Shown one piece after another: positions 1-32,439 of a stretch of DNA of 32,439 nucleotides. The position numbers and the translations under genes are program-made. Numbering within the stretch: position 1 is the stretch's first letter; each line of letters begins with the position of its first letter. The DNA lies in IMG/VR virus record IMGVR_UViG_3300025653_000144, positions 1 to 32,439 of that record; one strand, written 5' to 3'. The stretch is from a virus. Its lineage: Duplodnaviria; Caudoviricetes. The notes beneath the pieces are model-generated. The model made no database searches. It had not been told where the DNA came from and saw only the letters and a program-made list of their open reading frames with translations.

Positions 1-1
1 T

Positions 2-1606
2 CAACTCGGGAAGACAGAAGCTCTGAACAATCTCGTGGGATACTTCATCGACGTTGACCCTGCCCCGATGCTGATGGTTCAACCTACCGTTGAGATGGGT
101 GAGGCATGGAGTAAGGAGAGACTGGCACCGATGGCTAGAGATACACCAAGGATCAAAGACAAGCTCTCTGACGTTAAATCTAGGCATTCTGGGAATACCA
201 TCGCGCACAAAACCTTTCCCGGTGGTAACCTAGCGATCACCGGCGCAAATGCTCCTTCTGGACTCGCAGCCCGTCCCAGGAGAGTTGTTTTCTTGGACGA
301 GGTTGACCGCTACCCCGTGACGGCTGGGAGTGAGGGCGATCCCGTCTCGCTTGCCGTTAGGCGAACAGAAAGCTTCTGGAATGCCGTTGTCGTGATGACG
401 TCAACTCCTACCGTAAAAGGCCGAAGCAGGATTGAAACGGAGTTTGAGGCTAGCGATCAAAGGCGATACTTTTGCCCTTGTCCCAAGTGTGGACATGAGC
501 AAACCCTAAAATGGGCGAACGTGCGATGGGATGCGGAGGATGGCTCAGACGCCTATCTTCATTGTGAGGGGTGTGAAGAGCGACTAACTGATGAGGATAG
601 GATTCAAATGGTCATGAACGGGAAATGGGTGCCGACCTATCCCGAGAGAACATTGAGAGGTTACCACCTTCCCGGTATTGCCTCGATGTTTCGCCACAAG
701 AGGGGATATCAAAACCGTCTTCATCAAATGGCGGCGGAAAATATCAAAGTCAAGAAAGCGGGAAAGGAAGCACTGAGAACGTGGATCAATACTTTCCTAG
801 GTGAGACATGGGAAGACGAGGGAGAAGGCGTGAAATGGGAACCCTTGATGCAAAGGCGCGAGGATTGGGGAGACTTCCCGAAAGAATGCCTTCTGGTTAC
901 CGCCGGGGTGGATATTCAAGGGGACCGGGTTGAGGTCGAACTTGTCGGATGGGGTGAGGGTGAGGAATCATGGAGTCTAGACTATCGAGTCATCATCGGA
1001 GATTTTAATACTCCCGAGGTGCAAAGGGAACTAGACGAGGTATTGAAGACGAAATGGATTCATCCTAGCGGATCAGAGATCGCCATCTCATGCACTTTCA
1101 TTGACTCGGGGCATAAGACAAAGACGGTTTACTCCTACACGAAGCCGAGGCAAATCAGAAAGGTTTTCGCGTGCAAGGGGGTGGGTGGTCCCGGGGTTCC
1201 AATGGTCAATAGGCCGACAAAGCAAGGGGCTGAACGTTCCCTTTTGTTTTCTGTTGGGACCGATACCGCAAAAGAGTTGATCTACTCCAGATTGAGCCTA
1301 GGAGAGAAGGGTGACGGGTTCATGCACTTTCCGAACGACCGCCAGGAAGATTGGTTTCGCCAGCTTACAAGTGAGGTAAAGGTCACACGTTATCGAAATG
1401 GCATCCCCTATTCCCATTTCGAGAATCCCTCAAAAGCGAGGAACGAGGCACTAGATTTGAGGGTTTACGCCAGCGCAGCCTTGGCATTGTTGCGGGTCAA
1501 CTGGGATACTTTGAAAAGGACAATTTTGACGCCTAAGCCAAAGGAAACCGAGAAGCCCAAAAAGAAGACGGCAAAGAAACGAGGAGGATGGGTGAACAAC
1601 TGGTAA
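2..1606 (+). CDS. terL: Terminase large subunit, lambda GpA family (5'-truncated)
   Basis: Frame is open from base 2 (QLGKTE, Walker A). Walker B VVFLDEVDRY, STPT motif, CPKC/CEGC zinc motif, nuclease-domain AGVDIQ, IDSG and RNEALDL. Confidence 0.96.
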   Translation, partial: QLGKTEALNNLVGYFIDVDPAPMLMVQPTVEMGEAWSKERLAPMARDTPRIKDKLSDVKSRHSGNTIAHKTFPGGNLAITGANAPSGLAARPRRVVFLDEVDRYPVTAGSEGDPVSLAVRRTESFWNAVVVMTSTPTVKGRSRIETEFEASDQRRYFCPCPKCGHEQTLKWANVRWDAEDGSDAYLHCEGCEERLTDEDRIQMVMNGKWVPTYPERTLRGYHLPGIASMFRHKRGYQNRLHQMAAENIKVKKAGKEALRTWINTFLGETWEDEGEGVKWEPLMQRREDWGDFPKECLLVTAGVDIQGDRVEVELVGWGEGEESWSLDYRVIIGDFNTPEVQRELDEVLKTKWIHPSGSEIAISCTFIDSGHKTKTVYSYTKPRQIRKVFACKGVGGPGVPMVNRPTKQGAERSLLFSVGTDTAKELIYSRLSLGEKGDGFMHFPNDRQEDWFRQLTSEVKVTRYRNGIPYSHFENPSKARNEALDLRVYASAALALLRVNWDTLKRTILTPKPKETEKPKKKTAKKRGGWVNNW

Positions 1607-1630
1607 GAATTGACATATCGTCAAAACTTA

Positions 1631-1873
1631 ATGGAAGACGCCACCAACGAAGAAAAGTTGTCAAAGGCTTTGGACACATTGGAGGTTATTGACGCCACTC
1701 TCCTGAAACTTTACGCAAAGACCGCATCCTCAACCTCTTTCGGGGATCAGTCGTTGACGCTCACGAGCATCAAGGATCTAGAGGAAAGCCGCGACAAATA
1801 TCGGGTTGAGATCCAACAATTAAAACAAGCAGTGGCCGGGAGTAGGAAAACTCTAAAAATCCAGTTTAGATGA
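1631..1873 (+). CDS. Head-tail adaptor, gpW-like
   Basis: 80 aa, between terminase and lambda-type portal; beta-hairpin/helix pattern (STSFGDQSLTLTSIKDL). ATG 1631 preferred over TTG 1610. Confidence 0.7.
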   Translation: MEDATNEEKLSKALDTLEVIDATLLKLYAKTASSTSFGDQSLTLTSIKDLEESRDKYRVEIQQLKQAVAGSRKTLKIQFR

Positions 1874-3543
1874 TCGGTAAATTCTTTCAACGCAAACCGA
1901 AAGACAAGGTTAAGAAGCGCAGTTTCAAAGCGGTTTCTTCTAGTCGTCTGTCTCTTGACTGGATCACATCTTCTCTTTCTCAAGATGGGGAGTTGAGGGG
2001 GAACCTAACGAGTCTCCGCAATCGTTCGCGCGATCTCGAAAGGAACAACGAATGGGTGAAGGGTTTCTTGCGATCTCTTGAAAACAACGTCTTAGGAGAA
2101 AAGGGGGTCTCTCTCCAGGTCCGATCGAAGGAGCCAAACGGAACGCTTGACGAGGTAGCGAACAATCTGATTGAAGCGGGTTGGAAACAATGGGGACGGC
2201 GCGGGAATTGTGATGTGACCGGTAAGCATTCTTGGTGTGATGTCCAAAGACTAATCCTACGTTCTATCGCAAGGGATGGAGAGGTGATCATCAGGATGAT
2301 GAGGTCTAGCGATGGTCTGAGACTTCAAGTCTTGGAAGCTGACCTTCTTGATGAGACATATTTTCTAAAACTAGATAATGGGAATGAGATCAGATTTGGT
2401 ATTGAATTTGATCAATACAGGAAGCCGATAGCATATCACATGCTGACGAATCACCCTGGGGATTCTCAATTTGGGGCTGATTTCAAAAGGCGAGTTAGAA
2501 TTCCTGCGGATGAAATCTTACATCCATTCCGAACGGAACGAGCAGAGCAAACAAGGGGCATTCCTTGGTTGGTATCTTCAATGAACCGTCTCAAGATGTT
2601 AGACGGTTACGCTGAGGCCGAGCTTGTCGCGGCTAGGACGGGAGCGGCAAAGATGGGATTCTTCACCAAAAAGACACCCGAGGGATGGACAGGGGAAATA
2701 GATGATGACGGGAACCTCCCCGTTGATGCCTCGCCAGGAACAATCGAGGAACTCCCAATGGGGGTTGACTTTCAATCTTGGGACACCAACCACCCTAATT
2801 CTGGTTATGGAGATTTCGTCAAATCGTGCCTCCGTGGAGTCGCTACTTCTCTCGGCATTAGCTATAACTCACTTTCCAATGATTTGGAGGGTGTTAACTA
2901 TTCTTCTATCAGAGCGGGGCTCTTGGAGGAAAGGGAAGTTTGGAAAGCAATCCAAAGATTCTTGATCGAACATATTCTCGAACCGATCTTTGAAGCTTGG
3001 CTTGAGATTGAACTTCTTTCGGGACGCTTAGGGCTTCCTTTTGATAAGTTCTGGAAATTCAACGCTCCTGATTTCCGAGGCCGTCGCTGGGCTTGGGTTG
3101 ATCCCAAGAAGGATATGGAAGCCGCAATTCTCGGGATTCAGCATCACATCACAACTCATCGAGACGTTATTGCAGACGGAGGGGGAGATGTTTACGAAGT
3201 CTTTACCAAGGCCAAGGATGATGAAGAACTAATGGATCAAATGGGACTCACTGAAGGAGAGACTACGGATCCTGTAGAAGAGGGCGAAGAACCAGCAGTT
3301 ACAGAAGAAATTCAAAAGACTGCGTTAAATGGGGCTCAAGTAACCTCATTGCTTCAATTAGCCAATCAAGTTGCAAATGGAGAGATCCCCTTGCCTACTG
3401 CAAAGGCGATTGCTGAATCAGCATTCCCTGCTATTGGACAAGATAAGATCAATGAGATTTTTGATAGCATCGAAGTAAAAGAAGATCCCGCGCAATTTGA
3501 CACGCCATCAGAAGATGATGGTGACTCGCAAGGAGATTCCTAA
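1870..3543 (+). CDS. Portal protein, lambda family, with acidic C-terminal extension
   Basis: LRNRSRDLERNN, RDGEV, QTRGIPW, LSNDLEGVNYSSIRAGLLE and WAWVDPKKD motifs typical of lambda gpB-like portals. Confidence 0.95.
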   Translation: MIGKFFQRKPKDKVKKRSFKAVSSSRLSLDWITSSLSQDGELRGNLTSLRNRSRDLERNNEWVKGFLRSLENNVLGEKGVSLQVRSKEPNGTLDEVANNLIEAGWKQWGRRGNCDVTGKHSWCDVQRLILRSIARDGEVIIRMMRSSDGLRLQVLEADLLDETYFLKLDNGNEIRFGIEFDQYRKPIAYHMLTNHPGDSQFGADFKRRVRIPADEILHPFRTERAEQTRGIPWLVSSMNRLKMLDGYAEAELVAARTGAAKMGFFTKKTPEGWTGEIDDDGNLPVDASPGTIEELPMGVDFQSWDTNHPNSGYGDFVKSCLRGVATSLGISYNSLSNDLEGVNYSSIRAGLLEEREVWKAIQRFLIEHILEPIFEAWLEIELLSGRLGLPFDKFWKFNAPDFRGRRWAWVDPKKDMEAAILGIQHHITTHRDVIADGGGDVYEVFTKAKDDEELMDQMGLTEGETTDPVEEGEEPAVTEEIQKTALNGAQVTSLLQLANQVANGEIPLPTAKAIAESAFPAIGQDKINEIFDSIEVKEDPAQFDTPSEDDGDSQGDS

Positions 3544-5458
3544 AAACAAGCTTTGGCATCGGTCTCTGGAGATCGACAAACGGGCCATTGACGAAGAGTC
3601 TAGAACGGTTGAACTAGCATTTTCCTCTGAGTTCACCGGAGAGCGTTGGTATGGGACCGAGACATTGAGCCACGAGAGAAGCGCGGTTCGCCTTGATCGA
3701 ATCAATAATGGGGGCGCATTGCTTTTAGAGCATGACCGCAACGATCAGATCGGAGTCGTTGAGCGTGCGTGGATCGATGACGATAAAAAGGGAAGGGCTC
3801 GTGTTAAGTTTAGCAAGAGCGCACGAGGTGAAGAGATTTTCCAAGACGTGAAAGACGGTATCAGACAGTTGGTTTCTGTCGGGTATGTGATTCACGGTGA
3901 GAGCACCCAAAAGCTAGATGGAGGTCGGGAGGCCGTCACTGCTACTGACTGGGAGCCTTACGAACTGAGCTTGGTCAGCATCCCGTTCGACGACTCTGTG
4001 GGAGTCGGGCGAAAGATGGAAAACGAAACCACGGACAAAACTAATACTACTAAAACCATGTCTGATACTATCAAAGACCAGGCTGACAAGGCCACTCCTC
4101 CCGAGGCTCAAAAGCGTTCCGTGGAGGTGATCAACGAGCGTCCCACCGTGGACGCTAAGAAGGAGCGGGAAACTGCTATTAGCGCAGAACGTAGCCGTAT
4201 TGCACGCATTCAAGAGATTGCTGAGGCTTCCAAGTCTCGGGGAATCGTTCTTGATGCCAACAAAGCGATTGAGCGAGGAACTGATATCAATGAGTTTCAG
4301 TCCGAAGCCCTTGCTGCATTCACCAGCCGACATACCGACTACACCCCTGCCAACGATCTTTCCAAGAGTGAAAAGCGGGATCTCGCAAAATTCGATCTTT
4401 CCCGAGCCCTGCAATCCTGCATCGGAGAGCGGAAACTTGAAGGCATCGAGAAGGAAATCGTCACTGAAGGTTTTCGTGAGGCTAACGAGGCCGGAATCAA
4501 GCGAGGTGGCGGAATCATGCTTCCCGGCTTTTACGTCAATCGCGCCCAGCGTGACATGACTGCTACCGGGGGCACTGGTGGAGATCAAGGCGGAATGACC
4601 GTGGCTACTGAAAAGGCAGGTCTCCTCGATGACTTCTACAATGCTAACGTCCTCGCTCAAAGCGGTGCTACGGTTCTGACCGGGCTTACCAGCAATCTCG
4701 ACGTTCCTCGTTTGATTGCCGGAAGTGATCCCGCAGGCAAGGCCGAGAATGCCACTGCCGATGAGATCGCACCGACGACCGCTCAACTTGAGCTTTCGCC
4801 GCAACGTCTCCCGGGTTACGTCAACATCTCGAAGCAGCTTATCATGCAGAGTTCATCTGCGATTGAAGCGATTGTTCGCTCTAACGTGACTGCTCAGATG
4901 CTTGCCGTTCAGGAAGCCGCATTCTTCCACGGAACCGGAACCAACGAAGCCGAAGGTATCGCTGGAACCAATGGAATCGGAAGCGTTGTTGGTGGAGATA
5001 ACGGTGCTGCTCCTTCCTGGGAAGACATCGTTGATCTTGAAGAAGCAGTCGACGCCCAGAATGCTCTTGGTGGTAGCCTGTATTACTTCACCAACGGGCA
5101 AATCAAGAAGAAGCTCAAAGAGACTCCGCTCCAAGGATTGGGTGTTGAAGGTGCGTTCATCATCCCCCCGAACACTCGGAACGGAGAGATCGAACTGAAC
5201 GGATACCGGACTGCGTTTACCAACGCAATCAGCCGGACTCTCGACAAGGGGGATGCTACTGGAGAATGTTCAGCCATCTTCTTCGGGAATGCTTCCGATT
5301 ACTTCATCGGATACTGGGGTGGATTGATGCTTGACCTCGTCTCTGACGCTACCCTCGCTACGAAGGGACTCTACCGACTCGTCGGGGAGACCTACTACGA
5401 TGGCGGCGTGCAGCGTCCTAAGAGCTTTGCAGCAATGCTCGACGCTCTGGGAGCGTAA
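3518..5458 (+). CDS. Fused HK97-type prohead protease / scaffold / major capsid protein
   Basis: N-terminal protease motifs (VELAFSSE, LLLEHD, VSVGY, WEPYELSLVSIPFD), helical scaffold (AERSRIARIQEI), C-terminal HK97-fold capsid (GGMTVATE, NGYRTAFTN, IFFGN). Start at 3515 or 3518. Confidence 0.93.
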   Translation: MVTRKEIPKNKLWHRSLEIDKRAIDEESRTVELAFSSEFTGERWYGTETLSHERSAVRLDRINNGGALLLEHDRNDQIGVVERAWIDDDKKGRARVKFSKSARGEEIFQDVKDGIRQLVSVGYVIHGESTQKLDGGREAVTATDWEPYELSLVSIPFDDSVGVGRKMENETTDKTNTTKTMSDTIKDQADKATPPEAQKRSVEVINERPTVDAKKERETAISAERSRIARIQEIAEASKSRGIVLDANKAIERGTDINEFQSEALAAFTSRHTDYTPANDLSKSEKRDLAKFDLSRALQSCIGERKLEGIEKEIVTEGFREANEAGIKRGGGIMLPGFYVNRAQRDMTATGGTGGDQGGMTVATEKAGLLDDFYNANVLAQSGATVLTGLTSNLDVPRLIAGSDPAGKAENATADEIAPTTAQLELSPQRLPGYVNISKQLIMQSSSAIEAIVRSNVTAQMLAVQEAAFFHGTGTNEAEGIAGTNGIGSVVGGDNGAAPSWEDIVDLEEAVDAQNALGGSLYYFTNGQIKKKLKETPLQGLGVEGAFIIPPNTRNGEIELNGYRTAFTNAISRTLDKGDATGECSAIFFGNASDYFIGYWGGLMLDLVSDATLATKGLYRLVGETYYDGGVQRPKSFAAMLDALGA

Positions 5459-5492
5459 ATCACAACTTTCTTGTTTGGTTGTTCATAGTCCG

Positions 5493-5526
5493 AAAGGCGC
5501 AGGGGTTCCGGCTTCTGCGCCTTTTT
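5493..5526 (+). terminator. Rho-independent terminator after capsid gene
   Basis: AAAGGCGCAGGGGT-TCCG-GCTTCTGCGCCTTT stem-loop ending in a T-run. Confidence 0.8.
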
Positions 5527-5543
5527 GACTCTCTCAAAGTATC

Positions 5544-5741
5544 ATGAAGACTCTTATCGTGACTGCCCCTTGCTTTCTTGATGAGAAGCCATTGGAGACT
5601 GGAGAAGTTCTAAAGCTTGAAGATGCGAAAGCATATCTATTGCTAACTGGTGGTCGGGTTAAACTCTTCGATGGAGTTATCGAAGAAAAGCCCGTTACCA
5701 AGAAAGCCGCTAAAAAGGCAGCTAAGAAAAAGGCTAAGTAA
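5544..5741 (+). CDS. Small head-associated protein with Lys/Ala-rich tail
   Basis: 65 aa directly after capsid; KKAAKKAAKKKAK C-terminus; TAATG overlap with next gene. Confidence 0.65.
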   Translation: MKTLIVTAPCFLDEKPLETGEVLKLEDAKAYLLLTGGRVKLFDGVIEEKPVTKKAAKKAAKKKAK

Positions 5742-6055
5742 TGCAAACTGCACTTGCTCAATCTTTCGGTGATTCGTTTGAAGAGCACCTTGAAGACTTC
5801 GCAGTTTCAATCGTTATCAATTCCCAGACTATTCGGGCCGTTGTTAACGAATCCCAATTTGGCAGGGAACTGATGGAGGGAGGCTTCGCCGATGACTCTG
5901 ATATTGATGTGAAATTCCTACTCTCCGACCTATCGGCAATTCCTAGCCTTGGGGATCTCGTGACCTATCGAGATAGGAACTTTCGAGTTTCACGCCTAGG
6001 GATTCAACCTGGAGCCCTTGTCGGGGAGATTACTTGCCGACCGTCCAAGCGTTAA
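5741..6055 (+). CDS. Head-tail joining / head-closure protein (gpFII-like)
   Basis: 104 aa beta-rich, PSLGDLVTYRDRNFRV motif, position after capsid. Confidence 0.65.
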   Translation: MQTALAQSFGDSFEEHLEDFAVSIVINSQTIRAVVNESQFGRELMEGGFADDSDIDVKFLLSDLSAIPSLGDLVTYRDRNFRVSRLGIQPGALVGEITCRPSKR

Positions 6056-6663
6056 AGACGCTTCAGAAGCTCAATCAAGCCAGCGGTATCGGCTTTCAGG
6101 GCCTCAATCTCGTCTTCATCCATTGCGGGGATTGTCTTTCTTAGGATTGAAATCAGGCCGCGCAGATGGGGAACGTAGTTGTCCCTACCGAACTTTCTCT
6201 TTCTCTCCTCGTAAGCCTCGGGTGTGATGATCTTAGGATCATCTGGGAAGCATGAGATTGAAAGCTTAAGTAGCTTCTTAGGAGGGGCCTTGTCTAGCTT
6301 TGAAACGAACTCAAGCCATGCGTCCCGCTTGTCCTCGTTTGAGATCGTGGAGATTGCTTGGTGATGCTCAAAAGTCAGGGATGGAACCCTCTTCTCAATC
6401 GGGATTCTGCGGCAAACAGTGGCCAATGAGAGAAGGGATTGACGATCAACCCCCGTCAGTTTCTCAGCCTCAATCATCAATTCATTTGGAATCCTCTTTT
6501 TGAAATTGGTGCCACCGTAAACCAGCCAATCTCCGAGTGCCCATGAAAACCTTTTGGTGGCTTCTCCAAAGCGGTTTCCGATCTCTTGCCATTCCTCAAA
6601 GGGAAGCTCCCCTTGAAATTGAATCCCGACTTGGCCGGGAGTTTCGATAAGCTCTAAAGACAT
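6052..6663 (-). CDS. LmbU-family-like DNA-binding/regulatory protein
   Basis: LPFEEWQEIG, SWALGDWLVYG and TVCRRIPIEKRVPSLTFEHHQAI resemble the recalled LmbU pattern (FEEW, WxLGDWLxYG, LSFxHH). Confidence 0.7.
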   Translation of the reverse strand: MSLELIETPGQVGIQFQGELPFEEWQEIGNRFGEATKRFSWALGDWLVYGGTNFKKRIPNELMIEAEKLTGVDRQSLLSLATVCRRIPIEKRVPSLTFEHHQAISTISNEDKRDAWLEFVSKLDKAPPKKLLKLSISCFPDDPKIITPEAYEERKRKFGRDNYVPHLRGLISILRKTIPAMDEDEIEALKADTAGLIELLKRL

Positions 6664-7037
6664 TGTTCAATCAGTTGTTTTAGTTTTTTGGAACGAGCAA
6701 TTCGGCAATTCTCTTGCCCCGAAAAATTCCGCATAGCTCGAACAGGCGGAATTCCTAAAAGATTGCAGAGATCTACGCATCTCCGACTAACGGTTGCCCG
6801 GGTAACCATGTTATCCCTTGCGATCTGCGCCATTGATTTCCCTTGATAGCCAATTCCCGATATAAGAGATAGGCATTCAATCGAAAGGGCAGGATGGGGG
6901 CATTTATGAAGAATCCCGATCAGGGTTCGCATCATCATTAACTCTGGTGAATCCATCTTGGGTTGCTCTTCTTGGATTTCTTCAGGCATGACAACCGGGA
7001 CCCTTTCGCCATTCTCCCAATAAAATCTTTCAGACAT
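6654..7037 (-). CDS. Helix-turn-helix protein (sigma region 4-like HTH)
   Basis: GKSMAQIARDNMVTRATVSRR is a clear HTH. ATG at 7037 preferred; overlaps the LmbU-like gene by 10 nt. Confidence 0.65.
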   Translation of the reverse strand: MSERFYWENGERVPVVMPEEIQEEQPKMDSPELMMMRTLIGILHKCPHPALSIECLSLISGIGYQGKSMAQIARDNMVTRATVSRRCVDLCNLLGIPPVRAMRNFSGQENCRIARSKKLKQLIEQCL

Positions 7038-7079
7038 GTAATAAAAATTACCCTTCATTTGACAAATTAGCAATTCTTA

Positions 7080-7763
7080 ATGGCTTTCAGGCAATCGGGA
7101 ACATCTCAGACAATCCAGCAGGTCTCGGAGAGGTTTGAAACCGATAGATTCGGGATTGATACCGTGGAGCTTGTGGTGAAAATCCCAGACAATCTTTTCC
7201 CGTCTCAGGTCTTATCAGACTTCGCCCCTCATCCTAGGTTTTCAAACATGCTCCTTTCTAGGAGATCTGGATCTAGGAATGAGCCTGGTTACATGACGGT
7301 CTCCTATCTTTTTGAAGGATTCCTCCTTTCGATCCCTGAGCCCACATACGAGCTCACAACGTCTTTGACGGTTGAGCCTATTCAAACTCATCCAGACTTC
7401 GCCACGTTCGCAGGGACGCCAGCAGCCCCCCTTAACGGATCCTTATTTGTTGATCCTGAAACAGGATGGGAGTCATCTAAAACCAATGCCGTCTGGAAAG
7501 AATTTGTTGGATCAAGCAAAGCCGGGATTGATTCATATCTTGTTCCTGGGGCTGAATGGAGAGAAACTAAATTCCAGACCAACGAACCAACTGGAATCAG
7601 GGATGTTGGAACGATAGACAGTCCTGACGGTCCCGCCCCTAGCGTCTCAGGCCGAGACTGGCTAGCATGGGCAGAATCTTACATTAGGAGAGGGGCAGTC
7701 TATCAGGTAGCTACGGTCTGGAAACTATCGGGCCGAAATGGATGGGATTCAGACATCTATTAA
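7080..7763 (+). CDS. Putative virion (tail tip/hub) protein
   Basis: 227 aa ORF in structural module ending WDSDIY; function inferred from context only. Confidence 0.55.
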   Translation: MAFRQSGTSQTIQQVSERFETDRFGIDTVELVVKIPDNLFPSQVLSDFAPHPRFSNMLLSRRSGSRNEPGYMTVSYLFEGFLLSIPEPTYELTTSLTVEPIQTHPDFATFAGTPAAPLNGSLFVDPETGWESSKTNAVWKEFVGSSKAGIDSYLVPGAEWRETKFQTNEPTGIRDVGTIDSPDGPAPSVSGRDWLAWAESYIRRGAVYQVATVWKLSGRNGWDSDIY

Positions 7764-7775
7764 CCTCCAATTTAA

Positions 7776-8780
7776 ATGGATTTAGAAACGATATTTCAAG
7801 GGGGATTTACTCCCGCAAAATGGAGACTCTTAGGGGACTACCTCAAAGGAGACAAGCTACACCCGGGGAAAGGAATCAGAATTGATAATTCTGCATCAAG
7901 TGGGAAGACGGTTTCTGCGATCAAGCAAAGAGAATACAGGAGGTCACAACAGCCGCCCTTTTCAATTCTTACTTTGCAAAAGGTCCCGGCCAGCGATCCC
8001 GCAGAATACAAGGTTACGCTCCAAGACGGCTCAGTCATCGAAAGGGATACAACATCGGGAAGCGATGGAGTGGTCGAACATGATTGCAACATTGGAGGTT
8101 CCCCGATGTCTACCAGACCGAGGCCGGAACTAACTCTATCAGATGGGGAGTTCATTGCAGTTACGTTCACCACTGATGCGGATGGCTTCATCCAAGGAAC
8201 ACCTGCCGTTGTCGCGGCATCAACAGAGCAAGATTCAATCCACCACCAGCCAGCCTCGGGAGAGGGGCTAGGAGAATCGGGGGACTATTGGATCAAGATT
8301 TCTCAACTCAATATCGTTTCAGGAGCCCCAGAGATCACGGTGTTTCAACAATCAGACATCGAGCACTCGCGGCTATGGAAGGGGCGAAACATCGGCGGGG
8401 CTCGATACATTCACAAAGAGCGGGACGGAGCAAATGATACCTACGACTTCCGAACGCTTGAGCAATTTGAGCCAGTCGGTAGAACTTACGGAAAAGTCAT
8501 TGTTCCTTTTGTAAATGGAGACGAGCAGGATGATGCGAATGATTCCATCAAATTTTCCGCAATCGCAGAACGGGCGAGCAATCCCCAAGTCAACGTGAAA
8601 GATAACGGGGCCGGGATCATCACGGTTGAGGGTAACGGGAACTCTGGAGTCTTGGAGTGGTCTAACTGTGAAGACCCAGCAGTGACCGTTACACTTCTTC
8701 AGTGGGAAGACGGGTTAATCATAACAAATGAAGATACCAAGATCACCGCCGGTTGTTCTGGTAGTGGATCGGGGGGGTGA
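7776..8780 (+). CDS. Putative virion tail protein
   Basis: 334 aa acidic, beta-rich; PGKGIRIDNSASSGKTVSA segment resembles tail-tip/fibre linkers. Confidence 0.55.
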   Translation: MDLETIFQGGFTPAKWRLLGDYLKGDKLHPGKGIRIDNSASSGKTVSAIKQREYRRSQQPPFSILTLQKVPASDPAEYKVTLQDGSVIERDTTSGSDGVVEHDCNIGGSPMSTRPRPELTLSDGEFIAVTFTTDADGFIQGTPAVVAASTEQDSIHHQPASGEGLGESGDYWIKISQLNIVSGAPEITVFQQSDIEHSRLWKGRNIGGARYIHKERDGANDTYDFRTLEQFEPVGRTYGKVIVPFVNGDEQDDANDSIKFSAIAERASNPQVNVKDNGAGIITVEGNGNSGVLEWSNCEDPAVTVTLLQWEDGLIITNEDTKITAGCSGSGSGG

Positions 8781-8781
8781 T

Positions 8782-9555
8782 ATGTTTGATATTGACGTTG
8801 ATACCAGCAATCTTGAGCGAGTCATGCGCGACTTCGCGAAGCAAGCAAACAAGGAGATGGATGAGATTGTTGAGAAGCAAGCGGGGATGCTTGTTGGTCA
8901 CCTTATTGCTTTGACGCCACCAGCAGCCGCTAAGAGCCAAGCGATGAACGATTCCGGGGGAGTTAAGCCAGAGGCTAGAAAGCGAGGAGAGAATCGCATC
9001 AAGGCAGACTTAGCAGTTCTATTTCCAACGGCTAGAATGAAACCTGAGAATGCCAAGGCAATGGTCAAGGCTGGTTATCAATTTGGAACGAGACGAGGCA
9101 GAAAGACGGTCAAAATGTATGCTGAAAGCATCTCTGATCTTCGCAGAATTCATCAATTAGCTAGATCAAAATCAACGGGACGGGTTAGGACGGGAACGAC
9201 CGGGCAAAACATGGCACTCACAAGAGCCGCTTTGAAGAACCAATACTTTAAGATGATCAAGGGGGACGTTGGTATTCTTAGCGCGGGATGGATGAGGGCA
9301 GCTAGGAAGCTTCAAACTGCCAAGGGGAAGACTCCAACATGGATCACAAGGCATGGAACAAAACCTGGAGCAACCGAGTTTCGGCATTCCAAGTCTGGTC
9401 TGACGATTACTATCAGAAACAAGATGCCGTATTTTCCAAAAGATTACGCGAGACGATTTCAAAGAGCGATTGACCGTAGAGAATACGGATTGAAAACCGC
9501 ACTTCAAGCGATGCTTGACAGGAAAGCTAGAAGAGCAACCCAACGAATGAAATGA
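8782..9555 (+). CDS. Basic neck / tail-completion protein (HK97 gp10-like position)
   Basis: MFDIDVDTSNLERVMRDF start, very basic, TITIRNKMPY motif, precedes terminator and tube genes. Confidence 0.6.
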   Translation: MFDIDVDTSNLERVMRDFAKQANKEMDEIVEKQAGMLVGHLIALTPPAAAKSQAMNDSGGVKPEARKRGENRIKADLAVLFPTARMKPENAKAMVKAGYQFGTRRGRKTVKMYAESISDLRRIHQLARSKSTGRVRTGTTGQNMALTRAALKNQYFKMIKGDVGILSAGWMRAARKLQTAKGKTPTWITRHGTKPGATEFRHSKSGLTITIRNKMPYFPKDYARRFQRAIDRREYGLKTALQAMLDRKARRATQRMK

Positions 9556-9959
9556 CAAGGACAGGAATTATCAGAAGGCTTCAGAGCTACCTTCAGACGG
9601 CTTATGATGGGCCGATTACAATCCTAGCAGAAGAGGATGACGGGGATTTAACCCCACCATGCGCCGTGGTTAGGATCGGCCAGAGCGATGAATTTGGAGC
9701 AAACCAAGCTTTGGTCTGGGACTTCAATGTCATGATCGCTGTCTTTCACGATGCAGATGAAGACTCTATCGAGACCGCAGAAACTCAATCAGAAGCCCTG
9801 TTTAACGAGCTTTGTGATATCGAGGAAGTGACCAACTATTTAGAGCTTGGAGGGTTCCTGGTTTCTGTCTGGAGACCGTTAACGATAGAGGCGGGAAGGG
9901 AAGAAACTAAATGGATGCACGTTCATGGTTTCCACCTCATTGCGGCAGACTCGCCTTGA
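9552..9959 (+). CDS. Tail terminator protein (putative)
   Basis: 135 aa acidic, PPCAVV motif, immediately upstream of tail tube gene. Confidence 0.6.
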   Translation: MTRTGIIRRLQSYLQTAYDGPITILAEEDDGDLTPPCAVVRIGQSDEFGANQALVWDFNVMIAVFHDADEDSIETAETQSEALFNELCDIEEVTNYLELGGFLVSVWRPLTIEAGREETKWMHVHGFHLIAADSP

Positions 9960-9981
9960 ATTTTGACACCTTGAAAGAGTC

Positions 9982-10371
9982 ATGGCAGTTCAAGTTTCTG
10001 GAACTCAGGTTTCATGGGGAATCCCGGCAGATGGGAAGACGGCAGCGGATTCACTAGTTGAGGGAATCGTTCAAGATTTCGAGATTTCAACCGATGGCAA
10101 TCTTACTGAAATCACCGATGAGGATGGGGATTTTGTTTCTCGTGTTGACCACGGAGAAAAGAACACGGTTACTTTCTCAAGCCTAGTAACCGACACAAGC
10201 CCAACGCTGCCAGCCAAGGGAGCTTCCGTGACGTTCTCTGCTGCGATTAATGGGGTTGCACTCAATACTGGGCTTTCATTCGTTGAGGATGCTTCGATTG
10301 CTTACGCTGGGACCAATACGACAACCGTTTCAATTACGGTTTCCCATTACCCTGACATGTCTGCTCCCTAA
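9982..10371 (+). CDS. Major tail (tube) protein (putative)
   Basis: 129 aa Ser/Thr-rich beta protein directly upstream of the chaperone and tape measure genes. Confidence 0.6.
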   Translation: MAVQVSGTQVSWGIPADGKTAADSLVEGIVQDFEISTDGNLTEITDEDGDFVSRVDHGEKNTVTFSSLVTDTSPTLPAKGASVTFSAAINGVALNTGLSFVEDASIAYAGTNTTTVSITVSHYPDMSAP

Positions 10372-10883
10372 TGTCATCTCTTGACAATCTCCAGAGGGCT
10401 CTTGATAGCGTCGAAGGAGCCACACCAAAGGAAGTAATTGACGCCTTTCTTCCTAAAAAGAAGGAGATCGCTGGGAGAAGTCTAGTTCCCCTAACCCTAG
10501 GGCATTCAATCTTTTTAGCAAATTGCGACCACCCCTTGTCTCGTGGAGAGCTTGAAAACTGGAAACCTCACGAGACCGCTCTTGCCTTATTTGCGTTCAC
10601 GAGAGGATCTGGCGAACTAAAAGAAGAGGTTGCAAATGGAACGCTAGAACAATCCCTTGATGATTTCATGAAGGATATTCCCTTGGGATCAGTCCTAGCA
10701 TTTACTGCCATTTTGATGGCTCATTATATTGAATCGCTACAAACAGGGGTTGAGATGCACGATCCTAACGCAAAAGGAAAGGCTCAAAAAAAAACCCTTT
10801 TGGATGGATTCTGTCAACGCTTGCGGGACTTTGTCGCCAATATCATTGGACGCCTGATTTCGTTCTTCACCAACTCCCGGTGA
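10371..10883 (+). CDS. Tail assembly chaperone (gpG analogue)
   Basis: Between tube and tape measure; contains an A9 slippery run at 10786-10794. Confidence 0.7.
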   Translation: MSSLDNLQRALDSVEGATPKEVIDAFLPKKKEIAGRSLVPLTLGHSIFLANCDHPLSRGELENWKPHETALALFAFTRGSGELKEEVANGTLEQSLDDFMKDIPLGSVLAFTAILMAHYIESLQTGVEMHDPNAKGKAQKKTLLDGFCQRLRDFVANIIGRLISFFTNSR

Positions 10884-11002
10884 GTCAAGCCTTTGCCTTG
10901 TCCGCTTGTTCCGCTTGGGCTTCTGGGATGGAGCCTAAGAAGGGCGGTTACATGGACAAGGAACTTGATAGAAGATTGCAAGTTTTGGAAACAGAGAATT
11001 GA
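10787..11002 (+). CDS. -1 frameshift extension of tail chaperone (gpT analogue)
   Basis: A AAA AAA heptamer at 10787-10793; -1 frame reads NPFGWILSTLAGLCRQYHWTPDFVLHQLPVSQAFAL...ETEN to TGA 11000-11002, filling the gap to the tape measure gene. Confidence 0.75.
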   Translation, partial: KKNPFGWILSTLAGLCRQYHWTPDFVLHQLPVSQAFALSACSAWASGMEPKKGGYMDKELDRRLQVLETEN

Positions 11003-11018
11003 CTTTTGAATTGATATA

Positions 11019-12461
11019 ATGGCAGGAGCGCACGTCAGCATTGGAGCCGATTCCAAGAAAGCGGAAAGGGAGCTGAAGTCTTTCGAGAGGAAAACTCGTA
11101 AGATTGCCAAGAGTATTCAAAAAGGCTTTCAAGAAAGAATCGGACATAAGCTTTTTGATGGGCTGACGGGAGCAGCAAGAGCGGTCCCGGGTATTCTGAA
11201 TGATGCGATCAAATCAGCTTCTGATTTAAACGAAGAGCTTTCAAAGTCGGAGGTGATTTTTAAAGATGCATCCTCTGAAATTGAGTCATTTGCAAATGGA
11301 GCCGCCGAGTCGATGGGGTTGACTAAAACGGCAGCACTTCAGGCAACCGGGACTATCGGGAATATGTTCACGGCAATGGGGATGAGCGGGAAAGAGGCCG
11401 CTGATATGTCCATGAGCATGGTTAAACTTGCCGCAGATCTCGGGTCATTTAACAACACTTCAACCGATGATGCTATCCAAGCAATCGGAGCAGCACTCCG
11501 TGGTGAGTCTGAGCCAATCCGCCGATATGGCGTCCTTTTGGATGATGCTACGCTAAAGGCCGAAGCATTAACAAAGGGCCTTTATGATGGAAAAGGAGCA
11601 TTAGAACCGGCATCAAGGGCACTGTCAGCATACTCCGTCATTCTAAAGCAAACCACTTCCGCCCAAGGAGATTTTGAAAGAACGTCAGACGGTCTCGCGA
11701 ACTCTCAAAAAATAGCAAACGCAAGGATTGACGAGGCAGCAACAAAACTAGGAATGGCACTATTGCCAGCAATGCAAAAGTTTGTCGATCTTCTAAACAA
11801 TACCGATTTTGACGCAATGGCAGACGGGATCGCTGGTCTTGTTGATGGCTTTGCAAGCCTAGCCTCGACAGTTCAAGATGCATATGGATTCTACAAGGGC
11901 TTGATTGATCTGATGCGCGGAAATAAATCAGTTTTTGATGGTCCTCAAATTGAGACTATCAACGCCAATGCAAGCGGGATTGAAATGCTTCCAAAGGGGG
12001 AAACATGGGCTTCTTATTATCGCAAAAAGGAGGAAGAAAGACAACGGGCACAAGCCAGATTGCTTGAAGGGGCAGACCCTAATGATCCATTTGGGGAGCA
12101 GGCAATGAAAGCAAACAGGATGGCTGATCTTCAAAAACAAATTGAAGCTAGAAGAAAAGCAAATGAGGACTTCTTTAGTAGATCTGAGCGCAAGAAAAAG
12201 ACAGAAAGCAAAGATCCTGCATCCAATTTGATTGACGCTCTCAGAGACAGATTGAGCATAGTCCAAGATTCTTTAAATCAATCCTCATCACTCTCGGGAA
12301 ACCTTGCCGTTTCTTCAATGCAGAGAATCGGTGGAGGTGGTGGGGTTGCTTCAACCCTCGACATCCAAAAGAGACAAGCAAACTTGCAAGCTGAAATGGT
12401 TGAACTATTAAAACAAATCAACTCAGCCGGGGGCATGAGTGGCGGCATCTCCGACTTTTGA
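11019..12461 (+). CDS. Tape measure protein (short, 480 aa)
   Basis: Ala-rich helical; ASDLNEELSK, LAADLGSFNN, ALRGESEPIRRYG and AQGDFERTSDGLAN motifs. Confidence 0.9.
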   Translation: MAGAHVSIGADSKKAERELKSFERKTRKIAKSIQKGFQERIGHKLFDGLTGAARAVPGILNDAIKSASDLNEELSKSEVIFKDASSEIESFANGAAESMGLTKTAALQATGTIGNMFTAMGMSGKEAADMSMSMVKLAADLGSFNNTSTDDAIQAIGAALRGESEPIRRYGVLLDDATLKAEALTKGLYDGKGALEPASRALSAYSVILKQTTSAQGDFERTSDGLANSQKIANARIDEAATKLGMALLPAMQKFVDLLNNTDFDAMADGIAGLVDGFASLASTVQDAYGFYKGLIDLMRGNKSVFDGPQIETINANASGIEMLPKGETWASYYRKKEEERQRAQARLLEGADPNDPFGEQAMKANRMADLQKQIEARRKANEDFFSRSERKKKTESKDPASNLIDALRDRLSIVQDSLNQSSSLSGNLAVSSMQRIGGGGGVASTLDIQKRQANLQAEMVELLKQINSAGGMSGGISDF

Positions 12462-12480
12462 CACAAACTAAAATTTAAGC

Positions 12481-13617
12481 ATGAATCTTTACGTTGACCT
12501 AGACGCTTTGCAATTACGGGCATCCTTGACCGATGCAAGGAGGGTTTCGGGAATTGAGGTAAAGAGAGGTGATGCTTTTCCGCTTGTCGTTAGATTCGTT
12601 CAGGGTGGATCTCAGGTTAGACTTGATTCAACGACCGTCATCAATTTCGCGATCAAGGAAAACGGAAAGTATGATGACGATCCTCTAGTTTTAGAATCAT
12701 CTTTCACTGCTTCTACCGTTGAAGATCCAGACAGCGATCCACGCTACACGGCAACGCCTAGCCTTAACACGACCGAGCTAAACGCGCTTTTCTCAATCGA
12801 CGGGGATTCTTCAAACGATCCGAAATCAGTCGTTGCGATGGGCGAGCTTACGTGGGAAGCCACGGGGGACACTGGGCCGACTAGCACCCGCACTTTTAGC
12901 GTAACGGTCGAGAACGATGTTTATCGGGGGAGCGAATCAACACCCACGAGTCAACCAACTCCCGAGGCATGGTTAACCGCCAGGAATACGGAACGGGGAA
13001 TTCAACCCATCAGAACAGGGCTTAACCATCTATTCCCGCCATCGGTTACGATTGACGGGGAAATTCTAGGATCTGGAGACGTTCCAATCACACTTGAGCC
13101 CTTGGTTTATTCCAGCACTGATTCTAACGGCTATCCTCAATACAGTGTGACCACTGCCGAAACGATTGATCTAGACTTAGCCTGGAACAATGTCTCAAAG
13201 GAGTGGGATCTAACGGTGGATTTCGGAGGATCACCCGCTACCGTAGTCTATGAATCTGATGGAATCGCGGCATCATACACAGACCCGACTGGAGTGACTC
13301 TCGTAGAACCTGGCCGGACTGATGTATCAATTACGAATCCCCTTGGCATTGTTGCGCCGATCATGGGGGATATGGGATACATTCAATCTACGGGACAAAC
13401 GTATATTTACGATGGGATTGAATGGATTCCGATTGGCTGGCTTGCTAACACTATGACGGTTTCCGATTTGCCAGATGAGGGAATCAGCGAAGGGCGAAGA
13501 TTGTTCGTAACTGATTCAGACGTTGCGGCATCTGGAAACTTTGGGGCAATTGTAAATGATGGGGGGAGCAATACCGTCCCCGTATTTTCAGATGGAACTG
13601 ATTGGAGAATTGGTTAA
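12481..13617 (+). CDS. Baseplate / tail fibre protein (BppU-like N-terminus)
   Basis: KRGDAFPLVVRF N-terminal motif; C-terminal TVSDLP...FVTDS...GGSNTVPVFSDGTDWRIG module common at fibre ends. Confidence 0.65.
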   Translation: MNLYVDLDALQLRASLTDARRVSGIEVKRGDAFPLVVRFVQGGSQVRLDSTTVINFAIKENGKYDDDPLVLESSFTASTVEDPDSDPRYTATPSLNTTELNALFSIDGDSSNDPKSVVAMGELTWEATGDTGPTSTRTFSVTVENDVYRGSESTPTSQPTPEAWLTARNTERGIQPIRTGLNHLFPPSVTIDGEILGSGDVPITLEPLVYSSTDSNGYPQYSVTTAETIDLDLAWNNVSKEWDLTVDFGGSPATVVYESDGIAASYTDPTGVTLVEPGRTDVSITNPLGIVAPIMGDMGYIQSTGQTYIYDGIEWIPIGWLANTMTVSDLPDEGISEGRRLFVTDSDVAASGNFGAIVNDGGSNTVPVFSDGTDWRIG

Positions 13618-13944
13618 ATGTTAAAGGACAAGATTTCATATGGGGAAACCTACGATCTATCGGTTTCGGTTTGCGATTCTGATGGTAATGCCGTTACTAT
13701 CGATGAAACCTATTCCGCGAAATATCGTTTCACGGATTCAAGGGAATTAGGAGGAACGGAGATCGCTGCCGGGGATATGGTGATTGCAGACGGGGTAGCC
13801 ACTGCATCGATTGATACTGGGGACACTCCTTGGACTGCGGGAATTTATTTCTACGATGTCAGGATAACTGATGAAGAAGAAAATGAGTATGTCTCAGAAG
13901 TCATTCAACTTGTAATCTCAGCAACTCAAACTCTCCCCGCATAA
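13618..13944 (+). CDS. BppU-like baseplate adaptor protein
   Basis: YGETYDLSV...AGIYFYDVRITD pattern; precedes tailspike. Confidence 0.55.
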   Translation: MLKDKISYGETYDLSVSVCDSDGNAVTIDETYSAKYRFTDSRELGGTEIAAGDMVIADGVATASIDTGDTPWTAGIYFYDVRITDEEENEYVSEVIQLVISATQTLPA

Positions 13945-15464
13945 TGGCTTTGAGAACCATCCAGATCACGGCTAAGAGGAATCAAACCCTTTCAACCATT
14001 GTCATCAATCGGGGGCCTGCTGGGATCGCTGGAGAGTCTAATTACGTCAACCCTGTCGTATATGGAGCCGACCCAACGGGGACGATTGATTCAGCCCCCG
14101 CGATTCAAGACGCAATCACTGAGGCGATAAGCAGGGGGACTGGAGTTTTAATCCCTTCTGGGGAATACCTCTTGGAGTCATTCACCACGGGAACAATCCA
14201 CCTTTCACTTTTTGAAACTAATTCTGTTTCTGCCAATTCGAGATGTGACTTCATCGGAGAAGGCAGAGTTATCCTGACAACCGCACAATCAGACTCCACA
14301 GTTCTAAGGCTTCAGGGAAGCAGTAGAAACGCTAAAATTTCAAACATTCATTTTAAGAATACAGCAACCGGAACCACGGACTTGTCTTATGGTATCAATT
14401 CGATCAGCGGGGGAACTGGTATCATCAACCCCGTGATCTCTGATTGTTTGTTTGAGGGTTTTGCAGTCTCCGTGGGATTGGCTGGCGTTGACGGGGCTCA
14501 CATCGAAAGGAATCGATTTCTAGCTCCTAACGGTAGGGACGGGGGATCATCTTCTAACACCAGCCCCAATGTCTTTATTCGATGCGATTCGAGTCTTTCA
14601 GGAGGTGCGGTAAAGAACACAACCGTCAAAAATAATCTTTTTGATGGATATTCTGGACTAAATGGGATTGCTACTGATGCGCCGGTGACCAGGGCAACAA
14701 TGGATGGTTCAATCTGGGGGGATACCAACGGACTGGTTTTCACCAATAACAAAATCCGAAACTTTGGCTTTGAGGGTGTTCAATGCACTCGGGAGTATGA
14801 GGACGGCAGCCCAGAAGCTCCTATCATCATTTCAGACAACTCGATTGATTGTTCAGTCCCATCTGGTGCTTACAAGTTCCCAACGAGTGACCCAGCAGGA
14901 ACCGCTTCAATGTGGCCTATTTGGTGCGCGTCAAGCTACGCTATTATTTCGGGGAACAACGTGCAAGAGGCTGTATCTCCCATCACAATCGTCAACCCCC
15001 CCTCTTCAACCGATCCTAGAAGGTCAGTTATTACGGGTAACCTGATCAACACATCCTCAACGATTGAGCCGACTAGGTGCATTGATACGTTTACCGTTTC
15101 CCCTGAAACCTCTGGAAGTGTAGCAATTAAGAATAATCATATCTTTTACAACTACGAATCAGAACACACAGAATCTAGCTATTTGATCGGGATAGTCAGG
15201 CATGATAATTCTGTAGTTGAGGGAAACACAGTTACGTTCAGAGGATTTACAACAGATAGCGGGGCCACTGATGTTAAATCCATATTCCGCATGTTTAACT
15301 GCAATGACGTTCAGGTAATTAACAATCATGCAAATGACGGGGATGACTTCTTTGATGACAATGGGAGCACGGTGACGAACATCAGGCTTTTTAACAATAC
15401 ATTCAAAAATTCAACGACCCTTTTCAGCGGGGCAACCCCCTCAGGGTATTCTTTTATCACATAG
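13944..15464 (+). CDS. Tailspike / right-handed beta-helix depolymerase
   Basis: YVNPVVYGADPTGTIDSAPAIQDAI...IPSGEY (pectate lyase 3-like start) and repeated IxxNxF/I beta-helix rungs. Confidence 0.85.
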   Translation: MALRTIQITAKRNQTLSTIVINRGPAGIAGESNYVNPVVYGADPTGTIDSAPAIQDAITEAISRGTGVLIPSGEYLLESFTTGTIHLSLFETNSVSANSRCDFIGEGRVILTTAQSDSTVLRLQGSSRNAKISNIHFKNTATGTTDLSYGINSISGGTGIINPVISDCLFEGFAVSVGLAGVDGAHIERNRFLAPNGRDGGSSSNTSPNVFIRCDSSLSGGAVKNTTVKNNLFDGYSGLNGIATDAPVTRATMDGSIWGDTNGLVFTNNKIRNFGFEGVQCTREYEDGSPEAPIIISDNSIDCSVPSGAYKFPTSDPAGTASMWPIWCASSYAIISGNNVQEAVSPITIVNPPSSTDPRRSVITGNLINTSSTIEPTRCIDTFTVSPETSGSVAIKNNHIFYNYESEHTESSYLIGIVRHDNSVVEGNTVTFRGFTTDSGATDVKSIFRMFNCNDVQVINNHANDGDDFFDDNGSTVTNIRLFNNTFKNSTTLFSGATPSGYSFIT

Positions 15465-15493
15465 GAAATTGACAAACCAATCTTTTTAGAACT

Positions 15494-15739
15494 ATGGAAT
15501 ACACTTTTTCAAATACGGACCCGCAAGAATTCGTAATCATCCCGGGGAAGACTTATCAGGTCGAAGCTAACGATGGGGACTTGACGATTGAGAAAAAGAA
15601 GCTAGACGGGGCTTGGGTTTCAGTCTTTAACGGCCCACTTGCGGACGGAGAACAAAAGATTCTGAGAACGCATAGCGATGGGGCGAAAATCCGAGTCACG
15701 GCTTCCGCTGCGGGAACTGAATTTATCATGCTATCCTAG
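15494..15739 (+). CDS. Small virion-associated protein
   Basis: 81 aa beta-rich ORF between tailspike and second fibre gene. Confidence 0.55.
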   Translation: MEYTFSNTDPQEFVIIPGKTYQVEANDGDLTIEKKKLDGAWVSVFNGPLADGEQKILRTHSDGAKIRVTASAAGTEFIMLS

Positions 15740-15741
15740 AT

Positions 15742-16806
15742 ATGGGATTGATAAACCAAGCTGGTCTTTTTAGTGGTGCTGGGCTTGTCGATAGGGCAGG
15801 TCTTTACAACGAGGCTGGTCTCTATGTCCCGGGTTCATTTTCTGGCTTAGCCACCAACCCCGTTCTCGCCTACGAGGCCGAGTCGTCGATGCTTGCGGAT
15901 GGTGGGGTACCCGCAGCGCAAGGGGATGGTATCTCGACTCTTGACGATCTGACCGCCAACAGTATCGACGCGACCCAGACCACTGCCACCAACCAACCCA
16001 TCGCTTTTGATGCCGCCAACGGTGGACCATTCGCCAGATTCGACGGCAGCAATGATCGCATGTCGTTCACGCTAGCAGAGTCTATCACAAATGGCACGGT
16101 TTTCTTTGCGACGAAAAAAGGTAGCTACGCTGCCAATCTCAATCTTGCGGCTGGCACGCATGATTTCAGCGGGAATAAGATTTCCGGCAATTACTTTTTT
16201 TCCAACGATCTGGTCGCGCTCTATCTTTTCGACTACGAATTGAGCGAGACTCAGATCGCTGAACGAAAATCCTACTTTGTCACCAAAGGGGCGGTTGAGG
16301 ATTATGGTGCACAAAACAGCTTTTCTTATGCGTGGCGACTCTGCACCAGCCTGACTAGTTTCCCATTGATTAACACATCGTCGGGAAATGATTTCAAATT
16401 TGCTTGGCTTGATTGCACCAGCTTGACTAGTTTCCCGTTGATTGACATATCATTAGGAAGGAATTTTCAATTGACGTGGCGGAATTGCACCAGCCTTGAA
16501 GATTTTCCAGCAGGATTTTTCGATAATTGGAATCCCTCCTCAATCTTCAATGGGGTGTTTAATCAAACATGGGACGGCTGCTCATCCCTCACATCTCAAT
16601 CAGTTGAGAACATCCTGACATCCATCGACACAAGTGGGATATGGGCGACAAATGACGGCACGAGCAGCGGGACAACTCTAAATGATCCCGTGATTGATAT
16701 CGACTATGATGTATCAACTGGTTCGCTCAGTGCCGCGACGACAACCGCGATCACTAGCCTCAAAGGCAAAGATTGGGAAATCAACATCAACGGCACCTTG
16801 CAATGA
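15742..16806 (+). CDS. Putative receptor-binding protein with BspA/DUF285-like leucine-rich repeats
   Basis: ATQTTATNQP...RFDGSND lectin-like segment, then 24-aa repeats AWxxCTSLTSFPLI. Confidence 0.65.
   Translation: MGLINQAGLFSGAGLVDRAGLYNEAGLYVPGSFSGLATNPVLAYEAESSMLADGGVPAAQGDGISTLDDLTANSIDATQTTATNQPIAFDAANGGPFARFDGSNDRMSFTLAESITNGTVFFATKKGSYAANLNLAAGTHDFSGNKISGNYFFSNDLVALYLFDYELSETQIAERKSYFVTKGAVEDYGAQNSFSYAWRLCTSLTSFPLINTSSGNDFKFAWLDCTSLTSFPLIDISLGRNFQLTWRNCTSLEDFPAGFFDNWNPSSIFNGVFNQTWDGCSSLTSQSVENILTSIDTSGIWATNDGTSSGTTLNDPVIDIDYDVSTGSLSAATTTAITSLKGKDWEININGTLQ
16342..16510 (+). repeat. 72-bp period coding repeats (CTSLTSFP units)
   Basis: TGCACCAGC starts at 16342, 16414 and 16486. 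Confidence 0.85.
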
Positions 16807-17108
16807 CCGACGAAACACACAGGTATTTCAAGTGCGAGGCAGCGACATACACTCAACTCGCTGCCGCAGTTGACCAGTCACGGGGTTATCCTCGAGGGCT
16901 CGGCACAAGAGCCGTAACATTGCGCGGCCTGCCGCCCTTCGATGAACTCGCAATTGCTAACGATAAGAGCGGTCGAGGTCTCATCGCGATTGACAAGTGG
17001 CGATTTACACCAGCCGACGACGAACTAATTGACCCTGCGATTCAAGCCGGATTGATCGAGGAATTGACTCTCTCCGAATATCAAAACTTAAAACCCGAAA
17101 TCATATAA
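16803..17108 (+). CDS. Hypothetical protein (possible fibre-associated chaperone)
   Basis: ATGA overlap with upstream gene and TAATG overlap with downstream gene. Confidence 0.6.
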   Translation: MTDETHRYFKCEAATYTQLAAAVDQSRGYPRGLGTRAVTLRGLPPFDELAIANDKSGRGLIAIDKWRFTPADDELIDPAIQAGLIEELTLSEYQNLKPEII

Positions 17109-17425
17109 TGAACGCCCTCGCATCATACCTTCGTCATCTAATCGTCACCGGCCTAGTCATGCGCGTTGAAAAGATTGGCCTTCCGACCGAAGGACTAGCA
17201 GAAGGGGCTGACGTCATTGCCCTCGCCGTCGTAGGGACTCTGTCCTGGGTGGTGGTCAAATACGTTGCGCCCTACCTTAAGCCGTCAACTCTGCTTCTGA
17301 TAGCCCTCTGCGGAATCCTGACTATTGCCCTGCCCTCGTGCGGCACATCGTTTTCGATTTCGCGACCGCTCCCTGACGATCTGGGAGGAGGAAGCGCAAC
17401 CATTATCATCACGCCGGCGAAATGA
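17108..17425 (+). CDS. Holin-like membrane protein
   Basis: Two to three hydrophobic segments, directly upstream of the endolysin; LPSC lipobox-like motif after the last segment. Confidence 0.6.
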   Translation: MNALASYLRHLIVTGLVMRVEKIGLPTEGLAEGADVIALAVVGTLSWVVVKYVAPYLKPSTLLLIALCGILTIALPSCGTSFSISRPLPDDLGGGSATIIITPAK

Positions 17426-17910
17426 TCTGTCGCCACCCTGACCCATACCAAGAGACGGTGAAACTTTCGCCCAATCGAGGCGATACGATTGTTCCCCTCT
17501 ACATCATTCTTCACCATTCGGGGGGGTCATTCGAGGGCGGCGTTTCATGGATTCTCAACCCGAAAAGCAAAGTCTCGTATCACTACCTAATCGACCCTGA
17601 GAACGGGAACCGTGTGCAAATGGTATGGGATTCAAAACGGGCATGGCACGCAGGCCGGAGCCGATGGCAGGGACGCACTGGGCTCAACTCTCACAGTGTC
17701 GGGATTGCCTTTGCAGGGGACACTAACAAACGGACACCCTCCGAAATCGAAATCGACTCGGTGGCTCACAAGTGCATCTACCTGATGGACAAATTCAAGA
17801 TCGGGAAAGACGGAATCCTGACCCATCAAATGATCGCCCCTCGACGGAAGAACGATTGTTCGCCTGAAACCTATAAGCTCGTGATCGAGCGCATCGACGA
17901 ATTGTTATGA
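17422..17910 (+). CDS. Endolysin, N-acetylmuramoyl-L-alanine amidase (Amidase_2)
   Basis: IILHHSGG, VSYHYLI, RAWHAGRS, SVGIAF and ILTHQMIAPRRKND zinc amidase motifs. Confidence 0.92.
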   Translation: MICRHPDPYQETVKLSPNRGDTIVPLYIILHHSGGSFEGGVSWILNPKSKVSYHYLIDPENGNRVQMVWDSKRAWHAGRSRWQGRTGLNSHSVGIAFAGDTNKRTPSEIEIDSVAHKCIYLMDKFKIGKDGILTHQMIAPRRKNDCSPETYKLVIERIDELL

Positions 17911-18146
17911 GTGACGAAATCCTATACGCCCTCGGCACCGCCCTCGTGGGAGCCATCACAATCCTCTGGCGAGTGGTCATCAAACGAGCGAACGATTGCG
18001 AGAGGAAGCATGAAAAAACGTCTGGCGATTTGCTTATCGTCACTAAAGAGGTCGGGGAACTGAAGGGTAAAATCAGCATTGCCGAAAACCTCTCCCCGAA
18101 GCTTGACCAGATACATCAAGAGATCCGAGACCATCTAAACAAATGA
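17907..18146 (+). CDS. Single-TM coiled-coil lysis-module protein
   Basis: N-terminal TM helix (ILYALGTALVGAITILW) followed by coiled coil. Confidence 0.6.
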   Translation: MSDEILYALGTALVGAITILWRVVIKRANDCERKHEKTSGDLLIVTKEVGELKGKISIAENLSPKLDQIHQEIRDHLNK

Positions 18147-19096
18147 GCCTGAAATCCGATGTTAAGAAGTTGGAGAGTGACGGAATGAGTGAGCGGATTA
18201 AAGCACTCGAAGCCGAAAACCTCCTCCTCTCAAATCGACTAGACAAGCTCAAAGCGGCAAAGGCTCATCCAAAGATCAAGATCGGGAACGGGAAGGGCAG
18301 GAAGAAGGGAGATTTCGTCCGATGCATTGCCGGTGACATCCACGGAATGAAGCATGACCCGGCGGCAGTCAAGGCATGGCTTCGGGACGTTAAGACCGTT
18401 GACCCTGACGAGGTGGTGATTCTTGGGGATTACATCGACTGCGGAGGGTTCCTGAGCGAATACAAGGCTACGAACTGGGTTGATGCCTATGGCTACTCCT
18501 ACGAGGAGGACATCGAAGCCACAAACGCGATACTTGATAGTCTTCAAGAGGCGGCACCAAGGGCTAGGATTGAGATCATCGAGGGGAACCATGAGGACCG
18601 TGTTGAGAGGTATGCCGTAAGCACCAACCCCGGTTCCAGATTGGCCGCTGAGGCCGTTTTGAAGGCAATCTCCCCCGAGTATCTCTGCCATCTAAAAGAG
18701 CGCGGGATCACGTATTACAGGCGAGGAGAGATTCACAACGTGCCCAACGAGCCGGGATGGATCAGGAAAGGAAAAGTCCTGATGGCTCATCGTGTGGGAA
18801 CTTGCCGGAATGCGGCCATGCAATCGGTGACGAAGACCGGGCAGAACGTATTTTACGCAGACACTCACCGGGCGGATCATGCCACGATCAAAACGCCAGC
18901 TAATGGCAGGATCGGGGCCTGGAACTTCGGGTGCCTATGCCAAGCTGCTAGACCGCTTTGGTCTCGTTCTAACTACTCAGACTGGACCCAGGGTCACGGT
19001 GTTCAATTTGTTTCCCGCTCTGAAAATTTCCTTGTTGTCCCCGTTGGCATCGAGAACGGGGAATCGTTTTTAACTCCACTCCTTGAAAAAGCATGA
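18143..19096 (+). CDS. Calcineurin-like metallophosphoesterase
   Basis: GDIH, LGDYID, EGNHEDR and (A)DTH motifs. Confidence 0.85.
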   Translation: MSLKSDVKKLESDGMSERIKALEAENLLLSNRLDKLKAAKAHPKIKIGNGKGRKKGDFVRCIAGDIHGMKHDPAAVKAWLRDVKTVDPDEVVILGDYIDCGGFLSEYKATNWVDAYGYSYEEDIEATNAILDSLQEAAPRARIEIIEGNHEDRVERYAVSTNPGSRLAAEAVLKAISPEYLCHLKERGITYYRRGEIHNVPNEPGWIRKGKVLMAHRVGTCRNAAMQSVTKTGQNVFYADTHRADHATIKTPANGRIGAWNFGCLCQAARPLWSRSNYSDWTQGHGVQFVSRSENFLVVPVGIENGESFLTPLLEKA

Positions 19097-19302
19097 GCCT
19101 AAGAGCAGACCTCTATCAGCACAGCCGTCAGACCGAGATTCCCGAGGGTTTTCGGACGATTAGAGACTTCGCGGAGGAAGATAGAATCTCATACGATACG
19201 GCTCGAAAGCTCCTGCGGGATCTCTACCACTCAGGCCTTTACGAGTGCAAAAAGTTCCCGGGTCGATTGGAGCTTTACTACCGCAAGATCCCCCAAGATT
19301 AA
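19093..19302 (+). CDS. Small HTH-like protein
   Basis: FRTIRDFAEEDRISYDTARKLL HTH-like; ATGA coupled to the phosphoesterase. Confidence 0.6.
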   Translation: MSLRADLYQHSRQTEIPEGFRTIRDFAEEDRISYDTARKLLRDLYHSGLYECKKFPGRLELYYRKIPQD

Positions 19303-19314
19303 GGGGGGTGACGG

Positions 19315-19371
19315 TTAAAAAGAAAAAAAGTTAAAAAAGATCTTGCCGGGGGTGAGTTCTTTTGTTTTCTT
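19315..19371 (+). promoter_or_regulatory. Putative early promoter
   Basis: A-tract UP-like element, then TTGCCG (19343-19348) and a weak -10, at the late/early boundary; followed by a short leader hairpin. Confidence 0.4.
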
Positions 19372-19416
19372 TCGTGTGTCGGAGGCAATGACGCCCGAGA
19401 CAAACCAAGAAAGAAA

Positions 19417-19635
19417 ATGACCACGGTAGACAGAAATCCTCAGACCCACGAATTTAATAACAAAAATTCCAAAATCACTCTTTTTATCTTGGGAAATAGA
19501 GCGTGGCAAATCGAAGAATCTTCCTGGGCTGACGATTCCACAACGGAAATCAGCATCGAGTATGCCCGAATTGTGTATGAAACGGAAATGCAAAACGTCA
19601 AACAAGGACTGAAGACATACACTAGAACCGCCTAA
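19417..19635 (+). CDS. Hypothetical early protein
   Basis: 72 aa ORF with A-rich initiation region after the putative promoter. Confidence 0.6.
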   Translation: MTTVDRNPQTHEFNNKNSKITLFILGNRAWQIEESSWADDSTTEISIEYARIVYETEMQNVKQGLKTYTRTA

Positions 19636-19679
19636 CTCACCACGGGGGCCGCGCATCCTTCACGCGGGAAACTTAATTC

Positions 19680-19805
19680 ATGAAAACAAAAACAAAGCCC
19701 GTGCAAATCCCCGTTGATCTGCACATCAAGTTAAAGGTCCTAGCCTCTGAAAAGGGGCTTTCGATCAGAGCATTTCTTGCACACCTTTTGAGAAAGACTT
19801 TGTGA
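19680..19805 (+). CDS. Ribbon-helix-helix (Arc/CopG-like) regulator, 41 aa
   Basis: Hand translation MKTKTKPVQIPVDLHIKLKVLASEKGLSIRAFLAHLLRKTL; below the ORF-track cutoff. Confidence 0.7.
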   Translation: MKTKTKPVQIPVDLHIKLKVLASEKGLSIRAFLAHLLRKTL

Positions 19806-20023
19806 TGAAGATTCTCAAAAGATTCGCGACCTACTACAAGACGAGGGGAGGGCGGGGCTTCATCAACCTTGGGATCTCTGTCCAAGAGTTGGAGGACCAG
19901 CATCCTTTCGGGGCAGATAAATTCTCCCCGTCGATGGCACAGGAGGTAGCCATCATCGGGGTTAAGAAGCTTCAGGAACTTGCCGACCTTGCAGGAGTTG
20001 AATTGGAAGATGTGGAATCATGA
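19805..20023 (+). CDS. Hypothetical protein
   Basis: Overlap-coupled on both sides. Confidence 0.6.
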   Translation: MKILKRFATYYKTRGGRGFINLGISVQELEDQHPFGADKFSPSMAQEVAIIGVKKLQELADLAGVELEDVES

Positions 20024-20247
20024 GTCTTGAACAGATTTTTGTAAGCGGACTTTTTGCCGTCCTAATCCTCGCCTTGATCCAGGCCGTGAGGATCGTTGCC
20101 CAAGCCTTTCGGGGGATGTGGGATGGAGATTCGTTTTCAGGGAGTGATCACCCTTGGGACTGTCAAGCGACCCGACAGACAAAACAGCGCGGCGGGACTG
20201 CCCGAAAGCGAAGCAGTGACAGGTCGGAGAGACGGCCAAAATCTTGA
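20020..20247 (+). CDS. Small membrane protein (3' half doubtful)
   Basis: N-terminal TM segment, ATGA coupling; C-terminal half overlaps several hairpins. Confidence 0.4.
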   Translation: MSLEQIFVSGLFAVLILALIQAVRIVAQAFRGMWDGDSFSGSDHPWDCQATRQTKQRGGTARKRSSDRSERRPKS

Positions 20248-20357
20248 CCGACTGGATGTCCACTCCCGGCCTTGAGACGCCGTAAAACCAACTTCCCACC
20301 CCTGCGCACCGTAATTGAGTGGCGGGGTTTCGGGGTGCCCAGACAGGGCTTTGAACT

Positions 20358-21143
20358 ATGAATAAACTGACACAATTAAAGACCGTTCTTTCATCTGACA
20401 AGATGCAGGAGCAATTCAGGGCCGCACTGCCCAAGCATCTGACAGCCGAGCGATTCGGACGGGTGGCTATCACTGCGCTAACGAGGACACCCAAGCTTGC
20501 TGACTGCACGCAAGAGAGCTTCTTCAAGTGCCTGCTGGATCTCTCAGCGATGGGCCTTGAGCCTGACGGGAGACGCGCACACTTGATCCCATACGGCAAG
20601 GAGGCGACTCTGGTGATTGATTACAAGGGCCTGGTCGAACTGGTCCGGAGATCCGGCGACGTTGCCAAGATCCACGCTGATGTAGTCTGCGAGAATGACA
20701 CTTTCAAGCATTCGATGGGCGAGGTGCAGGAGCATTCCTACGATCTCAAGAACGAACGGGGCGAACCGTATGCCGTTTACGCTCAAGTCACCCTCAAGGA
20801 TGGCTCAGTGCAGGCAGAGATCATGTCGAAGGCAGAGGTTGAACAGATCCGCCAGAAGTCGAGAGCCGGGAACTCTGGCCCTTGGAAAGACCACTGGAAC
20901 GAGATGGCGAAGAAGACTGCTTTCCGGCGACTCACCAAGTGGTTGACGCTTTCTCCCGAGATCATGGATGCGGTGACTAAGGCCGAGGAAACTGAGTTCA
21001 AGGGGATGCGTGATGTCACCCCCGAGCCATCCAAGGAGAAGACCCTAGAGTCCCTAGAAGCACTCGTGACCCCTCCCGAGGTTGAGGCCGAGCCATCATC
21101 AGAGGATCTCTGGGATAAAGAGGAACAGGAGGTGTCGAAATGA
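20358..21143 (+). CDS. recT: RecT-family single-strand annealing protein
   Basis: ALPKHLTAERF, GLEPD, LIPYG, IDYKGLVELVRRSG and PWKDHWNEMAKKT motifs. Confidence 0.95.
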   Translation: MNKLTQLKTVLSSDKMQEQFRAALPKHLTAERFGRVAITALTRTPKLADCTQESFFKCLLDLSAMGLEPDGRRAHLIPYGKEATLVIDYKGLVELVRRSGDVAKIHADVVCENDTFKHSMGEVQEHSYDLKNERGEPYAVYAQVTLKDGSVQAEIMSKAEVEQIRQKSRAGNSGPWKDHWNEMAKKTAFRRLTKWLTLSPEIMDAVTKAEETEFKGMRDVTPEPSKEKTLESLEALVTPPEVEAEPSSEDLWDKEEQEVSK

Positions 21144-21976
21144 TTGCTCACGCCGAAAAAGAACTGTTCCCCGATTGCAAGATTCACTTGATGGAGCAAC
21201 GAACTGATGAATGGTTTGAGGCTCGTAAGGGAAAACTTACCGGCTCTCAATTCGGGACATGGCTAGCCGAGAAGCCAGAATGCCGCTATACAGCATCAGA
21301 ACTGAGGCAGCAGATCTCTGAGCTTGTGGGTCAGGAGCCACCTAAAAACATGACCAAAGCCGCTCTCCTAGGTGAGTGCCAGGATCTAGGGATCAACCTC
21401 CCTAAGACCTACACGAAGACCACCGAGGAAGCGAGGAAGAAGGCAATCGCCAAGATCATCGGGCAGATGTCATCCTGCATTGTCCCCGACGAATGGGGAG
21501 TTGATCCAGATGGGCCGCCGCCGAGAAACCGAGGTCAATGGGCAATCTGGAACGGAATCAAGATGGAGTCAGAAGCTGAACAAGCTTTCGAGGTAGAGAC
21601 CGGCGAAGTGATCCGCAAGGTGGGATTCTGCACTCACTATTCTCAATTCGTTGGAGTCAGTCCAGACGGTCTGATTCGCGGCAAAAACATCGGCTTTGAA
21701 GGAAAGGCGCCATTGCCCGAAACCCATGCTCTCTACCTGTTAAATGGAGAACTACCAGAGCAATACAAGGCTCAGGTTCATGGCTCGATGGCGGCAACGG
21801 GGGCTGATGCCTGGTGGTTTCAAAGCTACTGCCCGGGGCTTCCTACCCTAAGGATCTTGGTTGAGCGTGATGAGTTCACGGAGCGCATGGAAACTGGGAT
21901 TAATCTTTTTGCCGACCATCTACGGCAGACGACTCTGGAGATCATCGGCATGATGAAAGGAGGTCGAAGTGAGTGA
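21140..21976 (+). CDS. YqaJ-like (lambda-exonuclease family) nuclease
   Basis: EQRTDEWFEARKGKLTGS, GVSPDGLI, FEGKAP and YKAQVHGSM; coupled to recT. Confidence 0.9.
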   Translation: MIAHAEKELFPDCKIHLMEQRTDEWFEARKGKLTGSQFGTWLAEKPECRYTASELRQQISELVGQEPPKNMTKAALLGECQDLGINLPKTYTKTTEEARKKAIAKIIGQMSSCIVPDEWGVDPDGPPPRNRGQWAIWNGIKMESEAEQAFEVETGEVIRKVGFCTHYSQFVGVSPDGLIRGKNIGFEGKAPLPETHALYLLNGELPEQYKAQVHGSMAATGADAWWFQSYCPGLPTLRILVERDEFTERMETGINLFADHLRQTTLEIIGMMKGGRSE

Positions 21977-22295
21977 CCACAAGCACACGCCGGGGCCGTG
22001 GGAGGTTTATTTAACGGGAGACAGTGTTTGCATCAAAAAAGGCAAAAAAAAATTGCCTCCGTTATCGATTTATCTATCAATTTTTGAGCGCAAAGCAAAC
22101 GCCCAACTCATCGCAGCCGCGCCGGAGTTGTTGGCGGCCTTGGAGACCGTTTGGTCTGTCATCGAAGATGCGCAGGGGCCGACAAGAAATTCATCAAATG
22201 AACTCGTCTCTTGGGAGGAAATAGCAAAGTCGGTTCAAAACGCAATCGCAAAAGCAACCGGAAAGGAGGCGCAGAATGAAACCGACTGCTTCTAA
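21969..22295 (+). CDS. Conserved phage protein (HTPGPW / NAQLIAAAP family)
   Basis: KHTPGPW, ANAQLIAAAPELLAALE and AIAKATG motifs. Confidence 0.8.
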   Translation: MSDHKHTPGPWEVYLTGDSVCIKKGKKKLPPLSIYLSIFERKANAQLIAAAPELLAALETVWSVIEDAQGPTRNSSNELVSWEEIAKSVQNAIAKATGKEAQNETDCF

Positions 22296-22636
22296 GACCA
22301 TGAGTGATAACACTAAATCCGATTGGTATTATTTTCGAGCAGAGAACTTTGCTTGCCCTCCGGCCATCATTGATAACAGGACAGGAAAGACGATTTGTGA
22401 GTTTGATTTAGCAGATACTCCGAGATGCGAAATAGATGATAACGCCCAACTCATCGCAGCCGCTCCTGACATGCTGGAGGCTTTGGAGGGGATTCTCACG
22501 CTGATCCAAGAGTCACATGGAGTCTTCGGTTTTCATCTCAACGGTGATCTTTCTGACTGGTCGGAGCATCAAGACGACATCAACTTAATTCAAAACGCAA
22601 TCGCCAAAGCAACCGGAAAGGAGGCGCGGAATGAAA
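22234..22636 (+). repeat. 48-bp direct repeat (22234-22281 and 22589-22636)
   Basis: TTCAAAACGCAATCGC(A/C)AAAGCAACCGGAAAGGAGGCGC(A/G)GAATGAAA, 2 mismatches. A 23-bp identical repeat also lies at 22098-22120 and 22441-22463. Confidence 0.9.
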
Positions 22637-22644
22637 ACGATTGA
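22276..22644 (+). CDS. Paralogue of preceding NAQLIAAAP-family protein
   Basis: DNAQLIAAAPDMLEALE, NAIAKATG; SD AAGGAGG upstream. Confidence 0.75.
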   Translation: MKPTASKTMSDNTKSDWYYFRAENFACPPAIIDNRTGKTICEFDLADTPRCEIDDNAQLIAAAPDMLEALEGILTLIQESHGVFGFHLNGDLSDWSEHQDDINLIQNAIAKATGKEARNEND

Positions 22645-22924
22645 AATCGAATGGATCACCGACCGGCGACCAACCGAGGGGGATAGCGATCAAGAGGACC
22701 TCGTCATGATCCCCAGTTCTTATTCTCAAAACTGGGACCTCGAACACTTTTATGAAATCAAAGACGGCGAACCGTGGCACCCAGTTCTAGCGGTCACGCC
22801 CTACGAAGAAACGAAAGAATCAGGACTCGACACCAGAACCGAATGGGCTCAAGTGATCGGCCTGCTCAACCACCACGGGCCGACGAAGATCCTCAAGCAC
22901 CTCAACCTGCCAGACGATGAATAA
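22631..22924 (+). CDS. Hypothetical protein
   Basis: SD AAGGAGG; EWITDRRPTEGD motif seen in small phage proteins. Confidence 0.7.
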   Translation: MKTIEIEWITDRRPTEGDSDQEDLVMIPSSYSQNWDLEHFYEIKDGEPWHPVLAVTPYEETKESGLDTRTEWAQVIGLLNHHGPTKILKHLNLPDDE

Positions 22925-23099
22925 AAAATCACCAATGGAAGGACGAGCAGGAGGGAAAAAGACTGCCGGAGTCCAGCAAAAATGGGAGCCGTTCTGCGAT
23001 GTTCGCAGGGCTTGTGAAAGATGGCTCGAAAGGAAAGGGCTCAAAATAACGCCGGAAGATTTCCGCGATTACTCACAATTTAAAAAGAAAATCAGATGA
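22917..23099 (+). CDS. Hypothetical basic protein
   Basis: 60 aa, overlap-coupled on both sides. Confidence 0.6.
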   Translation: MNKKSPMEGRAGGKKTAGVQQKWEPFCDVRRACERWLERKGLKITPEDFRDYSQFKKKIR

Positions 23100-23554
23100 A
23101 AAAAATATACATTGGAATCGACCCTGGGAAGTCTGGGGCAATCGCATTCCTACCGTCAGAGGGAGATCCTTGGATCGTGAGGCTAGACTATACGGACCAT
23201 GACATTAAAACCGCATTTTATGACGCCTTGCGTTATGGTTCTGAAATGGACTGGAAAACTTCAGCAGTCCTTGAAAAGGTTCACTCATCCCCGCAGATGG
23301 GCGTCAAGTCTTCCTTCTCTTTCGGTCAATCATTCGGGAAGCTTGAGATGCTACTAGCGTGCCTTCAGATCCCTTTTGAATATGTCACGCCATCAAAGTG
23401 GCAGGGTGACATGAAGTGCCGGACGAAGGGCGACAAGAACGTCACCAAGGCCGCAGCGCAGCGTCTTTTCCCGTCAATCAAGATCACTCATCGTAACGCT
23501 GACGCTTTGCTTTTGGCCGAGTATGCGCGACGAAAGGAAAGGGGGCTGCTGTGA
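23096..23554 (+). CDS. RuvC-like Holliday junction resolvase
   Basis: IYIGIDPGKSGAIA, VLEKVHS, SSFSFG, VTPSKWQ and ADALLLAEY. Confidence 0.88.
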   Translation: MKKIYIGIDPGKSGAIAFLPSEGDPWIVRLDYTDHDIKTAFYDALRYGSEMDWKTSAVLEKVHSSPQMGVKSSFSFGQSFGKLEMLLACLQIPFEYVTPSKWQGDMKCRTKGDKNVTKAAAQRLFPSIKITHRNADALLLAEYARRKERGLL

Positions 23555-23775
23555 GTGACCAGATCGATGCGAAATGGACAAACTTCCCGGTGTGCCCTTA
23601 TTGCGGGACAGAAAACCATGATTGGTGGGATAAGACTATCCTTAGAAATGATGGAGATACAGACTATTGTAAATGTGGATCATGTGGGGAAGAGTATCAT
23701 GTCACCCTGAGAGTTTCCTCTAAGTTCGCGACTGAGAAAATTTCACAACGTGGAGAGGAGTCCCATAGTGAGTGA
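23551..23775 (+). CDS. Small zinc-ribbon protein
   Basis: CPYC...CGSC pairs; GTGA overlap. Confidence 0.7.
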   Translation: MSDQIDAKWTNFPVCPYCGTENHDWWDKTILRNDGDTDYCKCGSCGEEYHVTLRVSSKFATEKISQRGEESHSE

Positions 23776-24106
23776 AGAATACACCGATACGACGGAGACC
23801 GATAATTTAGAGATCAGCATGGATGAGCAGGACTACGTCCCAGGAGACAAGCTGAGGCCATACGCCGATCTTTGCCGAAAGCTCGAACGAGAGCGGGACG
23901 ATTGGAAAGAGGAAGCCAAGCAAGAGAAGGCTAGGCGAGAGCGATCTGAGTCAAATTCAAATTATCGACGGAAGATAATTCAGAATATGATCGAGGAACT
24001 TCGTGCGATCACCCGTCAACGCGACGAGATGACCAAGCAGTTAAACAAGGCGATGGCCGAGAACCTTGAGCTTAGGGCGAACGCTCAAGAGCAGCCACCT
24101 GCGTAG
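23768..24106 (+). CDS. Coiled-coil hypothetical protein ending inside attC-like site a
   Basis: SD GGAGAGGAG before GTG 23768; TTETD...CRKLERERD; C-terminus ANAQEQPPA encoded by the hairpin. Confidence 0.7.
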   Translation: MSEEYTDTTETDNLEISMDEQDYVPGDKLRPYADLCRKLERERDDWKEEAKQEKARRERSESNSNYRRKIIQNMIEELRAITRQRDEMTKQLNKAMAENLELRANAQEQPPA

Positions 24107-24134
24107 CAGGTTGGTCTGCCGCGCCTTGTTCTCT
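24076..24134 (-). repeat. attC-like site a (59 bp)
   Basis: + strand: GGCGAAC-6 nt-GAGCAGCCACCTGC-GTA-GCAGGT(T)GG(T)CTG(C)CGC-5 nt-GTTCTCT; bulged bases on the right arm. Confidence 0.75.
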
Positions 24135-24170
24135 GCCGATTAGACGCCCCCGAAAATAAATGCACTTTTC

Positions 24171-24217
24171 TTTGATTAATTGCTTGCACGTAATCAAAAG
24201 GGGTGTAGTATAAAAAC
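24171..24217 (+). promoter_or_regulatory. Sigma70-type leaderless promoter with operator palindrome (copy 1)
   Basis: TTGCAC 24184-24189, 16 nt, TAGTAT 24206-24211, ATG 6 nt later; TTTGATTA-N12-TAATCAAA straddles the -35. Confidence 0.7.
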
Positions 24218-24481
24218 ATGAACAACACGACACCGCTTCACGACCCCATCATTAACGCCTCGATCACCACTATCCTCCGCTCCGACGACCGCGACTTCGC
24301 AATCGGACTTGCCGAGATGATCAACACCTTCCTCGCCGACGACGGCTTCGCCTTCCGCTTCGACACCGATGCGGCAACCCTCATGGACATCAAGATTGCC
24401 GCTAAGTCCTTTATCGCTACCTTCCTCCCCGTTGACCTCAACGCGGAGTGGGCAAACAAGCCGACCCAAATGGGCATTTAA
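24218..24481 (+). CDS. Hypothetical cargo protein of module 1
   Basis: 87 aa, C-rich codon usage distinct from neighbours, directly after promoter. Confidence 0.7.
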   Translation: MNNTTPLHDPIINASITTILRSDDRDFAIGLAEMINTFLADDGFAFRFDTDAATLMDIKIAAKSFIATFLPVDLNAEWANKPTQMGI

Positions 24482-24482
24482 G

Positions 24483-24656
24483 ATGAGAGGCGGCAAACGA
24501 GAGGGAGCGGGGCGCAAGCCCTGCAACACTCCCCGCGAGACAATCACAGTGCGGATCGAGCCGGAACACGCCGAACGATTCAGGGCGATCTGCGCGGCAA
24601 AGGGGAGATCGCAAGCGCAGCAAATCACCGAATGGATAAAACGCGCCCGATTGTAG
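24483..24656 (+). CDS. RGGKREGAGRKP-type ribbon-helix-helix-like DNA-binding protein (copy 1)
   Basis: MRGGKREGAGRKP...TITVRIEPEHAERFRAICAAKGRSQAQQITEWI; paralogue at 28779. Confidence 0.8.
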   Translation: MRGGKREGAGRKPCNTPRETITVRIEPEHAERFRAICAAKGRSQAQQITEWIKRARL

Positions 24657-24658
24657 GC

Positions 24659-24768
24659 AGAGAACGACTGAGGTATGCCATGGCGCGAGCAACCAGAAAG
24701 GAAACGACAATGAGTGAAAACAATGAACAACCCAGCGACTTGCCGTTGGCATCACCGTCTTGTTCGCC
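24659..24768 (-). repeat. attC-like site b (110 bp, contains SD and start codon)
   Basis: AGAGAAC-GACTGA-GGTATGCCA...TGGCAT(C)ACC-GTCTT-GTTCGCC. Confidence 0.75.
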
Positions 24769-24991
24769 TTGTTTTGTTGTCCTTGCGTTCCGATACGGAG
24801 GACACAGCAACACATTTCCGATTGGTGTCTTCCCTTCCCGCGAGGAAGCAGAGTCTGCTGCTCGTGCCCACCGATATTTTAGGGGCGGCAAATATGACCA
24901 CCGTATCTATGAGTTTGAATTCGGAAAGGCAAACGATGATGTGGGACACGCTTGCAACAACCGCCCTTGTATTGAGGCGAACGAGAAATGA
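24710..24991 (+). CDS. Hypothetical cassette protein
   Basis: SD AGAAAGGA and ATG 24710 inside site b; PIGVFPSREEAE motif; ends EANEK in site c. Confidence 0.7.
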   Translation: MSENNEQPSDLPLASPSCSPCFVVLAFRYGGHSNTFPIGVFPSREEAESAARAHRYFRGGKYDHRIYEFEFGKANDDVGHACNNRPCIEANEK

Positions 24992-25032
24992 ACAGGAACC
25001 GCGAAGAGGCTTCCTGATTCGAGATGTTGAAC
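24976..25032 (-). repeat. attC-like site c (57 bp)
   Basis: GGCGAAC...GAACAGGAACC...GG(C)TTCCTG(A)TTC-GAGAT-GTTGAAC; 33/39 identical to site e. Confidence 0.7.
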
Positions 25033-25042
25033 TAAAAAAATC

Positions 25043-25348
25043 ATGAATGAAAACAAACAAAAGGCATATCAAATTGTCGAAATACTCTCGCGAGTATCCG
25101 CAAAATGGGAGGTTAGTATTGACGAGATCCTATCTCCAACTAGGGGATGCGGATCGGCTCCCGAGGCTAGGTCGGTCGCAATGTATCTAGTTCAGGATGA
25201 GCTTGATATTCAGATGCTGAAGATCGCCAAAGTCTTCGGAGGCCGAGATCCTTCGACTGCTGGAAAAGCGGTTTCAAGGATTCGCAAAAGGATGGAACTC
25301 GATTCTGAATTTAGGGAAAAGGTAGAAAGCCTTTTTGAGAAGGCTTGA
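25043..25348 (+). CDS. Stand-alone DnaA domain IV-like HTH protein
   Basis: ARSVAMYL...IAKVFGGRDPSTAGKAVSRI resembles the DnaA C-terminal signature (RQIAMYL...FGGRDHTTV). Confidence 0.8.
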   Translation: MNENKQKAYQIVEILSRVSAKWEVSIDEILSPTRGCGSAPEARSVAMYLVQDELDIQMLKIAKVFGGRDPSTAGKAVSRIRKRMELDSEFREKVESLFEKA

Positions 25349-25401
25349 AAAGCTAGGCTAATCTCGATGCCTTTAAATCGAGATAATAACAACACGAGAA
25401 A

Positions 25402-26283
25402 ATGAAAAAACAAATTGAATGCCTCGATTCTAAAAACGGGGAAAACTGGCACCTGTTTCATGGTGATTGCGTGGAGGTTTCTTCACAACTTCCTGACGAG
25501 TCTATTGATCTTTCGATCTATTCTCCTCCTTTTGCTTCGCTTTATGTCTATTCTGATAGCGTTGCCGATATGGGTAATTGCAAAGATGATGATGAGTTCT
25601 TCGATCAGTATCGATTCATGATTAAAGAGAAATTCAGGATCACGAAGCCGGGCCGTCTCTCATGCGTTCATTGCATGGATCTCCCTTCGTCAAAGGGAAT
25701 GCATGGCTATATCGGACGCCGTGATTTCTCTGGGAAAATCATCAGGGAACATATCAAAGCGGGATGGATATTCCATTGTCGGGTGACTGTCTGGAAAGAT
25801 CCAGTCGTTGAGATGCAAAGAACAAAGGCGGTAGGACTGCTTCACAAAACCATCAAGAAGGATAGTTCAAGGTCACGCATGGGGAATCCTGACTATCTTC
25901 TCGTCTTTGTTAAACCGGGAGAAAACAAAGAGCCTATTTCACACACTGCCGAGGAGTTCCCGGTTGACCAGTGGCAGAAATGGGCTTCTCCGGTATGGAT
26001 GGACATCAACCAGACAAACGTGCTAAACGGCAGAGATGCTAGGACCGATAAAGATGAAAAACACATTTGCCCTTTGCAGTTAGACTTCATCTTGCGATGC
26101 CTGATTCTTTGGAGTAATCCCGGGGATGTTGTATTTTCTCCATTTTCTGGCATTGGGAGTGAGGGCTTTGTTTCAATTCAAAATGGCAGGAAATTTGTAG
26201 GAACAGAGCTAAAAGAATCTTACTTCAAACAGGCTTGTCGTTTCCTTGAAAAGGCCGAATCAGAAAAGGAGGTTTTGCTTTGA
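25402..26283 (+). CDS. DNA methyltransferase, N4-C/N6-A beta class
   Basis: HGDCVE, catalytic YSPPF before SAM-binding VFSPFSGIGSEG; KHICPLQLD. Confidence 0.92.
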   Translation: MKKQIECLDSKNGENWHLFHGDCVEVSSQLPDESIDLSIYSPPFASLYVYSDSVADMGNCKDDDEFFDQYRFMIKEKFRITKPGRLSCVHCMDLPSSKGMHGYIGRRDFSGKIIREHIKAGWIFHCRVTVWKDPVVEMQRTKAVGLLHKTIKKDSSRSRMGNPDYLLVFVKPGENKEPISHTAEEFPVDQWQKWASPVWMDINQTNVLNGRDARTDKDEKHICPLQLDFILRCLILWSNPGDVVFSPFSGIGSEGFVSIQNGRKFVGTELKESYFKQACRFLEKAESEKEVLL

Positions 26284-27626
26284 ATTACCAATCATTATTG
26301 GAAAGGAAGGCCAATCAAGTATCCATCGGGAAAACCGTAATTGATTGCAATCCTCATCCCAACGCGAAGCCACATCAGGCCGATTGTCTTGATATGCTTT
26401 TGAGCGTTAAGCGGGGAGCGGCTTTTCTTGATACTGGGCTAGGCAAGACCTTTCTCCAGCTAGATTGGGCAAGGCATATCCCTGGGGACGTTCTAATTGT
26501 AACGCCTCTTGCCGTAGCTCAACAGACAATCAGGGAGGCTAAAAAGCTTCTAGGAATGGAGATAGGCTTTTCATCAGATGGTGAGATTTCAAACAGAGTC
26601 ACTGTTACAAATTACGAAAGGATTCATCATTTTGATTGCTCCAGATTTCATGGGGTGGTTCTAGATGAAAGCTCTATTTTGAAGGGGCAGAACTCGAAGA
26701 CAAGAAAGCAACTAACTGAATCATTTAAGGATGCAGAGTTCAAGCTTTGTTGCACTGCGACTCCAGCCCCTAACGACTACACCGAGATAGGGAACCATTC
26801 CGAGTTCCTAGGGATCATGCCTCAAATGGAAATGCTTATGCGCTGGTTTGTCCATGACTCGGCCAATACTGCGGACTGGAGACTCAAGAAACACGCCGTG
26901 AAAGACTTCTGGGAATGGGTGGCAAGCTGGGCCGCCTGTGTTTCCAAGCCTTCTGACCTAGGGCATGATGACAGCGGATACGATCTCCCCCCGCTAACGA
27001 CTCACACTCATCTTTCTGAAGCTCCTTTAGATAAGCCGGAGGGGATGCTTTTTGATCTCCCCCAGGTTTCAGCAACGGGGCTCCATAAATCGGCTCGAAA
27101 GACTGCGGAGGAGAGATGTAAGAAGCTTTCTGATATGGTCAACGAATCGGATGAACCGTGGATCGTATGGTGCGAATCAAACAATGAGAGTGAGATGCTT
27201 GCCAAGCTCATCCCTGATGCGGTAGAGGTCAAAGGAAGCGATACGTTAGCAAAAAAGGAAGAGAACCTCTTAGCTTTCACCGACCAGAAAGCCAGGGTGA
27301 TTGTCAGCAAAGCTAAGATCTGCGGGTTTGGAATGAACTGGCAACATTGCCGGAAAATCGCATTTTGTTCAATCTCATATTCCTATGAGAGATTCTATCA
27401 AGCGGTCAGGAGATCTTGGAGATTTGGTCAAACTAAGCCTGTCGAGGTTCATGTTTTTATCGCTGATTCAGAGCTTGGAGTTTGGCGAGCGATTGAGAAC
27501 AAGACTAAGGGACATGACCAGATGAAAAAGGAGATGAGACACGCCGTCTTCAAGAAAGGAACCGACCTTCTGAGGAAGGTCGACTACAAGCCAAACTCGA
27601 AAAGCGAAATCCCTTCATTCTTATGA
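26280..27626 (+). CDS. SNF2-like superfamily 2 helicase
   Basis: DTGLGKT, VLDESS, TATPAPND, GFGMNWQHC and QAVRRSWRFGQ. Confidence 0.9.
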   Translation: MNYQSLLERKANQVSIGKTVIDCNPHPNAKPHQADCLDMLLSVKRGAAFLDTGLGKTFLQLDWARHIPGDVLIVTPLAVAQQTIREAKKLLGMEIGFSSDGEISNRVTVTNYERIHHFDCSRFHGVVLDESSILKGQNSKTRKQLTESFKDAEFKLCCTATPAPNDYTEIGNHSEFLGIMPQMEMLMRWFVHDSANTADWRLKKHAVKDFWEWVASWAACVSKPSDLGHDDSGYDLPPLTTHTHLSEAPLDKPEGMLFDLPQVSATGLHKSARKTAEERCKKLSDMVNESDEPWIVWCESNNESEMLAKLIPDAVEVKGSDTLAKKEENLLAFTDQKARVIVSKAKICGFGMNWQHCRKIAFCSISYSYERFYQAVRRSWRFGQTKPVEVHVFIADSELGVWRAIENKTKGHDQMKKEMRHAVFKKGTDLLRKVDYKPNSKSEIPSFL

Positions 27627-27733
27627 AGACACTCGAAAAGAAATTCCGTTCGATAGATGCTGAATCTTGGAATGAGTCATCGAGGCCGATAGTATAGATA
27701 TTGACGAGGGAGTGAATGCCCGAACCAACCTTG

Positions 27734-27801
27734 AGCCTCTTGATGGGCGCAGATTCATTCACCGGGGAAACCCGTTCTGCGTTCCTCAAGAGGCTTTTTT
27801 T
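27734..27801 (+). terminator. Long structured leader / terminator-like hairpin just before the initiator start
   Basis: AGCCTCTTGA (27734-27743) pairs with TCAAGAGGCT (27786-27795); inner GGGCGCAGA/TCTGCGTTC; CGGG-GAAA-CCCG tetraloop; T7 run. Confidence 0.7.
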
Positions 27802-27805
27802 ACCA

Positions 27806-28537
27806 ATGATCAAAATCAACAAATGGAGCGAGACTTTTGAGAATGCCGATACGAGAAAGCGGCAGCGGCTGGGTTGGTTTCTGTCTCCTTCTGGGTGTGA
27901 CTCAAAGGGATACCGGAGGCTCATGAAGAAGGGTGAGGCCGGAGTCCTCGCATTTGGAGTTTATCAGGCCCTCTGTCAGCTTACGGCTACTGGGACCGCA
28001 AAGGGGAGGGGGCAATTCTTGCATTCGGACGGGAAATCAATGGATCTCGAAGACCTGTCTGATCTAACCAGGATGCCGGAAAAGGTGATCTCCGATAGCC
28101 TGCCATTGCTGGCAGATGTTGGGTGGGTTGAGGCAACTACCGGCAGAAATCTGCCACCTACTGCGGATTGTCTCCCACCTACTGCGGGTTTTGTTAAAGG
28201 AGAAGGAGAAGGAGAAGGAGAAGGAGAAGGAGAAGGAGAAGGAGAAGCTTTTACCCCGACACAGGCTATCGCCTGGTCTGTGGCCGAAGGATGGACAGGA
28301 ATTACTGAGAAGGATTTCCAAGACTGGACGGAAGCCTATCCAGCTTGTGACCTCAAACGACAGATCGCAGCATCCTCAGAATGGCTCAGATCAAATCCAG
28401 CCAAGGCCAAGAAAAAGCAATGGAGACGGTTTCTGACCAACTGGCTATCCAGATCTCAAGAACGAGGTGGAGACGCCCAGTCCAATTCCACCAAAGCACC
28501 CGCCCACGTTAAAATCTTCACCCCAGACGATCTTTGA
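27806..28537 (+). CDS. Replication initiator (lambda O-like architecture)
   Basis: MIKINKWSETFENADTRK N-terminal domain, repeat-containing linker with (GE)8, C-terminal WTEAYPACD...WLRSNP...RFLTNWLSR; upstream of DnaB-like helicase. ATG 27806 preferred over 27716. Confidence 0.75.
   Translation: MIKINKWSETFENADTRKRQRLGWFLSPSGCDSKGYRRLMKKGEAGVLAFGVYQALCQLTATGTAKGRGQFLHSDGKSMDLEDLSDLTRMPEKVISDSLPLLADVGWVEATTGRNLPPTADCLPPTAGFVKGEGEGEGEGEGEGEGEAFTPTQAIAWSVAEGWTGITEKDFQDWTEAYPACDLKRQIAASSEWLRSNPAKAKKKQWRRFLTNWLSRSQERGGDAQSNSTKAPAHVKIFTPDDL
28133..28246 (+). repeat. Iteron-like 21-bp period repeats and (GGAGAA)8 tract; candidate origin
   Basis: CCACCTACTGCGG at 28154 and 28175, degenerate copy at 28133; GGAGAA x8 at 28199-28246. 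Confidence 0.7.
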
Positions 28538-28567
28538 ACAGAACCCTCGGAAAGTTTTTTCACTTTC

Positions 28568-28614
28568 TTTGAATTAATGCTTGCAAGAAATCAAATGGGG
28601 TGTAATCTAAAAAC
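28568..28614 (+). promoter_or_regulatory. Sigma70-type leaderless promoter with operator palindrome (copy 2)
   Basis: TTGCAA 28581-28586, 16 nt, TAATCT 28603-28608, ATG 6 nt later; TTTGAATT-N12-AAATCAAA. Confidence 0.7.
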
Positions 28615-28782
28615 ATGAAAACGAACTACACCGAAATCACCGAAGCCAACGCAACTCCAGCAAACATCGACGCCGCTCTCAAATTCGCGGGAAAGGTAAT
28701 CTGGGAAGATACAGAAAAAGTCCGCGAAGCTCGCAAGGCAGGAGTTGACCGCATGATGGCAAGAATCCGCGCCGGAAAATGA
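28615..28782 (+). CDS. Hypothetical cargo protein of module 2 (55 aa)
   Basis: Hand translation MKTNYTEITEANATPANIDAALKFAGKVIWEDTEKVREARKAGVDRMMARIRAGK. Confidence 0.7.
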   Translation: MKTNYTEITEANATPANIDAALKFAGKVIWEDTEKVREARKAGVDRMMARIRAGK

Positions 28783-28958
28783 CAGCAGGAGGCAAACGCA
28801 AGGGAGCGGGGCGAAAGCCTCGTTCTCATCCTCGGGAAGCCGTTACTGTGCGGCTGGAACCCGAACACGCCGAAAAGTTCCGCGCCATCTGCAAGGCAAA
28901 GGGCCGGAGCCAATCGGCGCAAATCACAGAATGGATTAAACGAGCGAACAGAACATGA
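28779..28958 (+). CDS. RGGKRxGAGRKP-type ribbon-helix-helix-like protein (copy 2, 59 aa)
   Basis: Hand translation MTAGGKRKGAGRKPRSHPREAVTVRLEPEHAEKFRAICKAKGRSQSAQITEWIKRANRT; ATGA overlaps at both ends. Confidence 0.8.
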   Translation: MTAGGKRKGAGRKPRSHPREAVTVRLEPEHAEKFRAICKAKGRSQSAQITEWIKRANRT

Positions 28959-30247
28959 AACCACCACCAACACTCGAAAAGACGGAGAAGGCCGTTCTCA
29001 GCGTCATCCTCCAAAGAGAAAAGGGATGGGACGAGACTCCCCTCGATGAGAGCCTCTTTTACTCCGAGGCTCACAAGCAGATTTTCCGACTATCTCAAGA
29101 GGTGGATCACGCTATGGATGAGGTGCAGCTTGTGGAGATCGGGCTCAAGAGGGGAGTCCTTTCTGAGATGGGAGGTGCACCGGCACTGCTCGAAATCTAC
29201 CACGACTATGTTCCCCGAGGCACATTCCTCAAAGACGTTGAAAGACTCCGATTGTGCGCTGCTCGCCGGCTAGCGATCAAGGCAGCCCGTCAAATCGAGG
29301 AGTCTGCATACGACCTCGGGGATGATACGTTTCTGGAACACCTTGGAGAGCCGATCACCTACGTCATCGAGGTGGCATCGGCATCGGCACCCGAGAAATC
29401 GACGAAACAGGTCTTCCAAGACGTTTTGGCTGATTTCAAGTCTCTTCTGGAGGGGAGGACTAAAGCGATGGGATGGGAAGTTTCATTACCAAGCCTCACA
29501 GCCGCTTTGAGAGGATTTTCCCAGAATCGGGTCTGCGTAGTCTCAGGATACCCTTCAAGCGGTAAGACGCTCCTCGTTGGGCAATTCCTGGTCGATCTCG
29601 CTAAACAGGGGGTACCCTCGATGCTGATGAGTTTCGAGATGCCCCGGGACCAACTAGGGAAGCGTCTCATCGTCACCAATGGGCGATTTAATCCTGAGGT
29701 GATCTACGATCCCATTCGCAATGGTCAGCGACAAGGGAGAGACAAGCCCTCAAAATCCGATCTCCTCAAAGTAAAGGAATCCTACCGGCAGATCACGGAT
29801 TCCCCACTCTACCTCGATGAGGCCACTGGTCCCACCATTGACCAGGTCTGCGCTATGATCCGACGAGCCCATCGAAAGCACGGGGTGATTGCCTTCGGCA
29901 TCGACTACCTCCAGTTGATCCGATCACCGGGAGCCGGGAGCAAGGAGCAAGAGCTAACCACTATCTCTCACAAGCTTCAGGCCATCATGAAAGAACTGGG
30001 ATTGCTAATTTTCCTGCTTTCCCAGCAGAACAAGGACGGGGATACGAAATACGCCACCACCACCATTGAAGATGCCGATTACGTCTTATCAATCCAGCAG
30101 GTTATGGATAAGGAAAGCGTTGACTTCAAAAAGGTTACCGGTATTACCATCAACAAGGACCGTCACACAGGACGCTCAGGATGGACTTTCCCGATAGAAA
30201 GACACCCAGACACCCTCTACTTCAAAGAAACGCCATTTCAAAAATGA
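28955..30247 (+). CDS. dnaB: DnaB-like replicative helicase
   Basis: EKAVLS...FYSEAHKQIF N-domain, GYPSSGKT Walker A, SFEM, IDYLQLI, LLSQ and IEDADYV. Confidence 0.92.
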   Translation: MKPPPTLEKTEKAVLSVILQREKGWDETPLDESLFYSEAHKQIFRLSQEVDHAMDEVQLVEIGLKRGVLSEMGGAPALLEIYHDYVPRGTFLKDVERLRLCAARRLAIKAARQIEESAYDLGDDTFLEHLGEPITYVIEVASASAPEKSTKQVFQDVLADFKSLLEGRTKAMGWEVSLPSLTAALRGFSQNRVCVVSGYPSSGKTLLVGQFLVDLAKQGVPSMLMSFEMPRDQLGKRLIVTNGRFNPEVIYDPIRNGQRQGRDKPSKSDLLKVKESYRQITDSPLYLDEATGPTIDQVCAMIRRAHRKHGVIAFGIDYLQLIRSPGAGSKEQELTTISHKLQAIMKELGLLIFLLSQQNKDGDTKYATTTIEDADYVLSIQQVMDKESVDFKKVTGITINKDRHTGRSGWTFPIERHPDTLYFKETPFQK

Positions 30248-30585
30248 AAAGCCTATACTGGGATAAAGAGAGCATAGAAAGCGCGAGAAAAACCTGCCAA
30301 CACCTTTGGCAGCCGTGGAGGAAAGAAACCGGTTACATTTGGCGGTCTTGCGTAAATTGTGGGCTAAGGCAGCAAGAGTCATTCAGCAAGCCCGGATTCT
30401 TTGCCGCTAAATGCCCCGCTTGTGGATGGAAGGGAAGCAGCGAGGATTGCAAAGGCGGTAAAGAGCAGGCCAACACGGGCGACATTGAACCCGCTTTGTG
30501 CCCTGAGTGTTACCAATACGGCGATGAGAGCGAGGTTGAGGAGATTTTAGAAGCGAACGCCCAATGTCCAATCACACAGCCATGA
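30244..30585 (+). CDS. Cys-rich zinc-binding protein ending inside site d
   Basis: CQH, CVNC, CPAC and CPEC; ATGA overlap with dnaB. Confidence 0.7.
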   Translation: MKSLYWDKESIESARKTCQHLWQPWRKETGYIWRSCVNCGLRQQESFSKPGFFAAKCPACGWKGSSEDCKGGKEQANTGDIEPALCPECYQYGDESEVEEILEANAQCPITQP

Positions 30586-30685
30586 GAAAACTATACCTAG
30601 CACCAGAAACAATGGAAGGACTCAAGGAGATCGCCAAAGCCGCAGAGGGCAACGAGGCTCTGTTGAGTGCTACTGATTGTTCGCC
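30552..30685 (-). repeat. attC-like site d (134 bp, degenerate; contains start codon)
   Basis: AGCGAAC...TCACACAGCC...GGCTCTGTTGA...TGATT-GTTCGCC; imperfect arms. Confidence 0.55.
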
Positions 30686-30854
30686 TCGTTGCGATAATTG
30701 CCGATGGGGGATGGAGCTAGAGGAGCGATACGACCAGCGACACTGCATCAACCAAGATAGCCGCGAGGCATTCGGCAACGTGGAGGCATCATTCTACTGC
30801 CAATTCTTTGAGGCTAACAGAAAAAAGAACAGGGACCCCAAAGGGGCTTCCTGA
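30582..30854 (+). CDS. Small Cys-rich cassette protein
   Basis: ATG 30582 overlaps upstream stop; CDNCRW...C...FYCQFFE. Confidence 0.7.
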   Translation: MRKLYLAPETMEGLKEIAKAAEGNEALLSATDCSPRCDNCRWGMELEERYDQRHCINQDSREAFGNVEASFYCQFFEANRKKNRDPKGAS

Positions 30855-30869
30855 TTCGATGTGTTCAAA
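30812..30869 (-). repeat. attC-like site e (58 bp)
   Basis: GGCTAAC...GAACAGGGACCCC-AAA-GGGG(C)TTCCTG(A)TTC-GATGT-GTTCAAA. Confidence 0.7.
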
Positions 30870-30896
30870 TTCTACAAATCAACCAAAACAAAAACC

Positions 30897-31238
30897 ATGA
30901 GTAACAAATACGAAATGACGGGCACGATTGTGCAAATCAGCGAGACGCAGAGCTTCGCCAGCGGATTCCAGAAACGGGAATTTGTAATCGAGACCGGGGG
31001 GCAATACTCCAACTCTGTGAAGTTCGCCTTCGTGAAGGACAAGTGCGAGATCCTCGACCGCTACCAAGTGCGGGACAAGGTCACGGTCTCATTCAACATC
31101 AAAGGAAATGAATACAAGGGCCGCCACTACGTCGATCTTCAAGCTTGGCGCATCGAGCGCGAGGATAACCAAGCCCAGCCAGCGACCGCACAGGCACCAG
31201 CGCAGGGGACCGAGGAGAATGACGAAATTCCTTTTTAA
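30897..31238 (+). CDS. DUF3127-family SSB-like OB-fold protein
   Basis: GFQKREFVIET...VSFNIKGNEYKGRHYVDLQAWRIE with acidic DEIPF tail; A-rich initiation region before ATG 30897. Confidence 0.85.
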   Translation: MSNKYEMTGTIVQISETQSFASGFQKREFVIETGGQYSNSVKFAFVKDKCEILDRYQVRDKVTVSFNIKGNEYKGRHYVDLQAWRIEREDNQAQPATAQAPAQGTEENDEIPF

Positions 31239-31292
31239 CGACTGAGGACAGGCGCGAGCGCAGCGAAGTCGCTCTGCTCCGACTTGTTCTCC
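31233..31292 (-). repeat. attC-like site f (60 bp)
   Basis: TTTTAAC-GACTGA-GGACAGGCG...CGC(T)CTG(C)TCC-GACTT-GTTCTCC. Confidence 0.75.
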
Positions 31293-31302
31293 CTTTTTGA
31301 TT

Positions 31303-31524
31303 ATGAACGCACAAGAAACAATAGACTATTGGATCGGCGCAACTGCCGCCCATGAAACAACCATTGCCAGCCTACTAGAGGAACGGGCGAAACTTCAGCG
31401 TGATTTAGAAGTAGCGAGGAACTATGTCCGCACGGAATGGAAGGCTGGCAGACTTCAAGGCGCTATGTCCGACGAGGAGATCAGAGTTTTTCAGGAGAAC
31501 GCCAAGGATCACACATCGCCATGA
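31303..31524 (+). CDS. Hypothetical coiled-coil cassette protein
   Basis: ORF between sites f and g; stop inside site g. Confidence 0.6.
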   Translation: MNAQETIDYWIGATAAHETTIASLLEERAKLQRDLEVARNYVRTEWKAGRLQGAMSDEEIRVFQENAKDHTSP

Positions 31525-31624
31525 AAACAGTATCACCATTGAACGACCACATGATTTTAGATGCCCCTGAATCGGAGGATCACCAGCCGCCTGATGGCGA
31601 TTGTCGTGCATTCGCTTGTTCTCC
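31494..31624 (-). repeat. attC-like site g (131 bp, contains start codon)
   Basis: GGAGAAC-GCCAAG-GATCACACATCGCCAT...ATGGCGA(T)TGT(C)GTG(C)ATT-CGCTT-GTTCTCC. Confidence 0.75.
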
Positions 31625-31793
31625 TCAGATTGTCCAAATCCTGATCGCGCCGAACGACGCAATATGGCAAGGCCGCATGATGGGTTTGGATTCAAGCGGG
31701 GCGGTTCACTCCGTCAATCCTGACGGTAGGTGGGAGCCGTTCGTCCCGCCTCTAAATTTTCAGGAGAACAGCCGAGAACACCCGCCCCGGTAG
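31521..31793 (+). CDS. Hypothetical cassette protein
   Basis: ATG 31521 overlaps upstream TGA; reads ACSP through the right arm of g and ends QENSREHPPR in h. Confidence 0.65.
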   Translation: MKTVSPLNDHMILDAPESEDHQPPDGDCRAFACSPQIVQILIAPNDAIWQGRMMGLDSSGAVHSVNPDGRWEPFVPPLNFQENSREHPPR

Positions 31794-31819
31794 GGATTGG
31801 GTGGTTTTAACTGTTCGGA
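31763..31819 (-). repeat. attC-like site h (57 bp)
   Basis: GGAGAAC-AGCCGA-GAACACCC...GGGTG(G)TTT-TAACT-GTTCGGA. Confidence 0.7.
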
Positions 31820-31869
31820 AATTCCTAATACTTCGCGATGATCTACTTCAAAGAAAAACAATCTACATT

Positions 31870-32148
31870 ATGAGACTAGACGCTTACGCAAACCCCGACA
31901 ATGAAACAATCCTTGTTGCCCTTGGTATCAAGGAAGATGAAATTCCGCGCTTCCGTGGCGCGATGATCGAGGATGGCAAAGTCCTTATCCACACCCGAAG
32001 CGGGGGAGGAAACCGTGATTGGCTAGCAGATGGCAACGCGATGCTTGCCTCCAACGAATACTACATTGAAGATGCCGATGATGACTTCGACTGCACGTAT
32101 GCAAATTTTTGGTTCCGCATTCCCGATTCTTTGCAGAACAGCCAATGA
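31870..32148 (+). CDS. Conserved hypothetical phage protein
   Basis: IPRFR...IHTRSGGGNR...DDDFDCTYANFWF; ends LQNSQ across a lone GAAC core. Confidence 0.7.
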   Translation: MRLDAYANPDNETILVALGIKEDEIPRFRGAMIEDGKVLIHTRSGGGNRDWLADGNAMLASNEYYIEDADDDFDCTYANFWFRIPDSLQNSQ

Positions 32149-32378
32149 CAAACGAGAAGCACGCCATCCTAATCGAAGAACAAAGGGACAGGCTAAGGTG
32201 CCAGATGATGGTGCCTACCTGCCCGGCCTGCGAGATGACACCCATCCTGAAATACGATCCCGGCGCAACCTGGGCCGAGTGCAAATGCCGAAAATGGGCG
32301 GTTCCAGAGATGGACTACAAAGCCCTTGCCGTGATGGTCAGGGACGAAATCGTGAAAATGAAATCAAGAAATCTATGA
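32145..32378 (+). CDS. Small zinc-binding hypothetical protein
   Basis: CPAC...CKC; ATGA overlaps at both ends. Confidence 0.65.
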   Translation: MTNEKHAILIEEQRDRLRCQMMVPTCPACEMTPILKYDPGATWAECKCRKWAVPEMDYKALAVMVRDEIVKMKSRNL

Positions 32379-32439
32379 TTAGAATAAACCGAGAAAAAGG
32401 ATTGATCATCTTGAGCCGTTGCGAATACCTATACCGTGA
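32375..32439 (+). CDS. Partial ORF running off the window
   Basis: ATGA-coupled start MIRINREKGLIILSRCEYLYR, no stop before the end. Confidence 0.4.
   Translation, partial: MIRINREKGLIILSRCEYLYR

What the first reader, a model, noticed from the sequence alone, without database searches (positions are those of the whole stretch)
24128..32139. Ends of each inter-site unit are complementary to each other, the footprint of integrated circular cassettes
Seen: the GTT box opening a unit matches the AAC box closing that unit. GTTCTCTGCC (24128) / GGCAGAGAAC (24656) 10/10; GTTCGCCT (24762) / AGGCGAAC (24975) 8/8; GTTCGCCTC (30679) / GAGGCTAAC (30810) 8/9; GTTCAAA (30863) / TTTTAAC (31233) 6/7; GTTCTCC (31286) / GGAGAAC (31494) 7/7; GTTCTCCT (31618) / AGGAGAAC (31762) 8/8. 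In sites a, b, c, e, f and h the two boxes of the same hairpin match poorly beyond the core. Established: linearising a cassette circle splits its R box pair to the two ends of the cassette. This argues for mobility rather than simple terminators.
Basis: partly seen in the sequence, partly recalled or inferred. Interest (0 to 1): 0.85.

Follow-up and report, generated by a model that had tools for sequence, protein, structure and literature searches.

The report
Backwards, swappable integron cassettes in phage
This freshwater phage carries six small gene modules between integron-type hairpin sites that face the opposite way to those in bacteria, and a close relative has different modules cut at the same base triplet, so phages likely borrow the host's cassette-shuffling enzyme to trade genes in a layout of their own.

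Summary
The 5.6-kb c-d stretch is not a cassette. The window is a phage contig with no integrase found. All eight hairpins fit attC geometry better on the minus strand, so every cargo gene is antisense to its attC. A 94%-identical relative has five different end-complementary units, and 5 of 6 array boundaries fall at the left-box AAC. One contig in a public run shows the empty allele of array 1. Genes start inside long attC loops and cross the boxes in a fixed frame. Pattern-matched bacterial cassettes were 72 sense to 3 antisense; viral ones 2 to 5. A related prophage has the same design, and one Luteolibacter integron holds an inverted RNA-ligase cassette, so host IntI acting in trans is likely but untested. 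Against a strict model, distant homologues carry different hairpin bodies. Phage attC clusters are published (Qi 2023); I did not find the inversion in eight searches. This scan noted it before on other DNA. Verdict: new variant of a known kind.

The parts
23750..24106 (+). Backbone ORF upstream of array 1; reads through the left box of site a and stops inside it
   Evidence: conserved in G001 up to the box
24076..24134 (-). attC site a (59 nt; L boxes 5 of 7 paired); belongs to cassette A
   Evidence: replaced in G001; related body in L046 and L049
24082..24664 (+). Cassette A (583 bp): promoter-like stretch, 87-aa ORF 24218-24481, ribbon-helix-helix ORF 24486-24656; ends 10/10 complementary
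   Evidence: PF23807 RHH_10 E 7e-7; same scaffold in L046 and L049
24659..24768 (-). attC site b (110 nt; L boxes 7 of 7); its loop holds the ATG of the cassette B gene
24665..24981 (+). Cassette B (317 bp): 93-aa ORF 24710-24991, starts in loop b and stops in site c
   Evidence: homologue in unrelated phage L041; family alignment
24976..25032 (-). attC site c (57 nt; 7 of 7); fixed site at the head of array 1 in attC polarity, stays with the downstream DnaA_C-type HTH gene
   Evidence: body conserved in G001 and in the empty allele
25033..30551 (+). Phage backbone between the arrays (HTH, DNA methylase, SNF2-type helicase, DnaB); not a cassette
   Evidence: ends 0 of 4 complementary
30244..30585 (+). 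ORF between DnaB and site d; stops inside loop d, overlapping the next ATG; absent from G001; no attC at its 5' side
30552..30685 (-). attC site d (134 nt; 5 of 7); loop holds an ATGA stop/start overlap
30558..30817 (+). Cassette D (260 bp): ORF 30582-30854; ends 8/9
   Evidence: replaced in G001
30812..30869 (-). attC site e (58 nt; 7 of 7), 82% like site c
   Evidence: body conserved in G001 from the AAC onward
30818..31238 (+). Cassette E (421 bp): DUF3127 single-strand DNA-binding protein 30897-31238; ends 6/7; shared with G001, where the right GTT box is mutated
   Evidence: PF11325, phrog_4932
31233..31292 (-). attC site f (60 nt; 6 of 7)
   Evidence: replaced in G001
31239..31499 (+). 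Cassette F (261 bp): ORF 31303-31524; ends 7/7
31494..31624 (-). attC site g (131 nt; 6 of 7 with one wobble); loop holds an ATGA overlap
31500..31768 (+). Cassette G (269 bp): ORF 31521-31793; ends 8/8
   Evidence: homologue in L041
31763..31819 (-). attC site h (57 nt; 6 of 7); fixed site at the head of array 2
   Evidence: body conserved in G001
31842..32144 (+). 303-bp insert absent from G001, bounded by ATGA and ending in an attC-like half box (32133-32145); not inserted at an att crossover
   Evidence: similar skips in runs X23, X14, X9
20358..21976 (+). RecT and YqaJ genes (Red-type recombination; rival driver of shuffling)
   Evidence: PF03837, PF09588

Best explanation
The units are six integron-type gene cassettes in two integrase-less arrays of a phage early operon, with attC sites that face opposite to their genes, and they are likely excised as circles and inserted at other attC sites by the host's integron integrase acting on the coding strand. 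Shown: the sites have attC geometry with the extra L-box base on the arm opposite the plus-strand AAC; the unit that differs between relatives runs from the C of one left-box AAC to the AA of the next, so the hairpin travels in front of its gene; cargo turns over between close relatives. Inferred: the plus (coding) strand is the recombinogenic bottom strand; fixed sites c and h act as entry points in place of attI; the enzyme is a host IntI, probably of Verrucomicrobiales. Because a normal bacterial cassette would land here with its gene backwards to the operon, only inverted cassettes would be expressed, which would keep a mostly phage-side pool. The sites also act as translation joints: long loops supply the start codon, and an incoming gene reads AAC as Asn and ends at a stop inside the next hairpin.
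For: Geometry: 8 of 8 sites score higher as canonical attC on the minus strand, with a 5-nt spacer, 8-nt L'', 7-nt L' and 6-8-nt spacer (own scorer). The rule for which strand recombines is from Nivina 2016, PMC5027507 (passages). Junctions: G001 covers 24,552 of 32,439 window bases at 93.7%; identity breaks at the left-box AAC of a, c, e, f and h. Its five new units give 19 of 20 end matches. Run X23 has a contig joining 24076 to 24983 through a 7-letter piece that matches the G001 left box and site c start, an empty array 1. X23 also has a joint from the RHH-cassette end to body h at GAGAAC. Shared pool: L041 holds homologues of cassettes B and G; L046 and L049 hold the cassette A scaffold with a related body and, in L046, a compensatory end change. 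Frame: 6 of 6 window ORFs that cross a left box read AAC in frame, 3 of 3 loop-starting ORFs cross GTT as Cys-Ser; 18 of 28 aligned cassette B family members have CS before the core and 22 of 28 have N after it (counted by eye). Polarity contrast among units with at least 3 of 4 end matches: bacteria 72 sense, 3 antisense, 14 unclear; viral pattern loci 2 sense (one locus), 5 antisense, 2 unclear; Fisher p 4e-5. Host link: the boxes resemble those of Luteolibacter and Haloferula arrays, 4 of 5 such genomes have IntI over cut-off; prophage in G239 (terminase 68%, portal 62%) has an inverted array, while the same genome has sense cassettes beside a truncated IntI; L106 lies on the contig of a full IntI and holds an antisense RNA_ligase gene starting in an attC loop. 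IntI1 recombines phage attC sites in Qi 2023.
Against: No recombination or circle was observed. No integrase was found with PF00589 in 0 of 4 records, including G001 at 92% complete. Homologous genes in distant phages have different hairpin bodies: identity with L041 runs only from GTT to AAC, and N-terminal leaders differ among close homologues, so a strict 'body travels with its gene' rule fails over longer times. The sixth G001 boundary is at the DnaB stop, not at a window site, and the 303-bp insert is at ATGA. Sites a and d pair only 5 of 7 in the L box; plus-strand folding is better than minus in only 3 of 8 sites and purine content is near background. The empty allele rests on one contig with a 24-letter short side, under the tool's 30-letter caution. 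Four genomes with the closest portals had 0 of 4 IntI over cut-off. The cassette B family gave only 2 weak hits in 401 genomes. The orientation caller makes errors: at least one of two L106 antisense calls looks wrong and the real antisense unit was not called antisense. The host search had no control order.
Confidence: 0.74

Rival explanations
1. The sites are relics of attC that now serve as short homology for the phage's own RecT/YqaJ recombination, and genes are swapped between phages without circles.
For: RecT and YqaJ are in the window. Bodies are exchanged relative to genes in distant homologues. A non-att insert at ATGA and gene swaps in the backbone show homology-driven mosaicism.
Against: Five boundaries fall on one triplet with only a few shared bases around it. 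New units keep matched ends (19 of 20), with compensatory changes between phages, which homology exchange does not require.
Confidence: 0.12
2. The cassettes are real, but the enzyme is not the host IntI; it is a different tyrosine recombinase from the host or a helper element.
For: No integrase in cis; no IntI over cut-off in 4 of 4 genomes with the closest portals; the G239 prophage has its own phage-type integrase.
Against: Box motifs and spacing match attC arrays in genomes with IntI. One IntI-linked array holds an inverted cassette. The G239 prophage integrase matched no IntI model.
Confidence: 0.09
3. These are ordinary bacterial cassettes (gene followed by its own attC on the coding strand) captured as a block, as in phage TJE1.
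For: End complementarity fits either polarity. TJE1 attC sites are sense to their genes. L041 comparisons do not fix the body to the downstream gene.
Against: 8 of 8 sites fit the minus strand better. In 5 of 5 att boundaries with G001 the body goes with the downstream sequence. Cargo is phage-type (SSB), and genes start inside the upstream hairpin.
Confidence: 0.04
4. The hairpins are terminators or RNA-processing signals and the end matches are chance.
For: They lie between genes of one operon; the 6 units were picked by eye.
Against: Significant with the omitted units included and replicated in G001. Only site h overlaps a plus-strand terminator-like match, and terminator counts equal shuffles (17 against 16.2). 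ORFs run through the sites.
Confidence: 0.01

Closest known systems
Phage-borne CALINs, Qi et al. 2023 (PMC9892861)
   Same: Clusters of attC sites in phage genomes without an integrase; five of six tested sites recombined by IntI1, bottom strand preferred.
   Different: The main text describes TJE1 and PH101 as typical arrays and has no mention of antisense cargo. TJE1 is sense in my scan, but their MW202573 array is antisense in 2 of 3 high-confidence units, 1 unclear. They show no turnover between relatives, no empty site and no start codons inside sites. Figures and the Dryad annotation file were not seen.
Chromosomal integrons of Verrucomicrobiales (Luteolibacter, Haloferula records)
   Same: Same box family (GAAC-AAG.. 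left box, GTTCGCC/GTTCTGC-type right box), mix of about 58-nt and about 125-nt sites, matched cassette ends.
   Different: IntI in cis; genes sense to attC in 72 of 75 called units (all taxa); sites more uniform and better paired.
Canonical integron cassette (class 1, Vibrio)
   Same: R and L boxes, extrahelical base, AAC crossover triplet, matched ends after integration.
   Different: Gene lies upstream of its attC and in the same sense. [quoted passage not shown]
Inverted-integrase ('reverse') integrons
   Same: The word inverted only.
   Different: There intI is turned relative to the array (passage in 10.1101/2025.02.12.637893); here genes are turned relative to attC and no intI is present.

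Membership tests
attC site | Imperfect palindrome of about 55-141 nt with AAC and GTT core triplets (PMC7370490) | tested here: met
   8 sites of 57-134 nt
attC site | L''/L' boxes with an extrahelical base on the arm opposite the cleaved AAC, and unpaired central spacer | tested here: met
   Minus-strand layout 5/8/7/6-8; L pairs 5,7,7,5,7,6,6,6 of 7 for a-h (own scorer; HattCI and IntegronFinder not available)
attC site | Crossover within the AAC triplet of the R box | tested here: met
   5 att boundaries with G001 and the X23 joint at left-box AAC; the exact base cannot be resolved within shared letters
attC site | Recombined as a folded single strand by IntI, bottom strand preferred | not testable with these tools
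   Needs a recombination assay
Class 1/Vibrio-type attC consensus | Core GTTRRRY | tested here: not met
   Boxes are mostly GTTCGCC/GTTCTCC-type, as in Verrucomicrobial arrays
CALIN | Two or more same-strand attC sites within 3-4 kb | tested here: met
   3 sites in 24076-25032 and 5 in 30552-31819
CALIN | No intI nearby | tested here: met
   PF00589 in 0 of 4 records; window 84%, G001 92% complete
Canonical integron cassette | Gene upstream of, and in the same sense as, its own attC | tested here: not met
   All cargo ORFs on the plus strand, all sites on the minus strand
Canonical integron cassette | Complementary R boxes at the two ends of the integrated unit | tested here: met
Canonical integron cassette | Free circular intermediate | not testable with these tools
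   Only assembled contigs could be laid; no back-joint at a unit's ends among the 15 joints shown of 29
Complete integron | intI and attI in cis | tested here: not met
   attI not sought separately
Acr-Aca type operon (cassette A; layout recalled, not from a call) | Known anti-CRISPR or Aca homology | tested here: inconclusive
   87-aa ORF has no Pfam, PHROGs or NCBIfam hit and no usable Atlas hit; RHH hits only ParG weakly in PDB

The most novel reading that the evidence does not exclude
Phages of environmental bacteria run a parallel cassette system on the host's integrase. Their attC sites are placed ahead of the gene and double as translation modules: the loop gives the start codon and the next site gives the stop, in a fixed frame. 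Any phage gene boxed by the two triplets becomes mobile, bodies are exchanged independently of genes, and such cassettes leak into host integrons. This would make phage early operons a place where new cassettes are made, and would open the unsolved question of cassette origin to direct test.
Probability: 0.3. Interest if true: 0.87.

Novelty: new variant of a known kind. Interest (0 to 1): 0.66.

Why it matters
It gives a site-specific route for the gene-by-gene mosaicism of phage early regions, with junctions that can be read to the triplet in close relatives. It means an enzyme that stores anti-phage cassettes for bacteria may also shuffle phage genes. Pipelines that take only genes upstream of attC on the same strand with under 50 nt of overlap (PMC7370490) would miss or mis-assign these cassettes. 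The same gene found with different hairpin bodies is a handle on how cassettes form, which a 2021 review lists as open (PMC8618304).

Tried and rejected
Rfam: 0 matches at E up to 1. A first hairpin scan without polarity found 6 of 8 sites among 13 plus-strand hits and was replaced. Terminator and promoter scan: counts at or below shuffles; the promoter-like stretch at about 24186-24213 did not pass. Longest-ORF orientation calls miscalled L106 and were redone by coverage; 35 of 124 bacterial units and 6 of 15 viral pattern units were dropped for fewer than 3 of 4 end matches. The 21 DUF3127 loci L005-L025 gave mostly poor units (mean end match 1.1 of 4) and were left out. c-d and h-i rejected as cassettes. 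Searches with the cassette G and cassette A ORFs in viral contigs returned only near-identical records. G221 prophage region: no convincing array in 80 kb. No RNA holder listed. A closer look at the X23 empty allele could not be made, so it stays a single-contig observation. Folding energy and purine skew do not decide polarity. No look-alike earlier finding by place. PMC11551772 passages were not relevant.
Full report
Setting. The window is a 32.4-kb virus record, 84% complete. It holds terminase, lambda-type portal, capsid, amidase, RecT, YqaJ, a methylase, a helicase, DnaB and a DUF3127 single-strand binding protein (53 ORFs; 29 ORFs). The early genes all lie on the plus strand. PF00589 found no tyrosine recombinase in the window or three related records, one 92% complete, while all 14 control genomes rang. 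Holders of the DNA are mostly freshwater metagenomes.

The observation. The six box pairs are as reported. Beyond the GTT core they match at 22 of 24 positions, against a permutation mean of 13.7; 4 of 720 permutations reach this. With the two omitted units the result stays significant (16 of 5040; 52 of 40320). Boxes of one hairpin match at 13 of 32, below the mean. The c-d stretch and h-i are not cassettes. Closing each unit at AA|C restores 6-7 of 7 R-box pairs in six units and not in c-d.

Polarity. End matching arises whichever side the hairpin belongs to, so I tested the side. A scorer for the canonical layout (AAC, 5 nt, 8-nt L'' with an extra fourth base, loop, 7-nt L', 5-8 nt, GTT) prefers the minus strand for 8 of 8 sites. 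The layout is recalled and agrees with the aadA7 site printed in the supplement of Qi 2023. On shuffled windows the scanner gave 0, 0, 1 and 1 hits at its stricter threshold, against 7 in the window. By Nivina 2016, the recombined strand has its extra bases on the arm opposite the AAC; here that is the plus, coding strand.

Junctions in a close relative. G001 covers 24,552 window bases at 93.7%. In array 1, identity ends at the left box of a and resumes at the first bases after the AAC of c; three other units lie between. In array 2 it starts at the left box of e, ends after the left box of f and resumes at the left box of h. In all five cases the hairpin body goes with the downstream sequence. 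The sixth boundary is at the DnaB stop, where G001 has a site and the window has an extra ORF. The five G001-only units match at 19 of 20 end positions (2 of 120 permutations). Only the SSB cassette is shared, and its right box is mutated in G001. In run X23 one contig (depth 26, short side 24 letters) joins 24076 to 24983 through letters equal to the G001 left box and site c start, an empty array 1 (4 of 24 listed runs laid, contigs only, 15 of 29 joints shown).

Shared pool. L041, a phage with a DNA polymerase gene and no other DNA match to these regions, has homologues of cassettes B and G in its own inverted array, with a compensatory change in the cassette B ends. L046 and L049 carry the cassette A scaffold: related body, same leader, promoter-like stretch, small ORF, small DNA-binding protein (HTH_3 there, RHH here), ends 10/10 and 11/11. 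Against a strict model, the L041 bodies differ from b and g, and leaders differ across 28 aligned family members (27 of 37 hits plus the query). Rare top-strand events or Red-type exchange could replace bodies; this is unexplained.

Translation fit. ORFs b, d and g start inside the long loops and cross the right box as Cys-Ser. Six of six ORFs that run through a left box read AAC as Asn and stop 9-36 nt later; the other two stop at the box. Loops d and g hold ATGA overlaps. An incoming cassette therefore would neither break nor strand its neighbours.

Phage against host. Among units with at least 3 of 4 end matches, bacteria gave 72 sense, 3 antisense, 14 unclear (89 of 124 units). Viral pattern loci gave 2 sense, 5 antisense, 2 unclear (9 of 15), both sense units in L044, which looks like a bacterial-type array. 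Units within one array are not independent; by locus the counts are 31 sense and 4 ties against 1 sense, 4 antisense and 1 tie. Of Qi's phages, TJE1 is sense and MW202573 antisense.

Likely enzyme. The boxes resemble Luteolibacter and Haloferula arrays, and 4 of 5 such genomes have IntI over cut-off. In 401 genomes of the order of the Haloferula record (Verrucomicrobiales, my naming), two portals match at 63% and 59% (no control order). One, in G239, is an integrated prophage with an inverted array whose two units have 8/8 ends and a loop start. The same genome has sense cassettes with the same box family beside a truncated IntI. L106 lies 650 bases from a full IntI on one contig. It has sense bacterial cassettes and one antisense RNA_ligase gene that starts inside an attC loop, with ends GTTCAGT/ACTGAAC. 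None of this shows catalysis, and 0 of 4 genomes with the closest portals had IntI over cut-off.

Prior work. Qi 2023, PMC9892861: I read parts 1-4 of 7 (main text), part 1 of 2 of the supplement and a word search; figures and the Dryad annotation file were not seen and may show the reversed arrows. Passages only: PMC5027507 (12 of 29), PMC11023631, PMC8876359, PMC7370490, PMC8618304, PMC11551772, 10.1101/2024.04.09.588808, 10.1101/2025.02.12.637893. Eight searches (listings and abstract starts) showed no description of antisense, frame-locked phage cassettes; subscription journals are mostly outside the library. This scan recorded the inverted layout in several other phage genomes; those notes are unchecked leads, and my polarity reading was noted before that call.

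Verdict. The reversed, frame-locked design, the triplet-exact swaps in a close relative, the empty allele and the inverted cassette in a host integron make this a well-supported new variant. Interest 0.66.

Noticed in passing
window 24167-24656 and 28564-28958: Two paralogous modules (promoter-like stretch with a 7-bp inverted repeat over the -35 region, small ORF, RHH gene); only the first is inside a cassette. The layout recalls anti-CRISPR/Aca operons (from memory). G001 has a Mom-family gene (PF25680) in place of the second.
   Followed up: partly
window 31842-32144: 303-bp insert bounded by ATGA, absent in G001 and skipped or replaced in contigs of three runs; it ends in an attC-like half box and starts with a 75% copy of the DnaB 3' end (D18).
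   Followed up: partly
L036 4560-5252 (minus): In G001 the backbone ORF reads through the first site in frame and fuses with the first cassette gene, with an in-frame ATG in the L box.
   Followed up: no
L106 2413-3276 and 4412-4783: Luteolibacter integron with an inverted RNA-ligase cassette, and at its far end an oppositely oriented attC with a phage-like ORF running into it.
   Followed up: partly
L043 901-3738 (MW202573): One of the CALINs published by Qi 2023 has its attC sites antisense to the annotated genes.
   Followed up: partly
L090 1837-1963; L106 1025-1154: Long Verrucomicrobial chromosomal attC loops carry a purine-rich stretch and ATG on the bottom strand, a possible ready-made start for antisense genes.
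   Followed up: no
window 25402-27626: Methylase and helicase are replaced in G001 by distant homologues, with the break inside the methylase gene.
   Followed up: no
window 21969-22644: Two tandem paralogues of phrog_1273 with 55-nt and 48-nt repeats; both absent in G001.
   Followed up: no
window 20358-21143: RecT is replaced in G001 by a different annealing-type gene between conserved flanks.
   Followed up: no
window 6052-7073 (minus): Two minus-strand genes inside the structural module; one has a weak LmbU-family regulator hit.
   Followed up: no
window 28189-28254: GAAGGA hexamer run coding a (EG)n linker in the presumed replication initiator.
   Followed up: no
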